Assembly (NCBI GenBank): GCA_963845205.1
Contig: CAWJRC010000004.1
Span: 105,040 to 169,039 of the forward strand
Length of the DNA: 64,000 bases
DNA from: an uncultured archaeon
GTDB lineage: Archaea; Nanobdellota; Nanobdellia; Pacearchaeales; GW2011-AR1
Direction: 5' to 3'
Position 1 is the stretch's first letter. The number at the start of each line of letters is the position of its first letter. The notes under the pieces were generated by a model, which was not told where the DNA came from, made no database searches, and saw nothing but the letters and a program-made list of their open reading frames with translations. Below are positions 1-64,000 of this stretch, one piece after another. A program made the translations under genes and the position numbers.

Positions 1-1653
1 GAAGTAATAAAAAAAGCTGAAAAGAAAACAGAAGAGATTATTGAATCTTACAATAATGGAACTCTTGAAATAATTCCTGGAAAAACAAAAGAGGAATCAA
101 GAGAAATAAAAATATTGCAGGCATTAAATGAAGTAAGAACCAAGATAGGGGAGATAGTCAAGAAAGAATTCCCTGAAGGTAATCCTGTAAATCATATGAT
201 TAAATCAGGCGGAGGCGGAAATATTTTGAATATTACGCAGATGGCTTCCTGCGTCGGCCAACAGGCATTATGGGGAAGGAGAATTGATTTAGGTTATAAT
301 CAGAGAACAATGTCGTTCTTCAAGCAGGGAGATTTATCTCCTCATTCGAGAGGATTTATCAGAAGTTCGTTCATCAAAGGATTGAGGCCAGATGAATTTT
401 TCTTTGGAGCAGTTACAGGAAGAGACTCACTCATGGATACAGCATTGAGAACTCCGAAATCAGGATATTTGTACAGAAGACTTGCAAACGCTCTGCAGGA
501 CTTGAGAGTTGAATACGACGGAACAATAAGAGACAGCAATAACAATGTTATACAATACAAATACGGCGATGACGGACTTGATGTTTCAAAACTTCATCTT
601 AAAGAACAAATCTCTTCAGGGGAAGCTATTGGAATCATAACTGCACAATCTTTCGGGGAATCATCAACACAAATGACCCTTAATGTATTCCACTTCGCAG
701 GAGTCCAGGAAATGCAGGTTACTTCAGGACTTCCAAGATTGATAGAAATTTTCGATGCAAGAAAAAAACCTTCTTCACCAAAGATGGAAATTTATTTGAA
801 GAAAGAATATAACAACGAAAAAGATGCAAAATCATTTGCTGAAAAAATAAAGGAAGTTACATTAAGGGAAATTGCATCCGAGATAAATTTGAATTTTAGC
901 AGCAAGATGATTGAAATCAAAATCGACAAGAATGCACTAAAACAGACCCATAGTTCGATAAAGACAATTGTTGAAAGACTGAATGATCTTGGATTCGCTG
1001 TAAAGGAAAAAGCCGACGCAATAACATTAAATGCTGCTGAATTTAATTTCAAGGAAATTTATCAGATGAAAGAAAAACTTAAGAAAACAATAATTTCAGG
1101 AATTAAAGGAGTTGCTCAGCTTTTGATTGTCAAGAGAGAAAAAGACTTTGTCATTATTACTCTTGGAACCAACTTGAAAAAGATGATAGCATTAAAAGAA
1201 GTTGATGCTGACAGAACAATTTCAAATGACTTTTATGAAGTTGCGGATATTTTCGGAATAGAAGTTGCGAGACAGCTGCTAATAAATGAAATTTATGAAG
1301 TTTTAAATTCACAAGGAGCAGACATCAATGAAAGGCACCTTAAACTCGTCGCTGATGCAATGACAAACACAGGAGAAGTTAAGGGAGTTACAAGAATGGG
1401 GATCATTGCACAGAAATCTTCAATTTTGGCAAGAGCAACTTTCGAGACTCCAGGAAAACAATTCATCAATGCAACAATAAAGGGAAGCAAGGATAAATTA
1501 ATCAGCGTAATAGAAAACATAATGCTTAATCAGCCGGTTCCTGTCGGAACAGGACTTCCAGGACTTCTAGTCAAAGTCATCGGCCCTTTGGTAAAAGAAG
1601 AATCGGAAAAGAAAACAGCGAAGAAAGAAATTGTTGAAGAGACAAATAAATAA
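1..1653 (+). CDS. rpoA: DNA-directed RNA polymerase largest subunit Rpo1 (A'/A'' region), 5'-partial; bridge helix and trigger loop in one continuous frame
   Basis: Frame open from nt 1 (ORF track starts at internal TTG/Met 115). Funnel motif NITQMASCVGQQ, bridge helix RGFIRSSFIKGLRPDEFFFGAVTGRDSLMDTALRT, YGDDGLD and trigger loop AQSFGESSTQMTLNVFHFAG are all in frame. Confidence 0.85.
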   Translation, partial: EVIKKAEKKTEEIIESYNNGTLEIIPGKTKEESREIKILQALNEVRTKIGEIVKKEFPEGNPVNHMIKSGGGGNILNITQMASCVGQQALWGRRIDLGYNQRTMSFFKQGDLSPHSRGFIRSSFIKGLRPDEFFFGAVTGRDSLMDTALRTPKSGYLYRRLANALQDLRVEYDGTIRDSNNNVIQYKYGDDGLDVSKLHLKEQISSGEAIGIITAQSFGESSTQMTLNVFHFAGVQEMQVTSGLPRLIEIFDARKKPSSPKMEIYLKKEYNNEKDAKSFAEKIKEVTLREIASEINLNFSSKMIEIKIDKNALKQTHSSIKTIVERLNDLGFAVKEKADAITLNAAEFNFKEIYQMKEKLKKTIISGIKGVAQLLIVKREKDFVIITLGTNLKKMIALKEVDADRTISNDFYEVADIFGIEVARQLLINEIYEVLNSQGADINERHLKLVADAMTNTGEVKGVTRMGIIAQKSSILARATFETPGKQFINATIKGSKDKLISVIENIMLNQPVPVGTGLPGLLVKVIGPLVKEESEKKTAKKEIVEETNK

Positions 1654-1712
1654 ATTTCTTAATTTAAAATACGAATAACTTTATAAAACAAATTCTTCTA
1701 AAAGATTTAAAC

Positions 1713-2129
1713 ATGATGAAAACAATTGACATGCAGGACATGAGGCATCTGAATTTATTTAGCAAAGTTACAAACATAAATACAAATTTCTGTGTGAAAT
1801 ACAACGACACAATAATTTTCTGCGTGCCAAAAAATCTTTTGATGAGAGCAGTTGGTGAAAATGCGAGGAACATCAGAACTCTAAGTGATATTATAAGAAA
1901 AAAAGTCAGGGTTATCCCGTGCCCGAGAGGAATTCAGGATGCCAAACCATTCATAGAACAAATTATCAGGCCGGTCACATTCAAGGATATGCAGATAACA
2001 AATAATGAAATAGTTATTACTGCAGGAATAATGAATAAAGCTGCATTAATCGGAAGAGAAAAGAGGAGACTTCTTGAACTTCAGAAAATCGCAAAGGATT
2101 ATTTTGGAAAAGAACTTAGAATTATTTGA
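1713..2129 (+). CDS. nusA: archaeal NusA-like KH-domain transcription factor
   Basis: 138 aa, two KH-like segments, conserved position directly after rpoA in the archaeal str operon. Confidence 0.75.
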   Translation: MMKTIDMQDMRHLNLFSKVTNINTNFCVKYNDTIIFCVPKNLLMRAVGENARNIRTLSDIIRKKVRVIPCPRGIQDAKPFIEQIIRPVTFKDMQITNNEIVITAGIMNKAALIGREKRRLLELQKIAKDYFGKELRII

Positions 2130-2170
2130 TTATTCGCAAGTTTTATAAATGAATTTTATCAACAATAATT

Positions 2171-2593
2171 ATGGGATTGAAAAGCGCAAAAAAATTAATG
2201 AAGAACAGAAAAAAGTTCAGATGGAAAGACAGCAAGTATATTGCAAAAACTCTTAATCTATACGCAAAAGCAGACCCGCTTGAAGGAGCAAATCAAGCAA
2301 AAGGAATTGTTCTGCAAAAAGTTCAGAAAGAAGCAAAGCAGCCAAATTCAGCGATGAGAAAATGTTGCAAAGTTCAGCTTAAGAAAAACGGAAAGTTTGT
2401 TACTGCATTCATTCCGGGAAATTTGGCGCAGAGATTTATTGATGAACACGACGAAGTTTTAATTCAAAGAATCGGCGGAAAACAGGGAAGAAGTAAAGGA
2501 GATATTCCGGGTGTAAGATTCCAAGTTATTCAAGTAAATGATCAGCCCTTGGATAGACTTACAAGCGGCAAGATAGAGAAGGGTAGAAGATAA
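2171..2593 (+). CDS. rps12: 30S ribosomal protein uS12 (S12/S23e)
   Basis: [10 protein letters not shown]...[12 protein letters not shown]...[10 protein letters not shown]...GDIPGVRF motifs of archaeal/eukaryotic S12. Confidence 0.9.
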
Positions 2594-2594
2594 A

Positions 2595-3209
2595 ATGGCA
2601 GAAGAAAAACAAAAAATTAATTTCAAAATTTTTGACTTGTATGATATTTCTGGAATTGAAGTAAAAGATCAGGGATTAAAATCAGTAATAAATTTACAGC
2701 CAAAATTAGTTCTTCAAAGCCACGGAAGAAATGTACAGAGATTCGGGCAGACAAAGGTTAATGTTGTTGAAAGATTGATGAATAGAATTGCTGTTGCAGG
2801 ACACAGAGGTAAGAAACACAAAATAATCAAAGGAACAGCTACAGGAAAATATCCAAAGAACATGAAAATTGTTCTAGATGCATTCAAGCTCATAGAAAAG
2901 AAAACACAGAAAAATCCAGTTGAGGTTCTTGTAAGAGCAATTGAGAATTCTGCTCCCAGAGATGAAATAACAGTTATAGAATACGGAGGAACAAGATATC
3001 CTCAGGCAGTTGATGTAGCTCCATTAAGAAGAATCAATCTTGTTTTAAGATGGATTGTTCAAGGAGCATCAGATAAAGCATTCAACAAAAAGAAAACTTT
3101 GACAGAGGCTCTTGCAGAAGAACTTATTCTTGCATCAGAAAACAACGGAGAGAGTTTTGCAATGAGAAAAAAGAATGAATCTGAAAAGCAGGCTGATGCT
3201 GCTAGATAA
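2595..3209 (+). CDS. rps7: 30S ribosomal protein uS7
   Basis: 204 aa; 1-nt spacing from S12; conserved S7 core (NRIAVAGHRGKKHK..., VIEYGGTRYPQAVDVAPLRR). Confidence 0.85.
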   Translation: MAEEKQKINFKIFDLYDISGIEVKDQGLKSVINLQPKLVLQSHGRNVQRFGQTKVNVVERLMNRIAVAGHRGKKHKIIKGTATGKYPKNMKIVLDAFKLIEKKTQKNPVEVLVRAIENSAPRDEITVIEYGGTRYPQAVDVAPLRRINLVLRWIVQGASDKAFNKKKTLTEALAEELILASENNGESFAMRKKNESEKQADAAR

Positions 3210-3263
3210 TTCTATATTTCAAATAACAAATTTATTTTTAAAGTATTAATTTAATTTTATATC

Positions 3264-3662
3264 ATGTCAAAATATAAAGAGATAATTAAATTGCTGGATT
3301 CAAATGAAAGAATTGATGCGATGGAAATCAGCAGAACATTAAATGATATTTTAAAAGATATTAATGTTCCTAATTATTACATTGCTAAAGGCTTAGGTAT
3401 TGATGAAAAATATTTTTTGCAAATTAAAAATAATTATTATGGGTCTTATACCCATGATGAAAATATTAATTCATTAGAACGTTTAATAAGATTAGTTGAT
3501 TTTGCGGAAGACACTTTAAGCAAAGAGGGGGTAAAAGAATGGCTTGAGAAACCAAATCCAAATCTTGGCTATACTTCTCCGATATTGTACCTTCGTTCAG
3601 ATGAAGAGATGGAAAAAGTTTTATCTTTGCTTGGAGCTATTGGTCATGGGCTTCCAGCATAA
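3264..3662 (+). CDS. DUF2384 (Xre/MbcA/ParS-type antitoxin toxin-binding domain)-like protein, orphan
   Basis: C-terminal WLEKPNPNLGYTSPILYLRSDEEMEKVLSLLGAIGHG matches the W..PnpaLgG.sPl.l...g...V...L..i..G signature of DUF2384; no RES/MbcT-type toxin adjacent. Confidence 0.5.
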   Translation: MSKYKEIIKLLDSNERIDAMEISRTLNDILKDINVPNYYIAKGLGIDEKYFLQIKNNYYGSYTHDENINSLERLIRLVDFAEDTLSKEGVKEWLEKPNPNLGYTSPILYLRSDEEMEKVLSLLGAIGHGLPA

Positions 3663-3719
3663 AAAATAGTCCTTTTATCTCAATAATCCTTAAATAGTGA
3701 ATTGCTTCCCGATTAACCC

Positions 3720-4148
3720 ATGAGAAAAACATTGTCAAGTTTGATCATTGCCGGATTATTGTTCAGCGGATGCTCGCAATATAATCTTACAAGGGATCAA
3801 CTTGTATCAAAAATTGACAAAGAAAGAGTTTTCAAAAAGGGAGATTTTGGGAAATACTGCATCTCTGCTGTCGCTCAAGGTGAAGATATTATAGCAGCTT
3901 ATTCTCTAAATACTAACGGAACTCCCGATTTGGGGGCTGATTTTGAAATAACGAAAATAAGTGCCGACTCTAACGGGGTCCATATCGAAACAAAAGAAAA
4001 TGCAACAATAGTTTTAATTTATAACGGAACAAATGAAATAGAATATTCTGATACTAAAGGAAATGGGATTCTTGATAAAAAAGAGATTATAGACAATGAT
4101 AACAATTTAGAATTAGATAACAATCCCAAATACCAGATCTCTATATGA
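3720..4148 (+). CDS. small lipoprotein (signal peptide + lipobox LFSGC)
   Basis: N-terminal MRKTLSSLIIAGLLFSGCSQ; hydrophilic remainder. Confidence 0.5.
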   Translation: MRKTLSSLIIAGLLFSGCSQYNLTRDQLVSKIDKERVFKKGDFGKYCISAVAQGEDIIAAYSLNTNGTPDLGADFEITKISADSNGVHIETKENATIVLIYNGTNEIEYSDTKGNGILDKKEIIDNDNNLELDNNPKYQISI

Positions 4149-4223
4149 AATGAAAGAATTTTCTAAGTAGTAACTTTTAAAAAGCATTTTTATTTTCATT
4201 AATTGTTCTAACTATTTATTAAA

Positions 4224-6413
4224 ATGGCAGAAAAAGAAACACAATTTCAGAAGATACAAAGACTTAGCTCGAGCCAGAAAAATATCAGAAACATAGCGAC
4301 GAGCGCGCATATTCACCACGGAAAAACTGCTCTTACAGACAATCTTCTTGCTGCATCAGGATATATGGCTGCAAAGAATGCGGGGAATCTTGATGAAGGA
4401 ATGGCAACATGGCAGCATGCTGATGAGCAGGAACGATTGATGACAGTCGATTCTGCGAACGTTTCCATGGTTCACGATTTTCACGGAGAAGAATATTTGA
4501 TTAATTTAATTGATACTCCTGGGCACGTTGACTTTGGGGGGAATGTTACAAGAGCCATGAGAGCTATCGACGGAACAATTGTCCTTGTTTGCGCTGTCGA
4601 GGGAATAATGCCCCAAACAGAAACAGTCATTAAACAGGCATTGAGAGAAAGAGTAAAGCCCGTTTTATTCATCAATAAAGTTGACAGATTAATCAAAGAG
4701 ATGAAACTAACTCCTGAAGGAATGCAGCAGAGATTTGTAAAAATTATAAATGAATTTAATGATTTAGTAAGTAAAATTGCAGACCAGGATTTCAAGGAAA
4801 AATGGCTTGTTAACATCAATGATGGAAGCGTTGCTTTCGGAAGTGCCAAAGAGAACTGGGCGCTTTCTGTTCCTTTCATGATTAAAAAGAAAATTACATT
4901 CAAGGATATTTTCACTCTTGTTGAAATGAACGATACTGACAGAAAAGAATGGGTCTGGAAGAATGCTCCGCTTTATGAAGTTCTTCTGGATATGGCTGTA
5001 AAACATTTGCCAAATCCTCTTGAAGCACAACAATACAGAATTCCAAAAATATGGCACGGAGATCTTGACAGCGAATTCGGAAAAGATTTGCTTAGCTGCA
5101 ATCCCAAAGGAAAAATTGCTTTTGTGATAACAAGAATTGTAATAGATCCCCGTTCAGGAAAAGAAATTTCAGCGGGAAGACTTTTTTCAGGAACAATAAA
5201 AAACGGAATGGAAGTTCATCTTAATCTCGCGAATAAAGAACAAAAAGTCCAGCAGATATTCATTTACAATGGAATAAAACCGGAGCAGATTGAAGAAATC
5301 GGACCTGGAAATGTAATTGCAATTTCAGGAGTTACAGGAGAAGCAGGAGAGACAGTAACGCTTGAACCAGAAACTGCATTCGAAGAATTAAGACATATTT
5401 TTGAACCAGTCGTTACAAAATCGATTGAAGTAAAAAAAATGATGGATTTGCCGAAGCTGGTTGAAATATTAAAACAAGTTGCAAAAGAGGACCCTTCTGT
5501 AAAAGTAGAAATTAACGAACAGACAGGAGAAAGTTTGATTTCGGGAATGGGAGAACTTCATCTAGAAATAATCGAAAACAGAATCAAGACAGAAAAGGAA
5601 CTTGATGTAAAAACTTCTGCTCCTATTGTTGTTTACAGAGAAACAGTAAACAAAGAATCTCCTGAAATGGAAGGAAGAAGCCCAAACAAGCACAATAGTT
5701 TTTTCATTTCTGTCGAGCCGCTGGAAGATAATATTTATGCTGCGATAAAAAGCGGGGAAATTCCTGAAGGAAGAGTCAAGAAAAAAAGTCAGGAACTTGC
5801 AAATGTTCTGAACAAATTCAACTGGGATGGAGAATCAATAAGAAGCGTCAGGGATGTTTACAAGGGAAATATGTTTTTTGACAGGACAAAAGGAGAAGTT
5901 CACATCGGAGAAGTAATCGACATGATACTGGATGCATTTGAGATGGTTATGGATAAAGGCCCATTAGCCAGAGAGCCGTGCACAAAAATGAAACTTTCAT
6001 TAATGGATATCAAGCTTCACGAAGATGCGATCCACAGAGGCCCTGCCCAGGTTTATCCTGCTGTAAGAGAATCTATCACAGAAGCAATGAACAAAGCTGA
6101 TGCATGCCTCCTTGAGCCAGTACAGGTGCATCTGATTGAATTCCCCGACAAATTCTTAAGCACAATTACAAGACTAGTCGGAAGCAAAAGAGGACAGTTG
6201 CTCGAAGTAAAACAGGAAAATGGAGAGAGCGCAATAAAGGCGAAGATTCCTGTCGCTGAAATGATTGGATGGAGCAATGATTTGAGAAGCGCAACAGAAG
6301 GAAGAGGAGTTTCATCTCTTGCAGAACAGATGTTCGAAAAACTTCCGCAATCATTGACAAAAGATGTTATACAAAAAATAAGAAGCAGAAAAGGATTAGC
6401 TGAGAATCAGTAA
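4224..6413 (+). CDS. fusA: translation elongation factor 2 (aEF-2)
   Basis: AHIHHGKT, DTPGHVDF, diphthamide-site HEDAIHRGPAQ; 729 aa. Confidence 0.95.
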   Translation: MAEKETQFQKIQRLSSSQKNIRNIATSAHIHHGKTALTDNLLAASGYMAAKNAGNLDEGMATWQHADEQERLMTVDSANVSMVHDFHGEEYLINLIDTPGHVDFGGNVTRAMRAIDGTIVLVCAVEGIMPQTETVIKQALRERVKPVLFINKVDRLIKEMKLTPEGMQQRFVKIINEFNDLVSKIADQDFKEKWLVNINDGSVAFGSAKENWALSVPFMIKKKITFKDIFTLVEMNDTDRKEWVWKNAPLYEVLLDMAVKHLPNPLEAQQYRIPKIWHGDLDSEFGKDLLSCNPKGKIAFVITRIVIDPRSGKEISAGRLFSGTIKNGMEVHLNLANKEQKVQQIFIYNGIKPEQIEEIGPGNVIAISGVTGEAGETVTLEPETAFEELRHIFEPVVTKSIEVKKMMDLPKLVEILKQVAKEDPSVKVEINEQTGESLISGMGELHLEIIENRIKTEKELDVKTSAPIVVYRETVNKESPEMEGRSPNKHNSFFISVEPLEDNIYAAIKSGEIPEGRVKKKSQELANVLNKFNWDGESIRSVRDVYKGNMFFDRTKGEVHIGEVIDMILDAFEMVMDKGPLAREPCTKMKLSLMDIKLHEDAIHRGPAQVYPAVRESITEAMNKADACLLEPVQVHLIEFPDKFLSTITRLVGSKRGQLLEVKQENGESAIKAKIPVAEMIGWSNDLRSATEGRGVSSLAEQMFEKLPQSLTKDVIQKIRSRKGLAENQ

Positions 6414-6489
6414 ATTAGAAGAAAAAAACAAAACATTTTTAAACCTAAATTTTTTTAGATGATTAGCAAAAAATTTTATACAAAAAACA

Positions 6490-7776
6490 ATGGCTAAAGA
6501 AAAACCAAACATGAATGTCGTGTTCGTCGGACACGTCGATGCTGGAAAGTCAACTACAGTTGGAAGACTATTGTTCGACTCAGGAATAGTTTCTGAACAA
6601 GAAATGAAAAAACTTAAAGAGGAAGCTGAAAAACACGGAAAAGCTGGTTTTGAATTCGCATATGTTATGGATAAAATTAAAGAAGAGAGAGAAAGAGGAG
6701 TTACAATTGATTTAGCTTACAAGAAAATTATGACTCAGAAATTCCAAATCACAATCATTGATGCACCTGGTCACAGAGATTTCGTTAAAAATATGATCAC
6801 TGGAGCTTCACAAGCTGATGCTGCATTCCTTGTCGTCGCTGGAACAACAGGAATAGAACCCCAGACAAAAGAGCACTTATGGCTTTTGAGAACAATGGGA
6901 GTTCAGAATATCGCTGTTTTAATAAACAAGATGGATTCAATAAACTATGATGAAGCAAAATTCAACAAAATAAAAGAAGATGTTTCTATGTTATTAAAGA
7001 CAGTTGGATACAAATTAGAAAAAGTTAACTTCATTGCAGGTTCAGGACAAAAGGGAGATAATATTGCTAAGAAATCAACAAACATGCCTTGGTACAAAGG
7101 ACCAACTGTTGTAGAACAATTTGATTTATTCCCCCAGCCAGAATTACCTACTAATTTACCAATGAGAATGCCTATTCAGGATGTTTATGAAATTACAGGA
7201 ATAGGAACTGTTCCAGTTGGAAAAGTAGAAACAGGAATTATGAAAGTTGGACAGAAAGTTATGGTACTACCTGGAAGAACAGGAAAAGGAATTCCTGGAG
7301 AAATAAAAACAATAGAAATGCACCATGAAGCAATGCCAGAAGCATTGGCTGGAGATAATATCGGAGTAAACATACGAGGGGTAGGAAAGAAAGATATGGC
7401 AAGAGGAGATGTTATCTGCGATGCTGCTAAACCAATTCCAGTAGTTGAAGAATTTATTGCTCAGATTGCAGTAATCAATCACCCAACTGTTTTGGCTAAA
7501 GGTTACACACCAGTATTTCATGTTCACACTGCTCAAGTTCCATGCCAATTCGCAGAACTTATAGAGCAAATTGACCCAAAGACAGGACAAGTTATGAAGA
7601 CAAATCCTGATTTCTTGAAAAATGGGGATGTTGCTAAAGTAAGAATAAGACCTCAAGGAAACTTGTGCATTGAAACTCAGAAAGAAAATTCTTTTATGTC
7701 AAGATTTGCTGTAAGAGATGCAGGACAAACAGTTGCTGCTGGCGTCTGCATTGAAATCGTAAAGAAAAAGCAGTAA
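6490..7776 (+). CDS. tuf: translation elongation factor 1-alpha (aEF-1α)
   Basis: GHVDAGKST, DAPGHRDF, NKMD; 428 aa. Confidence 0.95.
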   Translation: MAKEKPNMNVVFVGHVDAGKSTTVGRLLFDSGIVSEQEMKKLKEEAEKHGKAGFEFAYVMDKIKEERERGVTIDLAYKKIMTQKFQITIIDAPGHRDFVKNMITGASQADAAFLVVAGTTGIEPQTKEHLWLLRTMGVQNIAVLINKMDSINYDEAKFNKIKEDVSMLLKTVGYKLEKVNFIAGSGQKGDNIAKKSTNMPWYKGPTVVEQFDLFPQPELPTNLPMRMPIQDVYEITGIGTVPVGKVETGIMKVGQKVMVLPGRTGKGIPGEIKTIEMHHEAMPEALAGDNIGVNIRGVGKKDMARGDVICDAAKPIPVVEEFIAQIAVINHPTVLAKGYTPVFHVHTAQVPCQFAELIEQIDPKTGQVMKTNPDFLKNGDVAKVRIRPQGNLCIETQKENSFMSRFAVRDAGQTVAAGVCIEIVKKKQ

Positions 7777-7805
7777 GATTTCTTAATAAGTTATTTTATA
7801 TTAAT

Positions 7806-7973
7806 ATGTTAGAAAAATATCAAACTGAATTTGAAGAAATGTATCAAAGGGTAATTAACAGAAATGAAATTCCGTTAAAAGTGATTGGGGATTATATGAA
7901 AATTTTTGAAAAAGAAGGCATCGGAAGTTTAGGAGTGATAAATTATCTTGGGGAATATTCTAGAAGAAAATAA
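7806..7973 (+). CDS. small hypothetical protein (55 aa)
   Basis: ATG-initiated ORF MLEKYQTEFEEMYQRV... below ORF-track cutoff; fills the gap after tuf. Confidence 0.25.
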   Translation: MLEKYQTEFEEMYQRVINRNEIPLKVIGDYMKIFEKEGIGSLGVINYLGEYSRRK

Positions 7974-7974
7974 T

Positions 7975-8709
7975 TTAGAAACTAATCCTCTTAATTACTC
8001 CTAACTTAATTCCATAATCTGAAACATCTTTACCGTATGTTTCACTAAAAAAACCTAAACCGAAATATAAATTATCTTCGGGATTTCCCACATAAATTGA
8101 TGCAGAAAATTTATCCCCCCATCCTTCATAAAGTTCTTTGGGATTTCCGAGAGGAACGCTGTAATTTTTTCCATTAACAACATTTACTCCCTGATAATCC
8201 TGTTCAACGATTTGATAATACTCTTTTGAATATTCTGCATTAAGCAAAACATAATGGTTGAATAGATCCAGATTGGCAGAAATTCCAATTGGAGGATATT
8301 TGACAATATCAATTTCTTCAAGCTTAACAGGATCCCACCAGTTTAAGTTTATAGTTTCAAGACCAGTTGAAGGAAAATTTATTCCTAAACGAGGGCCTAT
8401 TGAAAAGTAATCTCCTAATCTTATTTTTAGAGACAGTCCTGCTTCAAAATTTGCACAAGTTCCTGAAGGGGAGTAATTCAATGAGTTATCTCCGTATGCA
8501 GGATCCCAGCAAAGAGGCTGAAAATTGTTTTGCCAACCATCATATGCTTTTACCTCGTGATTATATGTTTGCGGACCTGCTTCTGCTATTGCATCGATGT
8601 CGAACTCAAAAAGACTGTCCTGAGCATGAATATTATTCATATTAAGAGAAAGAGCAATAGCCGGAACCAAAGCCAGCTTCATTATATTCGAAACCAGTCC
8701 GCTTCCCAT
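7975..8709 (-). CDS. secreted β-strand-rich protein with C-terminal aromatic residue (RISF)
   Basis: N-terminal signal peptide; alternating amphipathic strands; ends in Phe. Confidence 0.5.
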   Translation of the reverse strand: MGSGLVSNIMKLALVPAIALSLNMNNIHAQDSLFEFDIDAIAEAGPQTYNHEVKAYDGWQNNFQPLCWDPAYGDNSLNYSPSGTCANFEAGLSLKIRLGDYFSIGPRLGINFPSTGLETINLNWWDPVKLEEIDIVKYPPIGISANLDLFNHYVLLNAEYSKEYYQIVEQDYQGVNVVNGKNYSVPLGNPKELYEGWGDKFSASIYVGNPEDNLYFGLGFFSETYGKDVSDYGIKLGVIKRISF

Positions 8710-8806
8710 GTCATTTTAAAGGGGTTAAACTTTATATATTTATCTATTACAATCGGTTATATTTTCTTACATAAAAACTTTTAAACTAGGTTTTTATTTT
8801 CATTTT

Positions 8807-8953
8807 ATGGAAGATGAAAAAGAAGGGAAAAGGGCAAGCAAGTTTTTTGTAACAATTACAGGAAACAATACGCATTTTGAATGCCCGATAGATAACATGA
8901 ATGATTTTGAGGATCTGGACAGAATTTTGAAAGTTCTGAAAAAGAAATTGTAA
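8807..8953 (+). CDS. small hypothetical protein (48 aa), coupled to downstream gene (taatATG)
   Basis: ORF MEDEKEGKRASKFFVTITGNNTHFECPIDNMNDFEDLDRILKVLKKKL, stop 1 nt before next start. Confidence 0.3.
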   Translation: MEDEKEGKRASKFFVTITGNNTHFECPIDNMNDFEDLDRILKVLKKKL

Positions 8954-8954
8954 T

Positions 8955-9515
8955 ATGATACTAAGAAAAGAGATGACTAAGATTGAAATCGAAAAAGAAT
9001 TAAATCGTCAGGGAGATTACGTCCAGATCGATACTATAACAAGATTTCTCAAAGAAAACCCAGCAATGGACTTAAAAAAATTTCTTTATACAAAATTAAC
9101 AGAAATTTATGAAAGAAGAAACATGTTCATAGATGAAGCCGAGGTTTACAACAGGTTAATTGATATTGCTTTAACTCCTTCGGAAAAGGTTAATTGTTTG
9201 GTAAAGGCAACTGAATGCTATATAAAAGCAGGAGTTTTTGACAAAGCAGACCTGATGATGAGCAAAGTTACAGGACAGGTAAAAGAGCTTGAAAGAAGGA
9301 AAATAGTGAATTCAATCATTGAATTCTATAAAAAACAAGCGCTTGTTTATGAAAAGGAAAAAAGAAGGAACAGAGCAGTAAAAACTTATGAAAAAATTCT
9401 TTCAATGAATATTCTTGACTCAGAAAAAAAAGAAGTTAAACAAAGGCTAGTAAAATTATATCAGGAACTCGGAATGGTAGGGGAATATATGAAAATTAAG
9501 GGCGAATCTGAGTGA
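8955..9515 (+). CDS. hypothetical protein
   Basis: 186-aa ORF, helical, no recognisable motif. Confidence 0.4.
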   Translation: MILRKEMTKIEIEKELNRQGDYVQIDTITRFLKENPAMDLKKFLYTKLTEIYERRNMFIDEAEVYNRLIDIALTPSEKVNCLVKATECYIKAGVFDKADLMMSKVTGQVKELERRKIVNSIIEFYKKQALVYEKEKRRNRAVKTYEKILSMNILDSEKKEVKQRLVKLYQELGMVGEYMKIKGESE

Positions 9516-9614
9516 GGGCATCCACTTGACAGCAATTTTATCTCAAATTAATTTGACAGAAAGATTTATATACTACCATATATCACCATATTACATGGAG
9601 TTACAAAATGGAAA

Positions 9615-9782
9615 ATGACAAAGATACAAATAGACTTAGACGAGGAAGAAGACAAGATTGTAGAGATATACAAATTAGTAAACAATCTAAAGACAAAGGA
9701 GCAGGCAATTAAAATAATGGTAAAATATTTTAAGGCAGAAGTTAAACCTAAGAATCTAAAAGATAAGGAGTATTTTAAATAA
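9615..9782 (+). CDS. small putative ribbon-helix-helix-like DNA-binding protein (55 aa)
   Basis: MTKIQIDLDEEEDKIVEIYKLVNNLKTKEQAIKIMVKYF: β-strand then two helices, RHH/antitoxin-like; stop overlaps start of next gene (taaaATG). Confidence 0.4.
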   Translation: MTKIQIDLDEEEDKIVEIYKLVNNLKTKEQAIKIMVKYFKAEVKPKNLKDKEYFK

Positions 9783-9783
9783 A

Positions 9784-10530
9784 ATGATAGATATAACGGG
9801 AAAACAAGATGCAATTGCTATAAAAGAAGAATATCAAAAAGCATTGAATTATACCCATGAAGAAGTTAAGAAAAAAGTAGAATGGCTTTATGGAATGAAT
9901 CATAAATTAAAAGATAATCTTGCATTAGCCCAGAAATATAAAAAAGACCTTGTTGCAGATGAAGAAGCCAAGGATAAGGAATATGCTAATTTGAATAACC
10001 TCTTGATAAAAGAAACAAATTTTGAGAAAGAAATGTTAAAAACTTCTCAAAAAGGAAAGAAATCTTCCATAACTAAAATTAAACCAAAATTCAAAGATGT
10101 AGATGAAGTTAGATTTAATGCGATGCAAGATTATCTTGACAAATATCCTGAATATGCTTCTAAATCAAGTTTTAAAAAAATATTAGATAAAATAAGTGAA
10201 GTTGAAAAAGGAATTAAAGATACAAAGAAAAATTATAATCGTTCTGTTTCAGAAGTTTTGAGAGAAATCTCTTATTGGTCAAGGAATTATATGGAAGCAG
10301 AGAATCTTGTCAAAAAATTTAAAGAACAGATTAAAGAAGCAAAAGAGAAATTAAGTAAAATGAGATATTTACGAAGTATTGCATATAAGTTAGCAAGTGA
10401 AAAAGAAAAAATGAAAGTAAATATCCATACTCTTTATTATCGAATAGATGAAATGGAAGATACAATTAGAAAATTAAATGAAGAATATGAAAAAGCAAGA
10501 AGACAAGATTTAGAAGAGATGGAATATTAA
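9784..10530 (+). CDS. K/E-rich coiled-coil protein, function unknown
   Basis: 248 aa, heptad-rich; followed immediately by 58-nt repeat copy A. Confidence 0.45.
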   Translation: MIDITGKQDAIAIKEEYQKALNYTHEEVKKKVEWLYGMNHKLKDNLALAQKYKKDLVADEEAKDKEYANLNNLLIKETNFEKEMLKTSQKGKKSSITKIKPKFKDVDEVRFNAMQDYLDKYPEYASKSSFKKILDKISEVEKGIKDTKKNYNRSVSEVLREISYWSRNYMEAENLVKKFKEQIKEAKEKLSKMRYLRSIAYKLASEKEKMKVNIHTLYYRIDEMEDTIRKLNEEYEKARRQDLEEMEY

Positions 10531-10534
10531 TAAA

Positions 10535-10592
10535 AAAAGCCACACCTCTTAACACCATTATCCAAGCCACGAATACTTAACACTCTCAATCT
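10535..10592 (+). repeat. ~58-nt repeat copy A (two tandem AAGCCAC-N-CTTAACAC sub-units) directly 3' of stop codon
   Basis: ~90% identical to the reverse complement of 61124..61181. Confidence 0.7.
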
Positions 10593-10775
10593 GAGTAAGA
10601 TTTAAAAACCTTCTTTAGTTTTGATATTTGAGAAATGTCTATTAGATTATAAATTATATTCATATTCATATCACATTTCCTGTTCATTTTTTAAGGAAAG
10701 TAGAGTAGTTCGTAACTTTAGATATTTCTTGGAATCATAGATTTCAGACAAAATTAAATTTAAGGAAAGAAAAAA

Positions 10776-11921
10776 ATGGCAAAAGTAAGTCCGGTATCAA
10801 TAAAATATATGATACATGCAAATTTCTCAGCAGAGGGATCTCTGGAGAAGCCTGACGTAATCGGAGCTGTATTTGGACAGACAGAAGGGCTTTTAGGAGC
10901 TGAACTTGAGATGAGAGAACTGCAAAAAGAAGGAAAAATAGGAAGAATTGAAGTTGATTTGCATAAAGAAGGCAAAAGAACTGTGGGAGTTATAAAAATC
11001 CCTACTGCCTTGGATCAGAGTGAGACGACTTTGATTGCCGCTGCAATTGAAACAATAGAAAGAATAGGGCCTTGCGATTCACAAATCTCAGTTGAAAGAA
11101 TTGAAGATGTAAGAGGAAGCAAGAGAGATTATATTGTTGAAAGAGCAAAGAAATTGATGCAGGAAATTAAGGGTAAAACCGATTCAAGAGAAATTTCTGC
11201 AGAAATAAAGGATTCTACAAGAATCGCAGGAATCAAAGAATACGGAGAGAATAAGTTGCCTTGCGGAGATATATCAGGAAAAGAACTGATTGTTGTTGAA
11301 GGAAGAGCAGATGTTGTCAATCTGATAAGAAACGGAGTAAATAATGTTATCGGGATGAACGGAACAAAACTTCCTGATGAAATCAGGGAATTAGGGAAGG
11401 AAAAAGAAATAACATTGTTTGTAGATGGCGACAGAGGCGGAAAACTCATTGCACAGAACGTAGTTGAAAATGCAAATATTGCATACATTGCTACTGCTCC
11501 TGACGGAAAAGAAGTCGAGGAATTAGCAGGCAAAGAGATCTTGATGAACTTAAGGAAAAAAGTTCCTGTTAAGGAATTTTTTTCCGGTTCTCAGGACCGA
11601 AATAGAACCATAGAAAAGAAAGTAGAAGAAGAATTTGAGTTAAGCATTGACAGAAAAAATAAACTTAAAGAAATTTCAAAAAAGAATGAAGGAAGCGGAA
11701 AAGCTATTCTTCTTAATAATTCTCTGAATGAAATAAAAAGCATTTCAGTAAAAAGTCTTGCAGGAACCTTGCATAGAATAAGAGACAGACCAACAGCAGT
11801 TGTTATTGACGGAACAGCAACAGTTTCTATCATAAGTACATTAGAGGAAATTAACTGCAAGGTTATTGTAGCGAAGAATTTCGCAACAACAGACACAAAG
11901 ATTAAATTATTGAGTTTGTAA
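10776..11921 (+). CDS. dnaG: archaeal DnaG-type primase (TOPRIM)
   Basis: N-terminal KYMIHANF...VIGAVFGQTEGLLG; TOPRIM EGRAD and DGDRGG. Confidence 0.9.
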   Translation: MAKVSPVSIKYMIHANFSAEGSLEKPDVIGAVFGQTEGLLGAELEMRELQKEGKIGRIEVDLHKEGKRTVGVIKIPTALDQSETTLIAAAIETIERIGPCDSQISVERIEDVRGSKRDYIVERAKKLMQEIKGKTDSREISAEIKDSTRIAGIKEYGENKLPCGDISGKELIVVEGRADVVNLIRNGVNNVIGMNGTKLPDEIRELGKEKEITLFVDGDRGGKLIAQNVVENANIAYIATAPDGKEVEELAGKEILMNLRKKVPVKEFFSGSQDRNRTIEKKVEEEFELSIDRKNKLKEISKKNEGSGKAILLNNSLNEIKSISVKSLAGTLHRIRDRPTAVVIDGTATVSIISTLEEINCKVIVAKNFATTDTKIKLLSL

Positions 11922-11940
11922 ATAAATCTTTAAAGTTAAA

Positions 11941-12321
11941 ATGAAAGGGAGTTCGATAGAAGATTGTGTGAAAGAAGCTGAAAAAATAATTTCTAAATAC
12001 GGAATTTGTTTGTTATTATTTGATGTTAAGAATTCTAAAGGATTTGATAACGGGCAAAGATTACAGAAACAATTGGAAAGCATGATCAAGGATTTAAATG
12101 AAAAATTTTCTAAATATTTTCCTGAAACCGATATAGCAACTTATGTAAGAAAAGAAAGGGGTTTTATGGTTTTATTAGGGGATGGTTCATGGGCAGGAAT
12201 TGATTCTTCTGAAGCAATAAAAAAAATAGTTGAATATCAAAAAGAAAATTATCCAGACATACCCTTATATTGGGATGTAGCAAAGGACGGATTTGATGAA
12301 AGAACAAAGATTGTCAGATAA
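11941..12321 (+). CDS. hypothetical protein
   Basis: 126-aa ORF. Confidence 0.35.
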   Translation: MKGSSIEDCVKEAEKIISKYGICLLLFDVKNSKGFDNGQRLQKQLESMIKDLNEKFSKYFPETDIATYVRKERGFMVLLGDGSWAGIDSSEAIKKIVEYQKENYPDIPLYWDVAKDGFDERTKIVR

Positions 12322-12351
12322 TTCTTTAAATTTCAATTTCTTTGATTTTTC

Positions 12352-13125
12352 ATGATAAGATTCGGCCCAGCAGGAATAGGCCCTGTTAAAGAAGCAATTT
12401 CTAATCTTGAAATGTATCATAAACTTGGATTGAAAGCTTGTGAAATCGCTTTTACTTATGGAATTTACATAAAACAAAGGGAAGATGCAATTAAGATTGG
12501 GAAGAAAGCCAAAGAACTAGGAATTAAGTTAAGCATCCATGCTCCTTACTGGATTAACCTTAATTCAAAAGAGAAGAAAAAAATAGAAGAAAGCAAAAAA
12601 AGAATTCTTGACTGTTGCAAAATAGGGACTTTAATGCACGTTCACAGAATTGTTTTCCATGCTGGATTTTATTCTGGAATGGATAAGAAAGAGACTTATG
12701 AAAACATAAAAAAGGCTATTCTAGAAATGCAGGAAGAAATTAAAAAAGAAAAGTATACTTCAAAATTAGCTCCTGAAGTTATGGGTAAGATAAATGTTTT
12801 TGGAAGCGTTGAAGAAATAAGCAAATTGGTTAAGGAAACAGGCTGCAGTTTTTGCATCGATTTTGCACATGTTCTTGCAAGATACAAAAGTTACAGAGTG
12901 AAAGAGACACTTAGTGAATTTGGAAATGCGAAGGAGTTTCATATTCATTTTTCAGGGATTGATTACGGAGAAAAGGGGGAGAAAAATCATAAAAGAACTT
13001 CTGAAAAAGAATGGGAAAAATTAATCTCAGAACTACCAAAAAATAAAGAAATAACTATAATTAATGAAAGCCCAGACCCAATTAAGGATTCAATAATCGG
13101 GATGGAGATCTATAGCGCGAAATAA
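12352..13125 (+). CDS. xylose-isomerase-like TIM-barrel / AP endonuclease family 2 (endonuclease IV-like) protein
   Basis: FGPAG..., HAPYWINLNS, ...HAGFY, FCIDFAHV resemble Endo IV / sugar-phosphate isomerase TIM barrels. Confidence 0.5.
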   Translation: MIRFGPAGIGPVKEAISNLEMYHKLGLKACEIAFTYGIYIKQREDAIKIGKKAKELGIKLSIHAPYWINLNSKEKKKIEESKKRILDCCKIGTLMHVHRIVFHAGFYSGMDKKETYENIKKAILEMQEEIKKEKYTSKLAPEVMGKINVFGSVEEISKLVKETGCSFCIDFAHVLARYKSYRVKETLSEFGNAKEFHIHFSGIDYGEKGEKNHKRTSEKEWEKLISELPKNKEITIINESPDPIKDSIIGMEIYSAK

Positions 13126-13543
13126 TAAAATAATCTCTTTTGTAAAATTCATCTCTAATTTCATCGATAAGACTTCGTTTTGGATCAGGAACTGCGATAT
13201 ATTGATTTTTTAAAGAAACTTTATCACTATTCGAGAAAATGTCGAAATCGTTTTTCCCTAAGGTAATAACTTTTTTTTCTGAGTTTATTAAAAATAAGAT
13301 ATCTGAATTTTTTCCTATGAGAGTAAAGCCTCTTGCATAAATATCTTCTTCCAATTTTACGGGATTCCCCTCTTTATCTGTATAATTTATTCCAAACATA
13401 ATCTGATTAATCTCATTATTTTCATTGGAATTAAAGTAAAGTAAGCTTCTTTCACTACCTGTAAGAACATCAAATATATTTTTGTTCTCAGCTATTTCAG
13501 AGGGGGAAGATTTTTTATAGAGTTTGTAATTTAAAGTCTTCAT
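13082..13543 (-). CDS. hypothetical protein
   Basis: 153-aa ORF, convergent and overlapping 44 nt with the previous gene. Confidence 0.35.
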   Translation of the reverse strand: MKTLNYKLYKKSSPSEIAENKNIFDVLTGSERSLLYFNSNENNEINQIMFGINYTDKEGNPVKLEEDIYARGFTLIGKNSDILFLINSEKKVITLGKNDFDIFSNSDKVSLKNQYIAVPDPKRSLIDEIRDEFYKRDYFIISRYRSPSRLLNP

Positions 13544-13706
13544 AAATCATGAAAAGAGTTATGGTTTTTAAATTTTCCGAGGCTATTTCACTGTTTGTTA
13601 CTTACATTCAGTTCATCTTTAATAGATGATTATGTTGTCACCATAAAGTTTATAAATGATTTTCAGCTTTTTAAAATTACAGAAAACTAAGTTTTTCTGC
13701 AATTAA

Positions 13707-14909
13707 ATGATGGATAAAAAAATTAGAAAAATGAATACCAAAAATACTTTGGTTTCTTTTTTGTTAATCGCAAGTGTTTTGTTCTTGGCAAGTGCTGTAA
13801 GTGCCCTTGGAACTAATCAGGAAAACGTCCAAGTTAATAACATCGCTGTTGTTAATGGAGGATATTCAACTAATACAGTTGTTAGTATTAATGCTGGAGA
13901 TACAATAACTGTTCAAGTAGCATTTAATGCAACTGTTGACGCTACCAATGTTAGAATAAAAGCAACACTTGAAGGGAATAGTAATGACGTAATGGTTGTT
14001 ACTCCAAACTTTGATGTTATAAAAGGAAATACATATGTACAAACCTTAACATTAAAAGTTCCTTCAGATTTTCAAGATAATAATCTGAACGAAAATTTAC
14101 CTTTAGATATCCAAATTTTGGATTCAAATGGTTATGTTGATACAGAATACAGCAGTATTCCATTAACAGTTCAAAGACCTTCATATGATCTTGCTATTGA
14201 ATCAGTAAATGTAGACAACACAGTTTCTGCTGGACAATCTGTTCCAGTTAGTTTTACTGTAAAAAATGTTGGTTACAACAATGCTGATGACGTTTATGTA
14301 ACTTTAAGCATACCAGAACTTAACATTCAGAAAACAGTCTATCTTGGAGATCTTGTAACTCAAAATTTTGAGGATTACAATGCTTCAGATAATAATAACG
14401 ACCAAGTTACTGCTAGCGGAACAGTTAATCTAGACATCCCATACAATGCATCAGGGGATTATACCCTTACGATTCAAGCTGGAAATGATCAAGAAGTAAG
14501 TACTGCCACACAAGTAATAACCGTAAATAACAATGTTCCTAACATTGCTATACAATCTGGAAATGATTTGACATTGCTTAACCCTACAAACCAATTAGCG
14601 GTTTACACAGTTAAGTACAATTCAACTCAGCAAACAGTCGTTGTTCCTGCTGAATCAAGCAGTAATGTTCCGATAACCGTTCCAACGAGCGGAACTTACC
14701 AGTTTGATGTATCAGTTTACTCTGGAGACACTCTATTAAGTACTGTTAACTACAGCGGTTCAAATCCAAGCACAGCAACTTTGACAAATCCGGTATTCGT
14801 ACTGACAGGCATATTAGCAATAATATTCCTTGTTTTGTTAGTTGTATTAGTTGTTTTGATAACAAAGAAACCTCAAAAAACTGAAGAGTTCGGCGAAAGT
14901 TACTATTAA
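13707..14909 (+). CDS. cell-surface protein (signal peptide, T/S/N/V-rich Ig/CARDB-like β domains, C-terminal TM anchor)
   Basis: N-terminal hydrophobic signal; C-terminal VFVLTGILAIIFLVLLVVLVVLITKK; oligo-T terminator follows. Confidence 0.6.
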   Translation: MMDKKIRKMNTKNTLVSFLLIASVLFLASAVSALGTNQENVQVNNIAVVNGGYSTNTVVSINAGDTITVQVAFNATVDATNVRIKATLEGNSNDVMVVTPNFDVIKGNTYVQTLTLKVPSDFQDNNLNENLPLDIQILDSNGYVDTEYSSIPLTVQRPSYDLAIESVNVDNTVSAGQSVPVSFTVKNVGYNNADDVYVTLSIPELNIQKTVYLGDLVTQNFEDYNASDNNNDQVTASGTVNLDIPYNASGDYTLTIQAGNDQEVSTATQVITVNNNVPNIAIQSGNDLTLLNPTNQLAVYTVKYNSTQQTVVVPAESSSNVPITVPTSGTYQFDVSVYSGDTLLSTVNYSGSNPSTATLTNPVFVLTGILAIIFLVLLVVLVVLITKKPQKTEEFGESYY

Positions 14910-15013
14910 AGATCCTTTATTTTTTTTATTTTTTTTATTTTAAGTTTCTATTTTTTAGAGATGTGACTACTAAAAAATGAAAAATATATAAATATCTAAT
15001 TCTTGAAATTTAA

Positions 15014-15547
15014 ATGGAAAGTGAAAGCCGGAAAAATATTGAAGGGAAAATCTTGTTTTTAGATAGAGAAAACATTAACACAGATGAAATCATACCCGCA
15101 AAATATTTGACAGAAGGGGAAAAAGAAGACTTGAAACAATATTTGTTGGAAGATTTAATTCTTGAAGATTTTAATTCCAAAAAAGATGTAGAAGGAAAAT
15201 CTATTATCGTAAGCAGAACAAATTTCGGCTGCGGTTCTTCAAGAGAACATGCTGTATGGGCATTGGAGCAAAATGGGATATATGCAGTTATCGCTGAAAG
15301 TTTTGGAAGCATTTTCAAAAGAAACATGTTCAATGAAGCATTGCTTGCAATTGAACTTTCAAAAGACAAAATAGACAGATTGTTCAGATATAACAAAGAT
15401 ATCACTGCAAAAATTTATTTTGATGACTCTAAAATAGATATAATAGACAAAGACCAAACTGAAGAGTTTGATTTTAAATTGTCAGACTTTGACAGGGCAG
15501 TTTTCGAGGCAAGCGGTTGGGTTAATTACGCTGATAAAAGATATTAA
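15014..15547 (+). CDS. aconitase-family swivel-domain small subunit (LeuD-like), no large subunit adjacent
   Basis: NFGCGSSREHA signature. Confidence 0.6.
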   Translation: MESESRKNIEGKILFLDRENINTDEIIPAKYLTEGEKEDLKQYLLEDLILEDFNSKKDVEGKSIIVSRTNFGCGSSREHAVWALEQNGIYAVIAESFGSIFKRNMFNEALLAIELSKDKIDRLFRYNKDITAKIYFDDSKIDIIDKDQTEEFDFKLSDFDRAVFEASGWVNYADKRY

Positions 15548-15568
15548 TAAACAGGCAGATATCTAAAA

Positions 15569-15901
15569 ATGTCAAGAAGACCTAAGAACAAGAGAGAAAG
15601 ATTAAGACGAAAAAGAGAGGAAGAATTATCTAAAAATTTAGAAGAAAAGGTCATTAACATTCCGGTTTACAGCGATGAAAATGGAAGGTTCATCTATTAT
15701 CATTGCGATGGGAGAGGATATCTTCCTTTTTGTGATGGAACACGTCATTTTGGGGAGATTTGGAATAACAGAAAATGCGTAAGGGAAAAATGCTGGTACT
15801 ATAAAGAAATAAGAATGAACATTGAAGACATAGGAAAAGACATAAAATTATACATTCCAAAAGAAGGAATTTTCCCTAGGGAAGTTTATCAATTACATTA
15901 A
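15569..15901 (+). CDS. basic Cys/His-rich small protein (putative Zn-binding)
   Basis: RRPKNKRERLRRKREEE N-terminus; YYHCDGRGYLPFCDGTRHF...CVREKC. Confidence 0.35.
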   Translation: MSRRPKNKRERLRRKREEELSKNLEEKVINIPVYSDENGRFIYYHCDGRGYLPFCDGTRHFGEIWNNRKCVREKCWYYKEIRMNIEDIGKDIKLYIPKEGIFPREVYQLH

Positions 15902-15929
15902 TAAATTAAAAATTATTGATAATTTTAAG

Positions 15930-16826
15930 ATGGTGAATTTAATATTTTGGCCTTTAATTTTTGCGATCATTTCTCCGTTTATTTTGGGATTTGTTAATAT
16001 ACTAGATAAATTTGTCATCTCCAACAAGGTCAAAAGTCCCATTGGCTTTACAATTATTGCAGGGATTGTAACTTCCACTATCGGAATTATTATTGCGGTA
16101 TTTTTAAACTGGAAAAATGTAACGATTACGGATTTGATATTCCCTACAATGGCAGGAATTATTTTCGGCTTTCAGTATATCCTTTATTATTTGATGCTAA
16201 AAAAGGAAGATGTAGCAAATATAATTGGATGGGAATATGTCTATCCCATAATTGTTGGAATCTTATCTTTCTTGTTTCTGAATGAAGTTATTCCTCTTAT
16301 CAGCTATATTGGGATGTTTTTTATTTTATCGGGTGCGACTACAATCTCTATGAAAAGGGGTAAAATAAGATTTAAAGTTGCTATATGGTCGATAGTCTTA
16401 TTTATTTTAATAACCGCATTTTATGAATTTTTCATAAAAATAAGTACTATAACTCTCTCGGCAATAAACGGAATATCAGTAAGCTGTATTTTTGTCGGAG
16501 TTGTAATGCTACCCGGCTTGTTAAATAAAAAAATAAGAAAAGGATTTTTAAGAGAAATGAAAAATTTAAAATGGGCTATACTCAATGAAAGCTTGACTGT
16601 TCTGGGAATAGCATTTATATTTTTTGCAATGGCAGGACTTCCCGCAACAATTGTTTCTTCTGTTGCAGCAATTCAACCTTTCGCTGTTTTGATTCTGGAA
16701 TTTTCAGCCAGCAAGATTGGGGTGAAAATAACAACCGATACAGATTTTAAAAAGAAAGCTTTTTCAATTTTATTAATTGTTATTGGAGTTGTATTATTGT
16801 ATCTTCCCGAGTTAATTAAAGTTTAA
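15930..16826 (+). CDS. polytopic membrane protein (DMT/EamA-like?)
   Basis: ~10 predicted TM helices. Confidence 0.35.
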   Translation: MVNLIFWPLIFAIISPFILGFVNILDKFVISNKVKSPIGFTIIAGIVTSTIGIIIAVFLNWKNVTITDLIFPTMAGIIFGFQYILYYLMLKKEDVANIIGWEYVYPIIVGILSFLFLNEVIPLISYIGMFFILSGATTISMKRGKIRFKVAIWSIVLFILITAFYEFFIKISTITLSAINGISVSCIFVGVVMLPGLLNKKIRKGFLREMKNLKWAILNESLTVLGIAFIFFAMAGLPATIVSSVAAIQPFAVLILEFSASKIGVKITTDTDFKKKAFSILLIVIGVVLLYLPELIKV

Positions 16827-19678
16827 ATTTTCAGACTCACAATCTTGCTGACTCCATCGTGCATGCTGACTCCGTAAAGGTTTGTTGAATTTGAAATAAC
16901 TTCATCATTGTGGGTTATTACTATATACTGTCCTTTTTGCATATATTTCTTCAAAAGATCTGCAAGGCGCTCTGAATTTCTTTTATCAAGAGCAGAATCA
17001 ATTTCATCAAAGATGTAAAAGTAATACGGCTTAAGTTCCTGAATTGCAAAGATTAATGACAATGCAACAAGAGTCTGTTCCCCTCCCGATAATGACTTTA
17101 CATCAAAATATTTTCCATGCCCTGTCTTTACGATTATATTTATTCCGCCGTTAAAGGGCTCTTTCTTGTCTTCCAAATCCAAAAATACATGTCCTTTCTG
17201 GCTGAGCTGTGAAAAATTTCTAGTAAAAATTTCATTTATAGAATTTAAAGTCTGCATGAATGTTTTTTTCTTCTTTATATCGATCTCATGAATTATCTTA
17301 AGAATCCCTTCTTTTTCTTTTCCTATGATTTCTGTTTTCTCTTTTATGGAATCATACTCTTTTTTTATTGAATCGTAAACTTCAAGCGAACGAAGGTTTA
17401 CGCTCCCTATCTGGGACAGCTGTTCCTGAGTTTTAGCTAATCTTTCCGCAAGAACTTCCTTGTTTGCTTTTATTATCTCAACATCAGGGAAACCAAGCAT
17501 TTCTGTTTCAAGATTTTCAATTTCAGCGTTTATTCTAGCAGAGTCAATTTTAAAATTATTAAATTCCTGTTCAAGGCTGTAAACTATATTCTGCTTGTTT
17601 GAAATTTCTATCTCATTCTCCCTTATTTTTTTCTGAAGCGCATCCCGGTCTAAAATAAATTTCCTGAATTTTTCAGTAAGCTCTTCTTCCTGCTTTTTCT
17701 TTTTTTCAAGAATTTTTTCTTTTTCGTTTATGTCCTCTCTTATCTCTTCAAGTTCAGAAGCCAAGTCTTCTCTTTCCCTTATTAATTGCTTAAGAGAAGC
17801 CTTTGAGCGCTCAAGCTCTCTTGATTTGAAAGACATTTCTGAATCAAGATTCTCCTGGCTTCGCATTGAAATTTCCTGAACCTCTATTTTTGCAGTTTCA
17901 TACTTGTGTTCGATATTTGAATTTTCATCGAAGTTGGCTTCAAGATTTTTTTCTCTTTTAAGAAGTTCTGTAATCTCTCCTTTGAGATAATCAATTTTTT
18001 CCTGAAGGGATTTGATCTGGCTCTGCTTGTCATGAACATTTGAAAGCTTAATCAGATCCGAATTTCCTCTTGAGATATCCATATTTACCTGTTCTATCTC
18101 CTGATTTAGAATCTTTTTTTTGCCGTTTATATCATTAAGCTCTCTGTCTGAATTCCCTATCTCCTTGCGCAGCGATTCAATTTTCTCATAAATTTCTTTA
18201 TGCATAGATTCTATATGTTCCTTCGTTATCCTGCTTTGACACATCGGGCAAATATCCATCTTTGAAATTTTCTCAATTACCTTCTGCTGTTTATCAATTT
18301 CATATTCCCTGGCTGCTGAATGTTTTCCCAGATTCATTTCTTTCTGGTTAAGGGTTTCAAGAAGATTCTTCTTTTCTGCGAGAGAAGCTTTTAACGAATT
18401 TATTTTCTCGGTGGTTATTTTTGAATCAAAAAGCTCTTCTGAAACGGATTTTATCTGCTTAAGAAGAAAGTCAGATTCATTATTATAAGAATTAAGGGTT
18501 GTTTTTTTATCCTGAATCCTCTCCTTAATAGATTTAAGCTCTGATTTAATAGTGTAAAATTTTTTCCGCTGTTCTTCAAGTTTTTCAAGCTCCTGCTTTT
18601 TTGTCTCGATTTCTTTTTGATTTTTTACAGTTGATAATGGCCTCTGCAGTTCTTTCATGCCAAGTTCAAGATTTCTTATTGACTCCTGGGTCTCATCCTT
18701 CTCTTTTGAAACTGACGCAATTTTACTTTCATAATTTTCTTCCCGGACATTCATCCCTGCAAGTTCTGCACGGATATTCGCAATTTCCTGATTTAATCTC
18801 TCCTGTTCCAGTCCTGTTGATTTCTGGATTGTTGAATTTATTGAAGATATCTTTGATTCAAGATTTTCTATTGCGATACGAAGTTCTGAAATTATTTTTT
18901 TTTCTTTTTCTATCTCTTTATTTTTATTAGAAACTTTTGAACTTATTTCTTCTGAAATTTTTTTTCTGTGCGTTATGTCATTATAGATTATGCTTGCCTT
19001 GAATTTTTTTATATCTGATTCAAGTTTTTTGAATTTTAATGCCTGCTGCCTTTCTTTTTCAAGATTGTTGAGATAGATTGTCCTCTCTCTCAATATCGCA
19101 ATAACTTCCTTAAGTTTCTCCTCAGTTTTTTCAAGCTCACTCAAAGATTTTTCTTTTCTTGACTCGTATATCGATATTCCGGAAACTTCTTCTATAATTT
19201 TCCTTCTGTCCTCTGGCTGCATTCTTACAAAGTTCTGAATTTCCCCCTGAAGAACTATATTAAATCCGTTCGGGTCTATTCCTGCCTGAGCAAGCAAGAA
19301 AAGAACTTCCTGTCTTGTTTTTACTTCGTCATTTATTTTGTATATACTCTGCCCATTTCTTCTAACAATTCTTTTTATTGAAATTTCTTCTTTATCAATT
19401 GAAAAAACATGATCTTTATTGTCTATTACAATTTCAACTTCTGCTTCTTTTGCAGGAGCCGCGATTTTGCTTCCTAAAAAGATTAAATTTCCGGCTTTTG
19501 CTGCACGCATCGATTTTATGCTCAGTCTTCCAAGAACAAAACACAAGGCGTCAGAGATGTTACTTTTCCCGCTTCCGTTTGCCCCTACAATAACATTGAT
19601 TCCGGGAGCAAGTGGAACTTCTGTTTTCCTGACAAAACTTTTGAAGCCGTACATCACTAATTTTTTTATATAGAGCAT
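16823..19678 (-). CDS. SMC/Rad50-family ATPase: SMC-like heads with central CxxC zinc hook, no hinge
   Basis: Walker A GANGSGKSN, SMC-type N-terminus (KSMRAAKAGNLIF...VIDN), signature LSGGEQTLVALSLIFAIQ + FDEIDSALD, mid-coil DICPMCQ. Confidence 0.75.
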   Translation of the reverse strand: MLYIKKLVMYGFKSFVRKTEVPLAPGINVIVGANGSGKSNISDALCFVLGRLSIKSMRAAKAGNLIFLGSKIAAPAKEAEVEIVIDNKDHVFSIDKEEISIKRIVRRNGQSIYKINDEVKTRQEVLFLLAQAGIDPNGFNIVLQGEIQNFVRMQPEDRRKIIEEVSGISIYESRKEKSLSELEKTEEKLKEVIAILRERTIYLNNLEKERQQALKFKKLESDIKKFKASIIYNDITHRKKISEEISSKVSNKNKEIEKEKKIISELRIAIENLESKISSINSTIQKSTGLEQERLNQEIANIRAELAGMNVREENYESKIASVSKEKDETQESIRNLELGMKELQRPLSTVKNQKEIETKKQELEKLEEQRKKFYTIKSELKSIKERIQDKKTTLNSYNNESDFLLKQIKSVSEELFDSKITTEKINSLKASLAEKKNLLETLNQKEMNLGKHSAAREYEIDKQQKVIEKISKMDICPMCQSRITKEHIESMHKEIYEKIESLRKEIGNSDRELNDINGKKKILNQEIEQVNMDISRGNSDLIKLSNVHDKQSQIKSLQEKIDYLKGEITELLKREKNLEANFDENSNIEHKYETAKIEVQEISMRSQENLDSEMSFKSRELERSKASLKQLIREREDLASELEEIREDINEKEKILEKKKKQEEELTEKFRKFILDRDALQKKIRENEIEISNKQNIVYSLEQEFNNFKIDSARINAEIENLETEMLGFPDVEIIKANKEVLAERLAKTQEQLSQIGSVNLRSLEVYDSIKKEYDSIKEKTEIIGKEKEGILKIIHEIDIKKKKTFMQTLNSINEIFTRNFSQLSQKGHVFLDLEDKKEPFNGGINIIVKTGHGKYFDVKSLSGGEQTLVALSLIFAIQELKPYYFYIFDEIDSALDKRNSERLADLLKKYMQKGQYIVITHNDEVISNSTNLYGVSMHDGVSKIVSLKI

Positions 19679-20105
19679 TAAATAAAATAAGAAAGGAGAT
19701 TTTTTAAAGTTTAATGGGGTATTTTTTTAATGGGTCTTTACGAAAAGATTAGAAAAGATTTTCCGGATAGGAAGGAAAGAGAAAGATTTTTACGCAGGCC
19801 ATCAGGAAGAATGTATCTTTCAGGGTTGTTATTGAACGAGATTAATAAAACTTTTAATAAATTCGAGAAGAATTTAGAGAAGTATCTAGATAAGAATTTT
19901 AGTTGTTAAGAATTATTTGTTTTTTATTCTGTTAACTTCCCTGAAATATTGCTGGGCAGTTATTTTATTGCTCATCCAAAGATCATAGTTCTGACTTAAT
20001 TCAATTTCATCGGAGTTATTTTTGTTTTCCATATATATTGATGCACTCTCAAGTTTATATATTCTTGGTTTTGTAACTACTATCCGATTAATAATATTTC
20101 AGAAT

Positions 20106-20774
20106 TCATTCGAACAATTTCTTTTGTTCTGCAACAGCGCATGCGTCTTTCCACGTACTCCATGTTTTTCTGAAAATTCCCTTATCCTCGTGACTTTTTG
20201 AATGGGTTTCAAGAAATTTGTATGTTTTGGGATCGGAGCAATATCCAGAACCTATTTCGCTTCCGAATTTTTCCTTTAATTTTTCCATTTCTTTTTCTCT
20301 TACACATTTCGCAAGAATTGAAGCTGCAGAAACAGCAGGATAGTTCACATCGGCCTTGTGTTCGCAGACAATTTCAAGATTGGATAGATTATTAATTTTG
20401 GTTTTCAAGAAATCTTTCCATTTTTCTATGCTAACAGAAGGGCAGTCAATTATTACTTTTATTTTTCCAAAACCCTTATTTATTTTATTTATTATCTCTG
20501 CCATTTTAACTGCTTCAAGAGCATTTAAGTTTATTCCGTCATGATTTTTACCATCAATTTCTTCGGGATAAGCAAGGACAGTTTCAAAAGTTTCCGCTGC
20601 CTCTTTTATTTTCTCTGCCAGATCTTCCCTTCTTTTCTGAGTTAATTGTTTTGAATCTTTAACACCAATTCTTTTGAATTTTCTTTCTGTTTCCTCGTCA
20701 ATTAAACATCCTGCCAGAACCATAGGACCTATAACCGGTCCTCTTCCTGCGTCATCTATTCCCAAAATTAACAT
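20106..20774 (-). CDS. rnhB: ribonuclease HII
   Basis: MLILGIDDAGRGPVIGPMVLAG; 222 aa. Confidence 0.9.
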   Translation of the reverse strand: MLILGIDDAGRGPVIGPMVLAGCLIDEETERKFKRIGVKDSKQLTQKRREDLAEKIKEAAETFETVLAYPEEIDGKNHDGINLNALEAVKMAEIINKINKGFGKIKVIIDCPSVSIEKWKDFLKTKINNLSNLEIVCEHKADVNYPAVSAASILAKCVREKEMEKLKEKFGSEIGSGYCSDPKTYKFLETHSKSHEDKGIFRKTWSTWKDACAVAEQKKLFE

Positions 20775-20869
20775 TAGAAATTTAAATCGTAAGTATTTTT
20801 AAGGATTGCTGTGATATTCAAGGAGACAATTAGTTAGTTTTAAAAGCAATTAGATTTTAGATTTTATAT

Positions 20870-20945
20870 AGCGGGGTGGAGCAGCCTGGAGTGCTCGTCG
20901 GGCCCATAACCCGAAGGTCGTGTGGTTCAAATCCCACCCCCGCTA
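20870..20945 (+). tRNA. tRNA-Met (CAT), initiator-like (A1:U72, three G:C pairs in anticodon stem)
   Basis: Acceptor agcgggg/ccccgct, D-arm gagc-agcctggagt-gctc, anticodon arm tcggg-ccCATaa-cccga, T-loop ttcaaat; T-stem pairing imperfect by eye. Confidence 0.7.
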
Positions 20946-20995
20946 CTATTCTTCAAATAATAATGTTTAAAAGTAATTAACTCTTCATTGTAATA

Positions 20996-22054
20996 ATGAA
21001 AGGGGGGACGTATGTTTTGTTAATTACCTTATTGGTAATCTTATTAATTGGAGGAGTATTTTTCTTTAGTTCTGGGAATACACAAAATATAATTTGGCCG
21101 GCAGGAGGATCTTTTAATACTAGCGGCAATGTCCTTATCACGGATCAATATAACAATAGGGTTATTGAAATCAATCCAGTTAACAATGAAATTGCATGGA
21201 GTTTTGGATCAGGAAATTCAAGTCTTTGCAATCCAGGACCAGACTCGGTAATTGGCCCAAATTGGGCTGAGAGATTGCCAAATGGACTTACGGTCATAGC
21301 GGGGACAGGAATTCCACAAGGTTCAGATCCTGCAATGCCAAATGGCTGTGCAGATAATAGAGTAATTGTTGTAGACAGAATTGGAAACATTGTATGGCAA
21401 TATGGACAAGCGAATGTAAGCGGCTCTGGCCCAAATGAGTTAAACACTCCTGTTTCAGTAATTCAATTACCAAACAGCGATTATCTTATTACAGATCAGG
21501 GGAATAACAGGATTATAGAAGTTAATAGTAATAAAAGCATTGTATGGTCTTATGGACCTTCTTCTGGAAATGGAGCCTTGAATAGTCCAAATAGCGCAGA
21601 GTTGTTAAGTAACGGCAATATACTTATTGCAGATGAGAATAATAACAGAATCATCGAAATTAACAAGTCGGGAAGCATAGTATGGGGATATAATACAAGT
21701 ATACAAGCTGCAGCATTTGCGAGCAGATTAACAAATGGAGATACTTTGATTACAGATTCAGGAAATGCGAGAATCTTTGAGGTTACCCCGCTTGGCAAGA
21801 TAGTTTTCCAATATTTTACTAATAATGTAACAGGTAGCAATTCAAATCCTCTTCCTACAAATGCGGTAATGTTCGGAGATGGGAATATAATGATTGCTGA
21901 CCAACTTAATAATAGGGTATTTGCAATAAATTCAACAGGTCAAAACATTTGGCAATATGGAATGACGAATGTATCCGGAAATGGACCAGATCAATTAAAT
22001 GGACCGTATACTGTCTTTGTAATTGGGGATTATACTGGCCAAACAGCACCTTAA
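20996..22054 (+). CDS. membrane-anchored six-bladed β-propeller (NHL-repeat-like) protein
   Basis: N-terminal TM; six ITDQxNNRIIEIN-type repeats. Confidence 0.55.
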   Translation: MKGGTYVLLITLLVILLIGGVFFFSSGNTQNIIWPAGGSFNTSGNVLITDQYNNRVIEINPVNNEIAWSFGSGNSSLCNPGPDSVIGPNWAERLPNGLTVIAGTGIPQGSDPAMPNGCADNRVIVVDRIGNIVWQYGQANVSGSGPNELNTPVSVIQLPNSDYLITDQGNNRIIEVNSNKSIVWSYGPSSGNGALNSPNSAELLSNGNILIADENNNRIIEINKSGSIVWGYNTSIQAAAFASRLTNGDTLITDSGNARIFEVTPLGKIVFQYFTNNVTGSNSNPLPTNAVMFGDGNIMIADQLNNRVFAINSTGQNIWQYGMTNVSGNGPDQLNGPYTVFVIGDYTGQTAP

Positions 22055-22115
22055 TTTTTCAATATTGAAATTTTTGACATAAATATTTTTAAAGTTTTTT
22101 TCTAACCATAAAGAG

Positions 22116-22931
22116 ATGATAAATTCTGCCGAACAAATTCCAACAATTATAGATAAACAGATTCATGCAGAGGAATTGAAATTGAGGATTTTAATGACTA
22201 ATGGTTGTAATCAAAAATGTTCTTTTTGTTTAAATGATTTTCAACCAAAGCCTGAAAATGGAAAAATGCAATTTCTTGATTTTAATATAGCAAAAACTGC
22301 AATAAAGCAATATGCTAATTCCTTTGAGGGGAAATATCCACTACAGGTTTATTTTAGCGGGGGAGAACCAACCCTGCATCCTGATTTAATTAGCTTAATA
22401 AAATTTGCAAAATCTTTTAATTGCAGAGTAACATTAAACACAAACGGAAGGTTCCCAAATTATTTAGAATCAAAATTAGTATCATTTTCTGATGTGATAC
22501 ATTTTGGAACATACAAAAAAAGCACTGAACATGCTGAAAAAGTTAGCAGAATGAAGGGGCTTATTCAATGCATTTACCCTTATATGGATGAATCTTTCAT
22601 AGAATTTTATTCTTCATATGATTTGCCTATAAAAGTATTCAGAGATTTTTATAGTATTCCTGATGAATATCCTGCCTTTGCCAAAGAAATGAAAAAAAAA
22701 TTTCCCAATGCTGACCTATCTTTCAGACATACAGGAATCCAGGAAAACCGCGGACCAGGATGCGATGGATGCAAAAAAACATGCGTTACATTAAAGGCTG
22801 CATGGATATTTCCTGATGGAGGTTCATCTCCCTGCCCCCAATTTTATAAACATCAGGAAGATTATCCGAAAAATCCCGAAGAATGGTCAAAATATTTTAA
22901 GGAAGTAGAATCCTTTCACAAAATAAATTAA
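22116..22931 (+). CDS. radical SAM domain protein
   Basis: GCNQKCSFC (Cx3Cx2C), GGEPTL; Cys-rich C-terminus. Confidence 0.65.
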   Translation: MINSAEQIPTIIDKQIHAEELKLRILMTNGCNQKCSFCLNDFQPKPENGKMQFLDFNIAKTAIKQYANSFEGKYPLQVYFSGGEPTLHPDLISLIKFAKSFNCRVTLNTNGRFPNYLESKLVSFSDVIHFGTYKKSTEHAEKVSRMKGLIQCIYPYMDESFIEFYSSYDLPIKVFRDFYSIPDEYPAFAKEMKKKFPNADLSFRHTGIQENRGPGCDGCKKTCVTLKAAWIFPDGGSSPCPQFYKHQEDYPKNPEEWSKYFKEVESFHKIN

Positions 22932-22963
22932 GATAGTAACCCGTTCAAGAGGAAAATTTTTGT

Positions 22964-23527
22964 TTAATACTTTTTCAATGCGCTTTTTTCAATTCTCAGA
23001 AGGAATATAGTTCCTATTAAAGATAAAATTCCAGCGAATATAAAAACAAGAGTAAAACTTGTTACTTCTACAAGCCATGCTCCAAGAACCGCGGTAACCG
23101 CTGATCCTGCGGTTATAGCAGCGTTATATAATGACCACTGAAATCCTTTTTGTCCCTTCTCAGAATATGAAACCCAAAAACTATTCCATGCAGGATAATC
23201 CATGCTTGCACCTATTCCATAAGCAAATTGCACAATAAGAAGGGTCCAAACATTTGTCGATAATAAATATCCAAAGGGAACCAATGCTATAATAAAAGAC
23301 CCCCAATGCAAAAGCCATAACCTATCTTTTGGATTAAATACCCAGGAGAAAAAAAGCGAAAAAATTGAACGTGTAAGTAACAAGACTGTTGTTGCCAAGC
23401 CTGCAAAAAAAATGCTACCTCCAATTAAATTATTATTGATATAAATAGAAAGTATTGATGAGACAAGACTGAACCCACTTAGTATAAAAAAGTCCGAGTA
23501 GGACAGCATCCTTAATACTTTGTTCAT
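22964..23527 (-). CDS. integral membrane protein
   Basis: several TM helices. Confidence 0.4.
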   Translation of the reverse strand: MNKVLRMLSYSDFFILSGFSLVSSILSIYINNNLIGGSIFFAGLATTVLLLTRSIFSLFFSWVFNPKDRLWLLHWGSFIIALVPFGYLLSTNVWTLLIVQFAYGIGASMDYPAWNSFWVSYSEKGQKGFQWSLYNAAITAGSAVTAVLGAWLVEVTSFTLVFIFAGILSLIGTIFLLRIEKSALKKY

Positions 23528-23644
23528 TTTTTCCTCTTTTTCCCTCTTTTTATAATAAATGAAATGGATATTTAAATTTTTTCAGAAATGAGGCATAAAG
23601 AAATAATTAAAAAGATTTGAAGTTTATTTTTTCTGTAAAGAGAA

Positions 23645-24025
23645 ATGAGAATAATAAAACAAAAAATAATTTTAAAGGCCAGCCCTCACGAGTTGTATGA
23701 AGCAATTTTAGATCCAAAAATACATTCACAGTTTACAGGTGCGAAGGCAACAAATAACAGAAAGATTGGAGGGAAGTTTACTGCATATGACGGCTATGCA
23801 TTCGGTAAAAATGTAAAACTTGAAAAAGATAAAAAAATTGTCCAAAGTTGGTCAACAACAGATTTTCCAGACACATTTACAGAGATTACATTCCAGTTTA
23901 ATAAAAAAGGGAATAAAACAGAATTGATATTCATCCAGACAGGAGTTCCTGAAAAGAATTATAAAGAAATTTCAGATGGCTGGAAAGAGTTCTATTGGAA
24001 ACCGCTAAAAAAAATATTTGGATAA
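23645..24025 (+). CDS. SRPBCC/AHSA1-like (activator of Hsp90 ATPase homolog) domain protein
   Basis: 126 aa with SRPBCC-like pattern (ILKASPHELYEAILDP...QSWST...TEITF...GWKEFYW). Confidence 0.5.
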   Translation: MRIIKQKIILKASPHELYEAILDPKIHSQFTGAKATNNRKIGGKFTAYDGYAFGKNVKLEKDKKIVQSWSTTDFPDTFTEITFQFNKKGNKTELIFIQTGVPEKNYKEISDGWKEFYWKPLKKIFG

Positions 24026-24046
24026 AGACAGAAATATTTATTCTGT

Positions 24047-24838
24047 TTATGAAGAGTAATTTAATTGTCCTCCGAAATCTTCAGGATGCTGGTCAATCAT
24101 TCCATGAGCCAACGTATCTGCATATGTTCCGACTTGAATATATGAGGTTTCTAATTTAACAAAATAAAGAGAGTAATTCTTTGTGTTAAAGGCATCTATA
24201 GTAGCTTTTACATCATTCATATGATCTGTTACCAATTGCAAGACTGTTTCAAAATCCAAGTCAGGAAAAGCATTTGCATTACTTGACCAAAATTCTGCAC
24301 ATGCAATTTCATATTTTTGCGCAGCAGCGCTGAATTGTGCATTCGCATTAGGGTTGTTGCTCTTTAAAGCAGCAGCATAATTAATGAAGATAGTGGTTTT
24401 ATTATTCCACAAACCAATAAACTGATTAGTAGCAGCCATCCCATATATGGGAATTAGAAGGGCCCCAATTTCATTTATATTATTTTTAAGTTGAGTCAGA
24501 GAAGCACTGTATTCTGCAGATGATCCTAAAGAACTACGCATGGTATCAATTAACAAGAAAGTATGCTCCTGCAGAAGATCATGCATTTTATTATCAAATA
24601 CATTTGCTTTATTTGTAGCAAGGGAAGTCAAATTACACTGCAAATTTTGATCTTCCAAACCGACATTAAGACTAGTGATCTGAGAGTTTAACGAGTTAGT
24701 TTTATATTGAAGGTTAATAAGAGAAAGACCAGCAAAAATCAAAACAGCTACCAAGATTATTGAGAATGTTATAAAAGTGATATGAAAAATTTTATCACTC
24801 CTTTGTTTTCTCTTTTCTGCGGTAGTTCTAGATGCCAT
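24047..24838 (-). CDS. N-terminally anchored coiled-coil/globular surface protein, paralogue of 45265..46029
   Basis: shared blocks HDLLQEHTFLLI..., GALL..IYG..., LWNNKT.IF..YA..., ...MLQLVT...NDVK...DA.N.KNY..YFV. Confidence 0.55.
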   Translation of the reverse strand: MASRTTAEKRKQRSDKIFHITFITFSIILVAVLIFAGLSLINLQYKTNSLNSQITSLNVGLEDQNLQCNLTSLATNKANVFDNKMHDLLQEHTFLLIDTMRSSLGSSAEYSASLTQLKNNINEIGALLIPIYGMAATNQFIGLWNNKTTIFINYAAALKSNNPNANAQFSAAAQKYEIACAEFWSSNANAFPDLDFETVLQLVTDHMNDVKATIDAFNTKNYSLYFVKLETSYIQVGTYADTLAHGMIDQHPEDFGGQLNYSS

Positions 24839-24875
24839 TCCCCTTTTTTATTGCAATATGTATTATGGAAAACAT

Positions 24876-24885
24876 ATTTATAAAT
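24876..24885 (-). promoter_or_regulatory. TATA-like box (tttataaat) upstream of 24047..24838
   Basis: archaeal TATA consensus ~40 nt upstream of start; similar box at 46091..46100 before the paralogue. Confidence 0.3.
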
Positions 24886-24929
24886 ATTATGACTATTGGT
24901 TTAGGATATAAATTAAATTAGAATAAATT

Positions 24930-25469
24930 TTAATTAGTAATTGTAAAATCAACTTCGCCTATAGTCTGGTTATTTAATGAAAATACTGCCCTGTAATTTC
25001 CATATCCTCCCCTTTGGACTAAAAGTTGAGTAAATGTATTTGATCCGTCTAGTACACCTGTTTCATATGTTGCTCCATCACGTGCAACTGTTATTTTATT
25101 TTCACCGACAAGTTTTCCTGAAGGACTGTAAATATCAAGCTTCTCTTGATCTCCAGTTTTATCAAAAGGATCGTAATCAACTAAAATTATAGGTTCACTA
25201 GCGCCAAAAACATTTTTCATTCCTACATAATCCTGAGGAAATATCTGGCTTCCATTAATATAATTGCAGGCAAAGAAATGTCTCTGGTTCATAGGTGAAG
25301 GTTGTTCAGGCTGATCAGAATCATCTTCTTCGACAGTATTTACTATAACAATATTAGTAGCTCTTACACCTTCATAATTACATCCAAATGTTCCTAATGC
25401 CAATGTACCAGCTAATCCGAGAGCTGCTACACCCTTTCCAACATTTTTGATTATTTTTTCCAATACCAT
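24930..25469 (-). CDS. small secreted/lipo-protein, member A of a 4-member paralogous family
   Basis: signal + Cys; shared GGYGNYRAVF...FTITN C-terminal motif with 42722..43204, 47349..47825, 51757..52167. Confidence 0.55.
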   Translation of the reverse strand: MVLEKIIKNVGKGVAALGLAGTLALGTFGCNYEGVRATNIVIVNTVEEDDSDQPEQPSPMNQRHFFACNYINGSQIFPQDYVGMKNVFGASEPIILVDYDPFDKTGDQEKLDIYSPSGKLVGENKITVARDGATYETGVLDGSNTFTQLLVQRGGYGNYRAVFSLNNQTIGEVDFTITN

Positions 25470-25490
25470 AAATAATCTATGGGAATGATA

Positions 25491-25499
25491 TTTATAAAT
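25491..25499 (-). promoter_or_regulatory. TATA box (tttataaat) 22-30 nt upstream of start codon at 25469
   Basis: archaeal TATA consensus at leaderless spacing. Confidence 0.4.
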
Positions 25500-25533
25500 C
25501 TTTCCATTTGTTACTACTTATAAGAAACAAATA

Positions 25534-25614
25534 CGCCCACAGCAGGAATCGAACCTGCGAGCCCCGAAGGGCGCGGATTAGCAATCCGCTGCAATACCAC
25601 TATGCGATGTGGGC
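25534..25614 (-). tRNA. tRNA-Ser (GCT)
   Basis: Reverse complement folds: acceptor gcccaca/tgtgggc, anticodon arm gcgga-ttGCTaa-tccgc, long variable arm gcccttcggggc, T-arm gcagg-ttcgatt-cctgc. Confidence 0.85.
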
Positions 25615-25667
25615 ATAGTTTTAGTTATTTACAATCATATTTAAATTTGATTATTTAGAAACAGAAG

Positions 25668-26258
25668 TCATTTAACTGCAACAAAAATATCCCTGCCTTT
25701 CTCTTTTGCTTCATATAATGCATTATCGACTCTTTCCTGAAATTTTTTCTTTGTGTCATTTTTTTTGAACTGAGTAATTCCGCCGCTTACAGTTAATTTA
25801 TATTTCTTTAAGAAAGCGTCGTTATGAACTGCTCTTCTAAGCCTTGCTGAAAATTTTTTGGCTTTTTCAAGATTTGTTGCCGGAAGAAGCATCATAAACT
25901 CTTCCCCCCCAAATCTAGCAGCAACATCTGATTTTCTGATTTGAATTTTTATTATGTCTGCCAATTTTTCAAGCAACTCATCTGCTTTTATATGCCCGTA
26001 TTTGTCATTTATTTTCTTGAAAAAATCTATATCAATCATAACAAGGGAAAGCTTTTGATGTCCTCTTTTTGCTTTTTCAATTTCCATCTCCAAAAAAGTT
26101 TCAAAAAATTTGTTGTTGTATAATCCTGTCTTTTCGTCATGGATTGCAGCATCATAAAGCATCGAAACAGATTCGTTTATTGAAGCGAACAGATCCTGAA
26201 TCTTTTTTCTGAATCTTGGATCAAGAGCAGAAAGCTTATCACCCAACTTTTTATCCAT
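25668..26258 (-). CDS. stand-alone GGDEF-domain diguanylate cyclase (intact GGEEF and RxxD I-site)
   Basis: LVMIDIDFFKKINDKYGH, RKSDVAARFGGEEF, TVSGGI, DNALYEAKEKGRD. Confidence 0.8.
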   Translation of the reverse strand: MDKKLGDKLSALDPRFRKKIQDLFASINESVSMLYDAAIHDEKTGLYNNKFFETFLEMEIEKAKRGHQKLSLVMIDIDFFKKINDKYGHIKADELLEKLADIIKIQIRKSDVAARFGGEEFMMLLPATNLEKAKKFSARLRRAVHNDAFLKKYKLTVSGGITQFKKNDTKKKFQERVDNALYEAKEKGRDIFVAVK

Positions 26259-26292
26259 TAATAATAAAAGAAATCAAATTATTTAAAAGTAA

Positions 26293-27084
26293 TTATTTAG
26301 AAATTTCGCTCGTTCTTCTTTTCTGAATATAAAATTTATCCAAGACTCCCATTGCCTGTTGGCGCTGCTCTGAATTCCCAAGCCCTTTCCAGTCAATAAG
26401 AAGCATGTCAATGTCTTCTTCTGTACCTGCAATTGCTTCCTGAACCATTTCTTCGGTCAAAGGAAAAACATACTGCGAGATTATATGAGAAATCGCAACA
26501 TTCGAATCCATCTGGATCTTGTTAAAGCTCGGGCAGTAATGCGGACCTCCTATTCCTATAGCAATTTCATTGTAAGGATTTTCCTTGAATTCGTTCATGA
26601 TCTCATAAATTGATTTAGCAACAATGTAAGCTGCTTTCCTGTCTTTCCATTCTTTTTCTGTTGCTCCAATCTCAACAAAAATACACGGCTTGTTTATTAA
26701 AGGACCGTGATGAGTGCATTCCAAGGTCAGATCATAATTTTTCAGGTGAAATTTATCTATGTTAAATTTCAATTTTTCAAATAACTGTTTCTGAAACAAG
26801 GCAGATGTTTTGCAGACTCTGCCGCTCTGGCCCCCGAATTTCGCATCCCGAAAATTTCCAGGAGCATGAATAGATATTGTTTTACCTCCTTCTTTTGAAA
26901 CATGCCTTGAAGCAAAAATTATAAAATCATGGGGATTTATTTTTTCAAGGTTAAGATTTTCTGTGAAAACTATCTCATTTTCAACCAGATAAAAATTAAA
27001 ATCCCCGAACTGGCTTAACTGAGTTGTAATATTTATCCCGGCTGTGTCAAGCTTGCTAGCTACAATTAAAAAATTATGATACAT
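26293..27084 (-). CDS. dtdA: archaeal-type D-aminoacyl-tRNA deacylase (DtdA/DTD2)
   Basis: FASRHVS, ISIHAPGNF, ECTHHGP, IGGPHY. Confidence 0.65.
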   Translation of the reverse strand: MYHNFLIVASKLDTAGINITTQLSQFGDFNFYLVENEIVFTENLNLEKINPHDFIIFASRHVSKEGGKTISIHAPGNFRDAKFGGQSGRVCKTSALFQKQLFEKLKFNIDKFHLKNYDLTLECTHHGPLINKPCIFVEIGATEKEWKDRKAAYIVAKSIYEIMNEFKENPYNEIAIGIGGPHYCPSFNKIQMDSNVAISHIISQYVFPLTEEMVQEAIAGTEEDIDMLLIDWKGLGNSEQRQQAMGVLDKFYIQKRRTSEISK

Positions 27085-27132
27085 TAGATTACATAGCAGG
27101 AGAAGATTTTAAATTTTAATGTGATAGAAAAG

Positions 27133-27732
27133 TTACATTCCGAGCATTGCATCATATTTTGAGTAAACTTCTTTAATCAACTCGCCTGATTTTGGATTAG
27201 CCCAATCATGCATCCATTCTGAAGTTAGCTGGACTAATGTGCAAGGAATAACTCCTGCCTGCAGCATTCTTTTTACTCCATATCTATGAGCATCTGGAAC
27301 AGAATCACCTGCAGCATCTATTAGTCCGTAAACATCATATCCTTCTTTTATTAAATGAAGCGCTGTAAAGGCAAAACACATGCTTGTCCATAAACCAGAG
27401 ACAACTATTTTCTTCCGTTTTGCTTTTTTTATCGCATTGAATGTTCCATCATCTTCAAGAGCATCAAAGCTAGGCATTTTCCTTGCGAATACTTCCTGAT
27501 TTGGAAAAAGAGCTCTTATTTCAGGAATTACATCCCCGTTTAATTTAGGGTTTATTGAAGATAAAACAACAGGAATGTTCAAAATACTAGCTGTTTTTGC
27601 TGCACCGACAGCAGCCATTTTTATAATCGTTCGGTCTCCAGAACCAACTCCACGAAACATTGCCGGCTGATAGTCTACAAGTAACAAAAGGCTATTCTTG
27701 TCCGTAAGAAGATTTAATGTTGAATTTGCCAT
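27133..27732 (-). CDS. isochorismatase-family cysteine hydrolase
   Basis: LLLVDYQ, VVSGLWTSMCF. Confidence 0.7.
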   Translation of the reverse strand: MANSTLNLLTDKNSLLLLVDYQPAMFRGVGSGDRTIIKMAAVGAAKTASILNIPVVLSSINPKLNGDVIPEIRALFPNQEVFARKMPSFDALEDDGTFNAIKKAKRKKIVVSGLWTSMCFAFTALHLIKEGYDVYGLIDAAGDSVPDAHRYGVKRMLQAGVIPCTLVQLTSEWMHDWANPKSGELIKEVYSKYDAMLGM

Positions 27733-27844
27733 GCCTCTTTTAATAATTTATTTAGGAAAAAAGAATTTTTAAACATTTTGTTTTAAAAAAATTTATATAA
27801 GAAAGATAAGCAAGGTATATAAATCTAAAAAAAATAAATTCAAC

Positions 27845-28207
27845 ATGGAAAATTCAAAGACAGAAAAAATAATTGATTCACTGAAAAAACAGGGAAGATT
27901 CAGATTAATCGGAGAAGAGTGCTATTATAATATTGACTCCAAACAAAATTCAGAAGAATCTTCACATGTGTGCTATTACAATTTATCTTTTGATAAAAAG
28001 GATTTAGTTAATCTGATAGAATCACCCCTTTCTTCTAAGAATAAAAAGGGAAAAGACTATGTAAATGGAAAGTATATTATTGAGTATATAGTCTGGGAAG
28101 ATGCCTGTCCAATGAAGGAAGGCGAGCCTGAAACAAGTTATGCAGGAATAAGATTATCATTAAACTTAAACGAAAAGATTCCGGATTTTTCTGCTGAGTA
28201 CGTTTAG
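27845..28207 (+). CDS. hypothetical protein
   Basis: 120-aa ORF. Confidence 0.35.
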   Translation: MENSKTEKIIDSLKKQGRFRLIGEECYYNIDSKQNSEESSHVCYYNLSFDKKDLVNLIESPLSSKNKKGKDYVNGKYIIEYIVWEDACPMKEGEPETSYAGIRLSLNLNEKIPDFSAEYV

Positions 28208-28242
28208 ATTAAATATAAAAATCTGATTTACTGATTCTTTTT

Positions 28243-28479
28243 ATGGAGCAGATATATCAATTATTTATAGGAGTTATTGTCCTTGCTCTTGGAATTCCTA
28301 TAGGAAACATGCTTGCAGAATCAACAAAGGAAGAGCTTTGCAGATTAAGAAAATGGCTCAACCTGATGGTTGTATCCTGTCTTCTCGCGGCGCTTGTTTT
28401 TTTACTTGTAGGGAATGATGTAATTCTTTTCACTCTTTTGTTTATGGCCATCGTGATAAGCAGATGCATAAAAAAATAA
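28243..28479 (+). CDS. small two-TM membrane protein
   Basis: 78 aa, two hydrophobic helices. Confidence 0.35.
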   Translation: MEQIYQLFIGVIVLALGIPIGNMLAESTKEELCRLRKWLNLMVVSCLLAALVFLLVGNDVILFTLLFMAIVISRCIKK

Positions 28480-28535
28480 CTCTATTGTGACTTTAAAGTA
28501 GTGATTAAAGAAAGATATTTAAAGAAAAGAGAGTT

Positions 28536-28889
28536 ATGCAATATATGAAAGTTGAAGAAATTGAAAAAGATTATAATGAATTAAGAAAAGAGATCAATTT
28601 TGAAGGCTATATAACCTGCAATGCAGAATCACTTGCGATAAAAGAAGGATTTCTTTCAAAAGACAAAAATTACTGGATTATAAAAACAGCAGCATTGCTG
28701 TGCAATAAAGGCGTAAAGGGAGCAAAAGAAATTATGGAATTAAAAAAATACGGTTCTCATGAGATTGCTGTAATTACAAACATAATAAAAGATGCCAGAA
28801 TAGAAAAACCAAAAACAAAAATTGAAAAAATTGTTATGGAAGCGATACATAAAAAACCTGAAACCAGCAGGGGATATAATTTTAAATAA
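28536..28889 (+). CDS. hypothetical protein
   Basis: 117-aa ORF. Confidence 0.35.
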   Translation: MQYMKVEEIEKDYNELRKEINFEGYITCNAESLAIKEGFLSKDKNYWIIKTAALLCNKGVKGAKEIMELKKYGSHEIAVITNIIKDARIEKPKTKIEKIVMEAIHKKPETSRGYNFK

Positions 28890-28907
28890 ATCTTTCTTAT
28901 CACTTTC

Positions 28908-29636
28908 ATGTTATACATTATTGGATTAGGGCTTAATGAAAGAGGAATTTCTGCCGAGGGAATTGAAGCTGCAAAGAAATGCGCAAAGGTCTATCTTGAA
29001 AATTATACTGTAAATTTTCCATATGACACAAAAAAGTTAGAAAAAATTACAGGAAAGATAATTCCTGCAGACAGAAGTTTTGTCGAGAGCGACGCATTAA
29101 TCAAAGAGTCTAAAAAAAATGATACTGCTCTTCTGGTTTACGGAAGCCCGTTAACAGCGACAACGCATATTTCTCTAATTGAAGAGGCAAAGAAAAATAA
29201 CATTAAATGCGAAATCATTTATGCTGCTTCGATATTTGATGCGATAGCAGAAACAGGACTTCAAATTTACAAATTCGGAAAAATTGCAAGCATGCCAAAG
29301 TGGGGAGCAAGCTACAAGCCCACAAGCTTCATGGAAGTTGTAAGGGACAATCAGAAAATTAATGCACACAGTTTATTATTAATTGACATCGGACTCGATC
29401 TGAAAAATGCGATTGAAGAGTTGGAAATCTCGGCAAAAAAAGAAAAGATAAAATTTGGAAAAATTGTTATTTGCTCGCAGATGGGGACACCTGATAAAAA
29501 AATAATTTATGGGGAGATAAAAAATTTAGCAAAAAAAGAAACTGCAAAACCTTACTGCATCATAATCCCCTCAAAACTTCACTTCATGGAACAGGAAGTC
29601 CTAGATAATTATTCTGCAACAAATAAAAAAATATAA
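28908..29636 (+). CDS. dph5: diphthine synthase
   Basis: MLYIIGLGLNERGISAEGIEAAKKC...; SIFDAIAETGLQIYKFGK typical of DphB. Confidence 0.9.
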   Translation: MLYIIGLGLNERGISAEGIEAAKKCAKVYLENYTVNFPYDTKKLEKITGKIIPADRSFVESDALIKESKKNDTALLVYGSPLTATTHISLIEEAKKNNIKCEIIYAASIFDAIAETGLQIYKFGKIASMPKWGASYKPTSFMEVVRDNQKINAHSLLLIDIGLDLKNAIEELEISAKKEKIKFGKIVICSQMGTPDKKIIYGEIKNLAKKETAKPYCIIIPSKLHFMEQEVLDNYSATNKKI

Positions 29637-29657
29637 AGGAAGGGATTATATTTTTAT

Positions 29658-30005
29658 ATGGAAAGAGAACTAGAAGGAATTTTGGAAGATATTCCATGGT
29701 ATGACACTAATACATTTGAGAAAATTACCAAAGGCAAGCAGACATTCAAAACAAAAACAGTCAGTTCATTAAATTTGCGCGTAGATAACGAGATTAATTA
29801 TATAGAATTCAATGCTTATGTCGGCAGGGAAATGATAGGACAGAAAGTGATTTATCATGAGAAGATTATGAAGATTGGAAATAATGGGAGGTTGTATGAT
29901 CCAAAGATTTCAGAATTGATAATCCGGCAAGAATTAACTCCCAAAGATAAAACCTTACCGACATATAGAGCGATGACAGAGCGTATAGGCATAAGCTTCG
30001 AATAG
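29658..30005 (+). CDS. hypothetical protein
   Basis: 115-aa ORF. Confidence 0.35.
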   Translation: MERELEGILEDIPWYDTNTFEKITKGKQTFKTKTVSSLNLRVDNEINYIEFNAYVGREMIGQKVIYHEKIMKIGNNGRLYDPKISELIIRQELTPKDKTLPTYRAMTERIGISFE

Positions 30006-30021
30006 ATAAAGTTTAGAATTT

Positions 30022-30339
30022 ATGGAAAAAACAATATTTTATGATACGGTGGGGAAAAAGAACAGGAGATACCATTTTCTTAATTTTGGAAAGAAACTTC
30101 TGAAACATTTTAATGGCGCTGAATTGATTACCTGTGGTTGCCCAAATCATGCGCATATATACTCTCTTCCGCTGGAAAAAGTGGAGGTCAGATACAACTA
30201 TTATGAGCATTATATCGATGACGAAGACTGGTCCGGCCGTTATAATGGCAAGTTTCTAGATAAAGCAAGAATAATTCTTTCTGGTTCAAAGGAAAAAATA
30301 AGCGAAGTCGAGAAAATTATTTTAGACTCTCATTTCTAA
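30022..30339 (+). CDS. hypothetical protein
   Basis: 105-aa ORF. Confidence 0.3.
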   Translation: MEKTIFYDTVGKKNRRYHFLNFGKKLLKHFNGAELITCGCPNHAHIYSLPLEKVEVRYNYYEHYIDDEDWSGRYNGKFLDKARIILSGSKEKISEVEKIILDSHF

Positions 30340-30386
30340 AATTTTAATAAAGAATTATTTAAAAATATAAAATAACAAGTAATAAG

Positions 30387-33215
30387 ATGTACGATATAGA
30401 AGGGGAAAAGAAAATCCTGAAATTCTGGAAAGAGAAAAAAATATTTGAAAAATTGATAAAAAAGAACAAGGGCAAAAAAAGATTCAGCTTTATTGACGGC
30501 CCGATTACCGCAAATAATCCCATGGGGGTTCATCATGCATGGGGAAGGACATACAAAGATGTTTTCCAGAGGCTGAAGGCGATGCAGGGATTTGAAGAAA
30601 GATTCCAGAACGGATTTGACTGTCAGGGACTGTGGGTTGAAAGAGAAGAAGAAAAAGATCTTGGACTGAAAGACAAAAAAGACATTGAAAAATTCGGAAT
30701 ATTAAATTTTGTCAATGCCTGCAGAAAAAGGGTTGAAAAATTTTCCAAGATACAGACAGAACAGTCAGTAAGACTTGGAATGTGGATGGACTGGGAAAAT
30801 TCTTATTACACTATGACAGACAATAATAATCTTCATAACTGGTTCCTGATCAAAACATACCATGACAAAGGATGGCTCTACAAAGGAAAGGATATTGTTC
30901 CGTGGTGCTGGAGATGCGGAACCGCAAGCTCAAAGCATGACATTGTTACAGAAGGTTACAAAGAAGTAACACATCGGGCATTATTCATGAGATTTCCTGT
31001 TAAAGGAAAAAAGAATGAATTCTTTTTAATTTTCACGACAACTCCCTGGACTGTCCCGGCAAATGTCGCAATTGCGGTAAACAAAGATATAATATATGTC
31101 AAGGCAGAGCAGGAAGGCAAATATTACTGGCTTGCTGAAAAAAGACTGAATGAATTAAACGGGGATTACAAAATCATCGAGAAGAAAAAGGGAAAAGAGC
31201 TTGAAGGAATCGAATATGAAATGCCCTACAAAAATTTTCCAGAGCAAAAAAAATCACAGCATAAAGTTGTTCTTTGGGAACTGGCCTCTGAAGAAGAAGG
31301 AACAGGAATTGTGCACATTGCTCCCGGATGCGGTGCAGAAGATTATGAATTAGGAAAAAAATTAAAATTAAATGTAATCTCCCCCCTTGATGAAGCAGGA
31401 ATTTATTCTGAAGGATTCGGGGAATTCAGCGGAAAGAAATATTCTGAAGTAAACAAAGAAATTTTAGCTGATTTAGAAAAAAAAGGTTTCGCATACAAAG
31501 TAGTCCCTTACAAGCACAGGTATCCGCACTGCTGGAGATGCGGAGAGGAACTTGTTTTCAGATTAGTCAGCGAATGGTACATTAAATGCGATGAGATGAG
31601 AAAGAAACTTATTGAAGAAAACAGAAAAGTAAAATGGTATCCTGAATACGGAAAAGTCAGGCAGGAAGAATGGTTCAAGAACATGGGGGACTGGCTTATA
31701 TCAAGGGAAAGATACTGGGGACTTCCGCTGCCTATATGGGAATGCAAATGCGGAGAGATTTTTGTCGCGGGAAACATGAAAGAATTAAGGGAAAGGGCAG
31801 CCGACAAAAAGAAAGTTGACAATCTTAAAGAAATCCACAGGCCGTGGATAGACGGAATAAAAATAAAATGCCAAAAATGCGGAAAAGAAGCTGAGAGAAT
31901 CAAGGATGTTGGTGATGCGTGGCTCGACGCTGGAATTGTTCCATTTTCAACTTTGAATTATTTAACAGATAGAGAATACTGGAAAAAATGGTTCCCTGCA
32001 GACTTAATTTCAGAGAGCATGCCCGGACAGTCGAGAGGATGGTTCAATGCCCTGATGTGGGCGAGCGTTGCAATAACAGGGAAAGCTCCTTACAAATCCC
32101 TTTTAGGATATGAAACTCTTAAAGACGAAAAAGGAAATGAGATGCACAAAAGCAAAGGAAATGCTATCTGGTTTGACGAAGCTGTTGAAAAAATCGGGGC
32201 AGATCCTATGAGGCTGCTTTACTGCCTGCAAGATCCAAGCCAGGAGTTAAGATTCGGATTCAATGTTGTAAAAGAGCCGACAAACAATCTTACAATTTTC
32301 TACAACATAAGCAAACTTGTAGAGAAATCAAAGGGAACAAAGAAACTCAATATCGAAGACAAATGGATAATCAGCAAACTTAATTCCCTGATTAAGACAA
32401 TGACAGAAGAACTGGACAATCTGCATCTTTATGTAGCTGCAAGAGCTCTCCAGAATTTCTGGGCCAATGACTTAAGCAGGGGATATATCCAATTTGTAAG
32501 AGACAGACTTGCTGAAAATGATGAAGCCGCAAAAGGCACACTTAATGAAGTTTATCTTACACTGTTGAAACTTGCTTCTCCGATAATTCCGTTCACTACA
32601 GAAAAAATCTGGCAGGAATTAAAAGAGAAAAAAATTGTGAATGAAGAGTCTGTTCATTTATCTAACTGGCCAAAAATAAATAATAAAAAAATTGATGACA
32701 AACTTGAGCAGGAATTCCAGAATGCAATGAAAATAATTGAAATGGGATTAGCAGAAAGAGATAAAATTCAGATCGGACTTAAATGGCCTCTTGCAAAGAT
32801 TACAATTTCAACAGATAAAAAATTAGGAAAAGAAATTCTGGAGATTGTTTCAAGGCAGCTGAATGTCAAGAAAGCTGAAATCAAAAATTCAAAGGAGATG
32901 GAAGCTCTTTTTGATACAAAAATGACTCCTGAACTTGAAGCAGAAGGCTATGCAAGAGAAATATCAAGGCAGGTGCAGGCATTCAGAAAAGAACTTGGAC
33001 TGAAAAAAACAGACAATATTGAGCTTGCAATATTCTGCGATGACGAACTTAGAAAAATGCTTGAAATGCAGAAAAAATTTGTAGCAGACAGGACGAACTC
33101 GACGGAGATTGAGCTTTTTTCCCAAAATGTTACAACTGACAAGGAAAGATTTAAAAAGAATATTGAGTTTAAAATTAAAGATAAAAGAGGAAAGATAGGA
33201 ATTATAAAAAAATAG
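30387..33215 (+). CDS. ileS: class Ia aminoacyl-tRNA synthetase, most consistent with isoleucyl-tRNA synthetase
   Basis: GPITANNPMGVHHAWGRT (HIGH region), GFDCQGLWVE, DWLISRERYWGLPLP, KMSKS-like EMHKSKGN, four CxxC zinc knuckles. Confidence 0.7.
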   Translation: MYDIEGEKKILKFWKEKKIFEKLIKKNKGKKRFSFIDGPITANNPMGVHHAWGRTYKDVFQRLKAMQGFEERFQNGFDCQGLWVEREEEKDLGLKDKKDIEKFGILNFVNACRKRVEKFSKIQTEQSVRLGMWMDWENSYYTMTDNNNLHNWFLIKTYHDKGWLYKGKDIVPWCWRCGTASSKHDIVTEGYKEVTHRALFMRFPVKGKKNEFFLIFTTTPWTVPANVAIAVNKDIIYVKAEQEGKYYWLAEKRLNELNGDYKIIEKKKGKELEGIEYEMPYKNFPEQKKSQHKVVLWELASEEEGTGIVHIAPGCGAEDYELGKKLKLNVISPLDEAGIYSEGFGEFSGKKYSEVNKEILADLEKKGFAYKVVPYKHRYPHCWRCGEELVFRLVSEWYIKCDEMRKKLIEENRKVKWYPEYGKVRQEEWFKNMGDWLISRERYWGLPLPIWECKCGEIFVAGNMKELRERAADKKKVDNLKEIHRPWIDGIKIKCQKCGKEAERIKDVGDAWLDAGIVPFSTLNYLTDREYWKKWFPADLISESMPGQSRGWFNALMWASVAITGKAPYKSLLGYETLKDEKGNEMHKSKGNAIWFDEAVEKIGADPMRLLYCLQDPSQELRFGFNVVKEPTNNLTIFYNISKLVEKSKGTKKLNIEDKWIISKLNSLIKTMTEELDNLHLYVAARALQNFWANDLSRGYIQFVRDRLAENDEAAKGTLNEVYLTLLKLASPIIPFTTEKIWQELKEKKIVNEESVHLSNWPKINNKKIDDKLEQEFQNAMKIIEMGLAERDKIQIGLKWPLAKITISTDKKLGKEILEIVSRQLNVKKAEIKNSKEMEALFDTKMTPELEAEGYAREISRQVQAFRKELGLKKTDNIELAIFCDDELRKMLEMQKKFVADRTNSTEIELFSQNVTTDKERFKKNIEFKIKDKRGKIGIIKK

Positions 33216-33291
33216 TTCCTCGTCAATGATACAAAAGATTTACTCTTTTAGCATAACAATATTTAAAAATAAAAAATAACAAGGAAATACA

Positions 33292-34098
33292 ATGATAGTT
33301 AAGGACGAATTTTTAAGCAGACTAAGAAAAATTTTTGATTTGAACTTATATGAAGTCAAGGTCTGGACTGCTTTGCTCTCAAGAGGAACAAGCACTGCAG
33401 GGGAGTTAAGCAATATTTCTGATGTTCCAAGAAGCAGAACCTATGATATTCTTGAATCTTTGGAGAAAAAAGGATTTATACTAATGAAATTGGGAAAGCC
33501 GATTAAATTCGTCGCATTAAAACCAGAAGAAGTTGTCGAGAGGGTAAAGAAAAACCTTGTAAAGTATGCAAAAGAAAGAACAGAAAGACTTGAGAATCTG
33601 AGAAATGACGAGGTTCTTGGAGAATTAAATGATCTATTCACAAAGGGAATAAAGTTTGTTGAGCCATCTGACTTGTCAGGAAGCTTGAGGGGAAGACAAA
33701 ATCTATACAATCATATTGACATGATGATAAGAGGAGCAGAAAGGAATATTACAATAGTCACAACAAGAGAAGGACTTAACAGAAAATTCGAAGCGCTTAT
33801 GCCCACTCTTGAAAAATGCAAGAAGAGAGGAGTCAAGATAAGAATCGCTGCTCCGATTGACAACAGCAACATAAAAGTAGCAAAAGAATTCAAAAAAGTT
33901 GCGGACGTGAAAAATGTTGACGGATTAAAAGCAAGATTTGTTATTGTAGACTCTAATCAATTGATGTTCATGCTTCTTGACGACGAGAAATTCCATCCGA
34001 ATTACGATGTCGGAATCTGGGTCAATACAGAATTCTTTGCCCAGGCACTGGAACAGATTTTCGAAATTGCATGGAAAGAAATGAAGGCAGTCAAATAG
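33292..34098 (+). CDS. TrmB-family transcriptional regulator
   Basis: N-terminal wHTH (LYEVKVWTALLSRGTSTAGELSNISDVPRSRTYDILESLEKKGF) plus C-terminal TrmB-like domain. Confidence 0.7.
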   Translation: MIVKDEFLSRLRKIFDLNLYEVKVWTALLSRGTSTAGELSNISDVPRSRTYDILESLEKKGFILMKLGKPIKFVALKPEEVVERVKKNLVKYAKERTERLENLRNDEVLGELNDLFTKGIKFVEPSDLSGSLRGRQNLYNHIDMMIRGAERNITIVTTREGLNRKFEALMPTLEKCKKRGVKIRIAAPIDNSNIKVAKEFKKVADVKNVDGLKARFVIVDSNQLMFMLLDDEKFHPNYDVGIWVNTEFFAQALEQIFEIAWKEMKAVK

Positions 34099-34114
34099 TT
34101 CTATATTTTATTTT

Positions 34115-34432
34115 TTGACAATTTTTATAAAGGAAAATCAGGTATATTTTTTTATGGATATAGAGTTACTAACAACTTCTGCAGGAGATTATGCAGAATC
34201 AAAAGGAAGGAGATTGAGCGATTATCAGATGATAGGACTGCAATGCAAAGGACTTGATAAAGAAGGCGCAGAATTCTGGATTAGACATGAGGCATTTATG
34301 AAGAGATGTTCGGCAGTTGTTGATTTGAGATATTCAGTTAAGCCCGGAAGGGAAGCAAGTTTCTGGAATATTTTTGACATGGGGGAATACGCTGAATATA
34401 TCATATCCGGCACAGGATTAAAATTGAAATAA
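34115..34432 (+). CDS. hypothetical protein
   Basis: 105-aa ORF. Confidence 0.3.
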   Translation: MTIFIKENQVYFFMDIELLTTSAGDYAESKGRRLSDYQMIGLQCKGLDKEGAEFWIRHEAFMKRCSAVVDLRYSVKPGREASFWNIFDMGEYAEYIISGTGLKLK

Positions 34433-34443
34433 AAAATACTTCT

Positions 34444-34884
34444 ATGAATAAGCTACAAAAATTTTTGGGTATTGGAGTTCTTGCATTAGGATTAGCAGGA
34501 TGCAAAGAACAAACAATAGACTATGAATATTCCAATATAAAACATGAAAGAGCAGTTGTAACTTATAAAAATGAAAGCAGGGGATTGAGGTGGATAGGAA
34601 GAATGAGTTATCTTTATGAAAGATATGAAATCACTTTTAAAGGAAAAATAGAATTTGAATTAGAAGATGAAGAAATGTATGGCAAATTTAATTCAAACGA
34701 CATAGCTGATGTCAGCTACAGGGAAGTTTACACTTCATTATCAACTTATGACGACACGAATAACAGTGGAACAAATTGTCTAATTGAAAAAAAATTTGTG
34801 GACAGCAATTCTGAATTCACTGAAAAGAAATGCGTATCCGGTTACGATTTTGTTGACGCCCGGCTAATAAGAAAAAGCAGATAA
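34444..34884 (+). CDS. lipoprotein (lipobox LAGC)
   Basis: MNKLQKFLGIGVLALGLAGC. Confidence 0.45.
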   Translation: MNKLQKFLGIGVLALGLAGCKEQTIDYEYSNIKHERAVVTYKNESRGLRWIGRMSYLYERYEITFKGKIEFELEDEEMYGKFNSNDIADVSYREVYTSLSTYDDTNNSGTNCLIEKKFVDSNSEFTEKKCVSGYDFVDARLIRKSR

Positions 34885-36573
34885 TTACATTTCTTCCATT
34901 ACTTCTATTCCCAAAAGATAAAGAGAATTTTTTACTGTTGTTCTGAAAGCATTTACTAACATAAGCCTGAATGCTTCTGACTTGTCGCCGATCACAGGGC
35001 ATGAATGATAAAATTCATTAAATTTCTGAGCGAGATCGAAAGAATAATTTGCAATCAATGCAGGATTCAGATCTTTCTGTGCAGTTTCAACAACTTCCGG
35101 AAATTCTGAAATTTTTTTAACCAAGGCATTTTCATTCGGGGTTAAATCCTGAATCTTTATTTTTGACTTGTTGAATTTCCCTGCCTTTGCTATTATAGAA
35201 GAAGCTCTCGCATAACTGTACTGAATGTACGGGCCAGAATCTCCTTCGAAATTCAGAGCCTGCTCCCATGAGAAATTAACGTCTGCCGAAGGAGCAGATT
35301 TTAATACAATATATTTCACTGCGCCGACACCTACTTTTTCCGCGTCGCCTTTTGTTTTCCTCTTTTTTATTTCCTCTCCTGCCTTTGAAATTGTTTTCTG
35401 AAGAACATCTTCAAGAAGGATAATATCTCCTGTTCTAGTAGCCATTATTTCATTCCCAAACTTTATTGTCCCGAACGGAAGATGAACCAGCTTATCTGAA
35501 AAATCATAGCCAAACAATTTTAAAATTTTAAACAGCCAGCTGAAATGATCGTTCTGCCTGAAATCTGTTACATAGATCATCTCGTCAAAATTATATTTTT
35601 TATACCTCTCAATTGCAGCTCCTATATCATATGTTATGTAGGATGCTGTCCTGTTGGAGCGGAGTATAAATTTTTTTTCTCCGTTTATCTCAACATAGAT
35701 TGCTTCATGTTCTGATTTGGCAATTTTTTTGAAAAGAGCATTAAGAACTATCTGCTTTCCTTTTTCCGCAAACTCGCTCTGACCTACGGTTTCATTGAAA
35801 TTCACTCCGAGCAATTCATAAACTTTATCAAAGCCTTTTCCTGAAGCCTCTCTTATGTCATTCCAGATTTTTTCTGTCTTCTTGTCCCCCATTTCCAGAA
35901 GCTTCAGCTTTTCTTTTGCGCGCTTTGTCCATTCATTGTCCTGAAATTCCTCTTCCATTCCTTCTGTAATCTCTGACTTTTCTTTTTCGCAGAATTTGAC
36001 ATACAATCTTAATAATTCCTGAACGGGATCTTTTGCAAGAGCTTTTTTGTCAAGCCATAAGTCATATGCAACGATCAGTTTTCCTATATGCAAGCCGATA
36101 TCACCCAGATAGTTTATGCCTGTTGTTTTGTACCCGAGAAAATCATAAATCCTCATCATAGAATCCCCCAGAATTGTAGAGCGGATATGCCCTATGTGCA
36201 TCGGCTTTCCGATGTTCGGCCCTGAGAAGTCAATTACAACTTTTTTCCCCTTTCCCACAGGAGATTTTCCGAAATTCGCATTTATCTTTATCATCTTTGC
36301 GGCAAGGATTTTTTTGTTTACGAAAAAATTCAGGTAAGGCCCTTTGCTTTCAACTTTTTCTATCTCTTCCGGAAGTTTTATTTTCTGCGCAAGATGCTCT
36401 GCAATCTTGTCAGGAGATTTTTTTTCTTTTTTTGAAAGAATAAAACACGGAAAGGCATAATCGCCCAATTCCTGCGATGGGGGGACTTCAAGAAGTTTTT
36501 CTATCTCCTCATTTTTTAATTTTATTCCCTCTTCCTGCAGAATCTTGATTATTACCTCTTTCATAAAAGTCAT
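34885..36573 (-). CDS. argS: arginyl-tRNA synthetase
   Basis: HIGHIRSTILGDS; class I fold, 562 aa, C-terminal ...EEM. Confidence 0.85.
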   Translation of the reverse strand: MTFMKEVIIKILQEEGIKLKNEEIEKLLEVPPSQELGDYAFPCFILSKKEKKSPDKIAEHLAQKIKLPEEIEKVESKGPYLNFFVNKKILAAKMIKINANFGKSPVGKGKKVVIDFSGPNIGKPMHIGHIRSTILGDSMMRIYDFLGYKTTGINYLGDIGLHIGKLIVAYDLWLDKKALAKDPVQELLRLYVKFCEKEKSEITEGMEEEFQDNEWTKRAKEKLKLLEMGDKKTEKIWNDIREASGKGFDKVYELLGVNFNETVGQSEFAEKGKQIVLNALFKKIAKSEHEAIYVEINGEKKFILRSNRTASYITYDIGAAIERYKKYNFDEMIYVTDFRQNDHFSWLFKILKLFGYDFSDKLVHLPFGTIKFGNEIMATRTGDIILLEDVLQKTISKAGEEIKKRKTKGDAEKVGVGAVKYIVLKSAPSADVNFSWEQALNFEGDSGPYIQYSYARASSIIAKAGKFNKSKIKIQDLTPNENALVKKISEFPEVVETAQKDLNPALIANYSFDLAQKFNEFYHSCPVIGDKSEAFRLMLVNAFRTTVKNSLYLLGIEVMEEM

Positions 36574-36636
36574 AATGAATATTCATTTTTATATCTTTTT
36601 CATAAAAAATATAAAGCATGTTTTTCATAATATATA

Positions 36637-37542
36637 ATGGAAAAAGGGGGGAATATCTACGATGTTGTTATCGTGGGAGCAGGGCCTGCGGGGCTGACAG
36701 CTGCTCTTTATGCGATACGGGCAGGAATCAAAACACTTCTTATTTCAAGGAATCTCGGCGGCACCGCAAATTCAATTGTTAATCTTGAAAACTGGCCAGG
36801 CTACAAGGGCACTGGAATCGATCTGATGAAAAGCTTTTACGAGCAGCTAAAGGCATATCCCATAGAAGTTATTCTCGACGACATCAAGAGCATCGAGAGA
36901 AGGGGAAAAATATTTTCAGTAAAAACTCCTGATAAAGAAATACTTACAAAGACGGTAATTCTTGCAACAGGAATCAAAAGAGCAGACCTGAAAATTCCGG
37001 GCGAAGAAAGATTGATGGGAAGAGGAGTCAGCTACTGCGTTACATGCGATGCATTTTTTTTCAAGGGGAAAACCGTAGCGTTTGTTGTTAAAGAAGATTC
37101 AAAACCCGAAGACATCATAACGCTGGCAAATACAGCGCAGAAGGTTTATGTCCTCTGCAACAGGAAAATAAGATTCGAGAATGAAATTAAAAATCTTATC
37201 AGGGACGGAAGAGTGGAAGTTATTTACGGACTTGCTCAGGAAATTATAGGAGAGGACAAAGTTGAAAGGCTGAGGATAAAAGATCCGAAAGGAGACAGGG
37301 AACTCGAAATTGACGGCATTTTCATTGAAATAGGATCAACTCCGCTTACAGAATACGCAAAAAAAATGGGGCTTAAACTTGACAAAGAAAAATTTATTAT
37401 GGTTAACAGGAACACAGAAACTTCTGTTAGGGGAATTTTTGCAGCAGGCGATGTTACAGATGTAAAACTGAGACAGGTCCTTACTGCTTCTGCGCAGGGG
37501 GCAATTGCAGCCAAGATGTCAGAGAATTTTGTAGGGAAATAA
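36637..37542 (+). CDS. trxB: thioredoxin-disulfide reductase
   Basis: VVIVGAGPAGLTAALYA, redox CVTC, second Rossmann motif. Confidence 0.8.
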   Translation: MEKGGNIYDVVIVGAGPAGLTAALYAIRAGIKTLLISRNLGGTANSIVNLENWPGYKGTGIDLMKSFYEQLKAYPIEVILDDIKSIERRGKIFSVKTPDKEILTKTVILATGIKRADLKIPGEERLMGRGVSYCVTCDAFFFKGKTVAFVVKEDSKPEDIITLANTAQKVYVLCNRKIRFENEIKNLIRDGRVEVIYGLAQEIIGEDKVERLRIKDPKGDRELEIDGIFIEIGSTPLTEYAKKMGLKLDKEKFIMVNRNTETSVRGIFAAGDVTDVKLRQVLTASAQGAIAAKMSENFVGK

Positions 37543-37581
37543 TGCCAGAAAGTTTAAAAATAAAAATATTCTAAACATTTT

Positions 37582-37974
37582 ATGAGCCTGAAAAAAATAG
37601 TTAAAAGGGCAGGTTTGATATTAACTGGCGGAGCAATTACGTTAGGAGTATTGGGGTTTCTTAAAGGATATGATACATACACAATAACTTATGGAAGGGA
37701 AATTGATAAAGTAACGCGAACAATGGGAGTTCTGAATTACAAGGAGAAATATAATCTGGCTTTAGTCGATATAACCTGCGGAAATATTATTGCAACAAAC
37801 GATGAAAAACTTTTTAAGAAGTCGCTGGAAATATCCCCCTATGAAAAAAGGGGAGGAAGTCCATTTGGTTTGGTAAAGGGAACAATCAGGGAGATGGAAT
37901 ATTATACTGTAAAAGATAAAAAAGAAGAAGTAATAAAAAAAGAATGGGAAATTGTAGATATTACTAATCTTTAA
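37582..37974 (+). CDS. N-terminally anchored hypothetical protein
   Basis: 130 aa, one N-terminal TM. Confidence 0.35.
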   Translation: MSLKKIVKRAGLILTGGAITLGVLGFLKGYDTYTITYGREIDKVTRTMGVLNYKEKYNLALVDITCGNIIATNDEKLFKKSLEISPYEKRGGSPFGLVKGTIREMEYYTVKDKKEEVIKKEWEIVDITNL

Positions 37975-38019
37975 ATCTTTAACACAAACAATTATTAACC
38001 TTATTTTTCTAAAAAGACG

Positions 38020-38256
38020 ATGGTAGAAATAAAAAAAGACAAACTTGAAGATGCGCTAAAAAATGAAAATTCAGAACAGCTAAAGGTAAGCAAAGACGCT
38101 GAAATCGGATTTCATCAGGGAGCGTTGAACACTCTTATGAATGAGAGGAATGAAATGATAAGGATGATTGCGCAGATAGAACATGTCATGCAGATGCATA
38201 TCAAAAGGCTCGAAGAGCTTGGCGTCAATATAAAAGTTTCCGACAAAAAAGAATAA
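38020..38256 (+). CDS. small coiled-coil protein
   Basis: 78-aa ORF. Confidence 0.3.
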   Translation: MVEIKKDKLEDALKNENSEQLKVSKDAEIGFHQGALNTLMNERNEMIRMIAQIEHVMQMHIKRLEELGVNIKVSDKKE

Positions 38257-38302
38257 TTCTAAAACAGATGATTCAAGAAAGTTTTATAAAATAATTTCAA
38301 TT

Positions 38303-39073
38303 TTGATAATTATGCCAAATATCAAAAATAAAGAATATGAAAAGGATGGTGCATTCATGCATTTCTTAACTCAGACAGATCAAAAAGAAGTAAGCACAAA
38401 TTATATTTTATCGAAACTTAAACAAAAATTTAATTTCAAAGATTATGATAAGTTTATTTTTACGGATATAGGAGCAGGGGAAGGCACATTAACTCTTCCG
38501 ATAATTAAGTTTTTAAAAAATAAGGTTGCGCTTACTACATATTGTATTGAACCATCGGAATTGATGGATGTATTGAAAATGAAATGCGGACCAAAAGTAA
38601 TTTATATAAAAAATGGGATGGAAGAAACTACTCTTCCTAACTCCGATTTTATCCTGATGGCACATTCAAGCAATTACATTAAGAATAAACCTGAATTTGC
38701 AAAGAGGCTGTATAGTTCTTTGAATAAAGGAGGAAAGATATTGATTATTGGAACAAAGTCTGATAGTGATGATATGAAGTTAAGAAGAGGATTGAGGTCC
38801 AGTGAAGAAAAGAAAAAAAGAGAAAGTATTTATGACCTTTTTGAAAAGTTAGGCCTAAAGGTAAGTGTTGAATTTGAGAAATCCACAATAAATCTTGAAA
38901 GCACACTAAAACCCAATGAAGTAGGAAAAGGGATTATATCTTTTTATTACCATATACCTTTCTCAGAATTAAAAAAAGCAGACATAGAAAAATTCCATCT
39001 AATCGCAAAAAAACTTGCACCAGACAATGTTCTTATTAAATATCTAAAATTTACTTGGGTCGAAAAGGATTGA
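38303..39073 (+). CDS. class I SAM-dependent methyltransferase
   Basis: motif I FTDIGAGEGTL, CIEPS, DFILMAHS, GGKILII. Confidence 0.6.
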   Translation: MIIMPNIKNKEYEKDGAFMHFLTQTDQKEVSTNYILSKLKQKFNFKDYDKFIFTDIGAGEGTLTLPIIKFLKNKVALTTYCIEPSELMDVLKMKCGPKVIYIKNGMEETTLPNSDFILMAHSSNYIKNKPEFAKRLYSSLNKGGKILIIGTKSDSDDMKLRRGLRSSEEKKKRESIYDLFEKLGLKVSVEFEKSTINLESTLKPNEVGKGIISFYYHIPFSELKKADIEKFHLIAKKLAPDNVLIKYLKFTWVEKD

Positions 39074-39122
39074 AAAGAATAATTCTAAAATAATATAAAT
39101 TGAAGATATTTCAAAAATAAAT

Positions 39123-39195
39123 GCCTCAGTAGCTCAGTTGGCAGAGCGTTGCTTTCGTAAAGCAAAGGTCGGGGGTTCAATCCCCTCCTGAGGCT
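39123..39195 (+). tRNA. tRNA-Thr (CGT)
   Basis: acceptor gcctcag/ctgaggc, D-arm, anticodon arm ttgct-ttCGTaa-agcaa, T-arm gggggttcaatcccc. Confidence 0.9.
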
Positions 39196-39235
39196 TTTTA
39201 AAAAATTTTAAATAGTTTGGTCCCCTTGAATATAT

Positions 39236-39466
39236 ATGAAAAAGGGGCTGATAAGAGATATATTGCTCGCAGGAATAATCGGAGCGGCTTCTATTGGGAT
39301 TAGCAGTTGCGTTGTCCGTGAAGATCCTTACCCTTACGATCAATATTATTATGATTCTCCCTATTATTACCCCTATTATCCTTACCATGATCATCATTAC
39401 ATACACCCCTATTATCGTCCTGAACAACATAACAATCATTCTGAACATAATGATCATCACCGTTAA
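39236..39466 (+). CDS. small lipoprotein with Tyr/Pro/His-rich low-complexity tail
   Basis: signal + lipobox ISSC, then DPYPYDQYYYDSPYYYPYYPYHDHHYIHPYY...HSEHNDHHR. Confidence 0.45.
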   Translation: MKKGLIRDILLAGIIGAASIGISSCVVREDPYPYDQYYYDSPYYYPYYPYHDHHYIHPYYRPEQHNNHSEHNDHHR

Positions 39467-39532
39467 ATTAAGTGCAGAAAATTTATTTGTATTAATTGAA
39501 GAATAGTTACACTACATAAAATTTATAAAGAA

Positions 39533-40390
39533 ATGAGCGTATTTGTTTTCATGGAAACATCAAAGTTACTAAAAAAGATTGGAGGAACGGCTTTGATTGC
39601 CGGTGCATTACTTGCACCCATGAAAAACGCAAATGCCGATGCTTATCTTTTTGGAAATTTTGGTATAGGCCTTGAAGCAAATTCTACTCCTGCTATTATT
39701 GTTCCTTCTGTTCCCGAATATATTAGAAATGTACCAGCTTATCCTGGAGATGAAGTAGATTATCCCTTTGCTCCTATTAAAGACAGTTCATTAGGATTAT
39801 ATAATGCCGGACTTATGGGAGATGCAAATGTAGGCATCGGAATTGTTGAGGATAATTTCAATATAAAAATAGGCGGAGGCGCAAAATTTGGTCCAGGTTC
39901 ATCAATGGTTGAGAGAAATTATCTTGGAGCTCCCGGAACAGACCAGAGAGGAGAAGGAACAGCATTAACTTATTACCAACTTTGCTCTGACATCCCTTTC
40001 GATTTATCTTTAAGATTATCTTATGATTTTTTAAATCCGAAAGAAGAAGCTGCAACAGCATCATTATTTATTGATTATTCTGCAAATTTTCTAAACAACC
40101 TGAGAATAGAAACAGGCTGGGACAGATATAACAGCCTTCAGGCAGATAATGAATACAATCTTGGAAACGTGCTTGTTCATGAAATAAAGGCCGGAATCCA
40201 TATTCCTTTGTTTAAGCCGAAATTTTATACTTGCAATGCCGGATCATTTTTGGAACTTTACGGAGAAGCAAATATTCCTCAGATAGTAAGCGAGACACAA
40301 CTTGGATCCGATGTTGGTTTGAATGTTAAGCCAAATTTTGGTGTCGGAGTAAAAATCGGATTTGAATTCGATACTTTACCTCGTGATTAA
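39533..40390 (+). CDS. secreted β-rich protein, tandem paralogue 1 (C-terminal FEFDTL)
   Basis: signal peptide ...NANADAYLFGNF; conserved blocks shared with 40432..41253. Confidence 0.55.
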   Translation: MSVFVFMETSKLLKKIGGTALIAGALLAPMKNANADAYLFGNFGIGLEANSTPAIIVPSVPEYIRNVPAYPGDEVDYPFAPIKDSSLGLYNAGLMGDANVGIGIVEDNFNIKIGGGAKFGPGSSMVERNYLGAPGTDQRGEGTALTYYQLCSDIPFDLSLRLSYDFLNPKEEAATASLFIDYSANFLNNLRIETGWDRYNSLQADNEYNLGNVLVHEIKAGIHIPLFKPKFYTCNAGSFLELYGEANIPQIVSETQLGSDVGLNVKPNFGVGVKIGFEFDTLPRD

Positions 40391-40431
40391 ATTGCAATAA
40401 AGCTTATAAATAAACAGACAAAATAATTTTT

Positions 40432-41253
40432 ATGAAAAAATCACTGGGAACAATTTTAGGCGCAGCAATTGTAGGCGCAGGATTATTATTTGCTCCTGTA
40501 AAAAAGGCAAATGCAGATTTTTATTTTTTTGGAAATTTTGAAGAGGGATTTGAAGAAGATTCTTCTGCGGCAATAAGCGTTTCATCTATTCCTGAACAAA
40601 GCGGCATTCTTGTTCCTATGCCCTCTCCTGTACTTAACCATCACCCATGTCCAATATATATGGTAAACTTTCTGGAAGGCAATGCACCCCAGTACATCAA
40701 AGCAGATTTAATTACTTTCAAAAAAGGCGAATTAGACCTTTATAATTCAGGATTTACAAGCGAAGCAAGAGCCGGCTTTGGAATTGAAAGCGGAAATTTT
40801 GACGTAAAGCTTGGCACAGGATTAAAGATCGGCCCAGATTCAATATTAAGAGACGGAACAAGCTATCTTGGATCTGATCTTCCTGTCAGTTTATTTTTGA
40901 GGCTGTCATACAATTTTCTTAATCCAAAAGAAGAAAAAATGACAGCATCTTTATTCGCGGATTATGCCGCAAATTTCATAGGCAATCTCAGCATAGAAAG
41001 CGGATACAGCAACTGCAATGTAGTGTACAATCTCGGAGATGTGCTTGTCCATGAATTAAAGGCCGGAATCCATATTCCTATTTTATTCAAAGACAAAAAT
41101 TTAGGCAATCTTGGACCTTTCTTAGAAATTTACGGAGGAGCAAATATTCCGCAGATAGTAAACGAAAATCCGATAGGATATGATACTGGCCTGAATGTCA
41201 AGCCCGATTTTAATGTAGGCGCAAAAATCGGCTTAGAATTTGATACATTGTAA
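40432..41253 (+). CDS. secreted β-rich protein, tandem paralogue 2
   Basis: signal ...KKANADFYFFGNF; LRLSYNFLNPKEE..TASLF.DY.ANF, LVHE.KAGIHIP, NVKP.F.VG.KIG.EFDTL shared with upstream gene. Confidence 0.55.
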   Translation: MKKSLGTILGAAIVGAGLLFAPVKKANADFYFFGNFEEGFEEDSSAAISVSSIPEQSGILVPMPSPVLNHHPCPIYMVNFLEGNAPQYIKADLITFKKGELDLYNSGFTSEARAGFGIESGNFDVKLGTGLKIGPDSILRDGTSYLGSDLPVSLFLRLSYNFLNPKEEKMTASLFADYAANFIGNLSIESGYSNCNVVYNLGDVLVHELKAGIHIPILFKDKNLGNLGPFLEIYGGANIPQIVNENPIGYDTGLNVKPDFNVGAKIGLEFDTL

Positions 41254-41312
41254 ATAAGGATTCTATCATCACCTTTTTAAATAAATAATTCTTGATTTTT
41301 TATATTAGTTTT

Positions 41313-41396
41313 GCGGGTGTGCTAGAGTGGTCAAATAGGCAGGACTTAAGATCCTGTGACTTAGTGTCTGCGCAGGTCCGAATCCTGTCACCCGCA
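41313..41396 (+). tRNA. tRNA-Leu (TAA)
   Basis: acceptor gcgggtg/cacccgc, anticodon arm cagga-ctTAAga-tcctg, long variable arm, T-arm caggtccgaatcctg. Confidence 0.85.
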
Positions 41397-41696
41397 TTAG
41401 AATTTTAATTTTAGATTAAAAATTATTTCTTTATCAATTCTTCCTGAATAAGGAACAGTATATCCCTGAAGATTCAATTCGGTTCCTATTCTATTAGAAT
41501 AAAGATTCAAGCCATTCTGAGATTTATATTCACCGAGCTCGATAACATGCTTTACAGGAATCTGAAAATTATTATTTGTAAAGGCCTGAAGAGAATTAAC
41601 AGCAAGCAAAGATACTAATGTCAAACCAACTTTTTTAAATTCCAGAATATCTTATAAAAAATATTCTATATAAAGTTTTATTTCCGGGAGTATATA

Positions 41697-42656
41697 TTAT
41701 TCAAACAGTCCGGAAATGGAAATTCCCTTCTGCGCCCTGTAAATAGCCTCTGCAAAGACAGGGCTAAGGTCTATCATTTCTACAGACGAATTATCCTGGT
41801 AGTGCGTGTTGCTTGTCATGATCCTGTTAAAATTTTTCGATAATTCTTCTGTCCCTTTTGTAAAAATTCCGTGAGTCGCGTAGCAGTATAATTCTCTTGC
41901 TCCATTTTCTTTGAGAAGCTTCGCAGCATGGCACTGCGTGTTTCCGGAATCTATTATATCATCAACAATAAGAACGTCAAGTCCCTTTACGTCTCCTACC
42001 AAGCGCATTTCTTTTATTTCTCCTGCTTTTTCCCTCTGCTTGTAAATAAAACATATCGGATGCTTCACTCCCATTTTCTGCGCGAATTCCCTTGCCCTGT
42101 TTACTCCTCCTGCATCAGGAGAAACGATCGCAAGATCTTCAAGACTCCTCACTGGCTTTTTTTCGAGATATCTTACCACTTCAGGAAAACTTCTGAGAGT
42201 GTCGACAGGACAGTCTGCAGGATAAAATCCCTGGATCTGGTCAGCGTGCAAATCCATTGTTATTATTCTCCTAAGGCTCGGAGAAATAGACTGCGCCAAT
42301 GCCCTCGCTGAAATCGGAACATGGGGCTTTTCTTTCCTGTCTTTCCTGCTGTAAAGAAGATCAGGAAGAACGAATGTGACTCCTTCTGCTGATGCGCTCA
42401 ACAATAAATCCTTGAGAAGCAAAAGCTCAACCCACCACTGCTGCGGATTTTTTGTAGAATCCTGAATGAAATATACCTGCCTTCCCCTTACATTTTCCGG
42501 AAGATGCATGTCAATCTCCCCGTTCCTGAATCTTGAAACAGAAACTTCTTTCAGAGGAACGTCAAGACCTTTTTTTTCTTTTATGTAATTCTGTATTTTT
42601 AAGGCAAAATTCCACGCATTGGATTTTTTGTCCGCAAGAAGCTGAACATCTTCCAT
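41697..42656 (-). CDS. prs: ribose-phosphate pyrophosphokinase (PRPP synthetase)
   Basis: VLIVDDIIDSGNT PRPP-binding loop; 319 aa. Confidence 0.85.
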   Translation of the reverse strand: MEDVQLLADKKSNAWNFALKIQNYIKEKKGLDVPLKEVSVSRFRNGEIDMHLPENVRGRQVYFIQDSTKNPQQWWVELLLLKDLLLSASAEGVTFVLPDLLYSRKDRKEKPHVPISARALAQSISPSLRRIITMDLHADQIQGFYPADCPVDTLRSFPEVVRYLEKKPVRSLEDLAIVSPDAGGVNRAREFAQKMGVKHPICFIYKQREKAGEIKEMRLVGDVKGLDVLIVDDIIDSGNTQCHAAKLLKENGARELYCYATHGIFTKGTEELSKNFNRIMTSNTHYQDNSSVEMIDLSPVFAEAIYRAQKGISISGLFE

Positions 42657-42721
42657 TAAATGAAATGCAAAAATTCGTTTAAATTATTTTCTGCGGCAGA
42701 GAATATAGAATCTAAGAAAAA

Positions 42722-43204
42722 TTAATTTGAAGGGGAAATTGTAAAATAACTTTCTCCATCTTCTTGAAAATTATCTTGGCCAGATGCTCTTTCAAACCAG
42801 ACTACTCTGTAAGTCCCATCTCCTCCAATAGAACTGTTCATTATCTTATTCATTAATCTTCCATCTGATTCTCCTGCATGACGGTAATCTCCATTACAGG
42901 GTATAATTTTTTCTTCCCATACTACTGGTTGGTTATTAGAGTTATATACCACCCATTCAACATCTTCTCCTGTATACCAGTTGGGATCGTGTCCTACGCA
43001 GATTATTGACTCATTATCCTTAAAATTATTTTTTATATTCACATATCCTTCAGGATAATATATTTGATTGTCCCCGTGAGTATCTGACCAATAATTGCAT
43101 TCGAAGAAAATCTTTCCTGGATCGTAAGCTTGAGCTGTTCCCATAGCCCCTGCAGACAAAGCAGCAGCCAATACTAAAGCGCCAATATTTTTTTTCATGT
43201 TCAT
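42722..43204 (-). CDS. small secreted protein, family member B
   Basis: signal MNMKKNIGALVLAAALSAGA; HDPNWYTGEDVEW, GDGTYRVVWF, FTISPSN. Confidence 0.55.
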   Translation of the reverse strand: MNMKKNIGALVLAAALSAGAMGTAQAYDPGKIFFECNYWSDTHGDNQIYYPEGYVNIKNNFKDNESIICVGHDPNWYTGEDVEWVVYNSNNQPVVWEEKIIPCNGDYRHAGESDGRLMNKIMNSSIGGDGTYRVVWFERASGQDNFQEDGESYFTISPSN

Positions 43205-43224
43205 AAATAAGCACCATAAATAAC

Positions 43225-43234
43225 GTTTATAAAC
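43225..43234 (-). promoter_or_regulatory. TATA box (gtttataaac) 21-30 nt upstream of start at 43204
   Basis: archaeal TATA consensus, leaderless spacing. Confidence 0.35.
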
Positions 43235-43265
43235 ATTTAGGAGATAAAAAGTATATTAATAAAGA

Positions 43266-44207
43266 TTATTTCTTTTTTGAATAATTTTTCTTTTTCAACT
43301 TATGATGAATTATTTTTTTCTTATAACCAATTTTTTTAATTGAAGCCCTTTTCTTTGCAAGAGAAATACAAGAGGGAATTAGGATAATCAAGACTACTGC
43401 TGCAATAATTATCCAGTCCAGATAAGACAAACCCAAAAATCCTTCTGTTACTGTCTGCTGCGTTTCCGCAGGAGGAACAGTTGTTGTATTCTCTACGGGG
43501 GTAAGCGTTGAAGCGATTGCAAAGTAACTGAAATGAGTAAGGTTAGTGCTGTAATAATCATAATTAGCGTCTTCTTTCTGGAATGTTGTTTCAAGCTGAT
43601 TCCACTGATTTGAACTTGCATTATATTCGAATAAAGCAACATCATTTTGTGAAAGACTATTCTGGCTGAGCCATGATTTATCAACTTTTGTTGTAACTAT
43701 TGCATTGCTTACTACTTCTGAAAGATTCTGGATTGTTATGTGAAGATATTTGTATGTTCCTGATTTGGTTGTTGAAACATTTAAGGGCAGAGAATTATAG
43801 TTTTGAACTTGAACATTCACATTATTTGCTGGGGAATTGACGCTTATCTGTATCTGACTCACCCCCGAATCTGCAGCAAAATTAGTCATGATTACAGGAG
43901 CAGAAGGCGTTATCTGCGTCCACTGATTAGATGTCGTTTCAGTAACCGGAGCAATTGCTGCGCCAGTACCAGAACCACCACCGCCTCCGGAAGAAGCTTC
44001 CCCTAACTGGACATAATAAATTCCTGTAGCTGTTCCGTTATTCCCTGCATTATCTGAAAAGCTGCAAGGCACAGTATAAGAACCGGTATTTGCCGTAGAG
44101 GGATTTGTTACTGTCAGAATCGTTCCCATATTAACCCCGAAGTAACATCGTACGGAGTACATACGCATGTGACAGTCTGTCCTACTGTCAAAGTAGAAGG
44201 ATTGCAA
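43266..44207 (-). CDS. surface glycoprotein, C-terminal fragment (C-terminal TM anchor + basic tail); likely continuous with 44114..45223 via frameshift
   Basis: β-rich T/S/N domains; ...IIAAVVLIILIPSCISLAKKRASIKK; first 26 aa of this ORF look like out-of-frame read-through. Confidence 0.5.
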   Translation of the reverse strand: MQSFYFDSRTDCHMRMYSVRCYFGVNMGTILTVTNPSTANTGSYTVPCSFSDNAGNNGTATGIYYVQLGEASSGGGGGSGTGAAIAPVTETTSNQWTQITPSAPVIMTNFAADSGVSQIQISVNSPANNVNVQVQNYNSLPLNVSTTKSGTYKYLHITIQNLSEVVSNAIVTTKVDKSWLSQNSLSQNDVALFEYNASSNQWNQLETTFQKEDANYDYYSTNLTHFSYFAIASTLTPVENTTTVPPAETQQTVTEGFLGLSYLDWIIIAAVVLIILIPSCISLAKKRASIKKIGYKKKIIHHKLKKKNYSKKK

Positions 44208-45223
44208 TTTACAGATCCTGCCGGAGGGGTGTTGTCGAAAGTTATATTTGATCTCACTATGCTGTTATTTATGTTGTTGGCATAATCAGTTGCCCAGACA
44301 GTGATGTTATAAACACCATCAGGTATGATGCTGGTATTTAATGTGGCATTCCATGAAGTCCCGAAAATTCCGGTCGATGAGGCGTTTAACTGATAAACCT
44401 GATGAAAGATTGTACTTGTGATGTTGAATGACAGATTGGCTATTCCAGTAGTAAGATCAGATGCGCTTACATTAAGAATAATTACTCCCGAATAATTCTG
44501 GAAATTTCTGATAGGAGAAGATATATTTGAAACAGTGGGGGGTATAGAGTCGACAGTAAAAGAAACACTTGAAAAATTAAGATTGTTTGCGGTATCATTC
44601 GTCCAGACTGTTACATTGTGCTGCCCATTGTTCCATGTAACATTTGTTATATTTGTACCACAGGGAATTGAGCTATTAGAAGTAAATGTATCGTTAGAAT
44701 ACCAGCAGCTTGAAAGAGCTATATTATCAGAGGCTGTATAGTTTACATTCAGATGTGTATTTGAAGAATTTGTGTTGTTGGCTGGAGTAATAATTGAAAT
44801 GTTTGGAGGAAGTGAGTCAAGGGTTATATTTGAAAATGATAATGAATTATTAAGACTCGTCAAATTGTAAATGAAACAGGAAATATTATAATTTGCGCTG
44901 TTGCCTATGGAAGTAATATTGATTGAAGCGTTTGTAAAAACAGTCTGGCTTGCTGTTATGTTTAAAATCTGCACGAGAAAATTTGTTGCTGCACCTCCGC
45001 TGGAATTGTAATAACAGGTTATATTTGACATGTTATTAGCACCGTTCGAATCTACTGTAACTGTCACATTTAAGTTAGTAGAATAATTTCCATACTGTAT
45101 CGGAGAATTAATAGTTGATGTGGCGATGATAAAAATAATAAATGCGGTAACGAAGAATATTCCGAATAATGCCAGAATATTTTCCTTGCTCATCAGCCTC
45201 TTTTTTTCTATCATATCAACCAA
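44114..45223 (-). CDS. surface glycoprotein, N-terminal fragment (signal anchor, many N-x-S/T sequons)
   Basis: TM LALFGIFFVTAFIIFIIATS; dozens of NxT/NxS; overlaps downstream ORF by 94 nt in a different frame across a C4 tract (44135..44138). Confidence 0.5.
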   Translation of the reverse strand: MVDMIEKKRLMSKENILALFGIFFVTAFIIFIIATSTINSPIQYGNYSTNLNVTVTVDSNGANNMSNITCYYNSSGGAATNFLVQILNITASQTVFTNASINITSIGNSANYNISCFIYNLTSLNNSLSFSNITLDSLPPNISIITPANNTNSSNTHLNVNYTASDNIALSSCWYSNDTFTSNSSIPCGTNITNVTWNNGQHNVTVWTNDTANNLNFSSVSFTVDSIPPTVSNISSPIRNFQNYSGVIILNVSASDLTTGIANLSFNITSTIFHQVYQLNASSTGIFGTSWNATLNTSIIPDGVYNITVWATDYANNINNSIVRSNITFDNTPPAGSVNCNPSTLTVGQTVTCVCTPYDVTSGLIWERF

Positions 45224-45264
45224 AATTATTAAGGAAAAAAGAATTTATAAATTCTGCTGAAAAA

Positions 45265-46029
45265 TTATTTGAACAGATTGGGATTCTGATTGATAATCCC
45301 CTGCGCAATCATGTCCGCATATATTCCAACCTGGGTGTATGCCGCATCTTCTTCTACAAAATAAGCATTATAATTTTTTGAATTCCAGGCATCTACAGCA
45401 GATTTCACATCATTAACATTGGCAGTAACCAGCTGCAGCATTGTATCATAGTCGAATACAGGATAAGGATTGTTATTGTTTGCCCAAAATTGGGCAACGC
45501 TTGCTTCATAGTCTAAAGCAGCAGTGTTGAAGATAATATTAGCTTTTGAAACATTATTCTTTACGTTATTGGCGTATGTAAGGAATATATTAGTCTTATT
45601 ATTCCACAAGCTTACAAATTGCTGCGCGACATTAGCTCCGTATATTGTTGTTAAAAGAGCGCCGACTTCATTTACATTATTCTGAAGCGCAACTAGAGAA
45701 GCATTATATGAAGCAGAAGAGTCCAATGAACGGCGAGTAGTGTAAATTAGCAAGAAAGTATGCTCCTGCAATAAATCATGAAGATGAGAATCAAATTGAT
45801 CCGCCTTAGTCAAGCTGACATTAAGATCATTCTGCAAAGTCTGGGTCTGCAGATTAGCGACCTGAGTATTTAGTCGAGAAATCTGAGCAGTCAAATCAGA
45901 AATCTGAGACTGTGATTTAGTAACCTGTATCTGAGACTGATTATAGAAATATGCCAGAACAGCCAAAGCAACAATTAAAATTGCCAAGATCAAAACCTGA
46001 AGTACACGTGTAGCTTTTGCTGCCCCCAA
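45265..46029 (-). CDS. N-terminally anchored surface protein, paralogue of 24047..24838
   Basis: ~50% identity over the C-terminal 170 aa. Confidence 0.55.
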   Translation of the reverse strand: MGAAKATRVLQVLILAILIVALAVLAYFYNQSQIQVTKSQSQISDLTAQISRLNTQVANLQTQTLQNDLNVSLTKADQFDSHLHDLLQEHTFLLIYTTRRSLDSSASYNASLVALQNNVNEVGALLTTIYGANVAQQFVSLWNNKTNIFLTYANNVKNNVSKANIIFNTAALDYEASVAQFWANNNNPYPVFDYDTMLQLVTANVNDVKSAVDAWNSKNYNAYFVEEDAAYTQVGIYADMIAQGIINQNPNLFK

Positions 46030-46110
46030 TTTTTTTTATATACCTCTTTGCCATCTTTCCCCTTTTACAAAATATATTATGGAATATATATTTATAAATA
46101 TTTCTTTTTG

Positions 46111-47211
46111 CTAATAACGGATATTAATTTTAATATTCCGGTAACTTACTTTATCCTCGTTTACTGTCAAAATTCCTGTCTGCCCCATATCCAAACATCC
46201 CGAGTTCCAGAATAATTCGTCTACAAATTCTCCGGGATTGACATGTTCTCCTTTTCTGTTGTTTGCCCTGTGGCCACTCTCATGAAAATGGCCGCTTAAT
46301 GCTTTTTTTATTCCCAGCTCTTCATAAAGATTTTTCAGGTCGTTGTTTCCCCTGTTTTCTTTTCTTTCTACAAACACCTGCCATCTTTCTACATTTTCTT
46401 TATTAATTATTTTGATTGCTTCGGATTTTATTTCCTCTTCGGAAAGTTCTCCAATAGAATATGCTTTTGTGCTGTTTGATTCTTCAACTATATTTTTTGA
46501 AACGCTTCCTGGGATTACTGAAAGTTCTGTGAAGGTATAATCCTGCATATTTTCTGGATTCCTATGATATACTCTTCCCTGCCAGAAATGAGCGACATCG
46601 ACGCAGGTTTCTAAATTGTCAAATCTTCTCGGAACATGGCAGACAATTATTGTCTTGTCGGGCTCTGTTACCAATTCTTTTATATCATTCATGTTGGTGT
46701 ACTGTATCGCGCTTCTGCTGATTCCTCTCTCTATAGCTTCGGCATAGTGATTAAGTTCTGTAAATTTCATTAATCCCTTTTCTGTCTTCAGATATCTTCC
46801 GCTCGGGACATTTTCATTTCCCAGATGGTATTCACCGCCATTTAGATAGTCTGATCCAGGCAGGAATATCAAATGATGGCTGTCCTGATCGACGTGGGAA
46901 ATTCTCTGCGTGTCAAAAATATTATCGTACTTCTCGGCAAAAAAGTCTATAACAGGGCCGTATCCCAGCAAACTCTCGTGGCTTCCGGGCTGGATGAATG
47001 ATTCCAGTCCTCCTTTGCCTATTGAATCCAATATGAAAGCCGAATAATCTTGAGTCTCTTTTAATGAATTTTGCCTGCTGAATATATCGCCGTTCACCAA
47101 AATTTTATTGACACCTAATTTTTTGAATAAATCAACTGCAACAGGGACCATTTTGGGATCCTGATGTACATCGGATATTACTCCATATTTGGTTTCTTTT
47201 GGCATGACCAA
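46111..47211 (-). CDS. calcineurin-like metallophosphoesterase
   Basis: GVISDVHQD, VNGDIF, GSHES, GHFHESGH. Confidence 0.6.
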   Translation of the reverse strand: MVMPKETKYGVISDVHQDPKMVPVAVDLFKKLGVNKILVNGDIFSRQNSLKETQDYSAFILDSIGKGGLESFIQPGSHESLLGYGPVIDFFAEKYDNIFDTQRISHVDQDSHHLIFLPGSDYLNGGEYHLGNENVPSGRYLKTEKGLMKFTELNHYAEAIERGISRSAIQYTNMNDIKELVTEPDKTIIVCHVPRRFDNLETCVDVAHFWQGRVYHRNPENMQDYTFTELSVIPGSVSKNIVEESNSTKAYSIGELSEEEIKSEAIKIINKENVERWQVFVERKENRGNNDLKNLYEELGIKKALSGHFHESGHRANNRKGEHVNPGEFVDELFWNSGCLDMGQTGILTVNEDKVSYRNIKINIRY

Positions 47212-47319
47212 TCATCAGCAACGCATTTTATAAATATTTCTAAAGTGTTGTCACTTTAAAAGCAGAACTATTTTGCAGGAAATAAATTATTCGAAATATC
47301 TTTTGCTTTACACAAAAGC

Positions 47320-47327
47320 TTATAAAT
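47320..47327 (+). promoter_or_regulatory. TATA box (ttataaat) 22-29 nt upstream of start at 47349
   Basis: archaeal TATA consensus, leaderless spacing. Confidence 0.4.
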
Positions 47328-47348
47328 AATATTTTATGATATTTATTT

Positions 47349-47825
47349 ATGAACATGAAAAAAAATGTTGGCGCTTTAGTATTGGCTGCTGCTATGTCTG
47401 CAGGAGCTGTTGGAGTTGCTGATGCTGCTTATGAACCTGGCAGAGTTTTCTTTGAATACAATTATTTTTATCCCAATGCAAATAATCAAGCCGACTACCC
47501 GGAATCTTTTAACGGGATAAAAACTTATTTTCGAAGTAACGAGCACTTGTTACTAGAAGGACACGATCCCAACTGGTATACAGGAGAAGATGTTGAATGG
47601 GCAGTTTATGGTCCTAATGGAAACTTGGTATTTGCAAAAGATCAGATTCAAATATTTAACGGAGGATGGGAAAGAGTAGGCAGTAACGGAGATTTGATGT
47701 CTTATCTTCTAAGTTCTCCTAATGGTGGATACGGAAATTACAGAGTTCTTTGGTATGACAAGCCGTATGGAGCAGGATACGATTATCAATTTGATGGTGA
47801 AAGTGATTTTAATATTTCCCAGTAA
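47349..47825 (+). CDS. small secreted protein, family member C
   Basis: signal MNMKKNVGALVLAAAMSAGA nearly identical to member B; HDPNWYTGEDVEW, GGYGNYRVLWY, FNISQ. Confidence 0.55.
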   Translation: MNMKKNVGALVLAAAMSAGAVGVADAAYEPGRVFFEYNYFYPNANNQADYPESFNGIKTYFRSNEHLLLEGHDPNWYTGEDVEWAVYGPNGNLVFAKDQIQIFNGGWERVGSNGDLMSYLLSSPNGGYGNYRVLWYDKPYGAGYDYQFDGESDFNISQ

Positions 47826-47850
47826 AAATAAATTTTAAAAATATAAAAAG

Positions 47851-48357
47851 TTATTGGCCGAAACAGCTCTGGTCTTTCAGGAGAGTTATGTATTTTAGGA
47901 ACAAAGTTGATGTGCTGTAATTGCTTGCGAATCCGAGGTCGCCGTTTTTGTTCGCTTCTTTTATTATATCACAGAGATTAGTGCTGTTCAGTTCAAAGAT
48001 ATATTTTGAATCCATTGTGATAGAAACTCCTGGCGTTCCGCTTTGCAGGATCTGATTGTTGCCTATAAGGAAACTGTTCTGCCACACTCTTTCCCCGTTC
48101 TGAAATGTATAGAATGTAAGAGATACTGGATTGTCTTCAGGAACGTCTTTTATGAACTGGCTTGAAAGAATTGCGTCTGTCACTTTTTCTATCTGGGCCT
48201 GGCTCAATGAACTGTGAACAATCGGGGGATTATTTGTTTTGACTACTGAACTTTTTTCTGCTGCTTTCTCTCCCAGAACAAAGAAAGATGCTGCGATCAG
48301 GATTACTGCTGCAAGGATAACAATGTAGATGAAAATCATTCTCCTTTTATGAATCAT
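47851..48357 (-). CDS. N-terminally anchored/secreted hypothetical protein
   Basis: 168 aa, N-terminal TM. Confidence 0.4.
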   Translation of the reverse strand: MIHKRRMIFIYIVILAAVILIAASFFVLGEKAAEKSSVVKTNNPPIVHSSLSQAQIEKVTDAILSSQFIKDVPEDNPVSLTFYTFQNGERVWQNSFLIGNNQILQSGTPGVSITMDSKYIFELNSTNLCDIIKEANKNGDLGFASNYSTSTLFLKYITLLKDQSCFGQ

Positions 48358-48397
48358 GAAGAAAAAAATTTTCCTGGCTATTTAAAGATTAACTTCT

Positions 48398-48619
48398 TCA
48401 TTCTTTTGGAGGGAATGTTTTATGTTTCTTAAAATATTCAAGTGCCTTAATTAGATTATCAAGTTCCTCTTCATCCATGAATTGGAGGATAATATTATAT
48501 CTATCCCCAGTTACATAAAAGACTCTTTTTCCTGTACTTTCAGATATTGTTCCCTCACAAGAACTAAGAACATCTTCCATCTTTTCCCCGCCTATTTCGT
48601 CTCTAATTTCTATTTTCAT
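48398..48619 (-). CDS. small hypothetical protein
   Basis: 73-aa ORF, 7 nt from next gene. Confidence 0.3.
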   Translation of the reverse strand: MKIEIRDEIGGEKMEDVLSSCEGTISESTGKRVFYVTGDRYNIILQFMDEEELDNLIKALEYFKKHKTFPPKE

Positions 48620-48626
48620 TCTTTAT

Positions 48627-49202
48627 TTAAGTCGACTCCAAACTTTTTAATTTGATTATTCTCTTTTTAAGAATTATCCCCTTCTCTTTGCATTCTTTGT
48701 TGAATACATCCAAAACAAAATCTACAGCCTCTTTATCTGGCCCGTTAAACTTTTTCATCTGGCTTTCTGAAAAATAATTAGAATGACGCAATTCTTCCTC
48801 TTTCATCAAAGAGAAAGTGCAATATGTTTTCAGAGTCTTATCCAGCTTCAATTTCTCCAGTAAATTTATCAACAAATCTCTCCTGCAGGCGATGCCGGGA
48901 AAAATCTCAACAGCATTTTTCAGGTCAAGCTTACTCCCGACCCTAACAACTTCTTTTTCGTCCGGATCTTTAGAAGACATGACATATCCTATAAAATCCT
49001 GAAGAAGCAGGGGGATTGTTTCATTCTGTTCATAGGAAATTTTATACAGCTGATATAATAAAAAGCCTTTTAAGCGGTTATCCTGTCCAGATTCTTTTCT
49101 GAGCTTCTGCATTAAACTCCAGCCGGTTTTATCTTCTGCATCTTTTTTGAACTCTTCATAAATTTTCTCTATTCTTATGTTAATATCCAAAAAAATTGCC
49201 AT
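48627..49202 (-). CDS. hypothetical protein
   Basis: 191-aa ORF. Confidence 0.35.
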   Translation of the reverse strand: MAIFLDINIRIEKIYEEFKKDAEDKTGWSLMQKLRKESGQDNRLKGFLLYQLYKISYEQNETIPLLLQDFIGYVMSSKDPDEKEVVRVGSKLDLKNAVEIFPGIACRRDLLINLLEKLKLDKTLKTYCTFSLMKEEELRHSNYFSESQMKKFNGPDKEAVDFVLDVFNKECKEKGIILKKRIIKLKSLEST

Positions 49203-49247
49203 TCACCAAATAAGAGTATATCGCTTTTATAATTTTCTAATTCAGAA

Positions 49248-49670
49248 TTAAAATTTTGAGTCATCATCGTCCAGACTAAAAATTGACATCCGATGAGCAG
49301 GGCCCAATCCTTTCCAGCCGTCATTTTTCTTGCTAGTCCCACTGTTCATTACAGGGAATGTCAGTCCGCTCTCTGTAACATCCTGATTCAGGTGGAACTC
49401 GCCGTGGCTTGCATCATATCTTTCTGTCAGGGAATATCCTTTCGCTTCCGGAGCAACATTCCCCAAGTCAAAATTAAATGATATATTTTCAGGGCCTTCT
49501 TTACTAAAGCCGGACACGCTTCCAATCGGCTTTATAGGTTCTATCGGCCTTAACTTACCCAATCCGCCAAACATAGGCTTGTCCCAAGGATCAATGCTGC
49601 AAATATATCTGTGATTTTCATTGCAAAATCTTCTTTCCGGATTGTATAAACTTTCTTCTAATCTGTTCAT
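49248..49670 (-). CDS. hypothetical protein
   Basis: 140-aa ORF. Confidence 0.35.
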   Translation of the reverse strand: MNRLEESLYNPERRFCNENHRYICSIDPWDKPMFGGLGKLRPIEPIKPIGSVSGFSKEGPENISFNFDLGNVAPEAKGYSLTERYDASHGEFHLNQDVTESGLTFPVMNSGTSKKNDGWKGLGPAHRMSIFSLDDDDSKF

Positions 49671-49694
49671 GTTATTTATTCAGAAGTTTTGCTT

Positions 49695-50111
49695 TTAAGG
49701 TTTGCGTATTAGTCTTCTGGCTATTCCAAGAGAGATGAAGAAAGTTGCAAAAAGTTGCAACAGAGGACTCAGTCCGATGCCGAATATCACGGGCATAGAA
49801 GAAGTGTAGCTCCATCTCTTCAGAAGATATAGATTGATAATTTCTATAACTGAAGCGATTATTATACCAGAAAGAATTATAAACAAATAATCTCCTGATT
49901 TTGGTTTGATAAACCATTTTAATCCTTTATTTTTGAGAAACAAGAAAATAAAAATCAAGGAAATTAAAAGGACATCTCCCAGACTTGCAAGAATAAGATG
50001 AGGAACCATTGGTATTTTGCTGAGATCGTTATATAATGGATACTGCAAAAATTCCCAGAGTAAATTTAATATAAAGACTATGATAAAGAACAAGAGAATA
50101 TTTTTTTTCAT
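49695..50111 (-). CDS. small polytopic membrane protein
   Basis: 138 aa, 4 hydrophobic helices. Confidence 0.4.
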   Translation of the reverse strand: MKKNILLFFIIVFILNLLWEFLQYPLYNDLSKIPMVPHLILASLGDVLLISLIFIFLFLKNKGLKWFIKPKSGDYLFIILSGIIIASVIEIINLYLLKRWSYTSSMPVIFGIGLSPLLQLFATFFISLGIARRLIRKP

Positions 50112-50187
50112 TCAGTTATTATTAATCCTGTTTGATTATAAAAGTTCCTTTTGACAAATTTATTAAATAAAGAAAGAATATATTTCT

Positions 50188-51450
50188 ATGAAAAGGAAAA
50201 AGGCAAACTGGGAAGTTATAATTCTCTGCCTGATCTTAGTCTTCGCATTTTTCTTAAGAGTCTACCAGCTGGGAGTCCCTTCGCTTTGGGTTGACGAGGC
50301 TACTTCCGGAATGGCAGCAAAAATGATTCTGGAAAAGGGGATTCCTGTTTTTGATTCTGGCCTTCTTTACGACAGGGCTTTTGTATTTCATTATCTGACT
50401 GCTTTCTTTTTATTGTTCGGGCAGACTGATTTCTTGGTAAGGTTCGCCTCTGTAATTTTCGGGCTGCTTACTGTTCTTCTTGCTTATTTTATCGGAAGGG
50501 AATATTCGAAATCAGGCGGGATTATTTCTGCGCTGTTCATGTCTGCATTCTATCTTGAGGTATTTTTCTCGAGGCAGGCAAGGTTCTACCAGCTTTTCCA
50601 GCTGATGTTCTTTCTTTCTATTTATTTATTGTACAAGTCAAAAAAGAACCCCAATTATATTTATCTTGCGCTGATTTCTTTTTTCATAACTCTAGACACG
50701 CAGGTTGAGGGCTTGGTTCTTGCTCCTTTTTTCATCTGGCATATTTTGGCTTACAGCAAAAAGTGGAAAAAGTATTTAGCAATTATTCCGGGAGCCCTTC
50801 TACTTTTTGGTGCTGCCAGTGTACTGGGGGTTTCTGCTCTTTCGGTAAAATCTTCAATAATCTACGCGCAGGACTATCTTAATTATACGGGAGATATGAT
50901 CTATATTTTGGTATTGTCTGTGATGGGATTAATCTGGGCTTATGCTAGGAAGAAAAAACTAACACTGATGATTGTGCTTCCTTCCCTGCTTTGTCTTGTT
51001 GGAATTTTTTCTCTGCAGACTTTTGCATTAAGGTACAGCTATTTCTTTGTATTTCCTTTGATTCTTTATTCTTCGCTTCTTGTTTCATTTTTGTATGAGA
51101 AGTACGGGAAGATCATGCTGGCTGTTGTCTTGATATTGCTGATTGTCCCTTCGAATTTATTTTTCCCCTATACTTATACAAATTGGAATGCAACATACCC
51201 TTTGCTAAACCAAACTCCGATATCTCTTCCAGGAAACAGCTTTAACGGAACGAACACAAGCACCCCAAATAAATCTACAAATCCTTTTACAAACTTCTTA
51301 AACGGCGCAGTCACAGGACTGGGAAATTTCGCATCAACACCAATGGGAATTGCTGCAATATCATTAACCTTTATTCTTGGAGGAGTCGTCTTCTTTAATT
51401 TCAGGATGGGCCGGTTCAAAAATTTCAGAAAGGGAATGTTCAAGAAATAA
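50188..51450 (+). CDS. GT-C fold membrane glycosyltransferase (ArnT/PMT family 39/83-like)
   Basis: FFLRVYQLGVPSLWVDEATSGMAAKMILEKGIP... in first periplasmic loop; >10 TM; N/T-rich C-terminus. Confidence 0.55.
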   Translation: MKRKKANWEVIILCLILVFAFFLRVYQLGVPSLWVDEATSGMAAKMILEKGIPVFDSGLLYDRAFVFHYLTAFFLLFGQTDFLVRFASVIFGLLTVLLAYFIGREYSKSGGIISALFMSAFYLEVFFSRQARFYQLFQLMFFLSIYLLYKSKKNPNYIYLALISFFITLDTQVEGLVLAPFFIWHILAYSKKWKKYLAIIPGALLLFGAASVLGVSALSVKSSIIYAQDYLNYTGDMIYILVLSVMGLIWAYARKKKLTLMIVLPSLLCLVGIFSLQTFALRYSYFFVFPLILYSSLLVSFLYEKYGKIMLAVVLILLIVPSNLFFPYTYTNWNATYPLLNQTPISLPGNSFNGTNTSTPNKSTNPFTNFLNGAVTGLGNFASTPMGIAAISLTFILGGVVFFNFRMGRFKNFRKGMFKK

Positions 51451-51507
51451 ACAAAAGTATTACTCTCAAAATACTATCGGCGTGAAGAGAGCTATTTTTA
51501 AAATAAT

Positions 51508-51651
51508 TTAAGAATTATTCTTTTTTGCTTTAATTTTACCACAATCAGCTTTCTGTTCGCATCTATTACAAATACCTGAATTTTTAGACCATTCATTTGT
51601 CCCGAAACAGTTTTTTACTAATTGTTGTTTTTGCAATTGAGATTTAGTCAT
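51508..51651 (-). CDS. small Cys-rich (zinc-ribbon-like) protein, 47 aa
   Basis: MTKSQLQKQQLVKNCFGTNEWSKNSGICNRCEQKADCGK...; below ORF-track cutoff. Confidence 0.25.
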   Translation of the reverse strand: MTKSQLQKQQLVKNCFGTNEWSKNSGICNRCEQKADCGKIKAKKNNS

Positions 51652-51756
51652 CAAAAAGACCATATTCCACGCCTTATATACCTTCAGAAGTTAAACTATA
51701 CGATATAAGCATGGGTGAATTTTAGAATACGGAAATCTATTATTCAAAGAGTATTT

Positions 51757-52167
51757 TTAATCAGTAATTGCAAAATCGTCTTCTCCAATCAACTGGTCAT
51801 TCAGGAACCACACTGCCCTGTATTTTCCGTACCCGCCTTTTTCAAAAAATTCCTGCGTTGTTTTATTGGAGTCGAGACAGCCGACTTCCCAGGCAGAATC
51901 ATTGTAGGGAACAGATTCGCTCTCTTCAAAAACAACATCTCCTGACGGGCCGTAAATGCAAAGCTCTTCTACGTCACCTGCTTTATTATCAGAATAATGA
52001 TCAAGAAAAACCAGAGGTTCGCTGAGCTTAAAATTTGTTTTCAGCCCTGCATATTCCATTGGAAATACCCAAAGCCCGTGAAACCAATGCTCCTCTGCTT
52101 TGACAGCACAGGAAGAGAGAGCCAAAGCTCCTGCAAGACCCAAAGCAACAGTTATCTTTTCAAGCAT
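51757..52167 (-). CDS. small lipoprotein, family member D
   Basis: signal + lipobox ALSSC; GGYGKYRAVWFLNDQLIGEDDFAITD as in member A. Confidence 0.55.
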   Translation of the reverse strand: MLEKITVALGLAGALALSSCAVKAEEHWFHGLWVFPMEYAGLKTNFKLSEPLVFLDHYSDNKAGDVEELCIYGPSGDVVFEESESVPYNDSAWEVGCLDSNKTTQEFFEKGGYGKYRAVWFLNDQLIGEDDFAITD

Positions 52168-52189
52168 GGAATAAACAATTAGAATCCGG

Positions 52190-52198
52190 TTTATAAAT
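52190..52198 (-). promoter_or_regulatory. TATA box (tttataaat) 23-31 nt upstream of start at 52167
   Basis: archaeal TATA consensus, leaderless spacing. Confidence 0.4.
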
Positions 52199-52199
52199 T

Positions 52200-52460
52200 C
52201 TATTTTTTAATTTTTATTAAAATAGCACATCCAATTATAAAAATTATAGAAACCCCAAACATAATCCAGGAGTATGTAACTGGATGCTGACTAGAAGCAA
52301 TTTTCCAGACGTTTATTATGCTCATCAAACCAACACCTATCCAGAAAGCAAGAGCCCACTCAATCTGTCTTTTGCTTTTATTTATCATTCCATTCATAAG
52401 AAAATAGGATATAAAAATTCTTCTGCAAAAAATTCGCCAAATATTTAAACTATATTTCAA
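52200..52460 (-). CDS. small membrane protein
   Basis: 86 aa, 2-3 TM. Confidence 0.3.
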   Translation of the reverse strand: MKYSLNIWRIFCRRIFISYFLMNGMINKSKRQIEWALAFWIGVGLMSIINVWKIASSQHPVTYSWIMFGVSIIFIIGCAILIKIKK

Positions 52461-52470
52461 TCAGTAAGAT

Positions 52471-53115
52471 ATGAGGAAAAATATTTTCATCGGAGCAATC
52501 ATTCTGTTATTATTTCTGCTGACTTTCGCATCTGCTTCAGGCGCAGTAACACTCACAAGAAATACATTAAGCAAAACAAATCCTTCTGCATCAACCCAGG
52601 CAGCAATAGGAGGAAAGGTTTACACAATCACTCTTGTCTCAGCATCAAACAGCAACGCAGCATTCAGCGTCTCATATCCTTACACATATCCATGCAATTG
52701 CGTCAGCACAGGAAGAGGCCCGACAAACTGCCTTGTATGCACTTCAACAAATAGCACAACACAGACAATAAAATCAGGAGCATCGCAGACAATCAACGGA
52801 GTAACTATCACATTAATAAGCGCATCATCAAAACTTTATATGGAGACCGCTGTAATCACGATTTCATCATCTCCTAACTGCATCGGCGAAGGAGGAAGCT
52901 TGGGAGCAGTTGTTCCAGGAAATTATGCACAATGTTGTCCTGGCCTTATAGCTTACATTCCTCCCGGAAGACTTGGAACAGAAGGAACATGCATAAACCC
53001 AAGCACCTGCAAAATGGCAGGAGCGCAATGCACTTCAACATCACAGTGCTGCAACAAAGAATGCAGAGGATTCATCGGATTTTTTTCTTTTATCAATTTC
53101 GGAAAGTGTGCTTAA
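52471..53115 (+). CDS. secreted Cys-rich protein (C-terminal knottin-like Cys cluster)
   Basis: signal peptide; T/S-rich middle; C-terminal CIGEGG...CCPG...C...C...C...CC..C...C. Confidence 0.5.
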   Translation: MRKNIFIGAIILLLFLLTFASASGAVTLTRNTLSKTNPSASTQAAIGGKVYTITLVSASNSNAAFSVSYPYTYPCNCVSTGRGPTNCLVCTSTNSTTQTIKSGASQTINGVTITLISASSKLYMETAVITISSSPNCIGEGGSLGAVVPGNYAQCCPGLIAYIPPGRLGTEGTCINPSTCKMAGAQCTSTSQCCNKECRGFIGFFSFINFGKCA

Positions 53116-53312
53116 TCTTTCGCCAATAATATTCCCAGAATAGAAAAACTTCCGCAAAGAATAGTCATTATCATTCCGCTTCCCACTATAATTGTATTTG
53201 AGAACCTTGACAAATAAACAGGAACAAATATCCATAGCATGTAAGCGACCCAGACCAGAACAGATGATGTTGAGATTGTTATCCCGATTTTATTCAGCAA
53301 TTCCATGTCCAA
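53112..53312 (-). CDS. small two-TM membrane protein
   Basis: 66 aa hydrophobic. Confidence 0.3.
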   Translation of the reverse strand: MDMELLNKIGITISTSSVLVWVAYMLWIFVPVYLSRFSNTIIVGSGMIMTILCGSFSILGILLAKD

Positions 53313-53382
53313 TATGATATGCCCTGCCTTAAAAATTTAATTATTTCCACAACGCTTAAAAATCCTTATTATCATATTATTC

Positions 53383-53645
53383 TGTAGACTAGGTCAGCGG
53401 ATTAGCCCTCCGCTATTTGCAAACGGGCTTTAGGCAGACTGCAAGAAGGCAAGTGAGTAAGATGTTGAATTGTCTTTATTCCAACGTTGACGCTTTGTCT
53501 GTTTTGATCTTGCATATGCGAAATGGGTCAGGCCCTGATCGGAGCAGCCCTAAACATTTGACTAGGTGCTTAACAGAGTGCAAGGCCGAGAAAGAATAGA
53601 GGAAGCACTTCAGTTTTTTACAGGCAAACCTTCGAGTCTACACTT
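53383..53645 (+). ncRNA. ffs: putative signal recognition particle RNA (7S/SRP RNA)
   Basis: GC-rich island in AT-rich DNA; GGUCAGGCCCUGAUCGGAGCAGCC resembles SRP helix-8 consensus (..CAGGUCCGGAAGGAAGCAGCC); 8-bp terminal helix tgtagact/agtctaca; internal hairpin agcgga-ttagccc-tccgct. Confidence 0.5.
53626..53645 (+). repeat. 20-bp direct repeat copy 1 (aaaccttcgagtctacactt) = 3' end of putative SRP RNA
   Basis: identical to 54183..54202. Confidence 0.85.
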
Positions 53646-53654
53646 AATTTTTAC

Positions 53655-53912
53655 CTATCTTTCATAAATGTTTTTCCTATGACCTATCTTAATTATGTTC
53701 ATTCTGTTGTTTTTTTGATCAAAATCAAAAATAACCCTGTAGTCTCCAACTCTTAATCTAAATGCCGATTCCCCCTTTAATCTTTTGAATTCTTTTGCTT
53801 TTGGATTTTCCGAAAACTCTTTAACATATTTTATAATCCTTTTAGACAACAATGATTCAAGTTTGCTCAGAAAGTCTATGGATTTCCTGCTCCAAATTAC
53901 CTCATAATTCAT
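53655..53912 (-). CDS. relE: RelE/ParE-family toxin
   Basis: FRLRVGDYRVIFDFDQKNNRMNIIKIGHRKNIY. Confidence 0.8.
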   Translation of the reverse strand: MNYEVIWSRKSIDFLSKLESLLSKRIIKYVKEFSENPKAKEFKRLKGESAFRLRVGDYRVIFDFDQKNNRMNIIKIGHRKNIYER

Positions 53913-54136
53913 TTTAATCCAAACATCCTTTCGACTTCTTCCTCAGTATAAAATTCTCCTTTCTCAATTTTTTTTCTTGCTTCTTTAATCTCTTTCTTTG
54001 TTTCTTCATTTAATTCCAAATGATCTTCAAGCAAAACTTCAATTATATCATTGTAAGTCTCCCGTTCATGAAGTTTTAACTTGTCAAGCATTGTTTTTGT
54101 CTCGGGATTTATTCTAATTGTTGTTTCCATATACAA
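53909..54136 (-). CDS. type II antitoxin (RelB/RHH-like), overlaps relE by 4 nt
   Basis: 75 aa; TIRINPETKTMLDKL...; C-terminal EIEKGEFYTEEEVERMFGL antitoxin-like tail; palindromes tatacaattgtata / atacatatgtat at its 5' end. Confidence 0.6.
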   Translation of the reverse strand: MYMETTIRINPETKTMLDKLKLHERETYNDIIEVLLEDHLELNEETKKEIKEARKKIEKGEFYTEEEVERMFGLK

Positions 54137-54182
54137 TTGTATACATATGTATATTTAAACTTTCTTGTTTTAATTCTATAAG

Positions 54183-54202
54183 AAACCTTCGAGTCTACAC
54201 TT
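54183..54202 (+). repeat. 20-bp direct repeat copy 2 (aaaccttcgagtctacactt)
   Basis: perfect copy of 53626..53645; the 537 bp between copies contain only the relBE pair. Confidence 0.85.
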
Positions 54203-55534
54203 TTAATCCAGCTGCCAGTTTATTGTGTATTCTTTAGATATTTGCTGGGTATAACCTGTTATATAATCTGCAGCTTCTGTTACATTCTGATCAATAATAA
54301 ACTGGCTTATCATGTTCTGCTCGGCTACGCCAAAGTCACTCGGAGCAGCATTTGAAGTTGCAGGGAAAACATATTTGGAAGATATAAAATCAAGAACAGC
54401 TGTCTTCTGATACAGATCATAATTAGTTACATTAGCGTCGAAGCGGGCAGAGATAGATCCCTTCAGAGGATTGAATGCATCCTGTCCTTTTTCTGAGCCG
54501 ACAACAGTAAGCCATTCTTCTGCGCTTTCATGATGCTTTATATTTTTAGGAAGCTGGAATGCATCAATAACAATTCCGTACATGTTTGATGTTTCCGGTA
54601 CAGGGAATGTTCCGTAATCTTTGTTGTAAGTCAGGTTCGCGGCTATGAACTCGCCGTCATTCCAGTCGCCGTCTATGTTGAACGCGCTCTCGCCATCAAT
54701 AACCCTGTCTGTAGCAGCATTCCATGTTATGTTCGCGCTGTCAGGATTTACATAGCTGAGATATTTTTTAAAAATAGCAAGAGAGTTCAAAAGCCGAGGA
54801 TCATTTGCAGAAATTACTTTCCCATTTATCCAGTCCTGATAGAAACCAATACCCTGGCTCGCGACAATCTGGTCAAATGCAAATGCAGCTGTCCATGCCT
54901 GTCCCATCTGTATAGGATACTGAATACCATCTGTCTTCAATTCATCGCATGCAAGGAAAAAAGAACTCCATGAAGTTATAGACTGAGTATCGATTCCGTA
55001 CTTGTCAAGAAGAGGCTTGTTGTACCAAACTAAATTGCTTCTCTGCATGTCAGCAGGAACAGAATAATAATGCCCGTCGAACTGGCACATTGCCTGAATA
55101 GTCTTCGGAGTAACATTTTCAAGATTATCTTCCTGCCAGATATTGTCAACAGGATCAAGAAGACCAGCGTCATAATATATCTTGGCCTCGTATCCTGCAT
55201 GAGCCTCGAAACTGTCAGGGGCCTGGCCGCTGAAAACTAAAGGCTTGAGAACATTAAACAAAACAATTCCTCCTCCGCTCGAAGAGAGACTGAAAACAGG
55301 GGTCGGAAGAACAGTCACATTAGGATATTCTGAAAGATAAACATTAATCAGCGCATTCAAAGCAGCCTGCTCTCCGACAGAAGTCCACTGATGATAAAAA
55401 GTAAGGACATTTGCCGGCTGCTGAACCTGAGACAAATAGCTAATCAGAAAACTTCCGGCAATAACCAAGCCAACCACGCAGATTATTACTGCAACCAAAA
55501 TAACAGAATTTAATTTTACTTTTACTGTTTTCAT
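54203..55534 (-). CDS. extracellular solute-binding protein (ABC-transporter SBP family 1-like), membrane-anchored, no permease/ATPase nearby
   Basis: N-terminal TM anchor; SBP-like bilobal pattern; 443 aa. Confidence 0.45.
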   Translation of the reverse strand: MKTVKVKLNSVILVAVIICVVGLVIAGSFLISYLSQVQQPANVLTFYHQWTSVGEQAALNALINVYLSEYPNVTVLPTPVFSLSSSGGGIVLFNVLKPLVFSGQAPDSFEAHAGYEAKIYYDAGLLDPVDNIWQEDNLENVTPKTIQAMCQFDGHYYSVPADMQRSNLVWYNKPLLDKYGIDTQSITSWSSFFLACDELKTDGIQYPIQMGQAWTAAFAFDQIVASQGIGFYQDWINGKVISANDPRLLNSLAIFKKYLSYVNPDSANITWNAATDRVIDGESAFNIDGDWNDGEFIAANLTYNKDYGTFPVPETSNMYGIVIDAFQLPKNIKHHESAEEWLTVVGSEKGQDAFNPLKGSISARFDANVTNYDLYQKTAVLDFISSKYVFPATSNAAPSDFGVAEQNMISQFIIDQNVTEAADYITGYTQQISKEYTINWQLD

Positions 55535-55608
55535 CTTTCCTCTTTAACAGATAATTTAATTATTTTAAATATTTAAATTATTCGTATAAAATTAGCAACT
55601 CTTTATCT

Positions 55609-56196
55609 TCATTTTTCCAAAGGAAGAAATCCTTTAACTTCCTCTTTTGATAACTGCCTGTAGGTATCACATTCGTGTTTTAAATGCCAAGAAAATTTAG
55701 TTTCAAACCCAATGTTTTCAACTTTCTTTCCGACTTCTTTTACAACTTTGATTGCTGGAACAAAATCCCCATCTGAAGAGACTAATATTGCAGTATCATA
55801 AGCATTATTATAAGCCAACTTAACCATATCAACTGCCAAGTTTATGTCATCTTCTTTTACCATATAACAAATCTTACCATTTATGGTCTCTTTTTGCATT
55901 CTGCATAAAATTAGATTAAAGCAAGGTATTTTTCTCAATTTATCAAAAAATTTCTGCTGGTTGGCATAAATTTCCTGTCCAGTTTTTTTCGCCTTTTTTG
56001 GGGTAATATAATTTTTATCCAAGGGAGCTGTGTAATAATAGGTTCTAACAAGCATTCTATTTCCTACAAGAGTTTTTGTAAATTTATCAAAATCAAATTC
56101 AGATAAACAGTCAGGATCATCATTAATCATCTTTTTAACGATATGATAATGATTGCTGCCGTCAATGAATACTATAACTTTTTCTTTATCGTGCAT
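55609..56196 (-). CDS. NYN/LabA-like domain protein
   Basis: VIVFIDGSNHYH..., AILVSSDGDFVPAIKVVKEVGKKV. Confidence 0.65.
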   Translation of the reverse strand: MHDKEKVIVFIDGSNHYHIVKKMINDDPDCLSEFDFDKFTKTLVGNRMLVRTYYYTAPLDKNYITPKKAKKTGQEIYANQQKFFDKLRKIPCFNLILCRMQKETINGKICYMVKEDDINLAVDMVKLAYNNAYDTAILVSSDGDFVPAIKVVKEVGKKVENIGFETKFSWHLKHECDTYRQLSKEEVKGFLPLEK

Positions 56197-56555
56197 AGAG
56201 TTAGATAAAGAAATAACTTAAAAATATATCGTAAAATATGAACCCAGCTTTGCCGAAGCAATGCTGGGGAGTATATAATAATAATAATAATAGGGGATTT
56301 AAAAATGTTTATTTTATAGCTACGGGCAGTATTCCCTACTGCGCTAATTGTTATTTTAATGATAGCACTATTGATGATACTTATTACAACAGTATTGATA
56401 ATTGTTATTACAATTAACAATTCAGGTAATGAGTCAGTAATTAGAAATATAAAACTTACTGCAACTTAACAAAAAAGGAGAAAATTACGACAATTCCTTA
56501 TTCTTAACATTTTATAGTTCAAAAAGTTAATAAAGTCTTTCTGGTTTTTTAATAA

Positions 56556-57431
56556 ATGAAAAATAAGAGGGGGCAATTTTTCATTATTGCTGCAATAATC
56601 ATAATAACAGTGATAATAAGCATTGTAACTGTCTCGAATTACAGCCAGCCGAAACAGACAACAAAACTTTATGATCTTGGACAGGAACTGGGAATTGAAA
56701 GCCAGCAGGTTCTTGATTACGGAACATACAACGAGCTAAACGATACTGAGATGCAATCACTAATGGAAAATTTCATCCAGAATTATGTAAGCTACATGGG
56801 AGGAAAAAGGAATATTTATTTCGTGTTCGGAAACGCGCAGGTCATTGACGTTGTCGGTTATCAAGAGTTATTAAACGAAAGCGTCTGCATAACATTAAAT
56901 CCTGTAACTCATGTTTGCGGGGACGGAACTGCAATAGCAGGAGAGGGATGCGATGTAAACACAAGCATATTCGGGGATATAGGATGCGCAGGCGACTGCC
57001 AGCTTGAACAGCCCGGATGCAATATTTCTGCTGCTTCAAATGAAACAGTAAATGAATCAACAGTAAATCCCGGAGAATACTGCGACGGAAATAATATGAG
57101 CGGGCTCAACTGCACTTCATTCGGATTTGACGAACCTGCAAGCGAACCTCAGGGACAGACAGCACTTCAATGCACTGCACAATGCGGATTTGACACTTCC
57201 GGATGCGTAATTCCACAGCCGCAGAATCAGCCAGAATGCCAGAACCTCACTGTCCTCGGACAGCCGCAATCACCTCAGCAATTTCCAGAAGAAAACGGTG
57301 CAATTTCAAAAGTAGCGATAAACCTTGCAGGAAACCAGTATGAATTCGCGCTCAAGCCCGGAGAAAATTTCTATTTTGTAATCTGGGAAACAGAAAACGG
57401 AGAAAAAAATGTTATTACAAGCCCGCAATAA
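56556..57431 (+). CDS. secreted Cys-rich protein with class III (type IV pilin-like) signal peptide
   Basis: MKNKRGQFFIIAAIIIITVIISIV; 20+ Cys in C-terminal half. Confidence 0.5.
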   Translation: MKNKRGQFFIIAAIIIITVIISIVTVSNYSQPKQTTKLYDLGQELGIESQQVLDYGTYNELNDTEMQSLMENFIQNYVSYMGGKRNIYFVFGNAQVIDVVGYQELLNESVCITLNPVTHVCGDGTAIAGEGCDVNTSIFGDIGCAGDCQLEQPGCNISAASNETVNESTVNPGEYCDGNNMSGLNCTSFGFDEPASEPQGQTALQCTAQCGFDTSGCVIPQPQNQPECQNLTVLGQPQSPQQFPEENGAISKVAINLAGNQYEFALKPGENFYFVIWETENGEKNVITSPQ

Positions 57432-57951
57432 AAAAGGACTCAGCGAAGTCATTGGATACATTCTGCTAGTCGCGGTTTCGATAACAATAAGTGTGCTCGT
57501 ATACCAATGGCTTGTAACATATGTCCCATCGCAGTCGCTTCAGTGCGATGACGGAACTTCTTTTTTTGTAAAAGATTTTTCCTATGACTGCACAAACCAG
57601 ATATTAAACATAACCCTGGAAAATAACGGAAAGTTCAGCATTGAAGGATATTTTATTCATGCTTCAAACAACAGCGACACCAGCCAGCTTGCAACAATAG
57701 ATTTATCACAGAAAGTTCTTAATTACAGCGGAGCATATCCGTACGGAAATTCTGTAATATTCTCGCAGCTTGTAAACAATGAACTGGCTCCTGACGCAAC
57801 AGGAATAAAACTCCATGTCTTCAATGTATCGGGATACGGAAACCTTAGCAAGATAGAGCTTATACCGACGAGAATACAGGATGTTCAGGGAAAAACAGTT
57901 TTAGTAACATGCACTGATTCAGAGGTTACAGAACTGCTTACATGCAACTGA
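57409..57951 (+). CDS. archaeal type IV pilin-like protein (pilin_N class III signal)
   Basis: ARNKKGLSEVIGYILLVAVSITISVLVY. Confidence 0.7.
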   Translation: MLLQARNKKGLSEVIGYILLVAVSITISVLVYQWLVTYVPSQSLQCDDGTSFFVKDFSYDCTNQILNITLENNGKFSIEGYFIHASNNSDTSQLATIDLSQKVLNYSGAYPYGNSVIFSQLVNNELAPDATGIKLHVFNVSGYGNLSKIELIPTRIQDVQGKTVLVTCTDSEVTELLTCN

Positions 57952-57989
57952 ACAGAAAGGATTTAAAATAGAAGGATATTAATATTAAA

Positions 57990-58475
57990 ATGGCAAGAAG
58001 GAGTGTGATAAAAAAGAAAGGGCTTTCCCCTGTAATAACAACAGTTCTTTTGATTGCTCTGGTCGTTGTAATAGTTTCTATAATTTTCTTATGGTTTAGG
58101 GGAATGGTGCAGGAAGGAGTCACAAAATTCGGGAAGAACATAAATCTGGTATGCGATGATGTAAAGTTCGACGCAACATATGCGGCAGGAACCTTAAGTG
58201 TAGTCAATACAGGAAACATTCCGATATTCAGAATCGAGATAAGAATTTCAAACAATGGAAATTTCGTGACAGAAGACATTATGAACACAAGTGCAGGAAG
58301 CAGCTGGCCTTCCGGAGGGCTGGGGCAGGGAGCAACTTTCTCAGGAAACATACAGAGTGATATCGGAAGCGCAAATGACATTCTTATAATACCCGAACTT
58401 ATAGGAACATCACCCAGCGGAAAAGAAACTTTAATATGCGGAGGACAGTATGGAAAGGATATCACGATCTCGTAA
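57990..58475 (+). CDS. archaeal type IV pilin-like protein
   Basis: KKKGLSPVITTVLLIALVVVIVSIIFLWF. Confidence 0.7.
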   Translation: MARRSVIKKKGLSPVITTVLLIALVVVIVSIIFLWFRGMVQEGVTKFGKNINLVCDDVKFDATYAAGTLSVVNTGNIPIFRIEIRISNNGNFVTEDIMNTSAGSSWPSGGLGQGATFSGNIQSDIGSANDILIIPELIGTSPSGKETLICGGQYGKDITIS

Positions 58476-58977
58476 AAAGGGGCTGTCTGAAGTTGTAACA
58501 ACAGTAATTCTCATCGCAATAAGCCTCGCTGCAATCGTAATTGTCTGGGCTTTTGTGAATACATTCATAACCAAACAGGTAAGCAGCAGCGAATCATGCT
58601 ACGGAAATTACAACCAGGTAAAAATCAACGGGCAGTACACCTGCCTTAATACTTTATCAGGGGGCCAGTACAGCTTTAACTTTTCCATGACAATCGGGGA
58701 CATCAGCGTCGATAAAGTTCTTGTCTCAGTATCAGCAGGAGGAGCAGTCAACACATACACGATCACAAACACACCGCAGAACCTTTCGGGGATAACAATG
58801 GAAAACGGAAGCAGCGAAGTTGTTCTTCCAGGAAAAAATTCAGGATTGACTTATTATTTAACAGGATTTTCAAGCCCTGTTGATTCTGTACAAATCGCAC
58901 CGGTCATCGGAGGAAACCTCTGCTCGGTTTCTGATACACTTGCTGAAATCTATGACTGCTCAATCAGCGCCGAGTAA
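58450..58977 (+). CDS. archaeal type IV pilin-like protein
   Basis: SRKKGLSEVVTTVILIAISLAAIVIVWAFV. Confidence 0.7.
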   Translation: MERISRSRKKGLSEVVTTVILIAISLAAIVIVWAFVNTFITKQVSSSESCYGNYNQVKINGQYTCLNTLSGGQYSFNFSMTIGDISVDKVLVSVSAGGAVNTYTITNTPQNLSGITMENGSSEVVLPGKNSGLTYYLTGFSSPVDSVQIAPVIGGNLCSVSDTLAEIYDCSISAE

Positions 58978-59016
58978 AAGAATTAATTATTTAAATTAAA
59001 TTTTACTTGTACATTC

Positions 59017-59538
59017 ATGAATAAAAGAGGGCAGGTCTGGATTGAAACAGTAATTTATACTCTAATCGCTTTTGTAATGATAGGGCTTGTCCTTTCTTTC
59101 GCCCAGCCGAAAATACAGCAGCTGCAGGACCAGGCAGTAGTGCAGCAGTCAATCAACTTACTGACCCAGATTGACTCAACAATAAACACGCTAGGCGGCG
59201 AAGGGAATTTAAGAATAGTCGAGCTGGGGATCAAGCAGGGGGAACTTAATATCGACGGCGTAAATGACCTTATCAGTTTTGACATGAACACCCAGAGCGC
59301 GTACAGCGAGCCGGGGAAAAACATCAGCAACGGAGATATACTGATCGACACAGAAAAATACAACAGCGAATACAAAGTGACCCTGACGATAAATTACCAG
59401 CAGGATTATGACATAGAATTCAACGGAGCAAATGCTCTGCAGACCCTCACTGCCGCTTCGACGCCCTATGAACTGACAATAGCAAATGCAGGAGAGGACG
59501 CTGAAAACAGAACAATACTAAACATGTCTCTTAGCTAA
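59017..59538 (+). CDS. class III signal peptide (pilin-like) protein
   Basis: MNKRGQVWIETVIYTLIAFVMIGLVLSFA. Confidence 0.6.
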   Translation: MNKRGQVWIETVIYTLIAFVMIGLVLSFAQPKIQQLQDQAVVQQSINLLTQIDSTINTLGGEGNLRIVELGIKQGELNIDGVNDLISFDMNTQSAYSEPGKNISNGDILIDTEKYNSEYKVTLTINYQQDYDIEFNGANALQTLTAASTPYELTIANAGEDAENRTILNMSLS

Positions 59539-59546
59539 ATAAAAAA

Positions 59547-61097
59547 ATGGATAATATTGAAGATTACGAAAAAGTAAAAATAGACTTTCATCCGAAGACG
59601 CCTTTGCTTGAAAGAATAGAAGACAAATCGCAGATTGATATCAGATACTGCCTTATCGCGCCGTTCGCATTTGTCCACATTTACTGGGATGCGAAAATCT
59701 ACGAGCTCGTTTATGAAATCGAAGAGCCGATACTTACAGAGCAGGAAAAATCCTCAAGAGACCAACTCACTTCAGCGATAAGAGACCTTATAAATTTTGA
59801 AGGAGTCGTGGAAAAAAATGAGGACACGCTTTTGGAATACATTGACAAGAGGCTTAAAATTCTCGCGGTAGAATTCGGAATGGACATACCTTATGAATCT
59901 TACAAAAAAATATATTATTATCTCTGCAGGGATTTCATCGGGATAAACGAGATAGAGCCCATAATAAGAGATTATTTTGTCGAGGATATAGAATGCAACG
60001 GGATCAACAGCCCAGTCTACATAATACACCGACTTTACAGAAGCATAAAGACGAATGTCAATTTCACGAGCATGGACAGCATCGAGAGTTTTGTAGAAAA
60101 ACTCGCGCAGAGATGCGGGAAGCATATATCCTACGCAAATCCGATTCTCGACGGAAGCCTGCCGGACGGAAGCAGAGTCAATGCTACATATACAACAGAT
60201 ATAACCAGCAAGGGGCCGACATTCACAATAAGAAAGTTCACAAAAACTCCATGGACTCCTATACAACTTCTTTCATTCAAAACACTCAGCCCCGAGATGC
60301 TCGCATATCTCTGGATCCTTATACAGTACAAGATGAATATTTTAGTGACAGGGGGAACAGCTTCGGGAAAAACGACGCTGCTTAATGCCATCGCTTTTTT
60401 CATACCTCCGGAAGCAAGAGTTGTAAGCATTGAGGATACGAGAGAACTAAATCTGCCTAGGGAAAACTGGCTTCCTAGCGTCACGAGAGAATCGACAGAA
60501 AACAGAAGAGAAAATGAAATAACATTATTCACTCTTTTGAGAAGTTCTTTCAGACAGAATCCAGATTATGTAATTGTCGGTGAAGTAAGAGGAAGAGAGG
60601 CGTCTGTCCTTTTCCAGGGAATGGCTTCGGGGCACTCATCGCTGAGCACAATGCACGCTGATTCGGTCGAGACACTGATAAAAAGACTTGAAACTCCGCC
60701 GATAGAACTTTCTCCGACGCTATTGAATGTTCTTGACTGCGTCTGCATCATGACGCACGCGATAGTAGGAAACCAGGAGACAAGAAAATTAAGGGAGATA
60801 GTCGAGATAGTAAATGTAAATCTCGACGGAACCGCAATAATAAACACTCCCTTCACATGGAGTCCCGCAGACGACAGATTTTATTTCAAGGGCGGCGAAA
60901 GAGTTTTTGAAAAAATTGTTAGAAGATACGGGATAAGAATGGAAGAGCTTGAAGCTGAATTCAGAAAAAGATCACAGATAATATATGAAATGTCAAAAAG
61001 GGGAATTTCAAAATTTGAAGAGGTTCAGGAATTAGTAAACCAGTATTACAAAAGGCCAAACGAAGTACTCAAGCAGTTCGGGATCGAACAAATTTAA
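59547..61097 (+). CDS. type IV pilus/archaellum-type secretion ATPase (FlaI/PilB/TadA family)
   Basis: Walker A TGGTASGKTTLLNA, Asp box, GEVRGREA, His box. Confidence 0.85.
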   Translation: MDNIEDYEKVKIDFHPKTPLLERIEDKSQIDIRYCLIAPFAFVHIYWDAKIYELVYEIEEPILTEQEKSSRDQLTSAIRDLINFEGVVEKNEDTLLEYIDKRLKILAVEFGMDIPYESYKKIYYYLCRDFIGINEIEPIIRDYFVEDIECNGINSPVYIIHRLYRSIKTNVNFTSMDSIESFVEKLAQRCGKHISYANPILDGSLPDGSRVNATYTTDITSKGPTFTIRKFTKTPWTPIQLLSFKTLSPEMLAYLWILIQYKMNILVTGGTASGKTTLLNAIAFFIPPEARVVSIEDTRELNLPRENWLPSVTRESTENRRENEITLFTLLRSSFRQNPDYVIVGEVRGREASVLFQGMASGHSSLSTMHADSVETLIKRLETPPIELSPTLLNVLDCVCIMTHAIVGNQETRKLREIVEIVNVNLDGTAIINTPFTWSPADDRFYFKGGERVFEKIVRRYGIRMEELEAEFRKRSQIIYEMSKRGISKFEEVQELVNQYYKRPNEVLKQFGIEQI

Positions 61098-61123
61098 TTT
61101 TCATATTCTAAAATTTTATTCAC

Positions 61124-61181
61124 ATGTGAGAGTGTTAAGTATTCGTGGCTTGAATGATGCTGTTAAGTAGCGTGGCTTTTT
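61124..61181 (-). repeat. ~58-nt repeat copy B (inverted relative to copy A), directly 3' of stop of 61185..62267
   Basis: reverse complement aaaaagccacgctacttaacagcatcattcaagccacgaatacttaacactctca matches 10535..10592 with ~6 mismatches. Confidence 0.7.
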
Positions 61182-61184
61182 AAC

Positions 61185-62267
61185 TTACTTTCCAGATTTG
61201 ATACGATTATCGTGTTTACATAGCATCTGACAATTTTCAGCAGTAGTTTTCCCACCCTTACTCCACGGGTCTATATGGTCTCCTTCCATTTCTTCTATTT
61301 CAAAATGCTTCTTACATTTTGGACAAATGCCTTTTTGTCTTTGGTATGCTTCTCTTTTTTGGTTAGATGTAAACTCACGAAGATTAAGGTATTTTTCATC
61401 TCTTGTTAAAATATAGGGAAAAATACCTGACTTCTTTTCAACTTCATCATCCTGCATTAATTTTGCTATTTCTTTGTCTATTGCTTTTGAGTTAAACTCT
61501 TTATCTTTAAATTTATTGTATAAAGTCCCAAAGTCTACTCCTTTCATTTCTTTATAGTAAGTGGAAAAAATTGCTTTTATCCAACTTATAACACTTTGAA
61601 AATATAACCATAATTCATTTGCATTAGGTTTATCCTGATTTTTAGCCATATATCCCTCTATCTTTCCATTACTAATCCAGCTAATCGCAGTTTCTAAATA
61701 ATCTTGGCGAATTGGAACTCCTGTTAGATAATCCTTTGCCATGTTATATGCTGGGCAACCTGTTTTACTAAAATGCCTTTTTGCGTCAGTTAGCCAAGTT
61801 CCTGTATAAATAGCATTTCTTAATTCTTGGTCGGTTAATTTTACTCCTGCAATATTTATTATTTTAAACCAATCCAACTTTTCTTTATCTTTTCCTTCAC
61901 AGAAATAAATCATCAATTTGTAATTTAGAATTTTCTCTTTTTCGTCATTTGTAAGATTATGAAAATATTTGAAATCTAATGCAAACTTTCCATCAACATA
62001 TTCACAAAAACTTATTGTCCTTTGCTGTCCATCCATTACTTCAAAAGTCCCATCTTCATTTTTAACCCAATACATCACATTTAAAGGAAAACTTTTGTTT
62101 ATTGTTTCAATTACAGCATCTCGCTGTTTATCTTTATAGATAAATTCTCTTTGATATTTTGGACGGATGTTTAATTTTCCTTTATACCCAATAACTCCTT
62201 CTTCTTCATCATTTTTGTATCCTTCTACGACATCTTTAATTGGTATTTGTTTAAGCTCTATTTTCAT
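61185..62267 (-). CDS. DUF262 (ParB/GmrS-like, DGQQR) + C-terminal HNH nuclease protein
   Basis: VMDGQQRTISF; C-terminal CPKC...DHIDPWSKGG...N...LC..CN HNH motif. Confidence 0.75.
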   Translation of the reverse strand: MKIELKQIPIKDVVEGYKNDEEEGVIGYKGKLNIRPKYQREFIYKDKQRDAVIETINKSFPLNVMYWVKNEDGTFEVMDGQQRTISFCEYVDGKFALDFKYFHNLTNDEKEKILNYKLMIYFCEGKDKEKLDWFKIINIAGVKLTDQELRNAIYTGTWLTDAKRHFSKTGCPAYNMAKDYLTGVPIRQDYLETAISWISNGKIEGYMAKNQDKPNANELWLYFQSVISWIKAIFSTYYKEMKGVDFGTLYNKFKDKEFNSKAIDKEIAKLMQDDEVEKKSGIFPYILTRDEKYLNLREFTSNQKREAYQRQKGICPKCKKHFEIEEMEGDHIDPWSKGGKTTAENCQMLCKHDNRIKSGK

Positions 62268-62291
62268 AGAATAATATCCAAAAAGAATTAT

Positions 62292-63257
62292 TTAAACATT
62301 CTTATTCTTTATTAGAATACGGACATATTTCTCTTTATCTTCTCCTTCAATAATTCCCCTATGCCTATGTTCTGGGTCTTTCCTTAGAGATTCAACTTCT
62401 GGAGATTTATCTCCACTATGGGTCTGCCCAATTATCTCAAATTGTTCTGGGTTATATTTATCTAAAAAAGTTAATGGAACTCCCATTACTCCTTTATAAT
62501 CTATTGGAATATCACTTACTTTATCAACATTTATAGCATTATAATTTTTATATTTAGGATAATCTTTTGGATTATATTTTTTGTAAAGAATTAAATTTTC
62601 GTGTCTTTTCTTATTGTCCAAATTGGTTAACCATACAATTGTCCCCATACTAAAGAATTTAGTCCCATTTTCTATTTTCTTTCTTGATTCCGTGGTTATA
62701 TCATAGTGTTCTGGAACTTTAAACCATTTTGTCCCACCATTATCAATTCCTAACCAAATTTTATTTTTTTTGATAAATTCAAAAGTATCTTTATTAGTGA
62801 GAGCATTTTGGTTTCCAATAATTAAAAACTTTTTATTGTATTTCATTAATTGAGCGATATATTCTCTAAATAAAGAGAAGGGCGGATTCGTAACAACAAT
62901 ATCAGATTTTTTTAATATTTCTATACATTCAGGGCTTCTAAAATCTCCATTTTGTTTCAAGGGAGTTTTTATTGTATTTCCATTAGTCTTTTCTAATTTA
63001 TAAGATGGTTTTTTGGTTTCAAAGTGTGTTGCTATTAATTTTTTTAATCCAAGAAATTTAAAATTTAAAGCAAAGTATTTCCAAAAGTTACTTTCTTCTG
63101 GGTCATCGCAATTAAGAAAAATAATTTTATTTTTGAAATGTTCTTTATAATGTCCTAACTCTTTTTCAATATCTGTAAGATTGGTATAAAAATCATCATT
63201 CTTAGCTACATTTGCCTTATGTAAACTTTTATTTAGGGTTTTCTTTTCCATTTCCAT
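62292..63257 (-). CDS. putative N6-adenine DNA methyltransferase (DxFYT...NPPF motifs, EcoRI-methylase-like)
   Basis: NDDFYTNLTD, IVVTNPPFSLFREY; overlaps upstream ORF by 29 nt. Confidence 0.55.
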   Translation of the reverse strand: MEMEKKTLNKSLHKANVAKNDDFYTNLTDIEKELGHYKEHFKNKIIFLNCDDPEESNFWKYFALNFKFLGLKKLIATHFETKKPSYKLEKTNGNTIKTPLKQNGDFRSPECIEILKKSDIVVTNPPFSLFREYIAQLMKYNKKFLIIGNQNALTNKDTFEFIKKNKIWLGIDNGGTKWFKVPEHYDITTESRKKIENGTKFFSMGTIVWLTNLDNKKRHENLILYKKYNPKDYPKYKNYNAINVDKVSDIPIDYKGVMGVPLTFLDKYNPEQFEIIGQTHSGDKSPEVESLRKDPEHRHRGIIEGEDKEKYVRILIKNKNV

Positions 63258-64000
63258 TTTTATTATTCATTTTTATGTCTGCCAAGACAGATAATTTACC
63301 TTTCTTTTCCAAATAACTTTTTAAATATTCCAAAAATTCTTTTGAATTTGCAAAATAATTAAGATATGCTTTTTTTAATTCTTCTACAGATTTTGCACCA
63401 ACAAGAACAACATCTTTATCTGGATTTCCCCCTCTCAATTTTTCTGCTTCAAGATAATGCTCTGATGCAAGAGATTCTGCTCCTTCGGGATAACCTCTAA
63501 TACTTAATTTTGCATTAGTCTCTTCCGATATATCTAATTCAAGTAAAAAGAAATCCAATTTTTTAAGTTCTGGTTCTATTATTCTTAACATTTCTGACCA
63601 ATTTTTCATTTTTGAGAATATTTTTAATTTATCTACTTTTTCTTTAATTGCTCTATATAGTTCATCGTCATCGGTTGGTGTTCCTTCTACTTCTTTTTGA
63701 TTTTCCATTTTTGCAAATGCTGAACTGACTAATTTAAAAAACTCTTTCCATTCTTCTTCACCTTCATTAGATTTAATTGCCTGTTTTGTAAATAAATCAA
63801 CTATTTCTATTGCAGTAGCCCATGCATGCTGTATCTTGCTTCTAATCTGAATTTCAATAAGTAAGCCGTCATATGTTTTTATCTTATCACTTTTATATCT
63901 ATAGATTAGGTGTATACTTCTATATCCATCTCCTTTAGGATTTTTTATATAATCCTTTTCCCTTATCCTCTTATGTTTTAATCCACGACTTTTCTTATAA
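63229..64000 (-). CDS. RelA/SpoT-homologue synthetase-domain protein (small-alarmone-synthetase/toxSAS-like) with ~200-aa C-terminal extension; 5'-partial (runs off window)
   Basis: Frame open beyond ORF-track Met to window end: ...DYIKNPKGDGYRSIHLIYRYK...GLLIEIQIRSKIQHAWATAIE matches RSH motifs DYI.PK..GY.S.H and EIQIRT...WAE. Confidence 0.65.
   Translation of the reverse strand, partial: YKKSRGLKHKRIREKDYIKNPKGDGYRSIHLIYRYKSDKIKTYDGLLIEIQIRSKIQHAWATAIEIVDLFTKQAIKSNEGEEEWKEFFKLVSSAFAKMENQKEVEGTPTDDDELYRAIKEKVDKLKIFSKMKNWSEMLRIIEPELKKLDFFLLELDISEETNAKLSIRGYPEGAESLASEHYLEAEKLRGGNPDKDVVLVGAKSVEELKKAYLNYFANSKEFLEYLKSYLEKKGKLSVLADIKMNNKNGNGKENPK

Follow-up and report, generated by a model that had tools for sequence, protein, structure and literature searches.

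A CapRel-like gene and a putative restriction-modification gene pair at the cargo end of an IS6-like transposon from an archaeon

The CapRel protein of Salmonella phage SJ46, CapRel(SJ46) (PDB 7ZTB, 9ERV), is a fused toxin-antitoxin (TA) encoded by a single gene, with no separate cognate antitoxin gene, and pyrophosphorylates tRNA 3'-CCA ends (PMC9712102). Discussion of CapRel-type tRNA-targeting toxins has to date been confined to bacteria and their phages. In archaea, RSH proteins are considered rare (PMC3153485). TA modules are furthermore known from Tn3-family transposons, where they lie inside the terminal inverted repeats (TIRs) as divergent neighbours of the transposase gene and move together with it (PMC7157771). 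Nucleases of the GmrSD, BrxU and SspE kind combine an N-terminal DUF262 domain carrying a DGQQR motif with a His-Me-type nuclease domain, and restriction-modification (RM) systems annotated as type II by PADLOC consist of an adjacent, co-oriented methylase and nuclease. A toxin can also belong to an RM locus: the PrrC anticodon nuclease is held latent by the EcoprrI restriction enzyme (type I), with which it shares an operon. Tn7-like transposons carry defence genes as cargo.

We have analyzed a stretch of 64,000 nucleotides of archaeal DNA, here called the window, which ends in three minus-strand open reading frames (Table 1). Their predicted arrangement, with a 29-nt overlap between RSH and methyltransferase genes (63229..63257) and a 24-nt gap between methyltransferase and nuclease genes (62268..62291), was confirmed by the coordinates. 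The motifs quoted for the three proteins were all present, and the domains were recognized by Pfam as RelA_SpoT (1.4e-10), EcoRI_methylase (2e-123), GmrSD_N/DUF262 (5.7e-19) and HNH (3.8e-13). The RSH portion inside the window had been taken as N-terminal; in fact, the window covers residues 118-373 of 373, the C-terminal two thirds. Extension of the gene upstream, as had been proposed, was possible with an identical 3.5-kb public contig (L001), which supplied the missing 117 residues and the region preceding them and placed the gene start at window-equivalent position 64350 (L001 2233).

Table 1. Position of genes, motifs and transposon end in the window
Feature	Position	Strand	Remarks
DUF262 + HNH nuclease	61185-62267	minus	360 aa; nuclease half of RM-type module
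DGQQR motif of DUF262 + HNH nuclease (ParB/Srx-like NTPase domain)	62019-62033	minus	
HNH region of DUF262 + HNH nuclease	61197-61325	minus	
EcoRI-family N6-adenine DNA methyltransferase	62292-63257	minus	321 aa
NPPF of methyltransferase	62877-62888	minus	
DDFYT of methyltransferase	63183-63197	minus	
CapRel-type fused toxSAS (RSH) open reading frame	63229->64000	minus	open at window edge, 256 codons in window
DGYRSIH, G-loop of RSH protein	63910-63930	minus	Tyr143
EIQIRS of RSH protein	63838-63855	minus	
Predicted pseudo-ZFD region of RSH protein			about residues 255-320
YxxY motif (YLNY) of RSH protein	63355-63366	minus	residues 329-332
Lineage-specific disordered 20-aa tail of RSH protein	63232-63291	minus	
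Right copy of 9-bp target-site duplication ACATGTGAA	61119..61127	unstranded	
Right terminal inverted repeat of transposon	61128..61184	unstranded	

Sister cassettes have a distance of 0-1 nt between the RSH stop codon and the ATG of the methylase. The window copy contains a 36-nt insertion at the ancestral RSH stop codon, leading to the additional tail; the 29-nt overlap arose secondarily, and of the methylase start codons it is probably the second ATG, at 63251, that is orthologous to the start in the sister cassettes. Because the genes are so closely spaced, co-transcription of all three is likely.

Judged by sequence profile and predicted fold, the RSH protein is an end-to-end homologue of CapRel(SJ46). 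A profile of the RSH family matched 7ZTB/9ERV over residues 13-370 of 373 (E 2.6e-62), whereas RelQ and RelP as the next best matches reached only 1e-18 and were covered in the catalytic core alone. BLASTP of the window protein against CapRel(SJ46) gave 31% identity (E 6e-45). With the AF2 model (pLDDT 82.8, pTM 0.81), Foldseek returned 9ERV/7ZTB on top (E about 1e-21, 361-363 aligned columns), followed by small alarmone synthetase (SAS) enzymes at 1e-8. CapRel(SJ46) (290 bits) and the window protein (404 bits) each matched PDC-S33 and no other PADLOC model; a literature search for PDC-S33 yielded nothing specific. Hence, the original prediction of an RSH nucleotidyltransferase (PF04607) was borne out, and so was the suggestion that its C-terminal extension represents a CapRel-type antitoxin or sensor domain: profile, BLASTP and Foldseek comparisons agree on it, and the ~190 additional residues have their homologous counterpart in the antitoxin domain of CapRel. 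In the model, the pseudo-ZFD is a three-stranded sheet (strands 267-273, 281-287 and 312-318) with a helix between strands (292-306).

Residues of CapRel(SJ46) with an established functional role (PMC9712102) were found to be largely retained. The ATP-coordinating arginines R79 and R116 and the G-loop tyrosine Y155 correspond to R71, R102 and Y143, which are invariant across 22 homologues; R71 and R102 are located just beyond the window edge, in L001. In the C-terminal part, V338, L339, A351, Y352 and Y355 are kept as V315, L316, A328, Y329 and Y332; conservative changes are A77 to V69 and A341 to G318. Thus, the ATP-site arginines, the G-loop tyrosine, YxxY and interface residues are conserved between both proteins, which furthermore share a single open reading frame of 353-373 aa, the absence of a separate antitoxin gene, the order toxSYNTH domain, anchor helices, pseudo-ZFD and C-terminal helix, and a location on mobile DNA. 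As in CapRel(SJ46), the catalytic core is better conserved than the sensor domain: among 109 homologues, the mean column entropy rises from 0.80 bits in the toxSYNTH core to 1.25 bits in the pseudo-ZFD region, a moderate contrast. Unlike the phage protein, the window protein belongs to a DPANN-type archaeal host, is borne by an IS6-like transposon and not by a prophage, and carries the extra disordered tail. With only about 30% identity to the characterized CapRel, the assignment of substrate (tRNA or nucleotide) and of trigger is an extrapolation.

Relatives of the RSH protein occur in 492 species genomes and form 1,456 clusters at 50% identity (E ≤ 1e-30); 69 of the best 80 genome matches are archaeal. 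A housekeeping SAS producing (p)ppGpp for a stringent-type response, to which the RM genes would be irrelevant, might be suspected from the RelA_SpoT match and the RelQ/RelP-like catalytic core. Yet the NCBIfam YjbM model NF053588 scored 39 bits against a cut-off of 320, and it is CapRel, not the SAS enzymes, that matches over the full length; this assignment was rejected on these two grounds. Low GC content, transposon carriage, a patchy distribution over DPANN archaea, Methanoperedens, CPR bacteria and plasmids and the lack of a hydrolase partner among the genes neighbouring RSH also speak against a housekeeping enzyme, which we regard as extremely improbable.

The methylase and the DUF262-HNH nuclease constitute, as far as homology and gene order indicate, an autonomous and very widespread two-gene module of the RM type. 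The nuclease was matched over its full length by PADLOC model REase_II PDLC03418 (4.1e-137) and the methylase by MTase_II PDLC03297 (5.5e-115) and by PF13651 (412 bits, 2e-123). At least 8000 proteins matched the nuclease at E ≤ 0.001; its motifs are invariant among the homologues compared, including H331 and N345/N354 of the HNH domain (PF01844) in 20 homologues. In 37 of 40 IMG/VR viral-contig loci the methylase gene is located directly upstream of the nuclease gene on the same strand, and the three exceptions are contig ends or truncated. Annotated copies of the pair are also found on many bacterial plasmids, among them those of Macrococcoides, Aeromonas, Variovorax and Gordonia, and there, too, without an RSH gene. 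An adjacent, co-oriented pair in archaea, bacteria, plasmids and viral contigs, together with the NPPF adenine-methylase motif and the HNH catalytic motif, corresponds to type II RM as annotated by PADLOC; unlike in such systems, a DUF262 NTPase-like domain forms the N-terminal part of the nuclease, which is better conserved than its methylase in most viral-contig loci, a ratio unusual for classical type II.

A nuclease of the GmrSD/type IV kind had been predicted. The N-terminal DUF262 domain with DGQQR does agree with GmrSD, BrxU and SspE, but a classical zinc-ribbon HNH domain is found instead of DUF1524, and this type of nuclease is always paired with a methylase; a type IV nuclease beside an orphan methylase was rejected for these reasons. 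GmrSD/type IV enzymes are defined by DUF1524 and by a context free of methylases. The constant pairing argues for cleavage that would be blocked by modification rather than dependent on it. Palindrome counts in the window, 42 module-bearing and 78 module-free loci revealed no module-specific depletion and only a general avoidance of GATC and CTAG. The AlphaFold model of the nuclease reached a pLDDT of 43.8 and was built on 20 sequences at 75-86% identity. In the literature, neither a named REBASE enzyme with DUF262 and HNH nor an EcoRI-family methylase partner was found.

The combination of RSH, methylase and DUF262/HNH genes had been put forward as an undescribed system. This did not hold up: of about 139 informative related loci, only 2 have the RM pair next to the RSH gene, the latter is present in none of the 40 nuclease-centred viral-contig loci, and the pair is already covered by PADLOC. 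The RSH gene is normally stand-alone, as judged from its neighbourhoods in 80 genome loci, where no neighbour was conserved, sizes, strands and families varied, the commonest neighbour family occurred in only seven loci and no hydrolase partner was seen. The survey of co-localization gave a divided answer, with the three genes together only in one small lineage and in one rearranged bacterial case. The cassette was found only in the window, L010, L123-126 and L127, i.e., in four genomic contexts of a small Woesearchaeota-type lineage. The block of transposase, RSH, methylase and nuclease genes is colinear in L010, L123 and L127 with 75-82% nucleotide identity, and nucleotide similarity among the copies stops at the nuclease stop codon. 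In L029, a CPR bacterium, the order is methylase, nuclease, RSH, with gaps of 1 and 38 nt and 42-52% identity to the archaeal copies.

These arrangements bear on the question whether the three genes form one integrated system, with the RSH toxin acting as a guard or second line, e.g., triggered when a virus inhibits restriction. PrrC and EcoprrI provide the template for such an integration, which would likewise place a latent, here predicted, tRNA-directed toxin in one operon with an RM system, and the stop/start distance of 0-1 nt, the gaps of 21-24 nt, the four copies diverged by about 20% and the second, rearranged junction are all in line with it. PrrC, however, is inhibited by the RM enzyme, whereas the window protein carries its own inhibitory domain and retains all elements for autoinhibition and sensing (YxxY, interface residues, pseudo-ZFD); moreover, association of a toxin with RM genes is rare in the CapRel-like family, the pair being missing from about 137 of the 139 loci. 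The RSH gene is found alone on minimal transposons, and unrelated defence genes commonly cluster on mobile elements. The CapRel paradigm requires no partner (PMC9712102). Integration is decidedly unlikely in our assessment; some functional synergy between the CapRel-like gene and the RM pair may nevertheless exist, because the genes are adjacent in a different order in L029 and the cassette has been maintained across about 20% protein divergence.

The three genes had been assigned to an accessory end of the window, beside a pilus locus, and they indeed belong to horizontally acquired DNA adjoining such a locus. A transposon of 4,592 bp carries the cassette as cargo; it encodes an IS6-like transposase and is bounded by TIRs of about 55 nt and by a perfect 9-bp target duplication, ACATGTGAA. 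The left copy of this duplication lies outside the window (L001 855-863); both copies directly abut the TIRs. The right TIR consists of two sub-repeats (AAGCCACG..ACTTAACA) with the terminus ..AACACTCTC and aligns with the left end at L001 864-~935, the first 10 nt being identical. Reconstruction of the empty site restored the stop codon of an interrupted 265-aa gene. TIR copies with 89% identity were found at window positions 10534-10587 and, in L006, immediately after the RSH gene. The GC content of the cargo is 0.29 as compared to 0.35 in the remainder of the window. The transposase matched DDE_Tnp_IS240 of Pfam (4.2e-10); its best NCBIfam match, NF033587, scored 103 bits, below the cut-off of 125. 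Tn7-like transposons likewise transport defence cargo, but here the transposase is IS6-like.

In at least eight independent loci, a homologue of this transposase (26-77% identity) is encoded upstream of the RSH gene, with divergent orientation everywhere except in L064. Minimal elements of 2.4-2.6 kb contain the RSH gene as their only cargo and possess their own TIRs and duplications, namely a 41-nt TIR with a 9-bp duplication in L008/L133 and a 24-nt perfect TIR with an 8-bp duplication in L055/L186/L187. Target duplications were also sought for the elements in L127, L130 and L004, where none were found. A pair of palindromes, GCATGC-N10-13-GCATGC, is strictly conserved in the intergenic region between transposase and RSH genes in 19 of 19 close-clade loci.

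Transposase linkage, complete minimal elements and conserved palindromes could mean that the CapRel-like gene chiefly serves the transposon as a stabilizing or regulatory TA module and is not mainly antiviral. The Tn3-family modules (PMC7157771) are a precedent, as they too lie inside TIRs, divergent from the transposase gene and co-mobile with it; unlike them, the present elements have an IS6-like transposase, a fused single polypeptide, an archaeal host and a size of 2.4-4.9 kb. No such transposase is found beside most family members, the differential decay of two proteins is impossible for a single-polypeptide TA, and characterized CapRel proteins are phage-triggered defence proteins (PMC9712102). 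We therefore consider a mainly transposon-serving role very doubtful. A role for the transposon and an antiviral role are mutually compatible. Both aspects are joined in a further proposal, unlikely in our view, that an IS6-like transposon family of DPANN archaea adopted a CapRel-type TA as an integral part and that one lineage wired the toxin to RM as a second line or guard; the palindromic control region would then be common to the toxin and transposase genes.

Our preferred explanation, which we regard as quite probable, places the locus at the cargo end of an IS6-like transposon of 4.6 kb that carries two independent defence modules, each of a known kind, in the compact form of one operon. 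By homology to CapRel, the N-terminal toxSYNTH domain would transfer pyrophosphate from ATP to tRNA 3'-CCA ends and thereby halt translation. The toxin would be self-inhibited by the C-terminal pseudo-zinc-finger domain, with YxxY (Y329-L-N-Y332) blocking the ATP/adenine site made by R71 and R102, until a virus-encoded protein binds to the C-terminal domain, the enzyme opens and infection is aborted. The EcoRI-family methylase would mark host adenines, and the DUF262-HNH nuclease would cut unmarked DNA. In this lineage, the RM pair presumably inserted behind the CapRel-like gene, after its stop codon and before the right TIR; with this placement, transcription of all three genes from the CapRel gene's own promoter and joint mobility become probable. 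Statements on promoters are based on reading conserved TATA-like boxes, the host being archaeal.

Both modules belong to known kinds of antiviral defence, with an unusual host and an unusual vehicle, and do not make up a new system of three parts; as standard defence annotation already covers them, that lead is removed. The original prediction had itself considered that the pair might be a known RM type and the RSH gene an unrelated housekeeping synthetase; the former applies, the latter does not. In our literature search, no paper was found connecting CapRel or toxSAS with DPANN archaea. CapRel relatives are frequent among DPANN archaea, Methanoperedens and CPR bacteria, where small IS6-like transposons transport CapRel-like genes as their only cargo, which offers abortive-infection genes an easy way to spread among ultra-small genomes. 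One lineage illustrates how two defence modules are fused into a single mobile operon. If the transposon family did adopt the TA as its own and one lineage coupled it to RM, the outcome would represent both a first CapRel from archaea and a layered, PrrC-like system borne by an insertion sequence.

The three ORFs at the end of the window were found as described in the original prediction: all lie on the minus strand, the RelA/SpoT-type (RSH) ORF and the methyltransferase gene overlap by 29 nt, a 24-nt gap precedes the nuclease gene, and all quoted motifs are present. Pfam models identified the expected domains (RelA_SpoT, 1.4e-10; EcoRI_methylase, 2e-123; GmrSD_N/DUF262, 5.7e-19; HNH, 3.8e-13). 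The RSH part inside the window had been regarded as N-terminal, but it actually comprises the C-terminal two thirds. The missing 117 residues were obtained from L001, a public contig of 3.5 kb which overlaps the window exactly, encodes the identical protein P0001, and adds 2.1 kb of upstream DNA. The RSH protein (373 aa) likely starts with MAWTKP, about 25 nt 3' of a TATTTAAA box. The GC content of the last 2 kb of the window is 0.28 as compared to about 0.35 elsewhere.

Features of the locus and of related elements (window coordinates unless stated otherwise; TIR, terminal inverted repeat)
Feature	Position	Strand	Size	Remarks
Ribbon-helix-helix-like ORF	ends 9782		~56 aa	
248-aa ORF	9784-10530		248 aa	
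Direct repeat AATCTGAGT	9505-9513 and 10588-10596		9 bp	copies 1,074 bp apart
Second right-TIR copy	10534-10587	plus	54 nt	
Region of type IV pilus locus and NYN-domain protein	55609-61097			
NYN-domain protein	55609-56196			same region
T2SSE-family ATPase	59547-61097			pilus locus
DUF262+HNH nuclease	61185-62267	minus	360 aa	
Methyltransferase	62292-63257	minus	321 aa	
RSH ORF	from 63229	minus	256 codons within window	open at window edge
Insertion at RSH 3' end	63257-63292		36 nt	
Palindrome region	L001 2118-2199 (equivalent to ~64384-64465)			just outside window
Transposon	L001 864 to window 61128		4,592 bp	
Minimal element L008/L133			2,416 bp	41-nt TIR, 9-bp duplication
Minimal element L055/L186/L187			2,596 bp	perfect 24-nt TIR, 8-bp duplication

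In PADLOC, the RSH protein matched PDC-S33, a candidate single-gene system (3e-75 with the in-window fragment, 1.3e-121 at full length). This candidate represents the CapRel family, because CapRel(SJ46), the characterised fused toxSAS toxin-antitoxin of Salmonella phage SJ46, itself matches only PDC-S33; the RelA/SpoT protein of this phage, that is CapRel(SJ46), was also the best phage match. A profile built from 22 homologues matched crystal structures of CapRel (7ZTB and 9ERV) at E 2.6e-62, the alignment spanning residues 13-370 of 373, whereas RelQ/RelP-type synthetases reached only 1e-18 with the catalytic core alone aligned. A fold search with an AlphaFold model (pLDDT 82.8, pTM 0.81) returned 9ERV and 7ZTB on top (E ~1e-21, TM 0.6-0.67, 361-363 columns). 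Residues R79, R116, Y155, V338, L339, A351, Y352, and Y355 are functionally important in CapRel(SJ46) (Zhang et al., PMC9712102). Counterparts of the ATP/adenine arginines R79 and R116 and of the G-loop residue Y155 are kept in the RSH protein, as are the YxxY motif (Y352/Y355) and the interface residues V338, L339, and A351. Conservation is highest in the catalytic core, the sensor domain being more variable. Judged by its sequence and predicted fold, the RSH protein is a CapRel-type fused toxin-antitoxin; by homology, its activity would be pyrophosphorylation of the tRNA CCA end, released by a viral protein. The housekeeping synthetase YjbM was rejected as a candidate (39 bits with the NCBIfam model, cut-off 320).

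Relatives of the RSH protein occur in 492 species-representative genomes. Among the best 80 of these 492 genome matches, 69 are archaeal (24 Woesearchaeota, 12 Nanoarchaeota, 6 Micrarchaeota, 8 Methanoperedens/Methanosarcinales, the rest other DPANN) and 11 bacterial, mostly CPR; bacterial plasmids carry the gene as well. An exhaustive search yielded 1,456 clusters (50% identity, E <= 1e-30), nearly all with proteins of about 345-370 aa matching end to end. Neighbour genes of RSH are not conserved, and the methylase/nuclease pair adjoins the RSH gene in only two of about 139 loci with enough flanking sequence from genome and metagenome scans. Additionally, the RSH gene or the three-gene cassette adjoins the ribosomal protein L1-L10-L12 operon in several DPANN genomes with differing orientations (L123 11432-13240; upstream of RSH in L025, L026, and L053), and a phage-integrase gene lies just past this region in L123. 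The L1-L10-L12 vicinity may be a recurrent insertion region.

The nuclease belongs to a very large family, of which at least 8000 proteins were scored; among the matches listed, relatives 75-99% identical occur across DPANN archaea, plus one Parcubacteria (CPR) entry. The methylase gene is located directly upstream of, and co-stranded with, the nuclease gene in 37 of 40 viral-contig loci (L082-L121), the remaining three showing contig ends or a truncated gene; an RSH gene was found in none of the 40. [quoted passage not shown] PADLOC classified the methylase as MTase_II (5.5e-115) and the full-length nuclease as REase_II (4.1e-137). Occurrence on viral contigs and plasmids, together with these classes, therefore indicates an autonomous module of the restriction-modification (RM) type. 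The nuclease lacks DUF1524 and always comes with a methylase, which rules out a GmrSD-type enzyme. In type II systems, the methylase is usually better conserved than the nuclease; the reverse was observed in nearly all viral-contig loci, where identity to the window protein was higher for the nuclease (e.g., 74 vs 54%, 66 vs 48%, 60 vs 41%), and in the Woesearchaeota cassette clade both are about equally conserved. Furthermore, GATC is under-represented in the window (observed/expected 0.64, z -6.3) and in 1.1 Mb of related archaeal loci (L002-L081; 0.62, z -29), which suggests that GATC-directed restriction is widespread in these organisms and unrelated to the RM module described here.

Further cassettes of the order RSH-methylase-nuclease were obtained from Woesearchaeota-type contigs by exact-protein look-ups (L123 with near-identical L124-126, and L127) and from the genome scan (L010). 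The L123 cassette adjoins an IS5-like transposase and the rpl1-rpl10-rpl12 operon; the L127 cassette is accompanied by the same transposase as that of the window. Nucleotide identity of the colinear sister cassettes to the window is 75-82%, and similarity ends at the nuclease stop codon. Protein identities to the window are similar for RSH (80-88%), methylase (73-89%), and nuclease (78-84%), which suggests that the genes were fused once and have since been inherited together. Such joint inheritance would also fit a toxin functionally coupled with the RM pair, which we regard as improbable. The pair is absent from at least 13 close RSH relatives (73-87% identity) with sequenced downstream DNA. 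In the sister cassettes, only 0-1 nt separate the RSH stop codon from the methylase ATG; the overlap in the window arose because a 36-nt insertion abolished the ancestral stop codon and added a disordered tail of 20 aa. Within this insertion, an AAAAATG(G/A)A motif is duplicated, and a short inverted repeat (TGTCT TGGC AGACA) is present. In a CPR bacterium (L029), the order is methylase-nuclease-RSH at 42-52% identity; this junction either arose independently or results from an early rearrangement. In the L127 transposon, the nuclease gene is followed, ahead of the right inverted repeat, by an extra 111-aa ORF (4629-4964), a possible additional cargo gene that matched neither Pfam nor NCBIfam models.

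A gene for a 410-aa DDE transposase is located upstream of the RSH gene in divergent orientation (Pfam DDE_Tnp_IS240; best match IS6 with 103 bits, under the cut-off of 125). Transposase gene and cassette are bounded by imperfect TIRs of about 55 nt, each with two sub-repeats and the first 10 nt identical, and by a perfect 9-bp direct repeat, ACATGTGAA. In-silico removal of the element and one repeat copy gave the empty site ...GGAATATACATGTGAATAAAATTTTAG..., in which a 265-aa gene regains its stop codon and would sit tail-to-tail with the pilus ATPase gene. The interrupted gene, which lies beyond the window, shows a weak thrombospondin-type-1 repeat match, and an archaeal type IV pilus locus with several class-III-signal pilin-like ORFs lies beside the insertion site.

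At least eight independent loci have a related transposase beside the RSH gene, and several of them are complete minimal elements that carry no cargo other than RSH. These elements would be compatible with an intrinsic role of the RSH gene in the transposon, which we consider unlikely. The minimal elements L130 and L004 have inverted repeats on both flanks and no recognisable target duplication. In L006, a TIR 89% identical to that of the window lies directly 3' of the RSH gene. In the simplest history, an IS6-like transposon that carried a CapRel gene acquired the RM pair between its RSH stop codon and its right end.

A second copy of the right TIR is present elsewhere in the window; over 54 nt it is 89% identical, with full identity in the final 24 nt, and none of 100 shuffles gave such a match. 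It sits just past a two-gene cassette, a 9-bp direct repeat flanks both, and neither a transposase nor a clear left repeat was found at about 9505-10596. This unit may be a non-autonomous relative of the transposon with different cargo.

Two GCATGC-N10-13-GCATGC units lie within 120 nt upstream of the RSH gene, the upstream one followed after some 15-20 nt by a TATTTAAA-like box and the downstream one by AAAGA and such a box. This region was also seen in L002-L013, L123, L127, L128, L130, and L133; in L006, the whole palindrome unit is exactly duplicated. All 19 close-clade loci (>=70% identity) contain at least two hexamers (mean 4.1 vs 0.015 expected from the rest of the loci), and none of 130 more distant loci does. 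As the spacers vary and the hexamers are constant, the region looks like an operator for a dimeric regulator.

The interpretation as a CapRel-like toxSAS that belongs to accessory DNA and probably to an operon holds, but that of a new three-gene system does not: the locus consists of two known kinds of defence, both covered by PADLOC, which a small transposon carries in fused form. The finding is of moderate interest for the DPANN archaeal host range of CapRel-type proteins; furthermore, it shows CapRel-type genes travelling as the only cargo of a family of IS6-like transposons and makes visible the assembly of a two-layer mobile defence operon.
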